A stretch of DNA of 64,000 nucleotides from Candidatus Krumholzibacteriota bacterium. Its GTDB lineage: Bacteria; Krumholzibacteriota; Krumholzibacteriia; JAJRXK01. Position numbers and translations under genes: made by a program. The stretch lies in NCBI GenBank assembly GCA_963764625.1, contig CAVXTH010000001.1, positions 128,001 to 192,000 of the forward strand. Direction: 5' to 3'. Positions 1 to 64,000 of this stretch are shown piece by piece. Position 1 is the stretch's first letter; each line of letters opens with the position of its first letter. The notes below the pieces were generated by a model. That model searched no databases. It was given only the letters and a program-made list of their open reading frames with translations, and had not been told where the DNA came from.

Positions 1-1704
1 GGGTTGAAGGGGTTGGGATAGATGCTCGTCAACGCAGCGCGGCGAGTCGAGGGTGCACCACTCTCGACTCCGGTCGCGAAGAGCTGGAAGTCGTTGTCGT
101 CGCGCAACGCGATCGCGTTGCCGCCAAATCGCACGTCGAGTAGACCGGTCGCGATCTGGGTCTCGTTCGGCAGGGGCGCGATGGAAACCGCGGTCATTGG
201 GTTGGCCCGCAGGAGGCTGTCGCTGACCGTGTCCTGCAGGTAGTAGTTGTCGGTGGCCGCGATAGTGTCGACGACCGTCGATATGAAGGTGCGGACGATC
301 ACGTCCTCCAGCGCCTCCGTGGTGTCCAGGTCGGTACTGGTGAACGCAAGGATCGGAGGAAGCGGGTTGCCGAAGCTGAGCACCTGGACCGCGTCAAACC
401 GCGGGGGGTTGATCTCGGTGCCGGTGTCAAACTCGCTGATGGTTCCGGAGATTCGCACCTTGTCACCGCGGAGGAGCACGTTGCCCCCCGAGCTCTCGTA
501 GACAAAAATCCCGCTCCAGGGACCACCTGCGGGATCTTCGATGACGTACTGGCTGCCCGGGGAGTTCAATTCGCCCGGCGCACCGGTCACGATTCCCTCC
601 ACGTTGACCAGCTGGCCCGCGTAGGTGCTCCCGTTGAAAGCGTCCACGCTGGACTGGATGTCGATGATGGAGGTGGTGCCCACGGCAACTTGCAGACTGG
701 ACGTCGGTGCGCTGCCCGGTACGGTCGTGGTCTGGGCGCTGTTGTCCGTGGCTTCGATGTAGTACTCCATCGAGGCCATCGTGGTGCCGGGAATGGTGGC
801 TTCGTAGGTGTCCCAATCGTGTTGGTCATCGCCACCGAAGTGAAGCTCCCGCTTCCGCCGTAGGCGTAGTACAGAGTGGCCGCGGTGATGCTGCCGTTAT
901 CGGTGATGGTGGCCGAAACGGTGACCGCCTCGTTCAGTTCAGGACCCCAAGGCGTGGGGGTGATGGTGTCCACCACCGGGAAGGGATCGCCCGGGTTCTT
1001 CACCAGGTCGGTCTGGTAACGCGGCTTCAGCTCGATGAGGCCGCTGAAGGGCGACAGGATTCCGGTGACCTGGAAAAGATCGCCATTGCCCATCGAGGAG
1101 GTTTCGATGCCGGTCGTCCGGTCGACGAAGACGATGAGGGTATCGCCGGAAACGTCGGTCAGACCCACCGTACCCTGACCCGTACCGTGGGCCACGGCGG
1201 AGCCTCGACCCCGGGCAGATAGGCGATGTTGCCGGTAACCGAGGCAAGCCAGCCGATCACTTCGTAGTCTGCCGCGGTCTGGGTGCCGCTACCGTCGTTG
1301 TCCACCGCTTCAGACACGGTGTAGACCTGCGGCGCAGGCACCGTCGCCAAGTCGAGGAAGGTGAGGGTGAGAACCCCGGTGGTCCCCAAGTCGATCTCGC
1401 TGCCGTTGAACGAACCGGGCTCACCGGTGACCTCGACTGAGTCACCGAACGCGAATCCGGAACTAGTGTTGAAGAAGGTGATCCCACCGGTGGGATCCTG
1501 CACGTAGGTGCCACCGCTGTTGAGAACTCCGGGTGGCATGGTGATGACGCCACGCACGGTGACGGGCGTTCCAGTCAGCGGTGAGGCCGGGGCGCCGGTG
1601 GCGTCGTAGGCCTGGATGTCATCGATGTTGGTGATTTGGGCGAATGCGGTGCCCGTAAGGCAGAGGAGCGCGCAGAGCGCGACTGCCAGCGTCGTTCGCA
1701 ACAT
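1..1704 (-). CDS. Secreted multi-OB-fold surface protein with C-terminal FlgD-Ig/T9SS-CTD-like tail; two frameshifts (~1190, ~815); 3' end runs off the window
   Basis: Signal peptide MLRTTLAVALCALLCLTGTAFA. Repeated modules 'I.DIQ...G..V.V.G..T...YV.DP.GG...GD.V...G' in ORFs 1159..1704, 587..1195 and my translation of the third frame (TYEATIPG...IIDIQSS...GQLVNVEGIVT...YVIEDPAGGPWSGIFVY), which ends at the window edge with TSIYPNPFNP. RBS AGGAGG upstream. Confidence 0.75.
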
Positions 1705-1865
1705 TCTCGTGATGCCTCCTGCGATGAATCGTATGAGCTAGACCTTGAGAGAGTGAAGCGGTGGCTTCAAACCCGCGAACTTCGAGTGAGTGGACGCCAA
1801 CACGCGGATGGACGCAAACTCCAGCCGTCGCGAACCCTGATGCGTCCCGCTGGGAAATCGAGGGC

Positions 1866-1895
1866 AGTATAGCACAAGAATTTGCCGCCACTCAA
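1866..1895 (-). promoter_or_regulatory. Putative sigma70 promoter of the OB-fold surface protein gene
   Basis: Minus strand TTGAGT-N18-TATACT with extended -10 TGn, about 160 nt upstream of ATG 1704. Confidence 0.5.
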
Positions 1896-2047
1896 ACTCG
1901 CTTCGCCCGCGCCAAGCGCCCAAGCCCGTGCCGAGCGGGGTACGACCGCGGCGTGCGCGGCGGAAAGAAAATCGTAAGCCCTGCCAGGACACCGCCTTTC
2001 AAGGTCCTACGGAACTGCTCGTCCCGCTGCGGCTCAGAGGCCTAATT

Positions 2048-2567
2048 TCACCGGAACTTCACGACAACTCCATCCGGCGGCGCCGACCCCACCCCCACGA
2101 GGCACTTCCCCCCGGGCCCGCCGCGTGCGGTGGGCGTGCGCTCCCTCAGTCGCGCGAGTCGCCACTCTGTATCGCCCTGTGCAGGCGCTCCAAGCAGAAG
2201 TGGATTCTCCCGAACCAGGAGGTCTCGCAGATTCGCGGCCTTCAAAATCAGGACGCGGCTGGTCGGAGAGGGTTTCCGCGTAGCCTTCCGCTGCCGGTCC
2301 CTCCTCGCGCGCGCGTTGCCCGAAGAGGTCTCCCTCTTCGAGGATACCCGCCACGATTTCGTGTCCGTCGGGACCGAAGCGGCAGAGGCGAACTCGCCCC
2401 GCGCGCACCAGATAGGCCAGGGCACCCTCGTCGTCGGGACCGCAGAGGATCTGTCCCCGGACGCAATCCCACGCCTCGCCCGCTTGCAGCAGCCGCCGCC
2501 ACGCGCTGTCCTTCAGTTGATGGACGAGCGGCCGGTGCTTCAACAGCCAAATCCTGCTCTGGTTCAT
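2048..2567 (-). CDS. Cyclic-nucleotide-binding (Crp/Fnr-like) protein, frameshifted (~2255); C-terminal HTH not recognisable
   Basis: MNQSRIWLLK...AYLVRAGRVRLCRFGPDGHEIVAGILEEGDLFG is a cNMP beta-barrel. It continues in another frame as SRVLILKAANLRDLLVRENP. The 3' end is uncertain. Confidence 0.6.
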
Positions 2568-2676
2568 CGCTCTCCCGGCCGCGCTCCAACCTTTCGGGCC
2601 ATTGATCCTGACCATATCTTGGGCCCCAGAGAAGGCAAGAGGCGAGTTTTCAAAGCCGTGACGGCGGAGCGTTCGC

Positions 2677-3604
2677 ATGTTTCTTCCGCTCAAGGACCAC
2701 AACCCCGCCCATATCCGGCCGTACGTCACGGTTGGACTCATCGCGCTCAACTGCTTCGTCTTCCTCATCGAGCTCGGCCACGGCCCCAGTCTGCCGTACT
2801 TCATCGCCCGCTGGGGCGCCATCCCCTACGTCTACACCCACTTTGGACAGCTCGTCGCCGTCGGAAGCAATCTGCCGCTGACGACCGGTCCCTCGCCGTT
2901 CTGGATCACCGGCTTCACCAGCATGTTTCTCCACGGCGGTTGGGCGCACCTTCTGTTCAACATGCTCTTTCTGTGGATCTTCGGGAACAACGTGGAAGAT
3001 TTTCTGGGCCATGTCCGCTACCTTGTCTTCTATCTCGTCACCGGGACTCCTCGGGCTCTTCACCCATGTTCTTCTGAACCCCGCCTCCACCCTCCCGGTG
3101 ATCGGCGCCAGCGGCGCGATCAGCGGAGTGCTGGGCGCGTACATGGTCCTCTATCCGCGCGCGCGGGTGACCACCCTGGTCTTCTTGATCTTCTTCGTCA
3201 CCTTCATCGAGGTGCCCGCGGTCGTGCTTTTGGGCTTCTGGATCTTCCTGCAGCTCTTTTCGGGCCTGGGAAGTCTGGGACACGGTGGGGGCGGCACCGC
3301 CCACTGGGCGCACGTCGGCGGGTTCGTGTCCGGCTATCTCATTCTCCGCTTCTGGTTGGCCAAGGATGCGCTGGACCAGCGGCCGCGCGGCGCCTGGGCC
3401 CCCGCGGGAGCGCCCGGCGGCGCAGCAGCGGGCGCACGAGCGAAGGCGGCTGCAGGCGAGCGGGAAGGACCAGTACCGCCGGGCTTCTCATCGCCGCGCG
3501 AGGACTACCCACCACCGCCTCCCAAGGTGGGGCATCACTTCGGCGGAGATCCCATCAGCAATTTTCTCGAGGAAGCCCAGCGCGACCGCGAGGACGACGC
3601 CTAG
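2677..3604 (+). CDS. Rhomboid family intramembrane serine protease (frameshift ~3045)
   Basis: MFLPLKDHNP start, TSMFLHGGWAHLLFNMLFLWIFGNNVED, then in the second frame GASGAISGVLGAY (catalytic Ser) and AHWAHVGGF (catalytic His). Confidence 0.9.
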
Positions 3605-3623
3605 GCGATACGCCGCGAGTGGA

Positions 3624-5054
3624 TCAGCGCTTCCGCAGAAGCCGCAGCGCCTCCTGCAATTCCCGCAGACCATTCACGCGCAGCACGGTCAAGACCACAA
3701 GCCAGGTGAGCGCGCTCGCGCTCGCCCGCACCCAGAGCGCCCGCTCCTTCAGCAGCACGGTGACCGCGATCGCAGCCGCCAGCGCCAGGAGGGCTCCCCC
3801 GGCCGAGGTCCACACCGGCACCCGGAATCCCGCCCGCCGCGCGTAGAAAAAATAGAGGGCGAGAGTCAGTCCGTAACTGACCAGGGTCGCCACCGCCGCT
3901 CCCTCGATTCCCATCCGGGGAATGAGAAGCGCGTTGAGAATCACGTTGGCCACGATGCCCAAAGCGCCGATGGGAAGGAGATCGCGCTCGCGATCGGCCG
4001 CGAAGAGCAGACGCACCATCATGTGACAGCCGGCCTGCAGAGCGATCGCCCAGGCCAGAATTCGCAGCGCTCCCACCGCGGGCGCAAACGCATCGCCCGC
4101 CATCACGCGCACGATGAGGGGCGCGAAGATCCACACCGTGATCGCCAGGGCGGAGCAGAAGACCAGGGTGACGCGCGTGCCGCCGGTGATCAAGCTGACG
4201 GCGGGCGCTTCGCCCTTCTCGCACGCCAATCGTAATTGAGGATAGACCGCGGTGGCGAGGATGCGCGGGGCGAGCACCACTACGTCGATCACCCTCACCG
4301 CCACTCCGTAATAGCCCCAATACCGCGCGTCCACCATCCGGCTCAGCATGAGAATGTCGATGCGGTGAAAGAGCAGACTCAGCACGGTAGCGCCCATCAG
4401 GGGGACCGCGGCTCGCATCAGGCGCCGCACTTCGTCGTTCTCCACTTCCCGCACCGAGAGCCGACCGAAGTTTCTTCGCAGGAAGGTGGTGCCCACCAAG
4501 GTGCGCACCAGACAGCCGAGGGCGATACCGGTGACGAAGCCCAGAATGCCCAGACCCAATAGCAGCGCGGCGGTGGCGAACACGAAGATGCTGGCCGAGG
4601 AGACCAGCATCGTCCGCGTGATGTAGTCCATGCGCTGCGCGCCCTGGAACACTGCGTCGGCGATGTCGCTGATGTTTTCCAGGAAGACGATGGTCCCCAG
4701 AATGAGAACCACCTGCAGAACCGGGGTCGGGTAATGCAGCTTCCACACTGCGAGAAGCACCAGACCGTAGGCGACGGCAGAGAGCAGACTCTTCACCGCG
4801 GCCGCGGCCGAAGCCACTCGGGTGGTGTCTCTCAGATCGTCCGCGACTTCCCGCGTGACCAGGTAGTCCAGTCCACCCCCGGCCAGCACCCGGCCGACTT
4901 CGATGAATGTATTGCCGGCAGTGTACAGACCGTATCCCGCCGCGCCGAGGATGCGCGTGGCGAACATGGTCAAAAGGATGCTGAAGAATTTCGACGCGCC
5001 GTGGGCGAGACTCAAGAATGCGGTGTTGCGCGCGATGCGCCCTCGGTCTGCCAT
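3624..5054 (-). CDS. Wzx/MOP-superfamily polysaccharide flippase
   Basis: IARNTAFL N-terminus, RILGAAGYG, ID..MLS..V...WGYYGVA, N.ILN.LLIPRMGIEGAAVAT; 12-14 hydrophobic segments. Confidence 0.88.
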   Translation of the reverse strand: MADRGRIARNTAFLSLAHGASKFFSILLTMFATRILGAAGYGLYTAGNTFIEVGRVLAGGGLDYLVTREVADDLRDTTRVASAAAAVKSLLSAVAYGLVLLAVWKLHYPTPVLQVVLILGTIVFLENISDIADAVFQGAQRMDYITRTMLVSSASIFVFATAALLLGLGILGFVTGIALGCLVRTLVGTTFLRRNFGRLSVREVENDEVRRLMRAAVPLMGATVLSLLFHRIDILMLSRMVDARYWGYYGVAVRVIDVVVLAPRILATAVYPQLRLACEKGEAPAVSLITGGTRVTLVFCSALAITVWIFAPLIVRVMAGDAFAPAVGALRILAWAIALQAGCHMMVRLLFAADRERDLLPIGALGIVANVILNALLIPRMGIEGAAVATLVSYGLTLALYFFYARRAGFRVPVWTSAGGALLALAAAIAVTVLLKERALWVRASASALTWLVVLTVLRVNGLRELQEALRLLRKR

Positions 5055-5064
5055 GGGTCCTCGT

Positions 5065-6816
5065 TCAGAAGGCCTGCCCGACCCCGATGCTCACGACCGG
5101 TGCGGATCGATGGGTTGAATACAGCACCGGCCAGGCGAAGTCTACACGGAGTGGCGCGTTGAGCGAGGCTCGATCCATGCCCAAACGAAACCCGAACCCC
5201 AGGGCCCCGCGCATGTCACTCAAAAGTAAATTGTGCTCGTCCTCGAACCAGGCGGTGCCGAAGTCGGCGAACGCCGCCAGGCCGGGCGTCACCAGGTTCC
5301 CGAAACCCGTGCGGTATACCCAACGCATCTCCATATTGGCGCGCAAGAGGCGATCACCCGCGTATTCGCTCGGCCGGGCCGAACGCAGCCCGCTGTCGAT
5401 GCCCAGAGTATAGACCGAGTTCCGGTCGAGGTTGCTGCCGGTCGCCCCCAACACCGAGCCCGCGACGCTGAAGGCGTCGGAAAAGTACTGGTTCACCCAC
5501 GCTTGCCCTTTCACCCGCATGTTGGGATCGCTACCGGCGGCCGTGTGTCCGGTGGCGGCCGCCTCGAGTCGGATCACGGTTCCCCCGTGGACGATGTTCC
5601 AGTGCTCCTGGCCGAAGAACCAGGTGCCGCTGAAACTGCTGCCCAGACCGCTGCTGATCCAGCCCAAAGCGGCCGAGACCTGATGCCCCTCGGCGATGTC
5701 CTCCCTCTGGCCCATGCGATCCAGGTAGCGCCGGGAGGCATAGTGCAGAGGCGTGCGCTCTAGGCTCATGATGGGTCCGTAAACATCGCGGTTCTCGGCG
5801 AAGTTTCCGTCGAGATCGATCGTATCCCCCGTATCCCCCGCGGGATCGTAGAGGGGAGCCTCGAGCAACGGGCTGAAGCGCTGGACTTCCACCCGAAACC
5901 CCAGGCCGAGACGCAGCACACCCTCGCCCCATTCGCCCATTTTCCGCTGCAGCTCGAAGCGTCCCTGCGAAAAGTCACCGTGCGGGCGCACGTATTGATC
6001 TCCGGCCAGGTAGTAGCGGGGGGAGGTTCCCGCGTGGCGGTACTCGGCGCGCCAGGCCCAAGGGGATTCGAGCTGAAAGAAGGGGCGGTCGAGGTGCCAG
6101 GCGAACGCCCCCCCGTCGGAGGCGTCGCTGTAATCCAGGCCACCGTCCCATCTGCCCCCCAACAGGTGGCGGTCCTTGTATCCCAGCTCCCAACTGGTGC
6201 GATCGAGGTCCTCGTTGCGCGCGAGGGAGGCCTGCCTTCCCGTCCCGAAAAGATTCGACTCCATCGCGCGGAAGGAGAGCAGAGTGGTGTTCTCGAATTT
6301 CTCGAAGCGAAAGTCGAAGTTCGTGGTCCAAACTTCCCGCGTGTGCACGTAGAGGTCGACGCTATCGGGGGACACGTGCTCGGTCTCGAGACTGACCTCC
6401 ACCAGAAAACCGGTCGCCCGCAGCTTGCGCTCGCTCTCCTCCAGAAGCGCGGGGACCGCCCGGCCGCCCTGGCGCACCAGAAGTTCGCGCTGGATGGTCT
6501 GCTGGCGCGTGTCGACGTGAACCGCGTTCACCACCCCGAGGGGCAGCCAGGGCACGCGCGCACGGTCCTTCTGGGTGAAGATGGGTTCGCGCTCGAAGAT
6601 CACCCGGCGGATGTAGGGGGCGTCGTACGTCCCCGGCGGAACTTCGTCGCCGGCGCGGACCCCCACCGGACGGGCCGAGGTTCCCCCCACCACCAGCGCC
6701 ACCAGGGCCAGCAGGCGCACCACGCCCCGCGCGCACCGGCCCACAGCCCACCCTCGTGGGCTCAGCCTCGGACGACTCGAACCTGACATATCCGTCCAAA
6801 CATCACGAGATGTCAT
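5065..6816 (-). CDS. Omp85 (BamA/TamA-like) outer-membrane protein with one POTRA domain
   Basis: TRQQTIQRELLVRQG...ESERKLRATGF (POTRA), ESNLFGTG, GLRS loop, AAFADFGTAW, GFGFRLG, LRVDFAWP, C-terminal GQAF. Confidence 0.85.
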   Translation of the reverse strand: MTSRDVWTDMSGSSRPRLSPRGWAVGRCARGVVRLLALVALVVGGTSARPVGVRAGDEVPPGTYDAPYIRRVIFEREPIFTQKDRARVPWLPLGVVNAVHVDTRQQTIQRELLVRQGGRAVPALLEESERKLRATGFLVEVSLETEHVSPDSVDLYVHTREVWTTNFDFRFEKFENTTLLSFRAMESNLFGTGRQASLARNEDLDRTSWELGYKDRHLLGGRWDGGLDYSDASDGGAFAWHLDRPFFQLESPWAWRAEYRHAGTSPRYYLAGDQYVRPHGDFSQGRFELQRKMGEWGEGVLRLGLGFRVEVQRFSPLLEAPLYDPAGDTGDTIDLDGNFAENRDVYGPIMSLERTPLHYASRRYLDRMGQREDIAEGHQVSAALGWISSGLGSSFSGTWFFGQEHWNIVHGGTVIRLEAAATGHTAAGSDPNMRVKGQAWVNQYFSDAFSVAGSVLGATGSNLDRNSVYTLGIDSGLRSARPSEYAGDRLLRANMEMRWVYRTGFGNLVTPGLAAFADFGTAWFEDEHNLLLSDMRGALGFGFRLGMDRASLNAPLRVDFAWPVLYSTHRSAPVVSIGVGQAF

Positions 6817-6893
6817 GTCACATTGACAGTACGCGGGGGTCTCCTGTCAGCTCTCAACGGTGACGCGTCGCGAGCCGTTCCCGAGTTGGAGTC

Positions 6894-6920
6894 CTAAGTG
6901 AATGTAGAATAATCCCTTAG
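6894..6920. promoter_or_regulatory. Palindromic CTAAG-N17-CTTAG site (IHF/NAP-like) in a divergent promoter region
   Basis: CTAAG tgaatgtagaataatcc CTTAG; the same geometry recurs at 26983..27009. Confidence 0.4.
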
Positions 6921-7041
6921 GAAATGGCAAGGAAAGCCTTTCCTGCTTGGCATTCGCTTTGATATGGGAGCTGGGCGAACGCAGGACGAGACCCAACTCC
7001 CTCGCCCCGAAGGCGAGAGACGAGAGGAAAGGACAGATACC

Positions 7042-7458
7042 ATGCACAGCAAGATGTTGACTCCCTTTGATGCATTCGATGCCCTCTTCGACGGCCTGGG
7101 CCGCTATTCCCTGGCGGAGGAAGGCGAGACCCTTCTGACCCCCCGGGTGGACATCCACGAGGATGAAGCCCATTTCACGGTCGAGGTCGACCTTCCCGGC
7201 ATTCAGAAAGAGGATCTCAAGGTCGAGGTCGAGAACGGCACTCTCATCATCGACGCCGAACGCAGAGTGAAGGATACGCCCGAGAGCCGCAAGGCAGTCC
7301 GGATCGAGCGCGTCGCCCGCGCCCGCTACCGCCGAACTTTTTCGTTGGGCGATGAGATCGAAGGCGATCAGATCAAGGCCGAAATGCGCGACGGCGTGTT
7401 GAGCGTGACCCTGCCCAAGCGGGAGAAGGCTCTGCCGAAGCGAATCGAAGTCCAGTAG
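7042..7458 (+). CDS. Hsp20/alpha-crystallin small heat-shock protein
   Basis: PRVDIHE...VDLPGIQKEDLKVEVENGTLII...RIER...RRTFSL...IKAEMRDGVLSVTLPK...KRIEVQ. ATG 7042 follows the purine-rich RBS GAGGAAAGGA. Confidence 0.95.
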   Translation: MHSKMLTPFDAFDALFDGLGRYSLAEEGETLLTPRVDIHEDEAHFTVEVDLPGIQKEDLKVEVENGTLIIDAERRVKDTPESRKAVRIERVARARYRRTFSLGDEIEGDQIKAEMRDGVLSVTLPKREKALPKRIEVQ

Positions 7459-7496
7459 GACCGGCTTCGGAGAAAGACGAACAAGGATCGCGGCTG

Positions 7497-7526
7497 GGGT
7501 CCACCTCCACGAGGTGGGCCCTTTTT
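7497..7526 (+). terminator. Rho-independent terminator after hsp20
   Basis: GGGTCCACCTC-CAC-GAGGTGGGCCC followed by TTTTT. Confidence 0.85.
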
Positions 7527-7642
7527 CATTCTTCCTCAAGAGGGCGCGGGCGGGTGGAACGGAGATTGCCATCGGGGGGGTAGGGATCAGTAGAACCTTC
7601 CCTGCACCCAGAGGACACCCGTCGTAGCAACGAGGAAGCTTC

Positions 7643-8182
7643 ATGACCGATAGCGCAAGCCTCTACCCCTTCCATTTTGGCGAAGTTCTCAACGTCCTGC
7701 CTGAATATGAGGAATATCGCGACGCGGAGAGTTCGTACCGTGGCGAAGCGCCCTACCGCATGGCGGTGGGACGCCATGTGAAGGAATGGGGAGAGCGGCT
7801 CTTGGATCTCTCCGAGTTCCAGGGAAACATCCTGCCCCGCCGCGACCTCCGCGTGGTCGACCACATGGTGAGCACGGTCACCGACATCTTCGGCATCTTG
7901 AATTGCGGCGGTCAAATCCGCCGCTTTCCCGTCGAGCGCGCCACCCAGGACGAGCTGCGCGCGTGCGACGCGCGCGTGCTTCGCCTCCTGGAGGAGGAGA
8001 GCGAGCTCTTGGAAGGGATGCACCGCGCCGAATGGGCGGGGGAGTGGCTGGAGCACGACGCGCGCGAGTTCTACCGGAAGATGAGGAGTCTCAAGCGCGA
8101 GTTGCTCGATCGCAATCTGCTTTTGGGTCTTCGTGGCGCGGCCAAGACGGATCGCTCGCAACCGGGGTTGGACCTGTTCTAG
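7643..8182 (+). CDS. Hypothetical helical cytoplasmic protein
   Basis: 179-aa ORF with RBS GAGGAAG that fills the gap between terminator and next gene; charged, helical composition; no motif recognised. Confidence 0.7.
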   Translation: MTDSASLYPFHFGEVLNVLPEYEEYRDAESSYRGEAPYRMAVGRHVKEWGERLLDLSEFQGNILPRRDLRVVDHMVSTVTDIFGILNCGGQIRRFPVERATQDELRACDARVLRLLEEESELLEGMHRAEWAGEWLEHDAREFYRKMRSLKRELLDRNLLLGLRGAAKTDRSQPGLDLF

Positions 8183-8240
8183 CCGGAGTGAGAATCCCGT
8201 GCTTTCCGTCCGACGGGCTTCGGTGTAGCTTTTCTCCATC

Positions 8241-9513
8241 ATGAAAGTCCCATCCATCCCGCCCAAGGCCGGCTCGGTTCTCCTTTTACTGGGCCTGATG
8301 CTCGCCGGCGGGGGCGTGTCCTCCGCCCAGAATCCATTTTTGAAAGAGCAGGCGCCCCGGATCATCAAGAAGATCCACATCACGGGCAACGCACACACCA
8401 AGGAATACGTGATCCGGCGCGAGCTCGGCTTTCAGGAAGGCGACGCCTACGACGACGACGCCCTGAATGACGCGTGGTTCCGGCTGGAGCAACTCAACTT
8501 CATCGCCTACGTCGACATCCAGATCGAGAGAGAGGCTCCCGGCGAGATCACCTTGAACATCCAGGTCGAGGAGGACAACCGCTACGATTGGCGTCCCTAC
8601 GTGCACTGGGAACGACGCTTCGACTGGATCTACGGGCTCTCGGGACAGCTGATCAACTTCCGTGGGCGAGGGGAAACTCTGTGGGCGCGGGCCTACGCGG
8701 GGCACAAGCACCACGTGTCAGCGGGCTGGCAGAATCCGTGGATTTTCGGCCGCACCCACCTGGGGGTGGGGGTGAGCGGCTACTACGAGCGCTATCGCTT
8801 CGTGTACGAACCCTTCCGCTTCCGGGACACCGGCGCATCGCTCGACCTCTGGCGCGACGTGTCCAAGAATCTCCGAGTGATGGCCGGCTATACCTACCGG
8901 GACACCAAGATCAGCGAGTTCGATTCGACAGGAGCCGAACTCGGCGCCGCCGACCCCTATCTTCGGGGCGGCGTGGAATACGACAGCCGCGATCTGCGCT
9001 ACTTTCCCAGCCATGGCGTGCACGCCAAGGCAATTGACTACCGTCGGGGGCCTCTCCGGCGAGGTCTCGAGCTATTCCTACGTGGATCTCCTCTTGGCCG
9101 GATATCAGGCGGTACCGTACCTGGGCGTGTTGGCGTCGCGGGTGAGCTATCGGGGCACCGACGACTCCCTCCCGGTGTACGAGCGCAGTTACCTGGGTGG
9201 TCCCGAAGACATCCGCGGGGTCGAGTTCTCCAGCGTACGGGGCGACGAGAACTTCCTGGCCACGATCGAGATCAGGCATCCCGTCTTCCTGGTGCCGCTG
9301 CGCGACGGCCGGGCCGTGGGGCTGGGCTTCCACGCCTTCGTCGATTGGGGCACCGCCTGGGAGGCGGCCCAGAGCATCAAGGACGCGGACATGCGCCACT
9401 CGGGAGGAATCGGCCTCCATATCAATTTGAATACCTACAATCTACGCTTCGAGTGGGCGTTCAGTGATCACGACGGCAACAGCTTCATTTTCGCCGACCA
9501 ATTTACCTTTTGA
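8241..9513 (+). CDS. Second Omp85 (BamA/TamA-like) protein with one POTRA domain (frameshift ~9033)
   Basis: Signal peptide, IHITGNAHTKEYVIRRELGF (POTRA), NFRGRG, YDSRD..YFP.HG; second frame YLGGPEDIRG, AFVDWGTAW, GIGLH, terminal F. Confidence 0.88.
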
Positions 9514-9552
9514 TCCAGACTTCCTTCCCCTCGGCCGAAAGGAGGTGCGGGC

Positions 9553-10608
9553 ATGAGCGAGGCAGAGCGCATCCGTCTCACCCGATACGCCGGCGCCGCC
9601 GGTTGAGCCGCCAAGATGAGCCCGGAGGATCTGGGCAAGATTCTGGAAGGCATGGTCGAACCCAATCGCAATCCGCAGGCCCTGGTGGGCTTCGAATCCG
9701 CGGACGACGCCGGGGTCTATCGTCTGGACGATGAACGAGCGCTGGTGTTCACCGTAGATGTGATCACGCCTATCGTGGACGATCCACGCGACTTCGGCCG
9801 CATCGCGGCCGCGAACTCCATCAGCGACGTCTATGCCATGGGCGGTAAGCCCCTCATGGCGCTGAACGTCTCGGGCTTCGCGCCCGAGTTGCCCGCGCAG
9901 ATCTACCGGGAGATTCTCACCGGAGCGCAAGAGATCGCTCGAGAAGCCGGCGTTGTGATCCTGGGTGGCCATACCATCAAGGATAAGGAGATCAAGTACG
10001 GCCTGGCCGTGGTCGGAGAAGTGCACCCCAAGAGAATTCTGCGCAATACCGGCGCCAGGGAGGGTGACGCCCTGGTTCTCACCAAGGCGCTGGGAACTTC
10101 GGCTTTGGCAACCGCGTTCAAGAGCGGAGTCTTCGACGAGTCCGATGCGCGCTATCGGGCTATGGTCGACTCCATGACGCGCCTCAATCGCGAGGCGGGG
10201 GAAATGGCGGCGAGCCACCGCGTTCACGCGCTCACCGACATCACCGGTTTCGGCTTGAGTGGTCATCTGTTGGAAATGCTCGAGGGAAGCGGACTCACCT
10301 TCACGATTCGTCTGGGATCACTCCCCCTTTTGGAGGGCGCGCTCGAAATGTTGGCGGCGGGACACACCTGCGGGGGCGGACAGGCCAATCGCAAACGGGC
10401 GCAAGGGAAGATCGAGCTTCCCGCAAGCATCGAACTTCACCAGGAGTATCTCCTGCACGATCCGCAGACCTCGGGCGGCCTGCTCATGGCGACCACCCCG
10501 GCCGAGGCAGAGAAGATCGTCTCGAACTTGAAAGTCCACGGGCACGCGGCCGCGATCATTGGCGAGGTGACGGCAGCGAGCGAGTTTCCCCTCCGGGTGA
10601 CGGTCTGA
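9553..10608 (+). CDS. selD: Selenide, water dikinase (selenophosphate synthetase), selenocysteine-containing form
   Basis: ATG 9553 after AGGAGG gives MSEAERIRLTRYAGAAG-UGA(9604..9606)-AAKMSP, i.e. the G-C/U-x-x-K motif. In frame with DDAGVY, TVDVITPIVDDP.DFG.IAAANSISDVYAMGG, GGHT, TDITGFGL.GH, DPQTSGGLL. Confidence 0.95.
9620..9636 (+). promoter_or_regulatory. Candidate bacterial SECIS hairpin
   Basis: GCCCGGA-GGA-TCTGGGC: 7-bp stem (one G-U) with a G-containing apical loop, starting 13 nt after the UGA. Confidence 0.65.
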
Positions 10609-10926
10609 GCTACTGGTGGCGCATATCGGTTCGAACATTGAACAACTCTCTCCATTCTTGCAAGCGAACGACGTGTCCGGCTTGCGCGACTCGAAGAGGA
10701 CGCTTATCTCTTCGGAAGGCTCCCAAGCATCGCCGCGTCGCACGAAAAGCTGGCACGGAGATGATACTGCTCTGAATTGATAGGAGTTCCTCTCCGACAA
10801 ATTTGATCCTTGGGACGTCGTAGTACTTCGGCTCTCACACGGAACCAAGCTCGTCTCTCCGTGCTCCCATCAAACTGCGGACGAGCCTCCGACAATGAAT
10901 GACTACCGTCATGGATTGGAGTAGCA

Positions 10927-11892
10927 ATGGTCGAACGAATCGCTGTCTACGTCGACGGCGCCAATGCCTACTTTGCCCAGAAAGAGGCGCTGAATTGGTG
11001 GATTGACTGGCCATCCTTCCTGGATTGGGTGAAGCGGGACCGAGAACTGGTGAGCGCTCGCTGGTACCAATCCTATCGGCGCCCTCCCGAACCGGAGCAG
11101 GAGCGATTTCTGCATCATCTCACGATCGTGGGCTATGCGGTGCGCAAGAAAGTCCTCAAGTCGATCTATGATCGCGAGACCGGTCAGAATTCGGTGAAGG
11201 GCAATCTGAACATCGAGCTGGTGATCGATGCCCTGACCGACGCGCAGCACTACGACACCATTCTCTTGGTCACCGGGGACAGCGATTTCGTCCCGCTGGT
11301 GGAAGCCCTGCGTTCGCGGGGCAAACGGGTTCTGGTGGCCGCCACCCCACAAAACGTCGCGGTGGACCTCCGGCAGGTCATTGGCGTCAACTACATCGAC
11401 TTGAGCGATTTGAGATCGGAAATCGAGAGCGACAAGCGGCCTCCCGAGAGAATCGAGCGCTTCGAGCGGGTGGATCAATCCGAGCGTGTTTCGAAGTGGG
11501 ATCGTGGATTCGATTCCGATCGAGAATTCGTCGAGGAGGCCTCCGAGCCCAACGGAAACGTGCGGCTTCCCTCCGAGCAGGACTATAAGGTCACGTCTAT
11601 TCTCGACCCGCATCCTCCCAGCGTTCCCAACCAGGACATCGTCTTACCGCAGGAAGGGGAGATCGTTCGCTGCACCGTGCAATCGGTCAAGAAGTACGGC
11701 ATTTTCCTCGACCTACACGAGAACGTGAAGACGCTACTCCACGTCAAGGACATGAACCGGGGCTACGTGGCGGACGCGGGCGAGTTCTATCGAGTGGGTC
11801 AGGAGGTTCCGGTCCAGGTGGTCGGAATCGACTGGGAGCGCCAACCACCCGAGGTTCGCGTTCAGGTCGTGACTCCGGAGATGGAATACTAG
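10927..11892 (+). CDS. NYN (LabA/DUF88) PIN-like domain fused to a C-terminal S1 RNA-binding domain
   Basis: N-terminus VYVDGAN...KGNLNIEL..D...LVTGDSDFVPLVE.LR.RGK.V. Charged/Pro-rich linker. C-terminus EGEIVRCTVQSVKKYGIFLDL....KTLLHVKDM...YV......YRVGQEV.VQVVGID (S1). Confidence 0.88.
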   Translation: MVERIAVYVDGANAYFAQKEALNWWIDWPSFLDWVKRDRELVSARWYQSYRRPPEPEQERFLHHLTIVGYAVRKKVLKSIYDRETGQNSVKGNLNIELVIDALTDAQHYDTILLVTGDSDFVPLVEALRSRGKRVLVAATPQNVAVDLRQVIGVNYIDLSDLRSEIESDKRPPERIERFERVDQSERVSKWDRGFDSDREFVEEASEPNGNVRLPSEQDYKVTSILDPHPPSVPNQDIVLPQEGEIVRCTVQSVKKYGIFLDLHENVKTLLHVKDMNRGYVADAGEFYRVGQEVPVQVVGIDWERQPPEVRVQVVTPEMEY

Positions 11893-12782
11893 TTCGGTCT
11901 GGGCGCGAAACGATAACCGACGATTTTGAACGCGAGCTTGGCGGCGGTTTGTTCGTTCACCTGCGTCGAGGGCTGAGGCACCGCTTCGCAGATGTCGGCT
12001 CCGATGAGTTTTCCCTCGCCTTCGGCCACGAGCGCGCGCAGAACGCGCACGACCTGAACCCAGTTCAGACCGCCGGGCTGGGGAGTGCCGGTTCCCGGGC
12101 ACAGGGAGCAGTCGAGCCCATCCACGTCGATGGTGAGATGAATCGGCCCGCCCAGGGCACGCAAGCGCGCCAGGAGATCGCCGAAGGAATCTCCGTCCAC
12201 GAGTTGATGGTCGTAGAAGGTTTCGATACGAGGATTTTCTCGGGCCAGTTCGTATTCACTCTTCTCGGCGCTGCGAATCCCGATCGCCACCAGCTTCTTC
12301 ACCCCGAGATCGAGCACGCGGCGCATCGCACAGGCGTGACTGAACCGACTTCCCAGATACTCTTCCCTCAGGTCGGCATGCGCGTCGATCTGCACCACCG
12401 TGACCTCTGAGGGTTCCTTGAGAATCCCCTTGAGCAACGCGGCGGTGACCGAATGCTCCCCTCCCAGACCCAGGTAGAAGGGAGGCGCCAGGCCATAGCC
12501 CGCGCAGACTCGGGTGACCCGATTCAAGTAGGCCTCCACCCGCTCGTTCTCGTCGGCCACGATCGACGGTAGTACGCAGTAACGTACGACATCCTCGTGA
12601 TCGAAGTTCAACTCTTCGTCGAAGGTCTCCAGGTGCAGGCTCGCGCGCAAAATGGCGTCGGGGGCCAGGGAAGTCCCGGCGCCGTAGCTGACGGTGCCTT
12701 CGAACGGCACGCGAATCACCGCGACCTCGGCCTCGTCCAGGGTGGAATTGGGAAGATCGAGAAAGGTGAGAGCAGTTTCCAT
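11889..12782 (-). CDS. speB: Agmatinase (ureohydrolase family)
   Basis: PFEGTVSYGAGT..AP, GGEHS, DAHADLR, SHAC, GIRS, TIDVDGLD...PGTGTP.PGGL.W. Confidence 0.88.
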   Translation of the reverse strand: METALTFLDLPNSTLDEAEVAVIRVPFEGTVSYGAGTSLAPDAILRASLHLETFDEELNFDHEDVVRYCVLPSIVADENERVEAYLNRVTRVCAGYGLAPPFYLGLGGEHSVTAALLKGILKEPSEVTVVQIDAHADLREEYLGSRFSHACAMRRVLDLGVKKLVAIGIRSAEKSEYELARENPRIETFYDHQLVDGDSFGDLLARLRALGGPIHLTIDVDGLDCSLCPGTGTPQPGGLNWVQVVRVLRALVAEGEGKLIGADICEAVPQPSTQVNEQTAAKLAFKIVGYRFAPRPN

Positions 12783-12815
12783 CGCGGCTCCGCTTCGCGC
12801 TCAATGGATTCGAAC

Positions 12816-14589
12816 TCAGAGAGCTTCCACCGAAGCCGTGAAACCGTCCACCAATTTCGTCATGCGCTCCTGGGCGCGCGCGTCGGCGGTGGCCAGAGTC
12901 TCTCGTGGAGCCACGGACTCGATCCACTCGAAATAGAATTTGATCTTGGGTTCGGTACCGCTGGGGCGCAAGAGGATGCGCGAGCCGTCCCGCAGATAGA
13001 ACGCCAGGACGTTGCTGCGGGGAATGGTTTCGATCGAAGCGGGCAAACTCACTTCAGGATCGAAAACCTGTGAGCTGCGGTTGGAGTAGTCGTGCACGGC
13101 GCCTACGCGTAATTCGTCTCCGAAACTCTCGGGGATTCGTTCGCGCAGACTGCCCATGATCTCGGTGATCCGCGCCGCCCCGCGCTCCCCCGGCATCGCC
13201 AGGCTCTTCTGCCGGGTGAGGTGCAGGCCGAAGCGCCGGTAGATCTCCTCCAAAACTTGCAGGACGCTCAAACCACGTTCGCGATAGACGGCGGCCAGCT
13301 CGGCGAAGAGCAGAGCGGCGGAGATTCCATCCTTGTCCGCGGTCACCATTCCCACCGAATACCCCAGCGCCTCTTCGTACCCCAGAAGCAACTCCTCGCC
13401 TTTCTCTCTGCGACGCTTCTGCGAGAGATTTGCGATCCACTTGAAGCCGGTGAGCGTCTCGTCGTACACCGCTCCGCTCGCCCGCGCCATCGAGGAAAGA
13501 AGGCGCGAGGACACGATCGTCGTCATGAGCAGGGGCTTGATCTCTTTTTTCAGGTTCTCGGTGAGCAGATAGTGCGCGAGCAGAGCTCCCACCTGATCAC
13601 CGCTCAGCATGCGGTACTCACTCCCTTCGCCGGGCACCGCCACCGCGAGCCGATCGGCGTCTGGATCGTTGGCGAGCACGAGATCGGCCCTGACCGTTTT
13701 GGCCAGATCCAGAGCCAGATCCATCGTGCCTTCCTCCTCGGGATTGGGAAAGCGCACGGTGGGGAAATTGCCGTTGGGCTCGAACTGTTGCGCGACGAGT
13801 TCGAGCGGTGCGTAGCCCGCGCGTTGAAACACCTCCACTACCGAATGACCACCCACCCCGTGCAGAGGGGTGTACACGATGCGAAGAGTGCTCTTCTGCT
13901 CAGGGTGGCGGCGCAGGCGCAGGACGTCGTCCACGTAGTCGTCGAACATCTTCTCCTTTATCTCGCGAACGAGCCCGGCTGCCTCGGCCTCTTCCAGGAC
14001 GGCGAGCGGGACTTCCTGGAGACTCTGGATCTCCTCGATCTTTGCCGCGATGCCGGTATCGTGGGGCGGAATGATCTGCGCCCCGTTGCCCCAATACACT
14101 TTGTAGCCGTTGTACTCGGGCGGGTTGTGACTCGCGGTGACCATGACTCCCGCCGCCGCTCCCAGGGCGCGAACCGTCACCGCGACCAGAGGAGTGGGCG
14201 CCACGCTGGGGAAGAGATGGACGGCGATGCCCAGACCGGCCAGAACCTCCGCCGTATCCCGTGCGAACTCTTGCGACATGTGGCGTCCGTCGTAGCCCAC
14301 CACGACGCCACGCGCCGAGGCCTCGACGACTTCCTTCAGGAGATAGCGACCGAGGCCACAGCTCACCCGGCGCACGAGAGCACGGTTCATCCGCCCGGGA
14401 CCGGGACCGAGCACTCCTCGCAACCCGGCGGTGCCGAAGTGAAGGCTTTGGGAGAAGCCTTCGCGCAGCGACTGCAGATCGTCATTGCTGAAGACTCTTC
14501 TCCAGAGCGGCGCGGGTCGTCGGGTCGGGGTCCTCCTTCAACCAGCGCTCCGCTTCCATCCGCAAGTCGTCCATCGATCGCTGATTCAT
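12816..14589 (-). CDS. Phosphoglucomutase/phosphomannomutase family phospho-sugar mutase (frameshift ~14490)
   Basis: [23 protein letters not shown] then, after a frame change, [10 protein letters not shown]; [29 protein letters not shown]. Confidence 0.92.
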
Positions 14590-14621
14590 GTCCCGGTCTC
14601 CTTCGCGCACGGGGGGCGTTT

Positions 14622-15266
14622 TCAGATCCGTCGGATGTTTCGGTGTTTCAGTAGCCAAACCATGAGTGCGATAGAGATGACGAGGATGGTCGCATACAAA
14701 ATGGGCTGGGCCGCAATGATCTGGGGATAGATGAGGGTCGTGACCAACAAGCCCACCAGGGCCCCTCCCAGATGGGCGTCGTGTCCAATGTTGCCAAAGC
14801 GCGACTTGATTCCCCAGATGGAGATGATGAGGAAGAGCACGGCATAAATGGAGGCGGGAATGGGAAAGGGCACGAAGAACATGTATACGCTACTGCCGGG
14901 AAGAAGAAAAATCGAGGCGTAGATGACCCCGCAGACTCCCCCCGAGGCACCCAGAGCCCGGTAGTTCTCCCCGTGGTGCAGCCAGAACGAGAGCGCGCTT
15001 CCTCCCAGAATACTCGCGAAGTAGATGATCAGCAGGATCCCGCCGCCGTAGATCCTCTCGATCCCCTGGGCGAAGCTGTAGAAACTGATGAGATTGAACC
15101 CGAGGTGACCCCAGTCGGCATGAAAAAAGGCGCTCGTGACGGCGCGGTACCACTGTCCATCGCGGACGATCCTCTCCCGGTCGAAGAGATAGCGATCGAC
15201 CAGGGCGGGCCGGGAAAAGCCCCACCAGGAACAGAGTGCGGTGAGAACCACGATGAGAACCGTCAT
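14622..15266 (-). CDS. Rhomboid family intramembrane serine protease
   Basis: WYR..TS.FFHADWGHLGFN, LGASGGVCG, IGHDAHLGGA. Confidence 0.92.
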   Translation of the reverse strand: MTVLIVVLTALCSWWGFSRPALVDRYLFDRERIVRDGQWYRAVTSAFFHADWGHLGFNLISFYSFAQGIERIYGGGILLIIYFASILGGSALSFWLHHGENYRALGASGGVCGVIYASIFLLPGSSVYMFFVPFPIPASIYAVLFLIISIWGIKSRFGNIGHDAHLGGALVGLLVTTLIYPQIIAAQPILYATILVISIALMVWLLKHRNIRRI

Positions 15267-15431
15267 CGCCGCATAAACTCCCTCTTCATGTCGCTTTGCT
15301 CCTCATTCGAGCCTCTCGGGGAGATTGGGGCCAGGTTGGCCCGAAAACAGGGGGCTTGGCCGCCAACTCTCGACCCTCGTCCCCACGATACTCGTGACCA
15401 TGCGGACTTCCCAGGGGTGAGTGGAATGCCT

Positions 15432-15447
15432 TGGCAAGAAAGCTGCA
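15432..15447 (+). promoter_or_regulatory. Putative sigma54 (-24/-12) promoter of the SGNH hydrolase gene
   Basis: TGGCAAGAAAGCTGCA (GG-N10-GC), 59 nt before ATG 15506. Confidence 0.55.
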
Positions 15448-15505
15448 TTATCTAATGCAGAACATCCCGGGCGATGCACGTGCACCTTGCAACAGTGGAG
15501 TCGAC

Positions 15506-16501
15506 ATGAAGATTTCGTCCTCGGTTCGGTTCTCATTCCTTCTGGTCCTCATCGCATTGTGCTTGCCTCCCGCCGCGGCTTGGGCCCAGTGGGACGGACA
15601 AGGCTGGGCGGACTACACCCAGTTCATCGGACCCATCGATTCGACGATGAAGCAGCATCTCCGGACGATCCTGGCCGCGGGTCAGCAACAGGGACGCACC
15701 CCGGGGCGGATGGGGCAGATCGGAGATTCCATCACCAATTCCGACGCCTATTTCCGAAACGCCACGCTATGGGATATTACCAACAACGAGACCGGGCACG
15801 ACTATGCTCCGATCCGTTCGTGGCTGTCGTACGAGGGTACCAAGCCCGCCGACGGGAATTCCTTCTACCGAGACCACGGAAAGGGAACACCCTACGCAAA
15901 CGAGAGCGGATGGACGATCGCCATCGCGATTCAGGCCGGACACCCCGACGCTTCGGTCCTGGTCGGAGACGGCAGCACGCCCGGGAACTTCTCCTGGGTG
16001 CTCATCATGTTCGGCACCAATGACATCAACTCCGGCAGTTGGAACGCCAACGCCTGGAAATCCACCTACCACGATTTCATCCAGAGTTACATCGATCTGG
16101 GAGTCATTCCCGTAGTGAGCACGATTCCCCCCTCGGCTCCCCACGTCAGCGACGGACGCGTCGAGCTCGCGAACCAGAAGGTCCTCGAACTCGCGAGCGA
16201 GATGCAAATTCCCTACGTCGATTTCTACGCCCTGGTCCTCCACTACCAACCCGACTCATGGGCGAACACCCTGATCTCCTCGGATGGCATCCACCCGTCG
16301 GCGGGCGGGGGCGGAATCGATTTCTCCCAGGATGGCCTGACCTCGAGCGATGGCTACGCCGCGCGCTCGAAACTGAGCTTCGATGTGGCCGAGAAACTCC
16401 AGCGCATCGTGTTCGACGATGGGGCGCCCGACGGTCAAACCGCCGCGCCAGGCCAGAGCATGGGTTCTTTCAAGGCAGGCTTCTCGTCCGGCGGTCACTG
16501 A
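15506..16501 (+). CDS. Secreted SGNH/GDSL hydrolase
   Basis: Signal peptide ending AAAWA; block I GDSIT, block III MFGTND, block V DGIHP. Confidence 0.88.
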   Translation: MKISSSVRFSFLLVLIALCLPPAAAWAQWDGQGWADYTQFIGPIDSTMKQHLRTILAAGQQQGRTPGRMGQIGDSITNSDAYFRNATLWDITNNETGHDYAPIRSWLSYEGTKPADGNSFYRDHGKGTPYANESGWTIAIAIQAGHPDASVLVGDGSTPGNFSWVLIMFGTNDINSGSWNANAWKSTYHDFIQSYIDLGVIPVVSTIPPSAPHVSDGRVELANQKVLELASEMQIPYVDFYALVLHYQPDSWANTLISSDGIHPSAGGGGIDFSQDGLTSSDGYAARSKLSFDVAEKLQRIVFDDGAPDGQTAAPGQSMGSFKAGFSSGGH

Positions 16502-19386
16502 CCGCTGTCAGCCCTTGGCACCGGCCGCGAGGAAAACGCCAAGGAGACCAGCTCCGGCGGGGCTTTTAGCTCTTGCGCGGCCCACTCGTAACGCGACCGC
16601 TGACATGCCAGAAGCAAGACCTGTTGGTTACTTGCGGCGATATGCAGGAGCATCTTCATTCCGGCGATCAAGCGCTCGTCGTCGGCATGGGCGAAGGGGT
16701 CATCCAGGATCAGAGGCAGAAATCCCTCGCTTCCGCTCAGCAGATGGCTTACCGCCATGCGCGCCGCGAGGTAGACACCGTCCCGCGCGCCGGCGCTGAG
16801 CTGTTGGTCGACTTCGACGCTCGTGAGCAGCTTGTGCTCGTGCATCACCTCGAATTCGAGATTCTCGTTGAAGCGAATGTCGCGACTGCCGGTTCCCAAC
16901 TGCTTCAATAATTCTCCCGCTTCGTGATTGAGCTGCGCCGCCCAGGTCACATAGGTCTCGCGGGAGATTTTGGCGAGAGTGTCGTGGGCCAGAGTCACCG
17001 CAGCCTTGAACTCGCGTGCGCGGCGGAGGGCGCTGCGCATTTCGTCGAGTCGCTCGTAGAGCGGGCCCACTTTCTGTTCATGGAGATTCAGGAAGGACCG
17101 GACCGCGGTGAAACCGTCCTCGCGTGCGCGGGCTTCGCTTTGCTCCTTCTGCGCGAGTTCGCGTTCGAGCTCTTCCAAGCTCTCGCGTAGGGTTGGCGAC
17201 GATTGTTCGGCGGGAAGCGGAAGTTTCTCCAGCCCTTCCCTTGCCCGCGCTAGGCTCACGGCCTTCGCCTGCTGGAGGCGCCGCTCCAGGGATTCGAGAG
17301 ACTCTTCGCTCGGAGTTTCCTCTTTGAGTCTGGGGAGCTTCAGATCGCGACGGAGTCGCGCCTCTTCGGCCGCTTTCGCCTGCTCTCGTAGCTTGCGCAA
17401 ACTCTCGCGCGTGTCGTCGCCTTCCGCGAATTGAACTCCGCAGCGCGCGAGAGCTTCCTTCGCCTGACTCTCACGCTGCTCGAGAGCGGTGGTCTTTTCC
17501 TCGACCTGGTCGCGCCAGCTCTTCGCATTCTCCGCCGCGGCCGCCGCCACCGAGTAGATCTTCACCGCTTCCCGCAGCTTTGGAAGGTTCTCTTCGAGCT
17601 CCTGGACTCTCGGCTCACCCCCGAAGACTTCCCACGCCTCGTGAACGCCTCTCAGGGTGTCCTCGGTCTGTTTCTCGGATTCCAGCAGCCTCTCGTCGAC
17701 GCCAGCGAGCGTATCCAGGTTACGCTCGACCAGCCGAAGCGACTGGTAGCGTCCGTGCAGTTCGTCGGCGGGGATTCCGAGTCGGTAGGCGAGGTCCTGC
17801 CACGCCAGCACGTGCTCTTGGTTCTTTTCCTCGATCTCGTGCAGTTTCCTGCTTTGCTCGTCCACCCGCTCGCTCGCCACTCTCTCCTCACCACGGCGGA
17901 GCCTGGAAGTGGTAGTGAGGAAGAACAGACCCAGAACGATGACCGCTCCCCCGCCGTAGGGTAAAGCCTGGGAGAGCAGGGCCCAATGCGCCGGAAGGAG
18001 CAAACCGGTGGCGAGAATCGCCGCGCCGACCGCGGCCGTCACCCCGCCCAAGCGGCTTCTGCGGGTTCGGGCTGCGAAGACCTCGTCGAGTTGCCGCTGC
18101 CACATCGACAGATCCCGGCGGGTGCTCTCCCTCAATTCGTCGATCTCGAAATCCCGGCGGGTGTGGGTCACGAGCAACTCGCGATCCTCGGGCGTGAGGT
18201 ACTGCAACGCCTCGAGCATGGTACCGGCCTGGTCGGGATCGAAACCCCGCTCGCGCATCGCCTCGCGTTCACGCCTGGCGGCCTCGTGCAGACGTTTCTC
18301 GTCGCCTTGGATGTCCTTCAAGCGAGCGATGGCGTGCGCCACGATCTCGATGTCTTCGGTCTGCGGGGCCCGCTTCAGGCCCAGCTTGTCGCGAGCGGCG
18401 AGCCTCTCAGCGCTCTCCGCTTCCGCTTCCTGCGCATCCTTGGCATAGGATTCGACGGTGCGGCGCGCTCCTTCCCAACGATTGCAGAGAACTTCCGCCT
18501 CTTGAAAGCCATCAGAGCTCAGCTCGGCCAGATCCGATTCTTCGCGTACCTGGGCTTCCAACTTCGCCAAGGCCTCGCGCTGCGCGCGCGCCTTGCGCAG
18601 CTCCTCTTCGAGTTCACGCAGCCTCAGACGGGCGCGCGCCCAGTCGATCGCCTCACGGCGCGTATCGCGCTCGCGTTTGCGTGATTCGCTCTGCTTCAGC
18701 TCCTCGATTCGACCGCTCATCGCGCCGCGCTGCTCGGTGAACCCGGCAAGCTCCTGCTCGATTCCTTCGATTTCCGCCTCGCAACGCGAGATCTCGGTAT
18801 CGACCTTTCCCTTGCCGGCCAGAGTCGCTCCCTCGTATTCGTCCAGACCCTTCTGAAGCGCGCGCAACGCGGCGGCCGCGGTCGATTCCAGGGACTCCGA
18901 GTCGGCCATGCGCTGGATGGCCTCGCTCAATCCCGAGGCGTCGCCCCATTCCACCTGTCCCTGCCGGACGAAGGCGCTGTGCAGAAAATGTTCGCGCGAG
19001 ATGCCGAGCAGACGCTCGCCCACTTCAAGTTGTTTTCCGCTGCGGAACTCGTCGCTGACGTTCCGTCCCGCCTCGAGTACCCGCGCCGAGTCGTCCCGGA
19101 AATCGCGCTCGATCGTGAGCTCACGAGAGCCGTGACGCAGGCGCAGGATCAGTCCGTAGGGTCCGCCGTCCCAGGGTCGGTAGACCTCCCACTCGCTCAA
19201 TTTCGATCGGGCCCGCCGTTTGTCCTTGTCCAGACCGTAGAGGGCGGCCAGGATCGACTCCATCAGGGTGGTCTTTCCCGCCTCGTTCTTCTCGAGCAGA
19301 AGGCCGAGCTTACCCTGACCGGCATCGAGGGAGTATTTCCCGCGGAGTTGGCCGAAACCCTTGATGCTCAGCTGCAAAATGCGCAT
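16495..19386 (-). CDS. YhaN/SbcC-like SMC-family ATPase with a mid-protein transmembrane hairpin
   Basis: Start MRILQLSIKGFG at 19386 (TAATG overlap with the upstream gene). Walker A NEAGKTT, Q-loop FVRQG, long coiled coils, signature LSAGARD, Walker B/D-loop LILDDPFAHAD. Confidence 0.88.
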   Translation of the reverse strand: MRILQLSIKGFGQLRGKYSLDAGQGKLGLLLEKNEAGKTTLMESILAALYGLDKDKRRARSKLSEWEVYRPWDGGPYGLILRLRHGSRELTIERDFRDDSARVLEAGRNVSDEFRSGKQLEVGERLLGISREHFLHSAFVRQGQVEWGDASGLSEAIQRMADSESLESTAAAALRALQKGLDEYEGATLAGKGKVDTEISRCEAEIEGIEQELAGFTEQRGAMSGRIEELKQSESRKRERDTRREAIDWARARLRLRELEEELRKARAQREALAKLEAQVREESDLAELSSDGFQEAEVLCNRWEGARRTVESYAKDAQEAEAESAERLAARDKLGLKRAPQTEDIEIVAHAIARLKDIQGDEKRLHEAARREREAMRERGFDPDQAGTMLEALQYLTPEDRELLVTHTRRDFEIDELRESTRRDLSMWQRQLDEVFAARTRRSRLGGVTAAVGAAILATGLLLPAHWALLSQALPYGGGAVIVLGLFFLTTTSRLRRGEERVASERVDEQSRKLHEIEEKNQEHVLAWQDLAYRLGIPADELHGRYQSLRLVERNLDTLAGVDERLLESEKQTEDTLRGVHEAWEVFGGEPRVQELEENLPKLREAVKIYSVAAAAAENAKSWRDQVEEKTTALEQRESQAKEALARCGVQFAEGDDTRESLRKLREQAKAAEEARLRRDLKLPRLKEETPSEESLESLERRLQQAKAVSLARAREGLEKLPLPAEQSSPTLRESLEELERELAQKEQSEARAREDGFTAVRSFLNLHEQKVGPLYERLDEMRSALRRAREFKAAVTLAHDTLAKISRETYVTWAAQLNHEAGELLKQLGTGSRDIRFNENLEFEVMHEHKLLTSVEVDQQLSAGARDGVYLAARMAVSHLLSGSEGFLPLILDDPFAHADDERLIAGMKMLLHIAASNQQVLLLACQRSRYEWAAQELKAPPELVSLAFSSRPVPRADSGQ

Positions 19387-20582
19387 TAGGCCTCGTAGTG
19401 GCTGTCCAAACGCCCTTGGCTGAGAGCATCCAGGCCGTACAGCAGCGCGCGTCGTGCGATCTCGGCTTCTTCGGGATCGCTTTTTTCGAGCCGCTGGCGG
19501 AGCTGGGCCACGAAACGCTCCTCGGTGGTGCGCGCGTCCTTTAGAGGAGGATAGCGGTTCAGGTCGATGTCTGGTACCAGGCCGGAGAAATCGGACGCGA
19601 AGTGGAAGTATCGCGGCGCGATCTGGTCGAGAAAGTGCAGCTCGAGACCCCGCGTACGCCTTCCTTTGAGGCGCAGATAGATCAGATCTTCCTCGCGCGC
19701 CCCGCTTCCACGCAGCGCTTCCTCCACTTTCGCAAACGCCGCGTCCGAATAGGAACACGAGGAGAGGTCGCACTCGATCGCGCGTACTTGCCGCGGGTCG
19801 AGCGGAAGAAACTCGACTTCGCTCCGTCCCTCGAGAAGCCGGACCACGAGCGCCCCCTTGCTTCCCCGTTCGTCCAATCCGGCGGCCAACAGACTTCCAC
19901 TATACGCCCCGAGCACTGCACCATTCTCTGCGCGCAGCTCTTGCCGCTCGTGATAGTGCCCCAGCGCGGTCCAGGAGAATCCTTGCGCCCTCAACTCTTC
20001 TTCGCTGAAAGGATAGGTGGCCTTCTGACTCTGCAGATAGCCCCCGTCGTCGCGGCTGCCGTGAAAGAGCAGAAGCGAAGTGCTCGAGTCGGGGCGATCG
20101 ATGCGGGTGGCCAGCCGGCGGAGCTGGCTGGGCAGATTCGCCGCCACCCCGCAGGCGGTGACCGAAACGTCCGGCCGGTGAGGCCAGGGCACGTTCTGAA
20201 ATTCCTCGTGCGCGAAGATGTGGACGTTTTCGGGCCAGCGGAAATCACGGGTCCCCGGCCCGTCATCCTGGCGGTACGGCGAGACCCCTCCGTAGGAATC
20301 GTGGTTTCCCGGGGCCAAAAATACGGGTTTGGGGGCAATCGAGCCCAGGGTGCCCGCTACGAAGCGCAGGGTGTCGCCCCGGACGAGCTCGTCGTCGAAG
20401 AGATCGCCCGGGAGCAGCACGCCGTCCAGACCGCGCGCTTCGACCTGGGCGATGGCGGCCTGGAACGCCGCGCGCCTCTCTCTCTCGCGTTGGGCGGCCT
20501 TGCGGCGACCCAGGCGAAGCTTGCCCGCGCTTAGAGGGGCGTCGAAGTGGACATCGGAAAGCTGCAGGAAGCTCAGGCTCAC
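19386..20582 (-). CDS. Mre11/SbcD-like (YhaO) metallophosphoesterase DNA repair nuclease
   Basis: SDVHFD, GDLFD, PGNHD, LFHG, ALGHYH motifs. Confidence 0.9.
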   Translation of the reverse strand: MSLSFLQLSDVHFDAPLSAGKLRLGRRKAAQRERERRAAFQAAIAQVEARGLDGVLLPGDLFDDELVRGDTLRFVAGTLGSIAPKPVFLAPGNHDSYGGVSPYRQDDGPGTRDFRWPENVHIFAHEEFQNVPWPHRPDVSVTACGVAANLPSQLRRLATRIDRPDSSTSLLLFHGSRDDGGYLQSQKATYPFSEEELRAQGFSWTALGHYHERQELRAENGAVLGAYSGSLLAAGLDERGSKGALVVRLLEGRSEVEFLPLDPRQVRAIECDLSSCSYSDAAFAKVEEALRGSGAREEDLIYLRLKGRRTRGLELHFLDQIAPRYFHFASDFSGLVPDIDLNRYPPLKDARTTEERFVAQLRQRLEKSDPEEAEIARRALLYGLDALSQGRLDSHYEA

Positions 20583-20607
20583 GTCGATTGGCCTTTCGAA
20601 ACGAAAC

Positions 20608-20633
20608 CCGGCGACCGTAAATACGGCCGCCGG
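20608..20633 (-). terminator. Intrinsic terminator after the alanine/glycine symporter gene
   Basis: Minus strand CCGGCGGCCGTA-TT-TACGGTCGCCGG followed by GTTTCGTTT; T-run also present on the plus side. Confidence 0.7.
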
Positions 20634-20660
20634 ATTTTCAGGGGCTTCCGTCTTCCCCCG

Positions 20661-22055
20661 TCAACGTGTTCGTATCTGCTTTCTGGAGAAATAGTCCTTC
20701 GTCAGCCTGACTAAAACTCCCGAGAGTGCGAACACGCCAATCATATTGGGCAACGACATCAGTCCGAGCGTGATATCCGCGAAATTCCAGACCAGCTCGA
20801 GGGACCAGATCGCACCCAGAAACTGAAAGACCACAAAGACCCAACGATAGATGGGTCGGGCTTGCGCGCCCCAAAGATAATCAACGGCTCGATCACCATA
20901 GTAGGACCAAGTCACCGATGTGGAAAAAGCATAAAATGGAATCGAGAGAGTAACAATGTATTTTCCATATTCTCCCAAGAGAGGATGAAGTCCTTTCGTG
21001 AACGCCCACGAAGTGAGGAGCGCCCCGTTCAACCCTTCACCCGTCACGGGATCGACCGCATCGCGCCAAGAATTAGTGAGAATGATGACGAGTCCCGTCA
21101 TGGTGCAGATGACGAGCGTGTCGATGAAGGGTTCCGCCATCGCCACCAGTCCCTCGCGCACCGGTTCCTTCGTCTTGGCTGCGGCATGCGCGATGGGCGC
21201 GCTTCCCTGACCCGCCTCGTTCGAGAACAGCCCCCGTTTGATGCCCCATTGCAGGGTCATGGCGACTCCGGCCCCCAGAAATCCCCCCGCAGCCGCGGTG
21301 GGATGGAACGCCTCATAGAAGATGAGGCGGAAAGAAGGGACGATCGCATGGTAATTCACCGCGAGGAGAGTGAGAGCCCCGCCCACGTAGAATACGGACA
21401 TCACGGGCACGAGACGGCTCGCGACTTGACCGATTCGCTTGATGCCCCCGACGATGACCAGCGCGAGAAAGGCGGCCAAGACCAAGCCCGTGATCCAGGT
21501 GGGCACGCCCAGATCGGCCTTGAGATTCCCCGCGACAGTATTGCTCTGGACGATGTTGGCCGAGCCCATGCTGGCCACCACGGTCAAGAACGCGAAACTG
21601 GTCGCCATCCACTTCCAGCTCGGCCCCAGGCCTTTTTCGATGAAGTACATCGCCCCGCCCGCGGCGGATCCGTCCGGTTGGATGTCGCGGTAGTGGTGAG
21701 CCAGGGTGCACTCGGCGTATTTCGTAGCCATGCCCACGAAGGCCGAAATCCACATCCAGAACAGCGCCCCCGGCCCTCCCACGTGCATCGCGGTGGCCAC
21801 GCCGGCGATGTTCCCGATGCCGATGGTGGCGCTCAGCGCCGCCGAGAGCGCCTGAAAGTGGTTGATGTCCCCCTCGTCGTCCGGATCGTCGTACTTCCCA
21901 CGGATGATGTAGTAGGCGTGCCGCAGTTTTCGCAGCTGGATGAAGCGGGACAGGAAAGTGAGATAGATCCCCCCACCCAAAATGAGGATGATCAGCGGAA
22001 GTCCCCACAGAAAGTCCGAGATGGCTTTGAGAATGGCAGTGATCTCTTGGAGCAT
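20661..22055 (-). CDS. Alanine/glycine:cation symporter (AGCS family)
   Basis: FQALSAALSATIGIGNIAGVATA, GGPGALFWMW, GGAMYFIEKGL, RGLFSNEAGQGSAPIAHAAAK, PFIDTLVICTMT, WSYYG. Confidence 0.95.
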   Translation of the reverse strand: MLQEITAILKAISDFLWGLPLIILILGGGIYLTFLSRFIQLRKLRHAYYIIRGKYDDPDDEGDINHFQALSAALSATIGIGNIAGVATAMHVGGPGALFWMWISAFVGMATKYAECTLAHHYRDIQPDGSAAGGAMYFIEKGLGPSWKWMATSFAFLTVVASMGSANIVQSNTVAGNLKADLGVPTWITGLVLAAFLALVIVGGIKRIGQVASRLVPVMSVFYVGGALTLLAVNYHAIVPSFRLIFYEAFHPTAAAGGFLGAGVAMTLQWGIKRGLFSNEAGQGSAPIAHAAAKTKEPVREGLVAMAEPFIDTLVICTMTGLVIILTNSWRDAVDPVTGEGLNGALLTSWAFTKGLHPLLGEYGKYIVTLSIPFYAFSTSVTWSYYGDRAVDYLWGAQARPIYRWVFVVFQFLGAIWSLELVWNFADITLGLMSLPNMIGVFALSGVLVRLTKDYFSRKQIRTR

Positions 22056-22112
22056 GCAGCGGGAGTGGGGCGTCTTCGGGGGAATTCGCGCACGGTGGTC
22101 GAGTGCCGAACG

Positions 22113-22142
22113 AAAGTAACCCGCGCCTTTGTCGAGGGTCAA
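22113..22142 (-). promoter_or_regulatory. Putative sigma70 promoter of the AGCS symporter gene
   Basis: Minus strand TTGACC-N18-TACTTT, about 57 nt upstream of ATG 22055. Confidence 0.4.
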
Positions 22143-22167
22143 GTACTCGCAGACCCATTCGAGCGAC

Positions 22168-24468
22168 TTACAGCCGAATCGCGTAGCTCAATTTCACCGT
22201 GAGGTCAGCTCGCCGCGGCGCGAAATTCTGCCGGTTGTCCGTCCGCTCATCGGAGAACACGAGGTAGAAATCGCTCTCGGCGCCGAAGAGATAGTGCAGA
22301 CGCGCTTGGCTCAAAAGGGCGTTCGAAGCGCTGTTCCACTGCGTGAAGACCGCCAGATTCAGGGAGTTGGAGAGATCGACCCCGAGCCGCGCCCGCACGA
22401 CCTTGGCGTGAAACCGCTGCTCCAGTCCGCTGGACGCGTCATCGCGGTGCAGTTGATGCGATTCTCCCTCCAGGGTCAGGGCGAGGTGGGGCGCGAGCCT
22501 TCCCGTCGCCGCCGCGCTCAGGCTGTTCAGGGCACCATCGTAGTAGTCTCCCAACTCCCCCTCGACCTTCAGGGCGAAGGGGAGCGAAGGATTGGAGCCG
22601 AGACTGAACCCAAGCCGGTGGAAGTGATAATCGCCTTGGGGGAAGACCACCTCCCCGAGCGGGAATTCCTCGAAGAGCCGCTCGAAGGAGTTGCTGAGAT
22701 GAAGCGAGACGACCTCATCGTCCCGGCCGATCAGGTTTCCCTGCAGCCAGAGGTTGCGCGAGGTGAAGGTGCCGTCACGCCGGTCGATCCACTCGCCGTA
22801 GGCGAATGTCTCCACCCCGCGCAGAAGGCCCCAATTGGGTTCGGGGGTCCATCCAATCTCCGTGATGTGGCGCTGGATGTCCCGGCGGGGAAGGAATCCC
22901 ACGCGGGGCGCGTAGTCGCGTCCGTAGACCTCGTAGAGATAGTTCCCGTAGTACAGGGGCCGGCTGTAGCGAACTCGGGCTCCCCAGCTGCCGTGGTCGG
23001 GTCCGTCGCGGGGCTGATCGGAGAACTCCTGCGGATCGAGGCTGAGTCCCTTTTCGCTCTCGTTGCTGAACGATCCGTAGGCCGCGATGTCCAGGTCGTC
23101 ACCGGGGCGCAGATCGCAGTCCAGACCGAAGACCCGGTTGTAGACGCTTCCCCCCTCGGCCGTGCGTGCCACGAGGATCGCGCCCAAGCGGTTGCGTTCC
23201 CCGATGTCCTGGCTCACCCGGGCCACGTCGTAGCGGTAGTCGGGCGTGGCTGAAAGTCCCTTCGACTTGAGATCGAGAAAGCCCACGTCGGTTCGTCCCA
23301 GTTTCCCGGTGAGACGAGTGCCATATTCGATCGGCACGGTCTCAAAGTTCGAGTTCAAACCGATCCGGCGGCTGAACAAGGCTCGGTTGTCGGGGGAACC
23401 GAAGGAGAAGTAGTCACGATTCTCCAGGAAGAATTCCCTCTTCTCGGGGTAGTAGAGGGGGAATCGGGTGAGATTCACCTGTTCGTCGTCGACTTCGACT
23501 TGCGCGAAGTCGGTGTTCACGGTCACGTCGAGAGTCAGGTTGGAGGAGAGCCCCAGTTTGAGATCGTATCCCGCCTCTCCGTCGGTCGACCACTCGTTGC
23601 GGCTGAAGGCGGAGGGGTCTCCGGCATCTCCCCGAGACACCGACCCAAGCAAGTAGGGCCGGAGCAGGATGTTGCTCCCGGGGGAGATCCCTTCGAGCCC
23701 ATCGAGGCTACCGGCCTGGCTCACCCGCAGGATGTCGAAGTGCCGTTCGATGGGCGCCCACATGCTCTGCTCGTTCCCCACCCGTCGCTGCCGCTCAAAA
23801 TTGATCCCCATGCTCAGGTTTTCCGTCGGAGAGAATCTGAGGGTCCTCCAGGGAATCTCGATTTCTCCCTGCCAGCCGTCCTGGGTGATGCGACAGCTTG
23901 CGCTCCACACTCCGTCCCAATCGACGTTGAATTGATCGCCGGCTCCTTCCGCGCGGAAGAGCGCGTCCCGGCGCATTCCGTTGGGGTTCACCTGGAAGAA
24001 GAAGCCGTTTTGCAGATCGTGGTAGGTGTCGAGCACCAGCGTGAAGTAGTCGTCAGCCGAGATGTCCGCGTCGCGGCCGAGCACGCGGTGGACGATCCCC
24101 TGTGGATCGTCGTCGCGGCAGAGAAAACCCAGGTAGAGCGCTTTCGTGGTGTACACGATGCGGACCACCGTCGGCTGAGTTGCCGGTTCCCCGCTTCGAG
24201 GGCGCTGCTGCACGAAGTCGCGGGCCACCACCGCCCGCTTCCAGAGCGGCTCGTCGAGAAATCCGTCGATCTTGGGGGCATCGCCACGCGAGCCGCGGTG
24301 AGCGCGCGGTGGGCGGCTCCGTTGGCTTCGCTTCGGCCAGGTACCGGGCTCTCGCTCTGTCCGAGGGAATCTTCAGCAGCGAAAGTGGCGAGAATCAAGA
24401 CGAAAAGAGATACGGCCAGCACACGCTTCCGCGTGTTCTTCTTCGAACCGAAGAGGAGTTACGGTCAT
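22168..24468 (-). CDS. DUF5916 / CBM9-like domain outer-membrane protein (frameshifts ~24450 and ~24270)
   Basis: PKIDGFLDEPLW across the junction, LDTYHD.QNGFFFQVNPNG, WDGVW, EIEIPWRTLRF, TLDVTVNTDFAQVEVD, NLTRFPLYYPEKREFFLE, FSRRIG; beta-barrel-like C-terminus. ATG 24468 has RBS GAGG. Confidence 0.82.
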
Positions 24469-24485
24469 TGAAGATCCTCGGCCGC

Positions 24486-26882
24486 CTACCTGAATCCCTG
24501 GGGCATGGGAAGGCTGGGATCGAGCTCATGGGCCTTCAGGATGGCCTCTCTCGCTTCTTCCTTCTTGCCCTGCATCGCCAGAATGACCCCCAGCTGAAGT
24601 CTGGACTGGCCGTCCTTCGGCAACTGCTTCACCACCTCACGCGCGAGTTTCTCGGCTTCGCCCAGACGGCCCATTTGCGCGTAGATCGCTGCAAGCTGGG
24701 CGCGCGCGTCGACCATGTCCGGCTTGAGCTCGAGCACTTTCTCGAACGCCGACGCGCCGGCGGCCATGTTCCCCGCCATGAGATTGGCCATCCCCAGATT
24801 GCCCCAGATTTCCGGATCATTCAACTCGGGAGCCGCCTCCTGCAAAAGTTTCAATCCCTCCTGCACGCGACCCGCCTTCAGAGCGGCGCTTCCGAGCTGT
24901 CCCTTCGATTCGGCGGTAGAGAGCATGCCGTGCTGCTGCAAGAGGGATTCGGCCTGGTTGTCCTGACCCGATGCGATGAGAACTCCGCTTAGAGCCTGAA
25001 GGGCGTCCTTGAGGTCGGGATTCAGCTGAATCGCCTTCTGGAGGTTTTCCTTGGCCTGCGGCAGCTTTCCCTCGTCCTTCAGCATCGCGCCCTTGAAGTA
25101 CCAGAGGTCGGCCAGGCGAGGATCCATTTTCAGCGCGCGATCCAGCGCCGCCGCGGCTTCTTCGTCTCGGCCGAGCTTGTGCAGAGCGAAGCCGCGCGCA
25201 CCCACCACGAAGGCCCATTCCGGATGACGCTTCAGAGCGAGGTTGTAGGTCTCCAAGACTTTCGCGTTGTCGTTCTCCGCCGCGTAAACCATGGCCAGAT
25301 TCTGATAGTTGAGCGAGTTGTCCGGATCGTCTTCGACGAGCTTCTTGAAGATAGTACCCGCCTCTTCCAGGCGACCGGTCTTGGCGTAGGTCAAGGCCAG
25401 GTTGAAGCGCGCCTTGACGTTTTCGGGGTCGGACTTCAGTACTTTCTTCAGGACCTCGAGTGCCTCGTCGAATTTCTTCTGGTTGCACAAGACGATGGAC
25501 ATGTTAATCGCCTGCTCGACGTTCGGCGCCACCACGTCGTCGCCATGCGCGTCCTCGGTACCGCCCTTGATATAGCCGAGCGAGCGCAGCATTTCCTCCA
25601 TCTTCTCGCCCACCGCGGGGTCGACCACGATGTCGTCGCCTCGATCCCATGGACCCGTCTCGTAGGTTGCGATGGTCTTGTCGGGATGCTCCGCCTGGTA
25701 CTGGTCGGAAAAGGCTTCCTTCAACACCCTGCCGTGCATGTCTTCCGCCACCGGAAGATCGAGCATGTGCAGAACGGTCGGGGCCACGTCATAGATGTCC
25801 GCTCCCTTGATGTCGTTCCCGGTTTTGATTCCCGGACCATTGAGCAGCACGATACCATCGGGCATGTGGCTCTTGTCCGCGGTGTCGATGTTGAATTCCA
25901 TTTCTTTCAAGCGCTCTGGGCCGGTGCGAAACCCGTGATCGGAAATGATCATCACGATGGTGTTCTTCCCGCGGTGCTTCAGCAAATCTCCCAGCAGTTG
26001 ATCTTGCCACTTCCAATACGCTTCCAGGGTGCCGCTATAGCGCTTGTAATCTTCATCGCTGACCCAGGAAAGCCGGGGAGGCGCATACTCGCTAAAGAGA
26101 TGCTCCGTGGCGTCGGTTCCCTCGTAGTAGATGGCGAAGAAGCGCGGATGGTCCTTGTCCAACAACTCCGCGCCGAGTTTGGTGTAACCGATGCTGGTGG
26201 CGATGTTCTCCTTCAGGTGCTGAACCGGCCCGCCGTAGGGCCCGGTTGGCGTCTCGTTTTCGAGCTCTTGTTTGTTGGTGTTGATCATCGAAAGCAGGAG
26301 GTCGATCGGCACGTTCTGGGGCGAAGGAAAGGCTCGTTTCACGTCGCCTATGAGCTGGGGCGGCCAGGTCTTTCCGGGAACGTCGAGGTTGGTGCCAGTG
26401 ACCCCGAAGGAATGAAAGGCCACGTAATCACTGATCATGAAGCCCTTCACCGGTTCGACCGGCCAGGTCGCCCACCAACCGATGATCCCCACGGAAAGGT
26501 CGTGCTCGCTGGCGATGTTCCACAGCGCGCGCACCCACCGGTTCCGGCTGCTCACTGGGATCTTCGACCCGTCGGGCGCGTCACTCATGAACCAGGTGAC
26601 TCCGTGCTTGTCGGCGGTCTTGCCCGTCGCGATGCTCGTCCACAAAATGGGAGAGAGCATTGGATTGTCGGTGCGCAAACGGCCCCAGGCTCCCTCGCTG
26701 CGCAAGCGACTCAGATTGGGCATTTCCCCCTTGGCCATGTAGGGTTCGAGGATGTCCCAGTCGGCGCCGTCGAAGCCGATGATCCAGATGTCTGGATCGC
26801 GGCGCGAGGAGCAGCCGGTGAGAACCCCTCCGAACACCAGCAACAGGAGAGGGAGCGCGAACAGAAGTCTCGTGAGTTTCAT
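24486..26882 (-). CDS. Lipoprotein: alkaline-phosphatase-superfamily (nucleotide pyrophosphatase/phosphodiesterase-like) domain plus TPR array
   Basis: Lipobox LTGC, IIGFDGADW, LSPILWTSIATGK, GTDATEH, ISDHGF, DVAPTVL, LRSLGYI, then about 9 TPR repeats. Confidence 0.88.
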   Translation of the reverse strand: MKLTRLLFALPLLLLVFGGVLTGCSSRRDPDIWIIGFDGADWDILEPYMAKGEMPNLSRLRSEGAWGRLRTDNPMLSPILWTSIATGKTADKHGVTWFMSDAPDGSKIPVSSRNRWVRALWNIASEHDLSVGIIGWWATWPVEPVKGFMISDYVAFHSFGVTGTNLDVPGKTWPPQLIGDVKRAFPSPQNVPIDLLLSMINTNKQELENETPTGPYGGPVQHLKENIATSIGYTKLGAELLDKDHPRFFAIYYEGTDATEHLFSEYAPPRLSWVSDEDYKRYSGTLEAYWKWQDQLLGDLLKHRGKNTIVMIISDHGFRTGPERLKEMEFNIDTADKSHMPDGIVLLNGPGIKTGNDIKGADIYDVAPTVLHMLDLPVAEDMHGRVLKEAFSDQYQAEHPDKTIATYETGPWDRGDDIVVDPAVGEKMEEMLRSLGYIKGGTEDAHGDDVVAPNVEQAINMSIVLCNQKKFDEALEVLKKVLKSDPENVKARFNLALTYAKTGRLEEAGTIFKKLVEDDPDNSLNYQNLAMVYAAENDNAKVLETYNLALKRHPEWAFVVGARGFALHKLGRDEEAAAALDRALKMDPRLADLWYFKGAMLKDEGKLPQAKENLQKAIQLNPDLKDALQALSGVLIASGQDNQAESLLQQHGMLSTAESKGQLGSAALKAGRVQEGLKLLQEAAPELNDPEIWGNLGMANLMAGNMAAGASAFEKVLELKPDMVDARAQLAAIYAQMGRLGEAEKLAREVVKQLPKDGQSRLQLGVILAMQGKKEEAREAILKAHELDPSLPMPQGFR

Positions 26883-26982
26883 GATTCTTCGAACTGTGGG
26901 GTGCGGTAGCCGGCCGCGAGCCGAGGATTCAAGCCAGGGCGGACCGCTGAGAGAATAGCACAGCTTTCCTAAGATCGCACAC

Positions 26983-27009
26983 CTAAGCTCTTTCCCAAAA
27001 AGCTCTTAG
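26983..27009. promoter_or_regulatory. Second CTAAG-N17-CTTAG palindromic site in a divergent promoter region
   Basis: CTAAG ctctttcccaaaaagct CTTAG, with an extra CCTAAG half-site just upstream. Confidence 0.4.
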
Positions 27010-27097
27010 CGCTGAAGCGCTCACTTCGTATACCCTTAAGGAGAGAAGTTTCGCCCATTCTCGTCTCTATCGCACGCGATTGAACTGAGGACTGCCC

Positions 27098-27964
27098 GTG
27101 CCGAGTCAAGAGTCTCCCCTACTGCGCGCCCACGAACTCTTGCGTCACAGCGGTCTGCCTCCGCTCCAAATCCAGAACGCGGGCCGGGGCAGTAATCATC
27201 ATCTCTTCATCGTCGAGCTAGACGAGGGGCCCCTGCAACTGCTTCGCATGCCGGTGGACCCCGAAGCCGGGCCCCGCTTGCGCAGCGAGGAAGAGGCGAT
27301 CCGCCGGGCGGCGGGGACCGTGCCGGTGCCCCACCCCACCCTCCTCATTCCCTCTTTGCATCGACCCAAAGCCTGTATTCAGCCCATCATCGAGGGGACC
27401 CGCGCCCAGGATCTGCGCGCCCAGGACACCAGTCCCCGCCGGGTGGAGGCTCTGTGCCGTCTTCTGGGGCTGCAGCTCGCCCACCTGCACCGCATCGAGT
27501 TCCCGGTGCACGAACCCACTTTCATTCCCTTCTTGAGCCCCAGTTTCGTGACCGGAAACGAACGCTTGCTCCATGGCGACGCGCACCTGGGAAACATCAT
27601 GGTGCAGGTCGGCGCCAAGGAAAGCCTGAGCGTCTCCGGACTCATCGACTGGAGCTTCTGTCACTGGGGACCGCCCGAGAGCGACCTGGTGGAGATGGCG
27701 ATCACCGAAGGCGAGCCACGGCCTTTGCTCGGCCGCGCATTCTACGAAGCGTATCTGGAGGGCGGCGGCCTCGAACCCCGAGAACACGTCTTCAAGTGGG
27801 CACTGGTGCGGGAGCTGGAGAGACGACTCGCGACGCACGCGCAAGCCTACGAGCAGACCCCTCGCGACGCGTGGACGCGGTGGCTCGACGCCTTGCATCG
27901 GCCGGGGGCCCGCTCCCTCCAGGTCTTCTCCTCCGGAAGGGTCTCTGGAGGAGACCTGGTCTAG
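27098..27964 (+). CDS. APH/choline-kinase-like phosphotransferase
   Basis: GRGSNH loop, Brenner motif LLHGDAHLGNIMV, GLIDWS, GPPESDL. Confidence 0.82.
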   Translation: MPSQESPLLRAHELLRHSGLPPLQIQNAGRGSNHHLFIVELDEGPLQLLRMPVDPEAGPRLRSEEEAIRRAAGTVPVPHPTLLIPSLHRPKACIQPIIEGTRAQDLRAQDTSPRRVEALCRLLGLQLAHLHRIEFPVHEPTFIPFLSPSFVTGNERLLHGDAHLGNIMVQVGAKESLSVSGLIDWSFCHWGPPESDLVEMAITEGEPRPLLGRAFYEAYLEGGGLEPREHVFKWALVRELERRLATHAQAYEQTPRDAWTRWLDALHRPGARSLQVFSSGRVSGGDLV

Positions 27965-27966
27965 GC

Positions 27967-29667
27967 TCAGAGCGAAGGGTGCTTCTGGTTCCAGCCGCTC
28001 GCCCGCTGGTAGGCGGAAGCCAGAGCGACGATCGCCCCTTCCTCGTAGGTGCGTCCCACCAAGCTGAAGCTGAAAGGCGTGCCGTCCTTCTTGAATCCGT
28101 CCGGTACGACCACGCAAGGATGTCCGGTGAGGTTGGTGTCCAGAAGGCTTCGCCCGGCAAAGGACGGACAGACGTAGCCGTCGAGCTCCCCCAACATTTT
28201 CTCGAACTGATCCTGTAGGAGAGTGCGGGCGCGTTGCGCCCGGAGGTACTGGACCCCCGGCACCAGTTGCGCCGCCCGAAACACGTTGGGCCAGGCATCC
28301 TCGACTTGGCGCACCATCTCGTCGTCTCGGTTGTCGCGCGTGAACTCGTCGAAGGCCGCCGCGGCTTCGACTTCCAAAACGACGAGCATCTCGCTCACCG
28401 GAAGCTGGGGCAATTCGATCGGCGTGAACTCGACCCCCAGTTTGGCGAGAACTTTCAGGGCGTCTTGATCGAGCTCAGAGTTCTCGTACTCGCTCTCGAA
28501 AGCGGCCCGGTTGAATCCGAAGCGCAGGTCCTTCAGTTCCCCGGTCGAGTAATGCCGCCACGGCGCGGTCACTGCGTCGCGATCGTTCCCGTCAGCGCCG
28601 TGAATGGCCGAGATCACAAGAGCTGCGTCCTCCGCGCAACGGGCCAGAGCTCCGATCTTGTCCATCGTCCACGACAGCGCCATGCATCCGGAGCGGGGAA
28701 CCCGTCCAAAGGTGGGACGCAGGCCGGTGGCGCCGCAGCGGGTGGAGGGCGAGACGATGGAGCCCAGCGTCTCGGTGCCCAGGGCGAAGGGCAGACCTCC
28801 GGCCGCGACCGCCGACGCACTTCCGGCCGAGGAGCCACTGCTGCCCTGCTCGAGGTTCCAGGGATTCTTCGTCATGCCGCCGAACCAGACGTCGCCCCAG
28901 GCCAGGGCTCCCACGCTGGTCTTCGCGATGAGAACCGCCCCCGCTTCGTCCAGGCGTCTCACCACTTCGGCGTCCTCATCGAGCATCTGGTCGCGATAGG
29001 GCTTGCAGCCCCAGGTGGTCGGATAGCCCTTCACCGCCAAAAGGTCTTTGGCGCCCCAGGGAATCCCATGGAGCGGCCCCCGGTAATGCCCGGCCGCGAT
29101 CTCCTCGTCCGCCTTGGCGGCCTGCTCCAGCGCCCTCTCCTGCGTGAACGTGATCACGCACAAGAGTTTCTCGTCCAACATCCGCAGGCGCTCCAGGAAG
29201 AACTTCGTCAGCTGCACGCTGGTGATCTCGCGACGGCGCAGGCGATGGGACAGTTCGAAGACCGAGGCGAACGCAAGCTGGTCGAGTGATTTGTTCTGGG
29301 CGGGACCCTTCGTTTGGAAAGGGTCGAGCGCCGCCGTGATGGCCTCGTACTCGCGCGGACCCTCGATTGCGGCTCGCGAGGTCTGCTGTCGGCTCCTGGG
29401 AGAGAAAGTCGTCGCGAGCGGCACCTCGTTGGCAAGCTCGAGCTTCTCCAGGGCCTGCAGAGCGTCGAGGTGCTCCTGCACCGACTTCGTCATCAACTCG
29501 CGCTCGGCCTCGTTGAAGCTGAGATCGGCCAGATTCTCGGCGCAGGCGATGGTGTCGGCGTCGACCTTGAGGTCCTGCGCTCGCAGGAGCTCCGGCATGA
29601 AGGGAAGCAGAATGGAGGTGGCGACGGCGCGGCCCAGGAAGCGGCGACGGTCCAGAGTCTTGTTCAT
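27967..29667 (-). CDS. Amidase-signature family amidase with a Tat-like signal
   Basis: DRRRFL N-terminus, GPLHGIPWGAKDL, GSSGSSAGSASAVAAG, GTETLGSIVSP, GLRPTFGRV. Confidence 0.92.
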   Translation of the reverse strand: MNKTLDRRRFLGRAVATSILLPFMPELLRAQDLKVDADTIACAENLADLSFNEAERELMTKSVQEHLDALQALEKLELANEVPLATTFSPRSRQQTSRAAIEGPREYEAITAALDPFQTKGPAQNKSLDQLAFASVFELSHRLRRREITSVQLTKFFLERLRMLDEKLLCVITFTQERALEQAAKADEEIAAGHYRGPLHGIPWGAKDLLAVKGYPTTWGCKPYRDQMLDEDAEVVRRLDEAGAVLIAKTSVGALAWGDVWFGGMTKNPWNLEQGSSGSSAGSASAVAAGGLPFALGTETLGSIVSPSTRCGATGLRPTFGRVPRSGCMALSWTMDKIGALARCAEDAALVISAIHGADGNDRDAVTAPWRHYSTGELKDLRFGFNRAAFESEYENSELDQDALKVLAKLGVEFTPIELPQLPVSEMLVVLEVEAAAAFDEFTRDNRDDEMVRQVEDAWPNVFRAAQLVPGVQYLRAQRARTLLQDQFEKMLGELDGYVCPSFAGRSLLDTNLTGHPCVVVPDGFKKDGTPFSFSLVGRTYEEGAIVALASAYQRASGWNQKHPSL

Positions 29668-29837
29668 GGCCTCGTTCTCCCGGCTAGAAGGACGCCAACA
29701 GTATCTACCCTGAGACGCTTCGCGTCGCGGCTCAAATCGCGTGGGCTCGACGGGGAAGGGGTTTGGGGCTATTTTGGGCACGAATTCCCAGGCGAACGGC
29801 CGCCGGCACTCAGTTCACAACCCCGGATACCTCGACC

Positions 29838-30662
29838 ATGACGAAGCAGGAACGCCGCTACGTGAAAAAAGATGGCGCGCCCCTCATGACCACGACTCTG
29901 TGGGATTATCGCTCGCAGAACTACCCCGGGAGTAAGCAGGGGAATCCGGAGTTTGAGGGAGCCACTCCCAGTTACATCATCTGGAATCTGCTGCAACGCT
30001 ACACGAAGCCCAAGTGGCTGGTGGTGGATCCGATGGCGGGAAGCGGCACCACCCTGGACGTAGCCCGCGATCTCTCCCGTCGCGCCCTGGGCTACGACCT
30101 GGAGCCCGTGCGCAAGGACATCTTTCGCGCCGACGCCCGGCACCTACCGCTCGAATCGGGGAAGGCGGATTTCGTCTTTCTCGACCCTCCCTATTCCACG
30201 CACCTCACATACTCCGAGAAGGACGAGTGCCTGGGCGAGCTCGACGCGCGCACGGGACCCGAGTACTACGCGGCCATGGAGAGCGTGGTCGCGGAGATGC
30301 ACCGGATACTGCGGCGCGATCGCTACATGGCTCTCTACGTGAGTGATTCCGCGCGCAAGAAAAAGAGCTTCGTTCCTCTGGGCTTCGAGATCTTCGCTCG
30401 CCTCCGGCGTCATTTCACCCCGGTGGATATCGTGGCGGTGGTTCGCCACAATCGCACTCTCAAACGAAATCACTGGCACGAGAGCGCGGCGGAAGGCGGA
30501 TTCTACCTGCGGGGCTTCAACTACCTCTTCATCATGAAGAAGGAACTTAGCGCCGCGAAGCCGGCAAGAGACACACAAAGCGGCGCGCCCAAGCGCAAAC
30601 GCAAGACCACCTCCAAACGCAAGACCACCTCCAAGAGACCCCGCCCCAAGTCGCGACCCTGA
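29838..30662 (+). CDS. Solitary SAM-dependent amino (N4-C/N6-A-type) methyltransferase
   Basis: Motif I VVDPMAGSGTT and motif IV FLDPPY; basic K/R-rich tail. Confidence 0.78.
   Translation: MTKQERRYVKKDGAPLMTTTLWDYRSQNYPGSKQGNPEFEGATPSYIIWNLLQRYTKPKWLVVDPMAGSGTTLDVARDLSRRALGYDLEPVRKDIFRADARHLPLESGKADFVFLDPPYSTHLTYSEKDECLGELDARTGPEYYAAMESVVAEMHRILRRDRYMALYVSDSARKKKSFVPLGFEIFARLRRHFTPVDIVAVVRHNRTLKRNHWHESAAEGGFYLRGFNYLFIMKKELSAAKPARDTQSGAPKRKRKTTSKRKTTSKRPRPKSRP
30597..30632 (+). repeat. 18-bp tandem repeat x2 (AAACGCAAGACCACCTCC) encoding KRKTTS
   Basis: Two exact adjacent copies, 30597..30614 and 30615..30632. Confidence 0.9.
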
Positions 30663-30687
30663 ACCCCTCACCTCACGGAGCTTTGCC

Positions 30688-31260
30688 TTGAGTCTATCAC
30701 CATGGCCCATTCATCAGGACGACACTCTGGCCGATATGGGGATCTTCCAGCTTCATTCGGTGCGAGCGGAGAACCCGCGCACCGGCGAGACGCGAAAGCT
30801 GGCCCTCGTCACCACTCGTGACTGGGTGAACGTCATCCCTCTGACGGAGGACCACGAAGTAGTGTTGGTGCGACAGTGGCGTCACGGCACCCGCTCGATG
30901 ACGCTGGAAATCCCGGGTGGACTGGTCGACCCCGGCGAAGAACCGCGGAACGCCGCGGCACGGGAGGTTCGCGAGGAAACCGGCTACGCGGGACAAAAGC
31001 CCACTGAGTTGGGGGTGGTGCAGCCGAACCCCGCGTTCCTGGACAATCTCTGCCACACCTATCTCATCGAAGGTTGCCGGGAAGTGGGTGAGCTTCAGTT
31101 GGACGAGGGAGAGGACATCGAGGTGATCCGCATTCCTCTGGCCGAGATTCCCGGGCTCATCGCCGACGGCAACATTCAGCACGCCCTGGTGATCTGCGGC
31201 TTCTACTGGCTGGCGCGGAAGCGTCCGGAGCTCTTCGACGGCAACGGCGAACTCAGCTGA
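30688..31260 (+). CDS. NUDIX hydrolase (ADP-ribose pyrophosphatase-like)
   Basis: LVRQWRHG, LEIPGGLVDPGE....AAAREVREETGY Nudix box, PNPA, LDEGEDIEV. Confidence 0.92.
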   Translation: MSLSPWPIHQDDTLADMGIFQLHSVRAENPRTGETRKLALVTTRDWVNVIPLTEDHEVVLVRQWRHGTRSMTLEIPGGLVDPGEEPRNAAAREVREETGYAGQKPTELGVVQPNPAFLDNLCHTYLIEGCREVGELQLDEGEDIEVIRIPLAEIPGLIADGNIQHALVICGFYWLARKRPELFDGNGELS

Positions 31261-31708
31261 GGCGCGAAGCAAAGAGGTAGAGGAGCAATAGCGCGAAAAG
31301 CAATGCGATTCCGCCCAGAATGAGAATGGCCGGTTGGATGGGACGCCGCTCGTCACCGGAGGCACGGGCCACGATCAGCGCCGCTATCACCACCACCACC
31401 GAGATGATCACCACCGCGAGCGGGAGCATCTGCTGCGCGCGGGGAATTGCTCCGCTCTGCAGTCCGAACACCGCCAGCCCCACAAGGAGCATGGCGACAA
31501 CCATGAGCGCCATGGCGACGCCCCCCCAGTTCCCGCGGGTACGAGGCTGGGCCGAGATGCTGGCGAGACGGAGAGCCGCGAAGACCTCGCGCTCGCTCGC
31601 ATCCGGATGCTGTTGGCGAAAGTCCCGGATCGCCGTGATCAGCTTCTGGGCGAGTTCGCGGGCGCGTGGTGAAGCGGGAGGGGTCACCGAGGACGGAATG
31701 AAGGTCAT
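31253..31708 (-). CDS. Hypothetical membrane protein (soluble N-terminal helix pair plus 3 TM segments)
   Basis: 151 aa; RBS AAGGAGG upstream; three hydrophobic stretches. Confidence 0.7.
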   Translation of the reverse strand: MTFIPSSVTPPASPRARELAQKLITAIRDFRQQHPDASEREVFAALRLASISAQPRTRGNWGGVAMALMVVAMLLVGLAVFGLQSGAIPRAQQMLPLAVVIISVVVVIAALIVARASGDERRPIQPAILILGGIALLFALLLLYLFASRLS

Positions 31709-31809
31709 GACCGAAGCCTCCTTGGGCCAGAGTCCATGGTCTCGACTCTACACCAGGACCATGAGCCGGCAAGAGGCCGATTTCCGCGTTTCGCAAGAAG
31801 CCCGCGCGG

Positions 31810-33345
31810 CTAGGGAGCTTTGACCGCCCCCAGATCCCAGGCCGATCCCACACGCCCCTGCTGAAGGATGTCCCAACTCTGGTCGGTCACGCCGGGATCC
31901 CAGTTGGGATGCTGCGGGTAGGACAGAGCCGAGATTCCCGCGCCGATCGCGGGGGAGCCATCCGCAAGCGCGAACTTTCGCGCAATGTCCAGGACGCGGT
32001 CGGTGCGCAGAACCGAGGTAGAGGGCACGGCCGGCGCGCTCAGCGCCGCGTTGACCCCCTCAATTCCATGAGCTTCGCTCGAGAGGTCCAGGTCACTCTC
32101 CGCCACGTTTCCGTCGAGCAGGTTGTAGTCGTGGGTGACGCCGCCAGCTCCCCCCTCGCGCACCCAGACGAGACGGCCGTTCCCGGAAGCCGAAGGCTGA
32201 TTCGACTGGAAGATGTTGTTGAAGATCCAGGCGCTTCCCACCGGCACGCGGTTGCCGCGCACCTCGACCACTGAGCGCAGCTGCGAACCGCTGTTACCCC
32301 AGAAAGTGTTGTTGTAGACCCACACGTCGTCGCTGTTCATGATCGCCAGCGCGGCATCGCCCTTGAGTCCGACGAAGATGTTGTTGCGCACAATGGCGCC
32401 GCGCACGACGTGCTGGGAGGGATCGGGAATGCCCGGCTCTTCGGTCCCGATGCCCACCGCGGCGTTGGCGCAACCCCCGCCGTCCGAAGGACCGAAGACG
32501 TTGTTCTCGTAGAGAACGTTCTCGCAATTGATCTTCGAATACAGGAGCCAGTCACCGCCGCGGTCGGCGGTGTGGAAGAGCCAGCAGCCACGGATCACCA
32601 CGTTGCGAATCTCGGCCGCGTTGGTTCCGTTGAGTCCTCGCCCGAAGATGTCGATGTTCTCCTGATACCAATGCCCGGTCCCGCAGGGATCGAGCGAGGG
32701 ATCGCGCTGGCCGGGATTGAAGGCCACGACATTCTGGATCAGAAGGCCATCGACCACACCCGAGACTTTGATGACGTCACAGTCGTTCGGAGCGTCGTAG
32801 ATCACGCAATTGCGAATCTCACTGCCGCTCGAGTCGAGCACCCGCACGAGTCCGTCTCCTTGAGGACCCTGATTCCAAGCCCCGTGAATCTCGAAACCGT
32901 CGATGGCGGCTCCTTGCACCTCGGTGAAGCGCACCGCGCTCCGGTCGCCCGAGTAGATCGAGGCGGCCAGGGGCCCGTCCGCGGAGATGACCTGCACCCC
33001 CGACTTCATGTAGACGAAGCTCTCGTTGTACTCGCCGGCCTTGACCATGACCGCCATGCCCGCCGCGCTTTGATTCACGCCCTGCTGGATCGTGTGACAG
33101 GGATGATCGGGGTCGCCGCAGTCGGAGGTGTCGCTGCCATCGGGAGCGACGTAGATCGCCGGTCCGCTCCAGTCACTGCCGCCACTCCCCGATCCGCCAC
33201 CCCCAGGGTTGGGGTCTACGGTCGGGATATCGTAATCGGGGGAAGTCGCAGTTGGCGTCTCCTGATTGCCACAGGCAATCAGCGCCGAAATCGAAAGCGC
33301 AAAGAGAACTGTGATCATGAGGTACGAAAAGGTACGAGAGAACAC
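31810..33345 (-). CDS. Lipoprotein with right-handed parallel beta-helix (DUF1565/pectin-lyase-like fold)
   Basis: Lipobox LIAC, Gly/Ser linker, IYVAPDGSD..CG...PCHTIQQGV, repeated I.NN.F/VYNNTF rungs, C-terminal SPAIGAG...WDLGA. Confidence 0.8.
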   Translation of the reverse strand: MFSRTFSYLMITVLFALSISALIACGNQETPTATSPDYDIPTVDPNPGGGGSGSGGSDWSGPAIYVAPDGSDTSDCGDPDHPCHTIQQGVNQSAAGMAVMVKAGEYNESFVYMKSGVQVISADGPLAASIYSGDRSAVRFTEVQGAAIDGFEIHGAWNQGPQGDGLVRVLDSSGSEIRNCVIYDAPNDCDVIKVSGVVDGLLIQNVVAFNPGQRDPSLDPCGTGHWYQENIDIFGRGLNGTNAAEIRNVVIRGCWLFHTADRGGDWLLYSKINCENVLYENNVFGPSDGGGCANAAVGIGTEEPGIPDPSQHVVRGAIVRNNIFVGLKGDAALAIMNSDDVWVYNNTFWGNSGSQLRSVVEVRGNRVPVGSAWIFNNIFQSNQPSASGNGRLVWVREGGAGGVTHDYNLLDGNVAESDLDLSSEAHGIEGVNAALSAPAVPSTSVLRTDRVLDIARKFALADGSPAIGAGISALSYPQHPNWDPGVTDQSWDILQQGRVGSAWDLGAVKAP

Positions 33346-33402
33346 GATGCACCGTCACGGGGAGGAAGATAAGCTGTGATCGATCCGAGGGACAAGAGGG
33401 AC

Positions 33403-33418
33403 AGCATCAAAAGTGCCA
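33403..33418 (-). promoter_or_regulatory. Putative sigma54 promoter of the beta-helix lipoprotein gene
   Basis: Minus strand TGGCACTTTTGATGCT (consensus TGGCACG-N4-TTGCW) in the nuoN-lipoprotein gap, 58 nt before the start. Confidence 0.65.
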
Positions 33419-33436
33419 CCCCTCCCATCACCCGAA

Positions 33437-34927
33437 TCAGCTTCCCAGGAGCCAATGCATGGAGGCATCCGCGAAGGCCTTGACCGGGACCCAGTAGAGG
33501 CCCAGCACAAGGGTCGGGACGGCGAGAACCACCAAGAGCGCCATGTGAACGGGAGAGAGGCCGAGGCCCCCCTCGCTCTCGGAATGCTCGAAGAACATCG
33601 CTTTCACGATGCGCATGTAATAGTAGAGACTGATCACGCTGTTGATCACGGCGATGAGAGCCAGCCAGCCCATCTGTCCGTCGATCGCGGCCGCGAATAG
33701 ATAGAATTTCGCGATGAATCCGAAAGTGGGAGGAATCCCCGCGAGCGACAACAGGAAGACCACCATGATCACCGCCAGCAGGGGCTCGCGGAAACCGATG
33801 CCGCGGTACTCGTCGATCTCCTCGCTCCCCAGCCGGTTGTTGAGCGCGATCACCACCAGGAAGGCTCCCAGGTTCATGATTGCGTAGGCGATGAGATAGA
33901 AAAGGATGGCCGAGAGTCCGGCCTCGCTCAGAAGCACGAAGCCGATGAGCAGGTATCCCACGTGGGCGATGGAGGAGTAGGCCAACAGCCGCTTCACGTT
34001 GTTCTGGCGGATCGCGGCGAGATTTCCCCAAGTCATGGTGATCACGCTCAAGAACGCCAGGAGCCACGGCCACTGAATGCTCTGCAGGGCCGCCATTGCC
34101 CCTCCGCTGCCCGTCTGCACCAGTGAGGTGTAGAAGAAGCGGATGAGCAACGCGAAACCGGCCGCCTTGGGGCCGGCCGCGAAGACCGCGGCGATGGGGG
34201 CGGGAGCCCCCTCGTAAACGTCGGGAACCCAGAAGTGAAAGGGCACCGCGGCGATCTTGTAGCCAATTCCCGCCAGGATCAGCACACAGGCGGTAAGGAC
34301 GGCCAGTTCGTTGCCGCCCAGCACGAGCTTCTCGCGCAGGCCCACGAAGGACATCTCACCGGTGAGGCCGAAGAGGATCGAAGCGCCGTAGAGCATCAAC
34401 CCGCTGCTGACCGCGCCCCACAGCACGTACTTTAGAGAGGCTTCCGAAGAGCGGAGGCTGTGCCGGGCATACCCCGCCAGAATGTAGCTGGTGATGGAGA
34501 CCAGCTCGATCGACAACACGAGCATGATGAGACCATTGGCCTCAGCCATGACCATCATCCCGAAGCAAAGCACCGCCAGGTAGGCGTAGTACTCGCCCTT
34601 ATTTTCGCGATCGGCGCCCATGATTTCGCGGCTGCTGAAGGAAAACACGGCCACGATGAGAGTGATCACGAGGAAGAGGACGCGGAAGAACTGGGCGAAG
34701 GGATCGACCACGACCATGGTCCCCAGAATGCCGTGTGCGGTCTGCGGCGGATTCGCGACCGCCACTGCGAGCGCGACGACCGTGCCCAGGATGAGTACGC
34801 TCAGAGTCACCGCGTGCCGCCGGCCTTGAGTGATGAGATCGGCCAACACACAGGCCACGAAGGTCACGACCATGATCGTCTCGGGCCAAAAAAATGCCGC
34901 GTCAGACCAATTGAAACTCACCGTCAT
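33437..34927 (-). CDS. nuoN: NADH-quinone oxidoreductase subunit N
   Basis: EASLKY, GYKIAAVPFHFWVPDVYEGAP, KRLLAYSSIAHVGY, SLAGIPPT.GF.AK; last gene of the operon. Confidence 0.95.
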   Translation of the reverse strand: MTVSFNWSDAAFFWPETIMVVTFVACVLADLITQGRRHAVTLSVLILGTVVALAVAVANPPQTAHGILGTMVVVDPFAQFFRVLFLVITLIVAVFSFSSREIMGADRENKGEYYAYLAVLCFGMMVMAEANGLIMLVLSIELVSITSYILAGYARHSLRSSEASLKYVLWGAVSSGLMLYGASILFGLTGEMSFVGLREKLVLGGNELAVLTACVLILAGIGYKIAAVPFHFWVPDVYEGAPAPIAAVFAAGPKAAGFALLIRFFYTSLVQTGSGGAMAALQSIQWPWLLAFLSVITMTWGNLAAIRQNNVKRLLAYSSIAHVGYLLIGFVLLSEAGLSAILFYLIAYAIMNLGAFLVVIALNNRLGSEEIDEYRGIGFREPLLAVIMVVFLLSLAGIPPTFGFIAKFYLFAAAIDGQMGWLALIAVINSVISLYYYMRIVKAMFFEHSESEGGLGLSPVHMALLVVLAVPTLVLGLYWVPVKAFADASMHWLLGS

Positions 34928-34930
34928 CTC

Positions 34931-36442
34931 CTAGCCGGGGATCATCCCGATGAGGGTGATGAGCGAGGTCTTGACCATGTTGATGAAGGGCGCCGGATAG
35001 ACCCCGATGAAGATCACGATGGCGGCCAGTGGGATCACCGTCGCCAGCTCACGGGCGTTGATGTCCGGAATATTCGCGTACTTCTGGTTGAGGGGACCCA
35101 GGAACACTCGCTGCAACATCCACAGCACGTAGGTCGCGCCGATGATGATTCCGACGGCGCTCACCATCGTCACCACCCGGTACACGGGGAACGCGCCCAA
35201 AAACACGAGGGCCTCGCCCACGAATCCGCTGAGCCCGGGCAGACCCAAGGCCGCGAACAGTGCCAGACTGAACACCGTGGTGTAGCGCGGCATCACCGAT
35301 CCGAGTCCGCCGAAGCCGTTGATCTCGCGGTGATGGGCGCGATCGTAGATGACGCCCACCAAAAGGAAGAGCATGGCGGTGATGGTGCCGTGGTTGAACA
35401 TCTGCAGCATCGCCCCGGTGATGCCAGCTTCGTTGAACACCGCCATCCCCAAAAGCACGTACCCCATGTGACTCACCGAGGAGTAGGCCACCAGCTTCTT
35501 CATGTCTTTCTGCGCCAGAGCGCAGAAGGCGCCGTAGATGATGTTGATCGCCCCCAGAATGGCCAGAGGCCAGGCAAACCAGCGCGTCGCGTCGGGCAGA
35601 ACGGGAAAGCAGATCCGGAGCATGCCGTAGGTGCCCATCTTCAGAAGTACCCCGGCAAGGATCACGCTGACCGCGGTGGGCGCCTCGACGTGCGCGTCGG
35701 GCAACCATGTATGGAAGGGGAAGATCGGCACCTTCACCGCGAATCCGATGAACAGGAACATGAAGATCAAATGGCGCACGTTGGTGTTCAAGAGCCACGC
35801 CCCGTGGTTCACCTGATTCATCATGTAGAGCATGTTGAAGGTGTGCTGGCCGGTGTTTGGATCGCGTACGTTCAGATAGAGCGCGATCATCGCCAGCAGC
35901 ATCAGCACCGAGCCGGCCAGTGTGTACAAGAAGAACTTGATCGCAGCGTACTCGCGCCGGGGTCCGCCCCAAATGCCGATGAGGAAGTACATCGGCAGAA
36001 GCATCACTTCCCAGAACACGTAGAAGAGGAAGAAATCGAGCGAGACGAACACGCCCAGCATGCCGGTTTCCAGCATGAGGAAGAGGGCGAAATAACCTTT
36101 CGTCGCTTTCTCGATCCGCCAGCTCGCTCCGATGCAAATGAAGGAGAGCAGGGCGGTGAGGAGGACCATCGCTATCGAGATTCCGTCCACTCCCACGAAA
36201 TACTCGATGTTGAAGCCGGGGATCCAGGGGGTCCTCTGCCAGAACTGCATCGCTGCGGTTCCGCGGTCGAAGCTGAACAGGAGTTGGATTGCGAGAATGA
36301 GCGGGATGGCTGCGGTCACCAAAGCCGTCCATCGATGCGCCGTCTTGTTGTTCGACGGCAACATCACCAGGATGGCCGCACCCAGAAGTGGCACGAAGGT
36401 CATCCAGGTCAACAGCGCGCTGGGGTTCGCGAGTTCTGTCAT
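34931..36442 (-). CDS. nuoM: NADH-quinone oxidoreductase subunit M
   Basis: GVDGIS, FYVFWEVMLLPMYFLIGIWGG, KFFLYT, PFHTWLPDAHVEAPT, LLKMGTYG. Confidence 0.96.
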   Translation of the reverse strand: MTELANPSALLTWMTFVPLLGAAILVMLPSNNKTAHRWTALVTAAIPLILAIQLLFSFDRGTAAMQFWQRTPWIPGFNIEYFVGVDGISIAMVLLTALLSFICIGASWRIEKATKGYFALFLMLETGMLGVFVSLDFFLFYVFWEVMLLPMYFLIGIWGGPRREYAAIKFFLYTLAGSVLMLLAMIALYLNVRDPNTGQHTFNMLYMMNQVNHGAWLLNTNVRHLIFMFLFIGFAVKVPIFPFHTWLPDAHVEAPTAVSVILAGVLLKMGTYGMLRICFPVLPDATRWFAWPLAILGAINIIYGAFCALAQKDMKKLVAYSSVSHMGYVLLGMAVFNEAGITGAMLQMFNHGTITAMLFLLVGVIYDRAHHREINGFGGLGSVMPRYTTVFSLALFAALGLPGLSGFVGEALVFLGAFPVYRVVTMVSAVGIIIGATYVLWMLQRVFLGPLNQKYANIPDINARELATVIPLAAIVIFIGVYPAPFINMVKTSLITLIGMIPG

Positions 36443-36500
36443 CGGTCGAGCGCTCCTTCATGGGTGGACGGCACAGCCGTCCGGTTCAGCCGTGCCCCCG

Positions 36501-38492
36501 TTACGAGGGCCACGCCACTCGATAGACGAGAATGAGGATTACGATGCCCGAGATCAGGCCAAGCAAATAGGTTTGAATCCGTCCGGTCTGCAGAGACCGT
36601 AGGGCGCTGCCGAAGCCGCGCAGCAACTCGCCGGTTCCGTTCACCAGGCCGTCGACGACTGCGTTGTCGAACGCGCCGATGAGCCATCCAATCCCCCGCG
36701 TCAGATAGCCCACTCCGTTCACCAGGCCGTCGACGAACAACTTGTCGAAACCGGCGATGACCGAGGCCTTGGCGAGGGTTCCGCGCACTACCGTGTCGCG
36801 GTAGAATTCGTCGAACCAGTACTTGTTGATCAACAGACGATACGCTTCCGGGAAGGCCCGCTGCGCTCTCGCGCTGTTGATCACTTTCACCTTGTAGGTC
36901 AACCACGAGAAGAGGATTCCCAGGCCCGCCACCAAGAGCGACGACCACATGGCGTAGATGTGCGCGCTGTGGTGCACTCCGTGCTCGCCCGCCTCTTGCG
37001 CGCCGGGGTTCATCACGAAGCGATGGAACCAGCCGGATCCCTGCGCGGTGAGCCCACCCGCGATCACGGCGAAAGTCGCGAGCACGATCAAAGGAATCGT
37101 CATGCTCAGGCCCACTTCGTGGGCCTGCTGGTATTTCTCCTCGTTACGCGGCTTGCCGGTGAAGGTCATGAAGACGATCCGGAACATGTAGAACGAGGTG
37201 AAGCCCGCGGCGAGGAGCGACATCGCGAACGGAAGCCAGTGGATGGGATGCTCCATGCCGAAGGCCAGCGCCGCGGCCAGGATGGCATCTTTGGAATAGA
37301 AGCCCGAGAACGGAGGCACCCCGGAAATGGCCAGCGTAGCCAGCAAGAAAGTGATGAAGGTGATGGGGAGCTTGTGCCGCAGGCCTCCCATTTCGCGCAT
37401 GTCCTGCTCGTGGTGCATGGCGTGAATGACCGCCCCGCTTCCCAGGAACAAGAGGGCCTTGAAAAAGGCGTGGGTCGTCAGGTGGAACATCCCGGCGAAG
37501 ACACCCCCCACCCCCACCGCCATGACCATGTAGCCGAGTTGGCTGATGGTGGAATAGGCCAGCCCCCGCTTGATGTCGGTCTGCACCACCGCCACCGTCG
37601 CGGCGCCCAGGGCGGTGATCGCCCCCACGTACATGATGAAGAGGAGGGCCCCCGGGGTGAACAGGGGAAAGAGCCTGGCGATCATGTACACGCCGGCCGC
37701 GACCATGGTCGCGGCGTGGATGAGGGCGGATACCGGCGTGGGACCCTCCATGGCGTCGGGTAGCCAGATGTGCAGCGGAACCTGCGCGCTCTTGCCGATG
37801 CAGCCCATGAACAGCAGCACTCCCGCCGCGGTCAGAAGGCCGCCCGAGAGCACTCCGGCGTGCACGCTCTGAAAGATGTGGGTGTAGCCGAAACTGCCGG
37901 TGGTGGTGAAAAAGATCAAAATGCCCAGCCAGAAGCCGTAGTCCCCCACGCGATTGACCAGAAACGCCTTCTTTCCCGCATCGGCCGCCGAGGTTTTCGT
38001 GAAGAAGAACCCGATGAGCAGGTAGCTGGCCAGACCCACGAGCTCCCAGAAGATGTACAGGAAGAACACGTTGTTGCTGAGGACGATCCCCAGCATCGCG
38101 AAGGTGAACCACCCCAAAAATGCGAAGTAGCGCGAATAGCGCGAGTCGCCCTTCATGTACCCGACTGAAAAGACGTGTACCCAGAACGAGACGGTGGTGA
38201 CGACCACCAGCATGATCGCGGTCATCCCGTCGACCAGGATTCCCGCATCCACGTGGAAACGCGCGATCGTGAACCAGGTCCAGCTCTTCTCGATGATCTT
38301 CGTGGGTTCGTCGAGCGCCCAGAAATAGAAAAAGATTCGCAGGGAGAGAATCCAGGCGACGGCCAGCGCGCCAACTCCGATGAAGTCACCGCGGCGGGGC
38401 AGCTTCTCCCCGAAAAAGAAGGTGACCGCGTAACTGAACAGAGGGAGTCCCAGAATGACGAGCGCCAGGGTAATGATGGTTTGTTGCTCCAC
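36501..38492 (-). CDS. nuoL: NADH-quinone oxidoreductase subunit L
   Basis: WELVGLASYLLIGF, KKAFLVNRVGD, GKSAQVPLHIWLPDAMEGPTPVSALIHAATMV, HAFFKALLFL, QTGRIQTY. Confidence 0.96.
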   Translation of the reverse strand: MEQQTIITLALVILGLPLFSYAVTFFFGEKLPRRGDFIGVGALAVAWILSLRIFFYFWALDEPTKIIEKSWTWFTIARFHVDAGILVDGMTAIMLVVVTTVSFWVHVFSVGYMKGDSRYSRYFAFLGWFTFAMLGIVLSNNVFFLYIFWELVGLASYLLIGFFFTKTSAADAGKKAFLVNRVGDYGFWLGILIFFTTTGSFGYTHIFQSVHAGVLSGGLLTAAGVLLFMGCIGKSAQVPLHIWLPDAMEGPTPVSALIHAATMVAAGVYMIARLFPLFTPGALLFIMYVGAITALGAATVAVVQTDIKRGLAYSTISQLGYMVMAVGVGGVFAGMFHLTTHAFFKALLFLGSGAVIHAMHHEQDMREMGGLRHKLPITFITFLLATLAISGVPPFSGFYSKDAILAAALAFGMEHPIHWLPFAMSLLAAGFTSFYMFRIVFMTFTGKPRNEEKYQQAHEVGLSMTIPLIVLATFAVIAGGLTAQGSGWFHRFVMNPGAQEAGEHGVHHSAHIYAMWSSLLVAGLGILFSWLTYKVKVINSARAQRAFPEAYRLLINKYWFDEFYRDTVVRGTLAKASVIAGFDKLFVDGLVNGVGYLTRGIGWLIGAFDNAVVDGLVNGTGELLRGFGSALRSLQTGRIQTYLLGLISGIVILILVYRVAWPS

Positions 38493-38503
38493 GGCCGCTG
38501 CCC

Positions 38504-38815
38504 CTAATGCCTGAGACGGTCCACTTGCTCCACGTGGACGGTCTGAAAGTTACGAAAGATGGCCAGGACGATGGCCAAGGCAACCGCCGCTTCCGCCGCG
38601 GCCAGAACGATGATGAAGATGGTCATGAACTGACCACTCAGCTCCGCCGAGCTGTAACGCGAAAACGCCACGAAATTCAGCGCAGCCGAGTTCAAAATGA
38701 ACTCGACCCCCATGAGCATGACGATGGCATTCCGCCGACTCATCACAATGAACAAGCCGAGCGCGAAGAGGATTGCACCCAGAGTCAGATAGTGGGTCAG
38801 GCCCACGTGCATCAC
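38504..38815 (-). CDS. nuoK: NADH-quinone oxidoreductase subunit K
   Basis: RRNAIVMLMGVEFILN, AAAEAAVALAI. Confidence 0.95.
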   Translation of the reverse strand: MMHVGLTHYLTLGAILFALGLFIVMSRRNAIVMLMGVEFILNSAALNFVAFSRYSSAELSGQFMTIFIIVLAAAEAAVALAIVLAIFRNFQTVHVEQVDRLRH

Positions 38816-39327
38816 TTCGAGTCCTCCTTGTCGGTGCCTCGCTCGCGGATGATCATCGCCGCCCCCATCATCGCCACCAGCAAGAGGATGCTGGTGAATT
38901 CGAAGGGAAAGAGGTAGCGGGTCATGATGCCGTGGCCGATGAGAGCGGTCGTCGGTTGCGATTCGCTGAGCGCAGCCAGAGGCCAGACCGTCCGGTAGAT
39001 GGTCAGGAGCATGAGAACCAGCACCACGATCGCCACCGCCAGCGCAGGGGCGGGCTGAACCAACTCGTCGGTCAAGCTGGTGCTCATGATGCGGTTGGTC
39101 ATCATGACCGCGAACAACACGAGGACGAGGATCCCGCCCACGTAGACGACGATTTGGGTGATGGCCAGGAAGTCCGCGCCCAGAAAGACGTACATGGCGG
39201 AGACGCCCAAGAGCGAAAAGAGCAGCGCCATCCCGCTATGCACGACCGAGCGACTGAACGCAACCACCAGGCCGGCGCCGACGGTAACCGCGGCGAAGAG
39301 GTACCAAATGAGATCTCCGGTCGTCAC
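38812..39327 (-). CDS. nuoJ: NADH-quinone oxidoreductase subunit J
   Basis: ADFLAITQIVVYVGGILVLVLFAVMM, YLFPFEFTSILLLVAMMGA. Confidence 0.95.
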   Translation of the reverse strand: MTTGDLIWYLFAAVTVGAGLVVAFSRSVVHSGMALLFSLLGVSAMYVFLGADFLAITQIVVYVGGILVLVLFAVMMTNRIMSTSLTDELVQPAPALAVAIVVLVLMLLTIYRTVWPLAALSESQPTTALIGHGIMTRYLFPFEFTSILLLVAMMGAAMIIRERGTDKEDSK

Positions 39328-39827
39328 TTTGTCCCCTCTTCGGCTGGGGTCTCGGACGAAGTCGCGGAGGCCGAGGCGGCGCCTTCGTCTTCCTGGGGTT
39401 TCTTGGGGATCTTGTAGGGAAACACCGGCTCGTCGACGTACTCGTAGACCAGCCGGCTGCGCTTGTAGAGCGAATGATCATAGTCGTGACTCATGGTGAT
39501 GCAATTGGTCGGGCACGGCTCGGTGCAGAGCGAACACCAGATGCACTTGTTGTAGTCGATCGCGAAGCGGGACATCTTCCGCTCCTTGCCCTTGCCTTCC
39601 ATCTCGATGTAGATGCAGTCGACCGGACAGGCTTTGGCGCAGAGCTGGCACGCGGTGCAGCGCGGCACGTCGTTGTGGACGAAGCCCCGGAAGCGCTCGG
39701 GCAGAGACCAGCGCTCGTCGGGAAACTGCTGGGTCACCGGCTTCTTGAAGAAATATTTGATGGTGATCCGCATGCCCTTGGCAATCGAGCTCAGGCTTCG
39801 CTGGATATCACCGGCTAATTTCACCAC
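39324..39827 (-). CDS. nuoI: NADH-quinone oxidoreductase subunit I (2x[4Fe-4S])
   Basis: TQQFP, RFRG, CTACQLCAKACP and CIWCSLCTEPCP. Confidence 0.95.
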   Translation of the reverse strand: MVKLAGDIQRSLSSIAKGMRITIKYFFKKPVTQQFPDERWSLPERFRGFVHNDVPRCTACQLCAKACPVDCIYIEMEGKGKERKMSRFAIDYNKCIWCSLCTEPCPTNCITMSHDYDHSLYKRSRLVYEYVDEPVFPYKIPKKPQEDEGAASASATSSETPAEEGTK

Positions 39828-39855
39828 GTCGTCCTCGCTTTGAGCCGCGCTCCGG

Positions 39856-40902
39856 CTAGAACAGAACTTTCAACAGGCCAAACACCAGCAGCAGAGCCAG
39901 TACGATGGGCAGGAGCACTTTCCAACACACCGACATGAGTTGGTCCACCCGCAGCCGCGGAAGGGTCCAGCGCAACCACATCTGCAGAAACACCAGGAGC
40001 ACGCTCTTCCCTACGAAAATGACCGGCGCCGGAATAACGCGATCGAGCGCCGGAACCCCCGAGTTCCATCCGCCCAGAAAGACCGCCACCGCAATCGCCG
40101 CCACCGCGAACATGTCTGCGTATTCGCCCAGCATGAAGAAGGCAAATTTCATCCCCGTATACTCGGTGTGGTATCCCGCCACGAGCTCCGACTCCGATTC
40201 CGGGAGATCGAAGGGAATCCGGTTGACCTCCGCCAGCGAAGCGATGAGGTAGATGAAGAAGCTCACCAGGAGCAAGGGGTGGAACACGTGCCAATGAAAG
40301 ATCCAACCGCTCTGCGCCTGGGTGATGACGCCCAAGTTCAGACTCCCGGTGGTCATCACCACCGGGAGAACCGCGAGCGCGAGCGGGATCTCGTAGGAGA
40401 CCACCTGGGCGGCCCCGCGCATGGCTCCGTACAGCGCCCATTTGTTGTTGCTCCCCCACCCCGCCATGATGATCCCGATGACCACCAAACTACTGGTGGC
40501 GAAGGCGTAGAAGAGCCCCACGTCCAACTTCGCGCCCACGAAACTGGGACCGAAGGGAAGCACCACGAAAGTGAGAAAAGCGCCGGTGAAGCAAACCACG
40601 GGGGCGGCGCGCCACAGCACCTTGTCAGCGCTGGCGGGAGCGATGTCCTCTTTGAGCAGGAACTTGATGCCGTCGGCGACCGGCTGCAGGATTCCGTGCC
40701 AGTGCCCGACGTACATCGGGCCATACCGCGACTGCATGAAACCGGCGACCTTGCGCTCCGCCAGGCTGAAGATCATCACCGCCACCGCAACCCCGACCAG
40801 GATGATCACCGCGATCGTAAGCATGGCCAATCCCTGCAAGAGCGGCTGCGGCCAGCTAGCTGAGATCGCGGCGTTCTTGAAAGCTGCGTAGAAGAATTCC
40901 AA
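39856..40902 (-). CDS. nuoH: NADH-quinone oxidoreductase subunit H
   Basis: ERKVAGFMQSRYGP, QPVADGIKFLLKE, SNNKWALYGAMR..AQVVSYE, NRIPFDLPESESELVAGYHTEY; TTG start at 40902 inferred from the RBS. Confidence 0.95.
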   Translation of the reverse strand: MEFFYAAFKNAAISASWPQPLLQGLAMLTIAVIILVGVAVAVMIFSLAERKVAGFMQSRYGPMYVGHWHGILQPVADGIKFLLKEDIAPASADKVLWRAAPVVCFTGAFLTFVVLPFGPSFVGAKLDVGLFYAFATSSLVVIGIIMAGWGSNNKWALYGAMRGAAQVVSYEIPLALAVLPVVMTTGSLNLGVITQAQSGWIFHWHVFHPLLLVSFFIYLIASLAEVNRIPFDLPESESELVAGYHTEYTGMKFAFFMLGEYADMFAVAAIAVAVFLGGWNSGVPALDRVIPAPVIFVGKSVLLVFLQMWLRWTLPRLRVDQLMSVCWKVLLPIVLALLLVFGLLKVLF

Positions 40903-40950
40903 TGCTGCCTTCGTCTCCTCGTTGCCCCGGCGCAAGAGCCCGCGGGGCGC

Positions 40951-42144
40951 CTATCGGTCGATCTCTCCCAGGACCAGATCCAAGGATCCCACGGTGGCCA
41001 CGAGGTCGGAGATCATCTGACCCCGGCCCACTTTCTCGATGACGCTGAGGTTGTGAATCGATGGGCTGCGCGTCTTGCACCGAAACGGCACGGTCCCCCC
41101 GTCGCTCACGATCCAAAAGCCCAGCTCACCCTTCGGATTCTCCGCGCGGAAGAAGATCTCGCTGGGAGGAATCTTCAGATTCTTGGGCATCTCCGCCATC
41201 ACTTCGCCGCGCTTGGGGATCGCTTCGATCGCCTGCGCCACGATGCGGGTGGACTGTTCCATTTCGTCCATGCGCACTTTGTACCGATCCCAACAGTCAC
41301 CGGGCGTTCCCATTTTGCCGCTGCCCACCGCGGTCTCGAAATCGAATCGATCGTAGATGCTGTAGGGTTCATCCTTCCTCAGATCGAAGTTGACACCAGC
41401 ACCACGAAGCACGGGGCCGCTGCACCCGTAGGCGATTGCATCCTTCTTGTTGATCACGCCGACGTTGGCGGTGCGCTGGATGAAAATCTCGTTGGTCGAA
41501 AGAAGGGTGTCGTACTCCTTCAGCTTCTTCGGGAAGAGCTCCACGAAGAGCTTGATTTCCTCCATGGCGTCATCGGGGATGTCCCACTTCACGCCGCCCA
41601 CGTCGTAGTAGGTGTACATCAGGCGCGCGCCACAGATCTTCTCGAAGATGTTGAGGATGGCTTCGCGCTCGCGGATGGCGTGGAGGAACGGAGTGAATGC
41701 GCCGATGTCCAGACCGTAGGTTCCAAAGGCAATGAGGTGGCTCGCGATTCGGTTGAGCTCGCCCACGATGACGCGCACGTACTCCGCGTACTCGGGGATC
41801 GTAACCTCCATCCCCGCCGCGCGCATCAGAGCTTCCACCGCCGAGACGTAGGTCCAGTTGCAGTTCATGGCCGCGAGGTAATCCATGCGGTCGGTGTAGA
41901 GCACGTACTGGTGGTAGGTGTTTCCCTCGGCGATCTTCTCGGCACAGCGGTGAAGATAGCCCAGGTAGGGAATCACTTCGTTGACGATCTCACCGTCGGT
42001 AGTGATGAAGAGCCGCAAGACCCCGTGGGTGGCCGGATGCTGGGGCCCCATGTTGATGTGCAAGAGCTGGCTCTTCAACGGTCGGGCCGTGTCATCGGTG
42101 CGCGCGGTGGTCAGCTCTCCCACGACGCTCTGTCGGTTCATCAT
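40951..42144 (-). CDS. nuoD: NADH-quinone oxidoreductase subunit D
   Basis: [45 protein letters not shown], terminal LGEIDR; no hydrogenase CxxC pairs. Confidence 0.96.
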
Positions 42145-42770
42145 TCCTCCTCCGCCCCCCTCTTCTCCCGCACCGCCAGGGGCAATCCTTCCAGGGGAAC
42201 CCCCTGCCACTGCACCGGCATCTGGTAGTCCTTGCGGAGAGGCCACCCTTCCCAGTCCTCGGGCAGCAGCAGGCGGCGTGGATCGGGATGGCCTTCGAAC
42301 TCGATTCCGTACATGTCATAGGCTTCGCGTTCGTGCCACAGGGCGGTGGGCCAGACCCTACTCACGCTGGCGATCTTGGGATCTTCGCGCTTGGTCCGCA
42401 CCTTCAACACGAAGCGTTCGCGCGTGGTGAGCGATTCCAGGTGGTAGGACATGCCCAGGTCGGCGGTGCCGGGCTCTGTGACCGGCTCGACTTTTCCGTC
42501 CTCGGCGTACTTCCCGATGTCGCGGTGCTTCCCGCGTCCCTTTTCGTCGAGGCCCTCGAAGTCGATCCCCGCCGCGATGAGCAGACGATCGAAGTTCGCT
42601 TCGTCGCGCAGAACGAGGGCCACCTCGTCGATGCGAGAGGCTTTTACTTCGAGATAGGGTTCGGGGCATTCGAACTGGGCGCCGAGGACCGCCTTGGGGC
42701 AGCGCTTCTCGACGAGTTCTCGAATCTGTTCAGGCGACATTCGCGTCCGCTCCAGGGTCCTTGCGATCAC
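42141..42770 (-). CDS. nuoC: NADH-quinone oxidoreductase subunit C
   Basis: [48 protein letters not shown]; start GTG 42770 or ATG 42740. Confidence 0.94.
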
Positions 42771-43396
42771 TCGGGAATCGTCGTGATGTACTGATCAACC
42801 CACTTGGGTTTGCGCCACTTGCCCTTCTTCCCACGGATCTTGTCCTGCAGCCGCATGAGGCCGTCGAGAAGGACTTCCGGCCGTGGGGGACATCCGGGAA
42901 CGTACACGTCCACCGGCACCATGAGATCGACGCCTTTCACCACGTGATATCCGTACTTGAAGTAGGGTCCGCCGCCGATCGCGCAGCTTCCCATGGCGAT
43001 GACCCACTTGGGATCGGGCATTTGGTCGTAGAGGCGCTTGATCCGCAGGGCCATCTTGGCCGTCACCGTGCCCGACACGATCATGAGGTCGGTCTGCCGG
43101 GGCGTTCCCCGCATGGCGCCCGCACCGAACCGGTCCATGTCGTAGCGCGTCCCCGCGGCCGACATCATTTCGATCGCGCAACAGGCCAGCCCGAAGGTCA
43201 TGGGCCAGATGCTCCAAAGCCGGGCCCAGCGAAAGAGATCGTCCACCTTGCCGAGCATCACGTTGGAGGGACCGGGCTGCGAGACCTCGGCCAGGTCTTC
43301 GTCGATCTTGAAGTCGAGCATGTGCTCCCAGTCGGCCGGATCTCTTTTGATGTGCGGGCCCTGCAGCCAGATCGGGGCCTTGGGTTCATCGGACAT
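42767..43396 (-). CDS. nuoB: NADH-quinone oxidoreductase subunit B
   Basis: [46 protein letters not shown]. Confidence 0.96.
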
Positions 43397-43399
43397 CGC

Positions 43400-43882
43400 T
43401 CACGCTCCCTCCGGCTTCGCGCTCTTGTGGGCCGAGGGAGCATCCGCGGGGTATTGACCCGAGCTGTACCACGAGAGCGATTCCATTTCGTCCTCGTCCC
43501 GCGGCGCCAAGCTCTTCACCCAGGCCAGATCCCCCTTCGCCCACACATAGGCCAATCCGACCAGGAGAATGGCCACGAACAGAACCATTTCCCAGAAAAC
43601 GAAGCTGCCCGTCGAGGCCAGCATCTCCTTGAAGACCACGGCCCAGGGCAACAGAAATACGACTTCGACGTCGAAGACGATGAAGAAGAGCGCCACCAGA
43701 TAGAAGCGCACGTTGAAGCGAACCCAGGGCGAACCCTCCGGGACCTCGCCGCACTCGTAGGCCATTTCCTCTTTGCGCGAGCGCTTGCGCGGCCGCAGCG
43801 CCCAGGAGATCGCGAGGGTGATGACCGCGAATCCCACCGAGAGCGCGAGAAAGACCAGGACGGTTGCGAAGCGACTGAGCAC
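43400..43882 (-). CDS. nuoA: NADH-quinone oxidoreductase subunit A
   Basis: YECGE.P, RFNVRFYLVALFFIVFDVEVVFLLPWA, YVWAKGDL.W; GTG start inferred from RBS GAAGGA. Confidence 0.94.
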   Translation of the reverse strand: MLSRFATVLVFLALSVGFAVITLAISWALRPRKRSRKEEMAYECGEVPEGSPWVRFNVRFYLVALFFIVFDVEVVFLLPWAVVFKEMLASTGSFVFWEMVLFVAILLVGLAYVWAKGDLAWVKSLAPRDEDEMESLSWYSSGQYPADAPSAHKSAKPEGA

Positions 43883-44053
43883 CGTGAACGTTCCTTCAAG
43901 CTTGAGGCGATGCGAAACCCCGCGGGATGCGCGACCCGCCTTCCCACGGCCCCCGCGGGCAAGAGAACCCATATAGAGCCCGCTTGCGAACTCAAGTCAA
44001 GCATGCATGAGGATCCATGCAGGCCGACGCGAAATCCCTGGTCCGCTAGCTCT

Positions 44054-44081
44054 GATTCGATTATGATCAAATCATCGAATC
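44054..44081. promoter_or_regulatory. AT-rich inverted repeat (probable operator) between divergent nuoA and ArsR genes
   Basis: GATTCGAT-tatgatcaaatc-ATCGAATC (8-bp perfect arms); also contains ATTCGA-N6-TCAAAT. Confidence 0.55.
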
Positions 44082-44166
44082 GGCTGGGAGCATAACGGAG
44101 AGGGGGTCCCCCTCTCTCCGCACGCTTGCCAATGATAGAAGCGCGCAGCCGCAGGCCAAGCCCGCG

Positions 44167-44745
44167 ATGAACCCTTCCGGCGAAATGGATTTCCTCACCG
44201 AGGCCTTCCGCGCGCTCAACGAGCCGGGGCGGCTGAAAATGGTGGGTCTTCTGGCCATGCGACCCCGCTACGGCGAGGAGCTGGCCGAGATCCTCGCGCT
44301 CTCTCCCGCCACGGTTTCGCACCATCTGAGCCGCCTCCGGGAGGGGAATCTCGTCCTTTCGATCAAGGAACCGCCCTACATCCGCTACGAACTGTGTGAA
44401 GGGGTCCTCCCTCGCCTCTGCCGGCTCATAAACTCGGCCGAACGCTGGGCGGAGGCGTTCGGACTTCCCAGCGAGGAGCTGCTCACCCAACAGGCCCTGC
44501 GCCCGGTGCTCGACGGAGAGGGCCGGGTGGCGCGCCTTCCCAAATCGCCCCGGCATCGCACCCTCGTTCTGCGCTGGATCGTGCTGCACTTCGAATCGGG
44601 ACGCATCTATCCGCAGCGGGAGGTCCGGCGCATTCTCATGGAGCTGTGCCGGGACGATGAACTGGCCTGCCGGGAGCTGGTGGCGCGCGGCTGGCTGCAA
44701 CAAAAGGGCGGTGTGATGCGCCGCACCGAGGAAGTTCCCTCATGA
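44167..44745 (+). CDS. ArsR/SmtB HTH regulator fused to DUF2087
   Basis: FRALNEPGRLKMVGLL...EELAEIL.LSPATVSHHLSRLRE.NLV; C-terminal GRV.RLPK..RHR..VL..IV..FE.GR.Y..REV...L...CRELV..G.L. Confidence 0.85.
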   Translation: MNPSGEMDFLTEAFRALNEPGRLKMVGLLAMRPRYGEELAEILALSPATVSHHLSRLREGNLVLSIKEPPYIRYELCEGVLPRLCRLINSAERWAEAFGLPSEELLTQQALRPVLDGEGRVARLPKSPRHRTLVLRWIVLHFESGRIYPQREVRRILMELCRDDELACRELVARGWLQQKGGVMRRTEEVPS

Positions 44746-45161
44746 TCCGCCTGGTAGCGGTGGGAAAACTCAAGGCCGATCACTATCGCTCTGCGGTGGC
44801 GGACTACGAGCGGAGGATCGGGCGCTTCGCGCGTTTTGAAACGGCGGAGGTGCCTGACCGCGAGCCCGGGAGCGAGGGCCAGAGCCTTCTGGCCGCGGCG
44901 CGGGGGCATCCTCTGGTGGCCTGCGACCCGCAGGGAGAGTCGTGGGACACGCCCGCCTTCGCACGCTTTCTGGGCGAGCACGCCAGCCCTTGCTTCTTGA
45001 TCGGGGGACCCGAAGGCCTCGACTCACCGGTCCTGCGCGCGGCGGAGCGCAGCCTGAGCCTCAGCAGACTCACCTTCCCCCACGAGATGGCGCGCCTCAT
45101 CCTCGTCGAGCAGATCTACCGGGCTCTGACTATTCTGAGGGGACATCCCTACCACCGCTGA
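44742..45161 (+). CDS. rlmH: 23S rRNA (pseudouridine1915-N3)-methyltransferase
   Basis: IRLVAVGKLK, FLIGGPEGL, LSLSRLTFPHEMARLILVEQIYRALTILRGHPYHR. Confidence 0.95.
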   Translation: MIRLVAVGKLKADHYRSAVADYERRIGRFARFETAEVPDREPGSEGQSLLAAARGHPLVACDPQGESWDTPAFARFLGEHASPCFLIGGPEGLDSPVLRAAERSLSLSRLTFPHEMARLILVEQIYRALTILRGHPYHR

Positions 45162-45213
45162 GGGGCAGGAGCGACTCGTCCCGCGTTCAGCCTGTCATCG
45201 GGGCGTGGAGAGC

Positions 45214-45525
45214 ATGAAAAAGCCCTACCGCTATCATCTTCTTCCCTGCGGGGGTCCCCGCTGCGGTCCGGAAACCGGCGAGGCCTTCAAGCGCCAGCTC
45301 AAGGACCTCCTCCCCGACCGCAAGGCCCTCGGAGTTCGCATCAGCACCACGAGCTGCCAGGGTCTGTGCGAGCACGGTCCCAATCTCTGCGTGTATCCCG
45401 AAGGGGTGGTCTACCATCGGCTTAGCGCGGAAGATTTGCCCCGGATCGTGGAGGAGCACATCCGTGGTGGCCGGCCGGTGGAGGAGATCATGCAGCGCCG
45501 CGCCGACGAGACCGAAACCCCCTGA
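45214..45525 (+). CDS. Thioredoxin-like [2Fe-2S] ferredoxin
   Basis: C-x4-C (CGGPRC) and C-x3-C (SCQGLCEHGP), VYPEGVVY, IVEEHIRGGRPV; RBS GGAG. Confidence 0.92.
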   Translation: MKKPYRYHLLPCGGPRCGPETGEAFKRQLKDLLPDRKALGVRISTTSCQGLCEHGPNLCVYPEGVVYHRLSAEDLPRIVEEHIRGGRPVEEIMQRRADETETP

Positions 45526-45764
45526 GAAGACGCCCTTTTGGTCCGGTCTTGGACCGTTCCTTGCTGCGACGAGGCAGCGCCGGGGAGTCTGAGTGGATTC
45601 CCGGCCGCTTGAGCCATTTTCGGGAGGGGTTCGGGCATGCTCTGCACGATGGAGCCCCCCTTCCGGAGTCATGCTGCAAGCTTTCTGGGCGCGCCGTGAG
45701 CTCGAGGCAGAGCCGCGCGGGCCCGGGAGAGTCCAGAAACCTCTGACCGGGGATCTCGCCAACC

Positions 45765-47458
45765 TTGTTCAGTGCAGCGCCAAGACCTCATCACCGCTCC
45801 TCGAAGTGCCTGAGCGCCCTCGGGGGATTTGTCTTCGGAATGGCCGCCCTCGTCCTCTCGGGGCTCGGGGCGGGATGTCACGACTCCGCGCAGCGGATCG
45901 CGCCCCGGCCCAAACCCGTGATTCACAACGGGGGCACCTTTCGTCTGGCCCAGGCCTCACCCAGGAATCTGGATCCGGCGCGTCTGGAGAGCGTCTACGA
46001 GAGCACGGTCGTCAATCAGATCTTCGACGGGCTCATCGCCTTCGACGAGAACCTGAACACCGTCCCCTCGCTGGCCGAGAGCTGGACGATCTCCAGCAGG
46101 ACGAACCGTCTACACCTTCCGGATCAAGCACGGCGTCCACTTCCATGACGGGAGCGAGGTCACCGCCAACGACTTCGCCTATTCGATCGCCCGCACCTTC
46201 CAGCTTCCCGAAGATCAAACGGAGCTGGCCCGTGAGTATCTCTCGCACATCAAGGGAACAGACGAATTCGCCGCCGGAAAGACCGACCACATCACCGGCA
46301 TCGAGGTGCTGTCGCCCTATGAGGTCCGCATCACTTTAGAGCCGTCCTTTTGCCTCGTTCCTCATGGTCTTGGCCATGGACTGTACGCGCGTGGTGCCCA
46401 AACACTACGTGGAGAGCGTCGGCACCGAGGAGTTCGGGCGTCATCCCATCGGAGCCGGGGCTTTCGTGTTGAAGAAGTGGGTGCAGGACGAAGAAATCGT
46501 CCTCACCGCGTTCGATGATTACCACCTCGGCCGCGCGCATCTGGACTCTCTGGTGTTCGAAACGCCGAAAAACGATCGGCGTGACTACGCCACGAACGCG
46601 TTTCTGCGCTATCAGCTCGACCTTCTCGAAGTCCAGCCGGGGCAAGTCGAAGATCTCCGCCGACAGACCGGGATTAACCTCACCTCGCGACAGGAACTCA
46701 GTCTCACCTTCCTGGCGCTGAATCTGGAGGAGAAGCCCTTCGACGACCGCAGAGTCCGCCGGGCTTTCGCCATGGCGGTGAGTCGCAAGGACCTCTTCGG
46801 CCCCAACGACTCCTCGCGCATGACGCCGTACGGCATTCTCCCTCCGGGCATGCCCGGTTACACCCGAATCTCCAAGCTCCTCCCTCACGATCGCCATCGC
46901 GCGTCGGAGCTGCTGATGGAGGCCGGCTACCCCGATGGAAAGGGGCTTCCTCCCATCCATCTGGTCACCGCGGATCAGTCCGCACAGGCCACCGTGTTCT
47001 ACGCGAAATTGGCGGCGCAGCTGGCGGAAGTCGGATTCCAGGTCAGCAACGAGCAGTTGAGCTGGCTCGACTTCTTCTCGCGTCTCAAAGCCGGCGAAGG
47101 TGACTGCTTCACTCTGAACTGGGTCGCGGACATTCCCGATCCGGATTCGTTCCTGTACCCGCTCTTCCACAGCCGCGGGGCCACCAACTACGTCCACTAC
47201 AAGAACCCGAGTGTGGACGAGTTGTTAGACGCCGGACGCCGCGCCCGCTCTTCTCTGGATCGCCTTCAGGTGTATCGCGAAGCGGAGCAGATGATCGTGG
47301 AAGATGCCCCCATGGTTCCTCTCTTTCACACTCTTACCATCCTGGCCTCACGCGACCAGGTTCAAGGGCTCGATTTGACCCCGATGGGAATTGGCAACCT
47401 CAATTTCAGAAAGATCTGGTTTGAGCCAATTCAGGTGGCGCAAGGAGTGCGGAAGTGA
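45765..47458 (+). CDS. Family-5 (OppA/DppA-like) extracellular solute-binding lipoprotein (frameshifts ~46105, ~46345)
   Basis: Lipobox LGAGC, GGTFR, NLDPA, IFDGLI, PSLAESW, then YTFRIKHGVHFHDG.EVTAND, PIGAGAF, PFDDRRVRRAFAMAV, W.ADIPDPD.FLYPLFHS, YREAEQMIVEDAP. Confidence 0.88.
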
Positions 47459-49558
47459 TCAAGGACATGCGCAAACGGTTCGCAATGGACCGCCGGCAAA
47501 TGAGGATGCAGACCAGGTTCATGGCCTACTTCGGGGTCGTGGTCGTACTTCTCATGACTAGCGTCATTCTGCTCATGGAGACCAGGCAGTCGACCACGAT
47601 GTTGCGGCAGACGGAAATCCGCGGGGCCGCCGTGGCGCATTCGATCGCCTCCGTCGTGCTCCAGAGCCTCTACGAATACGACTACGTCTATCTGCAACAG
47701 GCGGCGGAGACCGCGGCGCGCGACGAGGGCGTGGCCTACGTCATCATCTTGGACAAAGAAGGAACCGTCGCCGCCTATAGTGGGCACCCTCAGCGCGTGG
47801 GTCATCCCCCGATCGATCCCTATAGCCGTCAGGTGGAAAAAGCCAACGAGCAGGTGATCAATCGCATTCATCGCAAGCTCGACTACGGCGGAGAAGAGTC
47901 GCTTCTGGACATCGCGGTTCCAGTTCGCTCGGCCCAGGGTGGCGTGAAGTGGGGAACGATTCGCATCGGACTCTCTCTGCACGCGATGAGCGCCGAGCTC
48001 TCACGCACCCGCACTCTGCTGGTGGCCTTGGGTCTGGGCGCCATCATGATCGTTCTGATTTCGGTGCGTTTCTTTTCGCGCCAGATCACGCAGCCCCTGG
48101 AGCAACTGGCCAGCGCGACCGCCACCGTGGCCAGCGGAAATCTCGAGCACGCGGTCAACGAGGACATCGTCGGGGAGTTGGGGGACCTCGCCCACAGCTT
48201 CAACAAGATGACGAACGACCTCAAACGCAGCCGGGATGCCATTCGCTACCAGAACCACCATCTGGAAAACATGGTGCAGGAGCGCACCGCCGCGCTGCGG
48301 GAAAAGGCACGCGAGCTGGAGCGCGCGAATGCCGAGCTCAAGGAGCTCGACCGCTTGAAGAGCGATTTTCTCAGCAACGTCAGCCACGAACTGCGCACGC
48401 CCCTGACCTCCATCCGCAGCTTTACCGAGATCCTGCTCGACGAGAACGTCTCGGTGGAAGAGGAGCAGAGGACAGAATTCCTCGAGATCATCTCTAGCCA
48501 GTCGGAGCGCTTGACCCGCTTGATCAGTGATCTTCTCGACCTCAGCAAGATCGAAGCGGGAGAGTTTCGCTGTCATTTGCAGAGTCTGGAGCTCGAAGAT
48601 GTCGTTCATCCCGTGCTGGAGACTCTGCAGAGACTCGCCGGGGAGAGCGGCATCAGACTGGTCAACGAGGTCGGCGACGACTCCCCCACCGTTCTCGCCG
48701 ATTTCGACCGGCTCAGCCAGGTCATTACGAATCTGGTCGGCAACGCGTTGAAGTTCACCGATTCCGGCGGCTGTATCACGGTGAGTGCGAAAATCCACGA
48801 TCATCGCCGCGGTGATTCGTGGAAGGAGATGGACTTTGCCGGAATGGAAGCCGACACGCCCGAGTCTGAGTAAATACCTGATCGTCAACGTCGAGGACAC
48901 CGGCTGCGGGATCAAACCAGAGGACCAAAAGCGAATTTTCGAAAAGTTTGGCCAGGTCGGCAATGTTCTCACCGACAAGCCCAAGGGAACCGGCCTCGGA
49001 CTCACGATCTGCGGCACGATCCTCGTGCACCACGGAGGCGCACTGTGGGTGAAAAGCCAGGAGGGCAAGGGTAGTTGCTTCTCGTTCTCGCTGCCGGTGG
49101 TGACCCACACTTTCGTTGCCGAGAACGAGGAACGGAAGAACGACGAGTCCCGCGCCGCCGAGGAGGTCCAGCACATCCTGACCGACGCGGTACAGCGAAG
49201 CGCGACCGGACCGAGGCTCTTGGTGGTCGATGACGAACCGTCGGTGGTCAACGCGATCTCCCGCTTCCTCGAACCAAGAGGCTACGAAAGCGTGGGATGC
49301 TACAGCGGTGACGGCGCCTTGAGCAAGGCTCGTGAGCTGAAGCCCGACGCCATTCTCTTGGACATTCTGCTTCCCGATCGCAATGGGTTCGATGTTCTCA
49401 AGGATCTGAAATCTTCCGCGGACACCAAGGATATCCCCGTCATCGTCGTCTCTGGGCTCGACGACTCGCACACCGCGTTCGAATTGGGCGCGGCAGACTT
49501 TGTTCGCAAACCATTCGACCTGGTATCACTCCTGGATAACGTGAGGGCCCTTGCATGA
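47455..49558 (+). CDS. Hybrid sensor histidine kinase (2 TM, periplasmic sensor, HAMP, HisKA, HATPase, REC; frameshift ~48865)
   Basis: HAMP ITQPLEQL...ELGDLAHSFNKM, H-box VSHELRTPL, N-box NLVGNALKF; second frame EDTGCGI, IFEKF, GTGLGL; REC LVVDDE...LLDILLP...KP. Confidence 0.92.
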
Positions 49559-49950
49559 GCACCACCCAGGAACCCTACATTTTGGTAGCGGATGACGATG
49601 CTCTCGTCTTGAAGTCGCTGCAGTTCATTCTGCAGGGTGCTGGCTATCGCGTGGTCACCGTGGCGGACGGCGCCGCGGCGTTCGAGCAACTTCACATCGA
49701 GAAACCCGTACTCGCGCTCTTGGACGTCATGATGCCGCACTTGAACGGCCTCGATCTCTGTCGACGCATCAAGACCGACGATTCCCTGAGTGACATCAAG
49801 GTCTTCCTCGTCACCGCGCGAGCCATGGCGGCCGAGCGTGAGCGTGGTCTCCAAGCCGGTGCCGATGAATACATCACCAAGCCATTCAGCAATCGCGACA
49901 TCATCGACAAGGTCGCGGAAGTTCTCGCGCCCAGCGAAGCCACCGAGTAG
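49555..49950 (+). CDS. Single-domain (CheY-like) response regulator
   Basis: ILVADDD, LLDVMMP.LNGLDLC, VTAR, GADEYITKPF; no output domain. Confidence 0.93.
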   Translation: MSTTQEPYILVADDDALVLKSLQFILQGAGYRVVTVADGAAAFEQLHIEKPVLALLDVMMPHLNGLDLCRRIKTDDSLSDIKVFLVTARAMAAERERGLQAGADEYITKPFSNRDIIDKVAEVLAPSEATE

Positions 49951-49993
49951 AGCGCCTGGCCTCCTTCTGCCGACTCAAGCTTCCTCGAGTCCC

Positions 49994-50768
49994 TCAGAGT
50001 CTCAAATCGTCGTGCGCCTCCACTTGCTCGGGAAAAATTCCGTCGCCAGTAGTACACGGCCGCGTAGAAAAACGGTGTATCGCACAGCGCCATCATGACC
50101 TTGAAGACCCATCCGCTCACGATCATCTGCGGGATGCGACCCTGAATGTCCGTTCCCAAGAAGAGCAGGCTTACCACCAGGGTGGTGTCCACCAGCTGAC
50201 TGGTGATGGTGGAGAAGTTGTTGCGGATCCACAGGTGTTTGCCCTTGGTGAGACGACGCCAATAGTGAAAGAGTTGAATGTCAATCAGTTGCGCCACCAG
50301 ATAGGCGACCATGCTCGCGGCTACCGCCCGGCTGGTCCGGCCGAAGATTTGATGGAAATAGGTGTCGAGTTTCTCGGCCGGGAGCTCCTTCCCCGTCACC
50401 GCGTCCGCGCCGCTCAAAGTGCGCAGGGTCGAATGAAACAATCCATCATCGCCAGCGCGAATCCTGTCCGCGAGCACTACCACGATCACTACGAAGACGC
50501 TAGCGGCCAACCCGGCCACCACCACCTGATTGGCTCTCTTCTTCCCGTAGCATTCGCTGAGGATGTCGGTGACCAGAAAGGTGATGGGATAGGGAATGAT
50601 CCCCGCCGATAGGTAGAAGAAATTCTTCAGCCCGAAGGGTTCCCAGACGAAAAATTTCTGCACGATGAGATTGCAGACCACCAACGACGCAATGAACACC
50701 GCGCCCAGGTACACGTAGCCCTGCTCATAGCGTTCTTCGGTCGAATTCAGTCCGGGACGCGCGCTCAC
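49994..50768 (-). CDS. Queuosine precursor transporter (YhhQ/VUT family); probable indel near the 3' end
   Basis: YPITFLVTDILSECYG, ASMVAYLVAQLIDIQLF, HLWIRNNFSTITSQLVDT, K...A.CDTPF.Y. Removing one T from the T5 run at ~50035 gives NFPEQVEAHDDLRL* ending at 49994 and removes the overlap with the regulator gene. Confidence 0.88.
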
Positions 50769-50810
50769 GAGACAGGCCTTCCCGTGAGCGCGCCGAGAAA
50801 TCGCTTGGAA

Positions 50811-52486
50811 TCACTCCCCGCCACTTGAGCCCACCGCGTACACGGGATCCACGTCGACCGGGATTGCGTTCAGCTTGTCCAGCACCGACTGCATGGCCGG
50901 CGTGATTCTCATGTACTTGTCGTGGAAGCGCTGCGCTCCGTCGTAGTCGCCCAAGGCCTGGATCATGAGCAGATCGTGGGCGAGATCGCGAACCCCCGCC
51001 CGGAAATAGTCGGGGACCGGCCGGAAATGTCCGTCGTCGGTGACCTCGACCGCTCCGTGTTCGATGAGGTAGTTGAGCTGCATCGCCACCGCCTGACCGT
51101 GCGCGGAGCCCACCCCGAAGCGCACCGCGCGGAAGAACCCGCCACCACGGTCCAGGGCAGATCGACGACGAGCTGAGAATCGAGCACGCTCTTGTCCGAC
51201 AGCGCGTAGAGATTGTAGATCCCCACCACGTCGGCCTTGGCCTCCTCGAAAGCCGAATACAGGTCCTTCAGTTCCAGCCGTACTTCGGTCTTGCGGCCGT
51301 CGATCTCGATTTGACCGGGACCCAGCCCGTGGGCCAATTCGTGGAACAGAATGAAATGGAAGTAGGAGTCGAAATCGAGGTGCTCGCGCTCGTTCGGTGG
51401 CAAGACGATTCCCGCAATCGGGGTGAGAACCGCGTCATACTTGGCCTTGATGATGTTCTTCAGAAGCACCTTCTTGCTGCCCTTGGCCTCGCGCACGCGC
51501 TCGTCGTTGGGAAGGTTGAAGGCGAGAGTCTGAACCCCGGCGCGCGCGTCGCCCGCGGTGAAGATTTCGTCCGCTACCCGAATGGGCGAATCGCTTCCCC
51601 GGTCGAAGTTCTTGTGCTCATCTGGAATGGGCAGATTGCGTTCGAGGAACGGCAGCTCTCCCTTGAATTTGTCGAGCGCCTCGCTGTCCTGGGGATTCAC
51701 CACGCAAAGGAAGGACTCGAACGAGGCCTTGTATCCGAAGAGTCCGTCTTCGTAGGTCTCGTACGGGCCGATCACGACTTCCAGCGCGCCGGCCAGGTCC
51801 ATCCAGTCCATGTCACTCTGGAAATAGTCGTCGTCCTGGAAGGCCTTGGCGCGGCTCCGTAGAAACTTGGCGAGCGTCGGATCGTTGGTGAGATCGGCCG
51901 CAAGAATCAATTCGCGCGCCGCCGCCGCCAATTGATCGGCGTAGGCCTTGCTGTAGGGAACTGCCACCAGGTCCTTGTCGTGCCTCTCGATGAGCGTGGT
52001 GAGGCTCCGGAAAGATTTCGCGTCTTGCGGGTGCGCCTTCAGCCAGGCCCCGAAGTCCTCTTTACTCATGTCCTCCGGATAGAATCCGGCGCCTTCGGGG
52101 TGGACGATCCCGTTGACGAAGGGCTCGAAGTCCTTGAGCCGATCCCAGGGGCCGCGGTTGATGCGGTAGTAGTCTTTGAATTCGGTGGCATGAGGACCGT
52201 CGTAGGCGTCCACCTGCTTCTTGAATTCGGGGTTCTTGCGCCAGACCTGAAGATCGAAAATGGAATCGATGTGCTGAGAAGCCTTGACCAGATGATCGAC
52301 GGCCGCGCGATCGCCGGCCGAAAGATGAGTCAGATCGGCCCCCAGCTGGAGCTGAACGAATTGGGCGCGGCGAACCGCGATGTCATCGACGACTTGCAAG
52401 GGTTTTTCCTTCTGCTTCGAACACGCGACCCAAGTCAAACCGAGGCTAAAGAGAAGAAAGGCAAAAAGCGCGCGACGCACGAACAT
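50811..52486 (-). CDS. Peptidase M49 (dipeptidyl-peptidase III) family lipoprotein, HEXXH type (frameshift ~51135)
   Basis: Lipobox-like WVAC, GPWDRL, IGPYETYED.LFGYKASFE, AFNLPNDERV, HELAHGLGP, EEAKAD; second frame RFGVGSAHG. Confidence 0.9.
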
Positions 52487-52588
52487 TGGGGGCCTCCGAA
52501 CTCTCCGCGGGTATTTCCGTGCGAGAAGGGGCAATGATGAACGCATCGGCTTTGCTTGGCAAGCCAAAGCCTTCTCACCGTATTCGAG

Positions 52589-53425
52589 CTATCCGGGCCC
52601 GGAGTAGCTTCCTGCGAGAATGGCCGCTACGAGGAGCGCATCGACGATGAGATGGACGAGAAGTACGTACAGGAGGTTCTCCGACTCCTCGAACATCATG
52701 CCCTGGGTCCACGCAAAGAAATAGACGATCCAGAGTCCGCTTCCGGTGAACGCCATGTCGTAGAGAACACAGGTGTAGAGGACCGCTTGCGCCGCGTTGG
52801 CGGTCTTGAATCCAAACAAGCTGCGCAGGATCGCGTACGAAGTGTTCACGAAGAACAGCTCGTCCCAGATCCCCACCGCGTTGACGCCCACGATGAGCCG
52901 CAGCGTCTGCTCCGGGTCTTTGACCTGGGGAAGAGGCCAGTGATTCGGCATGAAGGGATCGACCAACCAGTAGAACTTCAGAAGGAAGTAGGCGAGAGGA
53001 ACCGAGAGAACGACGTAGAGGATGTCGATCCAGCGGAATCGCCTCGGCCACAGTGCGAAGCGAATCACTCCCGGATCGGTCCGGCGCAAGAGGAGAGCCG
53101 GCACCACCACCACCGCCGCGAACGGCAGCCCCACCTGCAGGAAATTCCGGTTGTCGAGTCCGGTGTTGATGTCACAGATAGTGAGCACGAGGATACAGCC
53201 CAGCAGCACGCCCATCCTCCGCCGCAACGACGGCTCCTCGTCGCTCAAAAGCAGACTACCGGTGGCCAAGAGAGCGAGCCCGCCCCACAGATAGTTCTGC
53301 ACCGCGATGCACAGGATGATCGACGCCGCGAAGGATACGAGCAGTGCAACGCGCCGCCGGTTCAGCGTCAGCGGAGACGAAGGCGAGTACGGGGCAAGCG
53401 AAGGGTCCATTTCCCCATGATTCAC
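52589..53425 (-). CDS. CPBP (Abi/CAAX type II) intramembrane glutamic protease-like protein
   Basis: Polytopic; VGIWDELFF motif, FA..QG..F and VHLIVD motifs. Confidence 0.75.
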   Translation of the reverse strand: MNHGEMDPSLAPYSPSSPLTLNRRRVALLVSFAASIILCIAVQNYLWGGLALLATGSLLLSDEEPSLRRRMGVLLGCILVLTICDINTGLDNRNFLQVGLPFAAVVVVPALLLRRTDPGVIRFALWPRRFRWIDILYVVLSVPLAYFLLKFYWLVDPFMPNHWPLPQVKDPEQTLRLIVGVNAVGIWDELFFVNTSYAILRSLFGFKTANAAQAVLYTCVLYDMAFTGSGLWIVYFFAWTQGMMFEESENLLYVLLVHLIVDALLVAAILAGSYSGPG

Positions 53426-53520
53426 GCTCTTGGGGCTACTTTCAAGCCACGAGCGCCGAAGCGGAGCACAGCCTCCACTTGTCCCTTGCCTGTCGGACGA
53501 TCGTTCACCACATTGGCCGC

Positions 53521-54351
53521 ATGAACGCGAACCGCCCGCAGGACCCGCAGGAAGTGACTTCGCATCCCCGTCTGAAGTGGCGCGGAATGCTCATCCCGGC
53601 CGAGCACGGATCCTGGAATCTGCTGCTCGAGCCCGTCGCCCTGGGCTGTTTGGTCGCGCCCTCGCTTTCAGCAGCCTGGCTCGGCGTGTCCGCTTTAGCC
53701 CTGCTCCTGGCGCGCACTCCGCTCTTGAAGATGTTGCAGTCCCCGCGCGGAACCGCCGCGCGCCCCTTGCCCCGCGTGGCGAGGATCTGGGCTGTCGGCT
53801 GGTCGGCGGTGGCGCTGCTCGGAGTACTGATGGCGGTGGGAAGAAGCGGAGCAACCATCCTAGTTCCTCTGGCCCTCGCGCTTCCGCTCTCGGTCTATCA
53901 ACTGCGGTCGCAGAGGCGGCGGCGCGCGCGGGATCTTTCCGCCGAGCTCGCAGGCGGGCTGGCCCTCTCCACCTCGACCATGATGATCGCGCTCGCCGGC
54001 GGATTCTCCCTCGGCGCGGCAGCGGTCCTCTGGCTCTTGCCCGCGCTACGCGTCACTCTGTCCATCCTCTACATCCGCGCCCGCCTGCGCCTTGGTCGCG
54101 GGGAGGGCGTCGCGATCGACGACGTACTCGACGCGCACATGGTGGTGTTGGTGGTCCTCGTCGGATTGGCGATCGGGGGATGGGTTCCCGGTCTCGCGGC
54201 AGCCGCATTCGCCGTTCTGGGGCTTCGGGCGCTGATCGAATTGTTGCGCAAGGAGCGAGGTTCCTCGGCGCGCAGGCTCGGGCTGATCGAAGTGAGCTTG
54301 GGGATCGTCTTCGTGGTGATGACCGCGGCGGGGTTTCGGGCTGGACTCTAG
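53521..54351 (+). CDS. YwiC-like family membrane protein
   Basis: N-terminal IPAEHGSW..LLEP, ILYIRARL, C-terminal RRLGLIE; about 8 TM segments. Confidence 0.78.
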   Translation: MNANRPQDPQEVTSHPRLKWRGMLIPAEHGSWNLLLEPVALGCLVAPSLSAAWLGVSALALLLARTPLLKMLQSPRGTAARPLPRVARIWAVGWSAVALLGVLMAVGRSGATILVPLALALPLSVYQLRSQRRRRARDLSAELAGGLALSTSTMMIALAGGFSLGAAAVLWLLPALRVTLSILYIRARLRLGRGEGVAIDDVLDAHMVVLVVLVGLAIGGWVPGLAAAAFAVLGLRALIELLRKERGSSARRLGLIEVSLGIVFVVMTAAGFRAGL

Positions 54352-54376
54352 AGGCGATCCCTCTCTTCTTCTAGGC

Positions 54377-55156
54377 TCATTCTTCTTCCTTTCTCGACTC
54401 TTTGACCTGGCGCGCACTCCACAGCATCTGCCGTGCGAGACCTCGGATCATGTGCGCCTCGCGGCGGTACAGACGCGCCCGCGAGAAGATTTCCCTATAG
54501 CTTCGCATCAGAGCATCGACCGTATGGGGGTACGCGTAACCGATTTCGAGAAAGGCTCCGCGGAGATGGGCAAACAGCTCCTCCTGCTCCTTCGCTGGAC
54601 TCAAGTGATCGGGATGAGGCGCGCGGGTTTGCCTCGGCTTCAGGGCGGGCATCTTCGGGTCCTTGCGCAGGCGGGCCATCAGAAACTCATAGCCGGTCAG
54701 AAGTACCGCTTGGGCCAGATTGTAGCTGGGGTGCTCGAAGGAAGAGGGGATCCACACCAGTTCGGTGCAGTGATCCAGCTCCTCGGTCCTCAGTCCCTCC
54801 CGCTCGTTCCCGAACACGAGATGCGTGCGAACTGCTTGGGTTTCGAGCGCTTCGTCCACCCACGACTCGGTGAAATCGCGCAGCATCGAATACCCACGGC
54901 GCTGCCGCCGCCGCGCCGTGAACCCGACCACGCGCCGACCGTCGGCCACCGCTTCGCTCAGATCCGAAACCCGCGGCGCCGCCTCGAGGATGTCCTCGGC
55001 GCCATGCGCGAACATCAAGGCCTCGTTTTCGTCCTGAAAACTGGGAGCGACCAGCCGCAGGGCGCCCATTCCGGTGTTCTTCACCGCGCGCGCGGCGGCG
55101 CCCGCGTTGCCCCCGAACATGGTGCGGACGAGGACGACAGTGCAGTGTTCGAGCAT
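54377..55156 (-). CDS. TrmJ/LasT family SPOUT RNA 2'-O-methyltransferase
   Basis: VVLVRT..GGN.GAAARAVKN.G, GFTARRR, LVFGNEREGL.TEEL, IPS...PSYNLAQAV...YE. Confidence 0.88.
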   Translation of the reverse strand: MLEHCTVVLVRTMFGGNAGAAARAVKNTGMGALRLVAPSFQDENEALMFAHGAEDILEAAPRVSDLSEAVADGRRVVGFTARRRQRRGYSMLRDFTESWVDEALETQAVRTHLVFGNEREGLRTEELDHCTELVWIPSSFEHPSYNLAQAVLLTGYEFLMARLRKDPKMPALKPRQTRAPHPDHLSPAKEQEELFAHLRGAFLEIGYAYPHTVDALMRSYREIFSRARLYRREAHMIRGLARQMLWSARQVKESRKEEE

Positions 55157-55259
55157 GAAGTCTCGCTCCCTTTCGCGCGGAAATCGTCACGAAGGCCATG
55201 ATACGGCAAGCTGCTTTGCGGAGCAGGGAGAAATGTGCCCGTGCCTGTGAGGGAGGAAC

Positions 55260-56517
55260 TCAGTTGGGCTCGAAGCCCATTCCACGGACCACTTGTGAGG
55301 TGGCCATTTCGGCCCACACCATGCCCGCACTCATCTGGCGTTCGAAGCGCACGGCCCCATCGGAAAGCGTGGTACGGAGCAGAGATCCGTCGAGCGTGCC
55401 CATGAGTTTGGCTTGCGGATCGTTCGCAGTGAAGCTCGTGGTCTCGTCGAGCGCGTAGAAGGCGCCGGTCAAGGCGCTGGAGGTTCGAGTGAACTCCGGC
55501 GTGTGGCTGTGATTGTCCCACAACAGAGACCAGCTCCGCCCGCGCCGCGGCGTACACCACGACTCCCCTTCGATCGTGGCGATCAGATCCAGTGACTGCA
55601 ATTGGGTGTAGTACCAAACCGTGGGAGGAAAGTCCTCGAGTACCACTCCCGCGACGTGGGCCGTGAACTCCGGCCGCCGTAGAGGACGATCGCCGTTAGC
55701 CACCTGAATGAAGCCTTCACCGAAGCGATCCTGCAGTTCATCGATGTAGGCGACCTGCCACTCTTGCCACGCGGTGAGATCGTCTGGGTCGTCGAGAATC
55801 CCCACGCCATCGCGATCGAAATCAGCCTGCTGCGTGTCCGGATTCTCGGGACGCGGCCAGATGTACGCGTTGATGGAGACGTTGTCGTGAAAGATCCCGT
55901 CGATGGCCCCCTCAAACTCGGTGGCGTAGTGCGCAATGATGTCGACCTGCGCCAGCATGAGGGGGCGGTCGTAGTCCATGCCGCTGCGCCAGGGGTTCAC
56001 CATCGGAGCCCCCTCCCATTTGGTGGCGACCACGCCATCGGTGCGATAGGCGGTGTGAGAGGAGAGTAGATCGTACAGGTCGCGGCTCATGGGAAAACGC
56101 TCGCGGTGTTGCGCCCCGTTCCAGCCCTCGTAGTAGGCCTCGACGTCCAGGATTCCCAAGATGACGATCTGGGGATTGAGACTGCGAATGCGCGCCAAGG
56201 GAGCCTGGGCCTCCGGAGAGAGAAGGAGGCGAAGCTGGAACGCGGCCATGGAGGAGGCGGCGATGTCCTGCAGCTGTTCGTCGGTGTAGAACGAGAGATT
56301 CAGGGTTCGATCGATCCAGGCCTGCGCCGGGTAGGCGATCGCGGGCACGGGGGCGGAACTGACTTTGGGTGGCATGATGGGGGTGTAGCCGGGCCCGCCG
56401 GGCAGGAGGGGATCGAGGGGATCGCCCGAGCTCTGACACCCCGCCAAGAGCAGGGTCAAAAAGAACCCAACGAAGAGAATCCAGCGATGCCGCAGCGAAG
56501 TCGATAGCAGTTTGCAC
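55260..56517 (-). CDS. Lipoprotein, putative TIM-barrel glycoside hydrolase; start uncertain (probable indel in the first codons)
   Basis: In-frame upstream extension gives LRHRWILFVGFFLTLLLAGC (lipobox). IRSLNPQIVILG, IDGIFHDN, IQVANG and GVVLEDFP resemble GHL15/GH114-like barrels. Confidence 0.6.
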
Positions 56518-56675
56518 GAGTAGCCTCTTCATGGAATCCTGCGCGAGGCATGCCGGGACATCACGGGAAAGCATGTGCTCTCCCCAGGACACATCCATCG
56601 CGCTCCCTCATGAAGTGCAGGGGCCAGGCCAAGCGGCGCAAGGGCGGGCGGCGGGGTCGATTCTCCGAAGGAGTT

Positions 56676-57440
56676 TCAGCGCGAAGATGAGTTGGACGCG
56701 GAGGGCGGCTCCGCGCCCTGACGCAGGAGTTCGGCGATCACCATGGCCATCGCCGCCTGCAGATTATAGGAAGGAATGAACCCCTCCATGGGAAGCCGCA
56801 GAACTTCGTCCGCCCCGGCGAGTATCGCCTCGGGGACCCCTGTTTCCTCCGCCCCCACCACGAAGAGCGAGGCCGGAGAAAGAGCACATTCCCACGGAGC
56901 GCGGGTTCCGCGATCTTCCACCGCGATGATGCGCCGGCCCGCGGCTCGGGCGAGGGCACAGGCCTCTTCGCCGTCGGCCCACAGGACGGGCATGAAGCGT
57001 CCCGCATACATCGAGGCCCGCAGGGCTTTCCGTCGGGCCGGACCGTCGAATTCGGTGTCGAGTACGATGCCGGCCGCGCCGGAGACCTCGGCGCAGCGGA
57101 TGGCGTAGCCCGCGTTGCCCGGATAGGTGATTCCGCTGAGAATCCAGGCCGGATGGTGGGTTTGCGCCATCCAACTCGAAGCAGGCGCCGAAGGATCGGG
57201 ACCGAAGAGCGCGAGCATGGCGGGCTCTCCTGCGGCGTTTTGCATGCGCCTCAGATCGTTCCGGCTCGCGCCCAGGATCTTCACCCCCTCACGCCGCAAC
57301 CGGCCCAGGAGCTCTTCTGAGCGCCGGTCGCCAAGATCCCGCCGTGAGAGAACGAGCCGCAACGCGACTCCCGCGTCCAGAGCAGCCTCGATCGCGTCGC
57401 ATCCAGCATACTGACGGCGAAGGGGCGCGCGCTTCACCAC
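56676..57440 (-). CDS. TrmH/SpoU family RNA methyltransferase
   Basis: TYPGNAGYAIRCAEVSGA, RASM, VVGAEETGV, LRLPMEGFIPSYNL..A. Confidence 0.88.
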   Translation of the reverse strand: MVKRAPLRRQYAGCDAIEAALDAGVALRLVLSRRDLGDRRSEELLGRLRREGVKILGASRNDLRRMQNAAGEPAMLALFGPDPSAPASSWMAQTHHPAWILSGITYPGNAGYAIRCAEVSGAAGIVLDTEFDGPARRKALRASMYAGRFMPVLWADGEEACALARAAGRRIIAVEDRGTRAPWECALSPASLFVVGAEETGVPEAILAGADEVLRLPMEGFIPSYNLQAAMAMVIAELLRQGAEPPSASNSSSR

Positions 57441-57572
57441 GAGACCCTCGCGACATTGACGCTGGTGAAGCAGGCGATCATCGCGATGCCTCCGGGAAGG
57501 AAGAGCGCGGCCGAGGGGCGCCCTTCGCCTCGCCCGAGAGGAGAAGCCAAAGCAGGTGACCACGCCGGATGC

Positions 57573-60027
57573 TCATCTACTGGCGGGAATGCGGCGGTAG
57601 AACTCGATGCCACTTCCGACTCCACCTCCCATGCGTTCCAAGCGGGTGAAGGGGGCACCGGGCTCTTGGAGCCAGGGCCTCAGATCGGTTTCCTTCCCTT
57701 CGAGCAGGTCCCGAACCGGGGTCTGGCCGACCGCGACCACGTCGATCCTCTTCTCCTGAAGTTCCTTCAGCCACGCTTCCTCTGTGCAGGCCCGGCAGGA
57801 GACGTCTTCGACGTGGCGTATGAGCTCGCGTCCGTAGAAAGGATAGCGCAGTTGCGTCATGGCCACGCCCACCACTTCGTCTTTCGACGCTTCGAGCGTG
57901 TGGAGGTAGGGAAGGTCGTAAACCTCGCGCCGGTGGAGCTCCCGGAACTCGCGCGCGCTGTGAGTCCACAGACAGAGCAGCACTGCCACGAGGAGAAGCG
58001 AGGGCACCACGGTCGTTGGCCCCCTGCGCAGCTTCCAGGCGGCGAGTACGAACGCGGTGAAGAGGACGAGCTCGATCAGCTGCACGCGAGGAAGCGCTAC
58101 TCGCAGAGCCACCGACCACGCACACAGAACCACGCTGAGACCCACCAAGAGGGCGCGGGGCATGCGCAGAATGCGCCAGCCGACAGCCCCGAGAACCGCG
58201 GCCATGGCCAGCTTCGGCAGGGCAAAGCGCATGGCCTGTCCGGACCACAGGCTATATTTCCAGGCGTGCGTCCCGTTGTCTCCGCTGAACGGGGTGAATC
58301 CGAAGAGCAGTCCACCGGCGGCGATGGCGCAGAGGAGCAAGAGGGTGGCCGCAAGGCGACGGTCGCCACGTCGTACGCGCGTTAAGGCCGCCACCGCACC
58401 GACGAGAAGTGCGAACATTGGGATCCCGAGCCACTGGCGGGCGTTTGCGAATGCAAGAGTCCAGTCGTGCCGGGAGAAAGGCTGAAAGACGGCGAAGAGA
58501 TTGGTGCGAGCGAGATTCGTGCCGCTCAATTCACCGGGAAAGATCATGTGACCGAAGGCTCTCACCTCCAAGAGCCCGAGGGGATTTCCCAGTTCGATGA
58601 AATTCCGCAGGTACCAGAACGACGCCAGGGCGCACGCCGCCACCAGAGCTCCCCAGGTCGCAGCGCGCGATCTAGAGGACAAACTCTCTTGAGGTCTTTT
58701 GGCCATCCCGGCCGACCCTCTTCCAAATCCAAACCAGGAGGAGCACAACTAGTACGTAGGCCGGTCCCGTGGCCTTCAAGCCGCACATGATTCCCAGGGA
58801 CAGAAAGAAGAGACCGGTTTTCCTCGAGCGGCCGGTCGAGTCCAGAAAGCCGCCCAGAACCAGTGCGGCGGTGAAGAACGCGGCCAAGGGCAGGTCGGAC
58901 TTGATTTCCTCGGTCTGCATGAGCACCAGGGGCAAAGAGAGCAAGAGAAGCGCGCTCGCGGCCGCATCCACCGCCGTGGCCTGGACGCGCCGCGCCAGCG
59001 CGTACACCGAAACTCCGAGCAGTGCAAAGGCTCCGACCGCGGGGGCGCCGAAGAGAAAATCTTCCCGGAAGGGAAAGTAGCCCAGCAGACTCAGCAATTC
59101 CCAGTGCAAGGGATAATGGCTGGTCTGTCCCAACCAGGGGAGCGCCGCGATTCCCTTCCGCTGGATCCACTGCGCCATCAAGGGCAAGTGGTAGGCGAGA
59201 CCATCCCAGTCGGTCATGGGAATCAGCAGGGTCTTGGCCAAGACAGACAGAACCAAGATGAGGGCCACGCCCGCAAGGAGGAACTCCCATGAATCCGCGA
59301 CGGCGGGAACGAGCCGGAGCAGTGGGCGTTGTGCCCTCCACCAGAGGGAGAAGCCGAAGCACAAGAGCAGCGCTTGGAGAACGAAAAAGAGCTGGGGACC
59401 CAACCCGTGAAGACTCGAGAGCACGAAGGCCGACGAGAGTTGAATCGCCGTCCAGGAACAGAGGAGCGCCACCCACGACTCGGCCCAAAAGGAAGAGCGA
59501 TCGAGCAAGGCGAAGAGAAGTGGCAGCGACGCGAGCAGCCACAGCAGGGTGAGCGCCAGACCCAAGAGATGTGAACCCCAGGAGAAAACGGCCGACCTCG
59601 TTTCCCCGTCGTTCACTTCGGAAGTGTCATCACCACCGAGCATGTGGCCCTGTTTCCAGGCGATCGTATTGCTCGATCCGTCGGGACCAAAGTAGCGCCA
59701 GATGCCGTCCATCTTGCCGTTGCGGTAGTACCCTTCCTTCAGCAAGTCCCCGTTCTCGTTCCATTCCTTCCAACGCCCGCTACGTACTCCATGTCGATAC
59801 TGACCTTGAAGCTGGGCTTGGCCGCGGGGAAAGAAGGCCTCGTAAGCGCCGTCGCTTTCGATGCGGCCATCTGGATAGCGGAGCGCCTGGCTCGAGGTGC
59901 GCGTGTTTCCGTTGGGCCATCGGCTGACCTGAACCCCCTGCTTCGCGCGCAAATCGTTTCCGTAGGCGACCGCGAGGAACAGGAGTACGAGCAAGAGGAT
60001 GGACCGGACGATGGCGGAGCTTTTCAT
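57573..60027 (-). CDS. Polytopic membrane protein (GT-C/PMT-like) with N-terminal MORN-variant repeats (frameshift ~58700)
   Basis: Signal peptide; G.Y.AFFP.G...QGQYRHGVRSGRWKEWNENG...EGYYRNGKMDGIWRYFGPDG; then more than 10 TMs with DWDGLAYHLP, YP..WELL, DLP.A.F, G.K.TG; second frame WYLRNFIELGNPL and RFALP. Confidence 0.75.
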
Positions 60028-60183
60028 GGGAACTCCCGTGCTTCCTCGTGGCGCCTCATGAGTCCGCGCGGTCCCCTTGGAACCCGAGCGGCACGACGGC
60101 CCATTTTATGATAGTATTTCCTTCACCTCAAACGCACTCCCACGCCGGTCTCGGAAATCCACCGGTGGAAAGGAAAGGACGAT

Positions 60184-60633
60184 ATGCCCACAGTCGCCAT
60201 GCGCTCGAGGCCTAGGCTTTTGGCCGTGTGTCTCCCCCTCCTCGCCGTCGCCGCCATCATCGCGACACTTCCCGACGCTTCGCACATTCTAGCCTCTCTC
60301 GACGGTCGCCAGGGCGTAACCCCCTACGGCGCGGCCGCGATGCGCGCGAGTATCGATCCGGAAACGGGAATGCTCTCGGTCAATCCAACCCCTCCCGAGC
60401 CTTCCAAGATGCTCGAGACTGCTCTCAGTCGCTCGAGCGAGGGACTCGTGCGAGAGACGATGCCCAACGGTACGGTGCGCCTGAATCTCCAAGGGAGATT
60501 CATGAACGCCAGCGTCGCCCATCTCGACGCACAGGGCCACGTGCAGACTTCATGCACCGAGGACCTCGATCAAGCCGAGTGTTTCCTCGAAGGAACTTCG
60601 CCTCAGGCCAGCCGCAAAGCGGAGGTGAAGTGA
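60184..60633 (+). CDS. Small secreted protein resembling the 'post-PEP-CTERM-1' domain family
   Basis: Signal peptide; IDPETG...LSRSSEGLV....PNG....LQGRFMNASVAHLDAQG....C; stop TGA directly followed by the next ATG. Confidence 0.7.
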   Translation: MPTVAMRSRPRLLAVCLPLLAVAAIIATLPDASHILASLDGRQGVTPYGAAAMRASIDPETGMLSVNPTPPEPSKMLETALSRSSEGLVRETMPNGTVRLNLQGRFMNASVAHLDAQGHVQTSCTEDLDQAECFLEGTSPQASRKAEVK

Positions 60634-60634
60634 A

Positions 60635-62332
60635 ATGAAGCGCATGTTCGTTCTGGCACTTCTGGCTCTCTTCCTCGTGGCCAACGCCGAAGCCGCCACC
60701 ATCATCATCATCAACGGCGATGCTGCCGGTGAAGGATTCAACGATCCCACGGCCGCTACGCCGGTGGGAGGAAACGCCGGGACCACCATCGGTCAACAGC
60801 GTTTGAACGTCTTCCAGCACGCGGCGGACATCTGGGGATCGATTCTCCCTTCGAATGTGACCATTCGCGTGCACTCGAACTTCGATCCTCTTACCTGCAA
60901 CGCGAGTAGCGCGGTCTTGGGCGCCGCGGGACCCCGAACATCTATGCGAATTTCCCCAATGCGGAATTTTCTTTCACCTGGTACCACCCCGCGCTGGCCA
61001 GCAAGCTCGCCAATCTTGATGTGGACTCCGGGCAACGACGACATCGTTGCCCAATTCAACAGTTCGGTCGACAACAACAACAACTGCTTGAGCGGGACCA
61101 ACTGGTACTACGGCTTCGACGGCAACGAGGGCAGTGACGTCGAGCTTTTGACCGTGATTCTGCACGAACTCGGACACGGGCTCGGCTTCTCCGAATTCGT
61201 CGACCACACCACGGGGCAGTGGGCGAGCGGGTATCCGGACCTCTTCAGCCGATTTCCTCTTCGACGAGACGCAGCAACTGACCTGGCTCCAGATGACCGA
61301 CGCGCAACGCGCGGCCTCGGCTATCAACACCGGCAATCTGGACTGGAACGGGGATGCTGTCACCTTCATCGCTCCATACTACCTGCAGTCACCCATCGTC
61401 GTGCAGGTGACCACGCCTCCGGCCATCGCGGGTACCTTCACGGAGATCGGGGCCGCGCTCTTCGGTCCGCAGATTTCGAGTTCCTATTCGGTGACCGGAG
61501 AGGTGGTGCTCGCCGACGACGGAGTGGGAACCAGCAGCGATGCGTGTTCGGGGCTCGTCAATGGCGCCGCCATCTCGGGCAAGATCGCACTCATCGACCG
61601 AGGGACCTGTGCGTTCACGGATAAGGCGCTCAATGCGCAAGCGGCGGGTGCGATCGGAGTGCTCATCGTCAACAACACTTCCCCGGGCGTCATCAGCATG
61701 TCAGGGTCCGCTCCGGGGCTGACGATTCCCGCGCTGATGCTCACTCTCGCGGATGGGAACTCCATCAAGACTCAGCTCGGAATGGCGCAGACCGTGAATG
61801 CTTCCATGACGGTCGACTCCTCTTCTCTGTCGGGAACCTATCCGGGAAACGGCCGTGTCCTGGTCTACACCCCGAACCCGCTGGAGCCCGGGTTCTTCGG
61901 TTTCGCACTGGGACGTCAGCGCGACACCCAACCTCCTCATGGAGCCCGCCATCAACAGCGATCTGCATGACAACGTCGATCTGACCCGTTACGCGTTCGA
62001 GGACATCGGCTGGTTCGACGTACGCGCGTACCGCGAGCCCTAGCATTCCGGCCGCGCGCACTCAGCTGGAGGGGAACGTCCCGAATCCCTTCAACCCGTC
62101 CACCAGCATTCGCTTCACTCTGGCCCGCCGCGGCGAAGTCAGTCTGAAAATCTACGACGACTCCGGACGTCTGGTGAAGAATCTCTATCAGGGATTCCTC
62201 GATGCCGGTCCGCAGTCGGTGAAGTGGAACGGCCGCGACGATGCGGGGCAAACCGTCGCCTCGGGCATCTACCACTACACCTTCAAGACCGGCGACCACT
62301 CCGAGAGCGGGAGAATGGTCCTCTTGAAGTAG
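60635..62332 (+). CDS. Secreted PA-domain zinc metallopeptidase with C-terminal FlgD-Ig/T9SS-CTD-like domain (about 5 frameshifts)
   Basis: GEGFNDPT...PVGGN.GTT.GQQRLN, LHELGHGLGF (HExxH), PA domain GKIALIDRGTC.F..K..NAQAAGA, SSVSHWD, NLLMEP; tail NVPNPFNPSTSIRF...IYD.SGRLV..L...WNGRDD.G..VASGIY...MVLLK. Confidence 0.85.
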
Positions 62333-62339
62333 ACGAAGA

Positions 62340-62375
62340 CGCGCGGAGGCGGAGTCTCTCATTCGCCTCCGCGCG
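62340..62375. terminator. GC-rich hairpin between convergent genes (possible bidirectional terminator)
   Basis: CGCGCGGAGGCGGA-N8-TTCGCCTCCGCGCG overlapping the stop of the minus-strand gene; weak U-tract. Confidence 0.55.
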
Positions 62376-64000
62376 CGTTCTCTGCTTGTTTCAACTCCGC
62401 CACCAGTTGCATCAGGGCCTTCGCGTCGGCGCGTAGTTTCATGGAATAACGCGCCCCTCCGACCATTCCAGCGTAGCGGATCTCCACCGGAGGTTCGGCC
62501 TTGATCTCTATGTCCTCTTTCCCTTCCATCACCGAGTAGATCTGCAGCAGCTCACGAGCCAGTGCGCGAAGTTCGATGCGCGACATCACCTGCACTCCAC
62601 TCCCGGCCCAGGACTGCAAACTCTCCAGTCTTGCCGGTTTTGTGCCTCCTTCGCCCGCAAAGCGCTTCAGCACTTCGTCCAGCTCCGGTCCGTCATCGAG
62701 CAGACAGAGGAGAAGGCGGTTTCCGCGTGCAACCAGATGGAGCCGGGGCAGGAGATGCTCGGCAAAGTTGGCGGTTGCCGCGAGCTCCTCGGAAGAAGGG
62801 GCGGCCGTGGTGGAGTCGCCGAGCACCGTCTCCAATCGGTTCGGGTCGATCTCCCAGCTGTAGTCGCGGCGCACGACGCCGTCCTTCAGGGTCGCCTGCG
62901 CGCTCGGAGTATCGAGCTTCACCAGCTGCACGCCCAGGTTTGTCTCGGGAAGACTCATCAAGAGAGCATCGAGCTCGCGGAGAACCGTGCCGGCGTCTTC
63001 CACCTCAGCGACCTGCACGCACTGCAGCGAGCCATCGTGGAGACGCGCCGCGCTAGCCGAGATACCCTGGAGGGAGCGCAGCTTTTCGCTGGCAGCCTTC
63101 AACCAGGCGCGCGCCGTCTCGCGTTCACCCTCGGGGAGGTTTTCCGCGAACTTGGAGTCACCCATCTCGCTGAGAACCGGCAGGTTCTGGTAGAGAAGCG
63201 AAAGGTCGGTGGCGTTGATCGCGATCATCTCGCCGTAATCGGGCAAGTACGAGGCTAACCGAAGCGCATCTTCCAGTGGCGGCTGGGGACCGGCATCCAG
63301 AACCGAGCGGGCGTTGATGTCCAGGGCGAGCGAGAGCTCGAACGATCCCTCGTCCTCTCCCAGAGAAAACTCCAGACTCCGCGCGGAATTCATGAGTGCG
63401 GTCGCGAGCTGATAGGCCGCTTCCGGTGGCGCGGTGCCGCCGGGAGCGTTCGCCGATTTCTGCTGCATCGATTGCATCATCATTTCGATCATCGGACGCG
63501 TGATGGCGAAGATCGTCTCCAGATCGACGCGACCTACCAACTCCCCGCCGGCGAGATTCGAAAGGAGCGCCGGCACCTGTCCGCTTCCGTGAAAGTCCTG
63601 GATCGAAGAGAGCGCCAGGTAGTCTCCCTGGATTTGGGCCGAAGCGAATCCGCTCGCCATGGCCAGGGTTTCGGCGTCGCTTGTGCCCTGAACTATGGGG
63701 ACTAGGAGAGTCACCAGCGGTTCCGGCGCGCCGTAGCTCAAGTCGAGGGTGGCGACGAGGACCATCGGACGCGCCCTATCAATCACGTCCTTGATGCGCC
63801 CCAGGCCTTTGGGGAAGAAATCCAGGACATCCATTCCGGAGGAGGAATCGGCCCCCTGGAAGCTCGCGGTCACGCTCGAGACGGTCCGGGCAACCGCGTC
63901 CAGAGAGGAGAGATACACCACCGCAACCGGGTTTTCCGGCAAGAGCATCAGGGCTTGGTTGGGGATCTGCGCCGGCGGGTTCGCCGCCAGCGAGGCGCCG
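62359..64000 (-). CDS. Hypothetical exported protein, 5' end outside the window
   Basis: Frame is open from the window edge (GASLAANPPAQIPNQALMLLPENP) for more than 540 aa; no motif recognised. Confidence 0.7.
   Translation of the reverse strand, partial: GASLAANPPAQIPNQALMLLPENPVAVVYLSSLDAVARTVSSVTASFQGADSSSGMDVLDFFPKGLGRIKDVIDRARPMVLVATLDLSYGAPEPLVTLLVPIVQGTSDAETLAMASGFASAQIQGDYLALSSIQDFHGSGQVPALLSNLAGGELVGRVDLETIFAITRPMIEMMMQSMQQKSANAPGGTAPPEAAYQLATALMNSARSLEFSLGEDEGSFELSLALDINARSVLDAGPQPPLEDALRLASYLPDYGEMIAINATDLSLLYQNLPVLSEMGDSKFAENLPEGERETARAWLKAASEKLRSLQGISASAARLHDGSLQCVQVAEVEDAGTVLRELDALLMSLPETNLGVQLVKLDTPSAQATLKDGVVRRDYSWEIDPNRLETVLGDSTTAAPSSEELAATANFAEHLLPRLHLVARGNRLLLCLLDDGPELDEVLKRFAGEGGTKPARLESLQSWAGSGVQVMSRIELRALARELLQIYSVMEGKEDIEIKAEPPVEIRYAGMVGGARYSMKLRADAKALMQLVAELKQAENARGGE

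Follow-up and report, generated by a model that had tools for sequence, protein, structure and literature searches.

What does a protein do in which a LabA-type NYN nuclease domain is tied to an S1 domain, and what follows if one of its catalytic aspartates reads as asparagine? The question is raised by a gene at positions 10927-11892 on the plus strand of the window, by which we mean the whole stretch of 64,000 nucleotides analysed here, taken from an uncultured salt-marsh bacterium of the Candidatus Krumholzibacteriota. Bacterial LabA-type NYN proteins are abundant and almost none of them has a known substrate, and the NYN-S1 family offers a clean case with S1 as the RNA-binding partner. We find that the protein is best explained as a predicted accessory endoribonuclease of the housekeeping type, rare but unsurprising. 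We put it at slightly better than even odds (about 0.55) that it works as an S1-guided, metal-dependent endonuclease for single-stranded RNA (ssRNA), possibly slowed by the Asn.

The gene is a single open reading frame of 321 codons and a stop, and its ATG has GGAG upstream. The earlier note had read it as a LabA-type NYN domain joined through a charged linker of ~70 residues to an S1 domain, and profile searches bear this out in every part. The NYN domain, a PIN-like nuclease domain, comprises residues 4-151 (10936-11379, plus strand) and matches Pfam PF01936 at 95.1 bits, above the cut-off of 24.2 (E 7.5e-27), over positions 1-137 of the 145-position profile; PF11977, the Zc3h12a/Regnase-type NYN, is absent from the six Pfam families that the query matched at E up to 1. 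The predicted RNA-binding S1 domain, an OB fold, comprises residues 241-305 (11647-11841, plus strand) and matches PF00575 at 42.7 bits, above the cut-off of 22 (E 7.3e-11). A search of 5.8 billion proteins left 63 of 3452 candidates at E up to 0.001. All 63 members of the resulting alignment (A1) match PF01936, and 57 of the 63, the query counted, contain both domains, at identities of 51-100%; where a source is named, in a few cases, it is Candidatus Krumholzibacteria. The best NCBIfam matches are S1-only families (CvfD/GSP13, bS1), all of them under their cut-offs: the best one, the CvfD/Ygs/GSP13 family NF040579, reaches 50.7 bits against a cut-off of 117, on the S1 domain only, so the protein does not belong to it. 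Homology and fold place the protein in the NYN (PF01936, COG1432/LabA-like) and S1 families.

Between the two domains lies a charged, disordered linker of low pLDDT (residues ~170-237, 11434-11637, plus strand), which in the query has 68 residues, 16 of them acidic and 11 basic, and is mildly acidic with a net charge of -5. Across the relatives the linker measures 43-141 residues with a median net charge of -13, and its acidic composition is kept while its sequence is not. The linkers of four relatives (P0022, P0034, P0043 and P0055 in A1) hold strongly acidic low-complexity runs that contain Tyr, e.g. DDEYDDEY, with net charges down to -35.

Does the predicted fold agree with these assignments? 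An AlphaFold2 model was computed from a 139-row alignment in which 46 rows came from the 57 family members and 93 from the 150 distant representatives listed; S1-only multi-domain matches, fragments and long fusions were excluded. The model has a mean pLDDT of 85.5 and a pTM of 0.61; it is confident over residues 1-170 (pLDDT >90) and 240-315, and drops below a pLDDT of 50 over residues 191-234. The modelled NYN domain superposes on VPA0982 of Vibrio parahaemolyticus (PDB 2qip) with a Z score of 21.9 and an rmsd of 2.1 A over 157/162 residues, and on the NYN domains of MARF1 (6fdl, 5yaa) with a Z score of 16.4. It has the PIN-like alpha/beta fold of 2qip, without the helical insert after strand 2 as far as the secondary-structure string alone tells. 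The S1 region forms five strands between residues 246 and 314, i.e. a five-stranded OB fold, and superposes on the S1 domains of PNPase, GSP13 and bS1 with Z scores of 11-12. All 57 full-length relatives share its residues Y257, G258, F260, H272, K274, D302 and R311. The RNA-binding surface of the PNPase S1 domain, which we take to consist of F19, F22, H34, D64 and R68, finds its probable counterparts in Y257, F260, H272, D302 and R311, an equivalence drawn from HMMER alignments to bS1.

Is the substituted residue at a catalytic position? The first active-site Asp, D10, lies at the end of strand 1 in the motif VDGAN (residues 9-13; D10 codon 10954-10956, plus strand), aligns with VPA0982 D14 and is invariant in 57/57 family members and 93/93 distant NYN proteins. 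The third, D118, belongs to GDSDF (residues 117-121; codons of D118-S119-D120 at 11278-11286, plus strand), aligns with VPA0982 D115 and is likewise invariant in the family (57/57). The second position falls on the last residue of KGNLN (residues 91-95), where the codon AAC (11209-11211, plus strand) specifies N95 at the N-terminus of helix 3. HMMER aligns N95 with the second D of 'KGDWD' in 2qip, which is VPA0982 D92 once a 3-residue tag offset is allowed for, and helix 3 begins at residue 94 in the model, consistent with this mapping. Chi and White (bioRxiv 10.1101/2024.04.08.588522) equate VPA0982 D14/D92/D115 with human MARF1 D358/D426/D452 and call these residues absolutely conserved. Human D426 is mouse D246, which makes D246 the equivalent of position 95 (PMC6217404; bioRxiv 10.1101/2024.04.08.588522), and each of the mouse MARF1 mutations D178A, D215A, D246A and D272A was reported to abolish ssRNA cleavage (Yao et al., PMC6217404). 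From the mapping to VPA0982 D92 and MARF1 D426 and from the start of helix 3, we conclude that N95 stands at a genuine catalytic Asp position. The earlier note was therefore right in its reading of KGNLN with an AAC codon beside intact VDGAN and GDSDF motifs, and right to place the substitution at a catalytic aspartate, one of the three conserved active-site Asp positions of LabA-type NYN domains. Of the three-Asp signature of proven NYN RNases, the query has D10 and D118 with Asn95 in the middle, a position at which 36 of the 57 relatives have Asp. MARF1 D215 likely corresponds to E55 or E57, where strand 2 ends; position 57 is acidic in 57/57 relatives.

Could the Asn codon simply be wrong, introduced when the metagenome-assembled genome was sequenced or assembled? 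Local errors are conceivable, as the neighbouring Omp85 gene of the window appears to be frameshifted, but we give this explanation next to no weight. The codon was checked around position 11209 in Logan contigs of three public salt-marsh DNA runs (X1, X2 and X3), and among the differences listed in these contigs there is none from AAC at 11209-11211. The covering contigs are record 4 of X1 (11069-11237, with 0 other letters), record 13 of X2 (10801-12000) and record 14 of X3 (10605-11364), and contigs of X1-X3 depart from the window at many other places. Moreover, AAC is found in five of five genomes of the window's genus and, across the ten species-representative genomes of its family (f1), in six, the other four having GAC; Asn recurs in 21 of the 57 relatives. 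The Asn95 codon is real.

Is Asn95 then a peculiarity of this gene? The earlier note had singled out the lost Asp as noteworthy, and of this claim the substitution itself stands, while its special status for the gene does not. Position 95 is Asn in 21 and Asp in 36 of the 57 full-length relatives and never any other residue, and relatives at ~70% identity have GAC, i.e. Asp. Among distant NYN representatives, 84 of 93 have Asp at this position, the other nine have S, E, Y, T (two), C, I, A and V, and Asn occurs in 0 of 93. Position 120 also varies in the 57 relatives (D in 46, E in 9, I and A in one each): all nine Glu are found in Asn carriers of one clade, and Ile and Ala both in Asp carriers. 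Apart from this Asp-to-Glu change in one Asn clade, we saw no column of the motif strings, compared by eye, that changes together with D95N.

How often did the residue change? A maximum-likelihood tree (quick search over 314 alignment columns), in which four distant NYN-S1 proteins served as outgroups to the 57 relatives, requires at least three state changes at position 95, two of which are forced by the starred branches alone, and all outgroups and basal lineages have Asp. The best tree that holds all 21 Asn carriers together was rejected by an AU test (delta lnL 165, p 5e-42). Both states are found even within one genus, with Asn in one genome (G021) and Asp in two others (G022 and G023). 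The repeated changes, the AU rejection and the mixed states among genomes together argue that a single G-to-A transition occurred several times and then persisted. In the aligned sequences, Asp and Asn are the two states of a polymorphism that recurs in the family, and Asn is not peculiar to the gene of the window. Orthologues that differ at one catalytic ligand in a shared genomic setting amount to a natural experiment, and a comparison of the Asp and Asn forms could show how fast an NYN nuclease has to be in vivo and in what way changes of a metal ligand tune PIN-like enzymes.

What would the protein do with either residue? We infer that the C-terminal OB fold would bind ssRNA and that the flexible acidic tether would let the RNA held by S1 be presented to the exposed NYN active site. 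There, the presented RNA would be cleaved by a metal-dependent site made up of D10, N95 and D118, with N13, S119 and D120 nearby. Asn95 would keep the shape of the side chain and lose one negative charge. It would thereby weaken or retune metal binding, so that turnover would be slower or the Mg/Mn preference changed, with the function not abolished. Lineages of the family switch between an Asp and an Asn form. Two characterised NYN enzymes provide the background for this proposal. Mouse MARF1 is described as an ssRNA endonuclease that needs Mg2+ or Mn2+, four Asp and its RNA-binding LOTUS domains (PMC6217404), and the NYN of Bacteroides fragilis as a Mn2+-dependent ssRNA nuclease whose active site was superposed on VPA0982 D14/D92/D115 (bioRxiv 10.1101/2024.04.08.588522).

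Does the Asn leave the nuclease intact, or does it mark the loss of catalysis? In the Asn lineages the NYN domain might be catalytically inert, which would make the protein an RNA-binding regulator or chaperone built of S1 and NYN, a pseudo-nuclease, with the Asp relatives remaining nucleases. We regard this as possible, though clearly the less probable outcome. Asp-to-Asn changes serve as catalytically dead mutations in other PIN-like nucleases, and N95 occupies the position whose Ala mutant is dead in MARF1; by this analogy, a strong rate loss from Asn would be plausible, which weakens our preferred explanation. The acidic cluster is not absolutely constrained either, as position 120 is Ile or Ala in two Asp carriers and Glu in nine Asn carriers, and within the Asn carriers S1 is more conserved than NYN (divergence 0.198 vs 0.269). 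Inactive members are known in PIN-like families, and PMC5499597 lists NYN.COG1432 with 1-5 conserved residues and a '+/-'. Yet all 21 Asn carriers keep the other active-site residues unchanged: D10, N13, D101 and D118 are the same in all 57 relatives, the Asn carriers included. Position 95 is only ever D or the isosteric N (57/57). Nor does the NYN domain diverge faster in Asn carriers, with 0.269 in Asn-Asn pairs vs 0.267 in Asp-Asp pairs (the pairs being non-independent). Finally, Asp and Asn alternate among close relatives in the same gene neighbourhood, which is hard to square with a changed job. The retained active site and the unaccelerated NYN domain argue against a simple loss of function, whatever the rate, although the residues that are kept might bind RNA or metal in a protein that does not cut. 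We favour a working, possibly slowed ssRNA endonuclease because only the isosteric Asn replaces Asp, the other site residues are invariant and the constraint on NYN is not relaxed.

A bolder idea goes one step further and treats position 95 as a rheostat. Orthologues in sister lineages would change time and again between two forms: an 'Asp' nuclease that cuts fast, and an 'Asn' form that is slow or depends on metals in a different way. The 'Asn' form would chiefly bind or process RNA at specific sites, which might lie on the ribosome or in the conserved 5' leader of its own gene. The ribosome comes to mind as a target because the S1 domain is GSP13-like. We consider this scenario rather unlikely and offer it as speculation.

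Is the combination of NYN and S1 common? The earlier note had called it uncommon, and our searches agree. Among 208 genomes of the phylum, 91 contain a match at E up to 1e-10, and the full-length protein with both domains is confined to the Krumholzibacteriota family f1, where ten of ten genomes have it (nine of nine and the window's own). In an HMM check of 115 loci, NYN and S1 occur in one reading frame in f1 loci only (19 reading frames). Family f7 (80 of 91 genomes) has an NYN-only homologue of 200-280 residues at 30-35% identity, with Asp at position 95 in 19 of 20 loci, the remaining locus being unmatched by the search pattern. These homologues are not split forms of the same protein: a selD or arginase-family gene lies within 1.5 kb in 0 of 20 loci, and no S1 is found in the same reading frame. 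An exhaustive search of 1.84 billion representatives gave one 50%-identity cluster for the query's protein family and a handful of distant clusters (identity 33-41%) with NYN and one or two S1-like domains, all with KGNLD. This distant sister group is sparse, and the one source name available for it is that of a Planctomycetota MAG. Five of its metagenomic members (P0064, P0065, P0068, P0069 and P0071; ~385-407 residues) have NYN followed by two S1-like domains with the motif 'VK.YG.FL.NPW..K.LLH', and three shorter ones (P0066, P0070 and P0073) have one such domain; Asp occupies position 95 in the whole sister group.

Matches in a protein atlas scored 0.86 or lower and led to generic NYN clusters only. 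A full-text literature search found no description of a LabA-type NYN + S1 protein and no experimental result for any member of the family, and in the search listing for the S1-domain survey PMC11641769 the term 'NYN' occurs 0 times. An entry for the NYN + S1 architecture likely exists in a catalogue already. The architecture is rare.

Which genes surround this one, and do they hint at its role? The NYN gene is single-copy (n=1) in the window's genome, which is 96% complete. The order orf5065, orf6847, orf7643, Omp85, selD, NYN-S1, arginase family, PGM is kept in eight of eight related loci, with insertions downstream in some of them. A functional link to selD was considered and set aside: the two genes are adjacent in all eight loci, but the whole block of ~10 genes is equally kept, and we therefore read the adjacency as inherited order. 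A role as replacement for a missing major RNase was dropped as well, since the genome has its own RNase E/G; RNase Y was not detected in the same 96% complete genome.

Several of the neighbours deserve a remark of their own. In the selD gene (9553-10608, plus strand), the catalytic position is occupied by a TGA in frame (…AGAAGU-AAK…), best read as selenocysteine; on this reading the gene starts ~21 codons before the ATG at 9616, the start picked by an ORF caller. The Omp85/POTRA outer-membrane gene (8241-9513, plus strand) is split into two frames (8241-9467 and 9013-9513) with a break near 9025-9060, and in four relatives (L001-L004) it is one open frame of 428-452 residues; a DNA alignment to L002 places a net 2-base length difference at the break, which is either an assembly error or a real frameshift. 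A few genes downstream, on the minus strand (16495-19773), a reading frame of 1091 residues gives weak matches to AAA_23/AAA_27 (SbcC/Rad50-like ATPase).

The setting also bears on whether the protein might be an anti-phage defence or toxin-type NYN nuclease. Its NYN part matches the PADLOC models PDLC01154 'LabA-like NYN' (E 6e-18) and HEC-09 (E 1.6e-13), and a CRISPR-associated NYN exists (bioRxiv 10.1101/2024.04.08.588522). What the PADLOC match covers, however, is only the generic portion of the NYN domain, at positions 149-303 of a 310-position profile. The gene has one copy and is present in ten of ten family genomes, and it sits in the conserved housekeeping synteny Omp85-selD-gene-arginase family-PGM, where we saw no partner gene and no island features. 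A defence or toxin role is thus highly improbable.

Upstream of the gene, blocks of the region 10680-10926 (plus strand) are kept in five genus-level sequences, from which we infer a candidate promoter and a putative leader of ~215 nt. The promoter-like arrangement TTGCGC-17 nt-TATCTC (10682-10710, plus strand) falls into blocks conserved at the genus level, and the promoter-like blocks GCTTGCGC and TTATCTCT, 17 nt apart, are both also present in L006. A scan of 10400-12100 for consensus promoters and terminators gave 0 of each, and an Rfam scan of 9300-12300 gave 0 matches at E up to 1. The region contains the complementary blocks GGCTCCC…CGAGCCT and GGAGT…GCTCC, and a small hairpin, ATGAC-N4-GTCAT, directly precedes the ribosome-binding site. 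A structured leader RNA found no support: RNAalifold gave -24.0 kcal/mol for the five genus-level sequences with an unfavourable covariation term of +3.78. Evidence for transcription was sought in an RNA run (X17), whose contigs span only 11057-11207 and 11281-11431, which is too little, and DNA carry-over is possible.

Is RNA the substrate at all? FEN-type nucleases, which act on DNA, also have a PIN-like fold, and S1/OB folds are capable of binding single-stranded DNA (ssDNA), so that the protein might act on ssDNA or might have a non-nucleolytic role such as binding of the ribosome or of a small molecule. A fusion of a LabA homologue has also been linked to nicotine degradation (PMC5499597). 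Against this, the nearest characterised NYN domains, those of MARF1 and of B. fragilis, cut ssRNA, and the best matches of the S1 domain are the RNA-binding proteins bS1, GSP13 and PNPase. We hold these other roles to be very unlikely and retain ssRNA as the predicted substrate. The impact of such an enzyme will be limited, since the organism is uncultured and the design of a nuclease with an RNA-binding module is already well known.

How does the protein compare with known systems? The closest solved structure is VPA0982, a LabA-like NYN of the COG1432 group, with which the query shares the motif positions (E 2.5e-15, ~30% identity). VPA0982 is a stand-alone domain of 165 residues whose function is not known and has Asp at D14, D92 and D115, whereas the query has Asn at the second position and adds a linker and S1. 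Mouse and human MARF1 (NYN + RRM + LOTUS) share the NYN fold, and their Asp residues map to D10, position 95 and D118. The predicted logic of the query would also be that of MARF1, in which nuclease activity depends on a fused RNA-binding module. At ~14% identity, MARF1 is nevertheless eukaryotic, far larger and equipped with LOTUS/RRM instead of S1, and it requires the helix-3 Asp for activity where the query has Asn. The CRISPR-associated NYN of B. fragilis (Chi and White, bioRxiv 10.1101/2024.04.08.588522) is closer in being bacterial, with a 2qip-like fold and sequence-nonspecific ssRNA nuclease activity; it differs in having no S1, in belonging to a type III CRISPR locus and in having all three Asp. 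Fusions of LabA-type NYN with OST-HTH, described in PMC5499597, follow the same principle of a PIN-like nuclease joined to an ssRNA-binding module, with another partner domain. The same holds for NYN with a cold-shock domain (CSD), the CSD being present in 14% of one ESM Atlas cluster. In RNase E/G, PNPase, RNase II/R and Rrp44/Dis3, an S1 domain and a catalytic domain share one polypeptide, with S1 holding the ssRNA on which the catalytic domain acts, and Dis3 also carries a PIN endonuclease domain; the catalytic domains and architectures of these enzymes are unrelated to the NYN-S1 protein. The fusion of NYN to RNA-binding modules is thus already known, and the protein of this gene is a variant that pairs a LabA-type NYN domain with S1.
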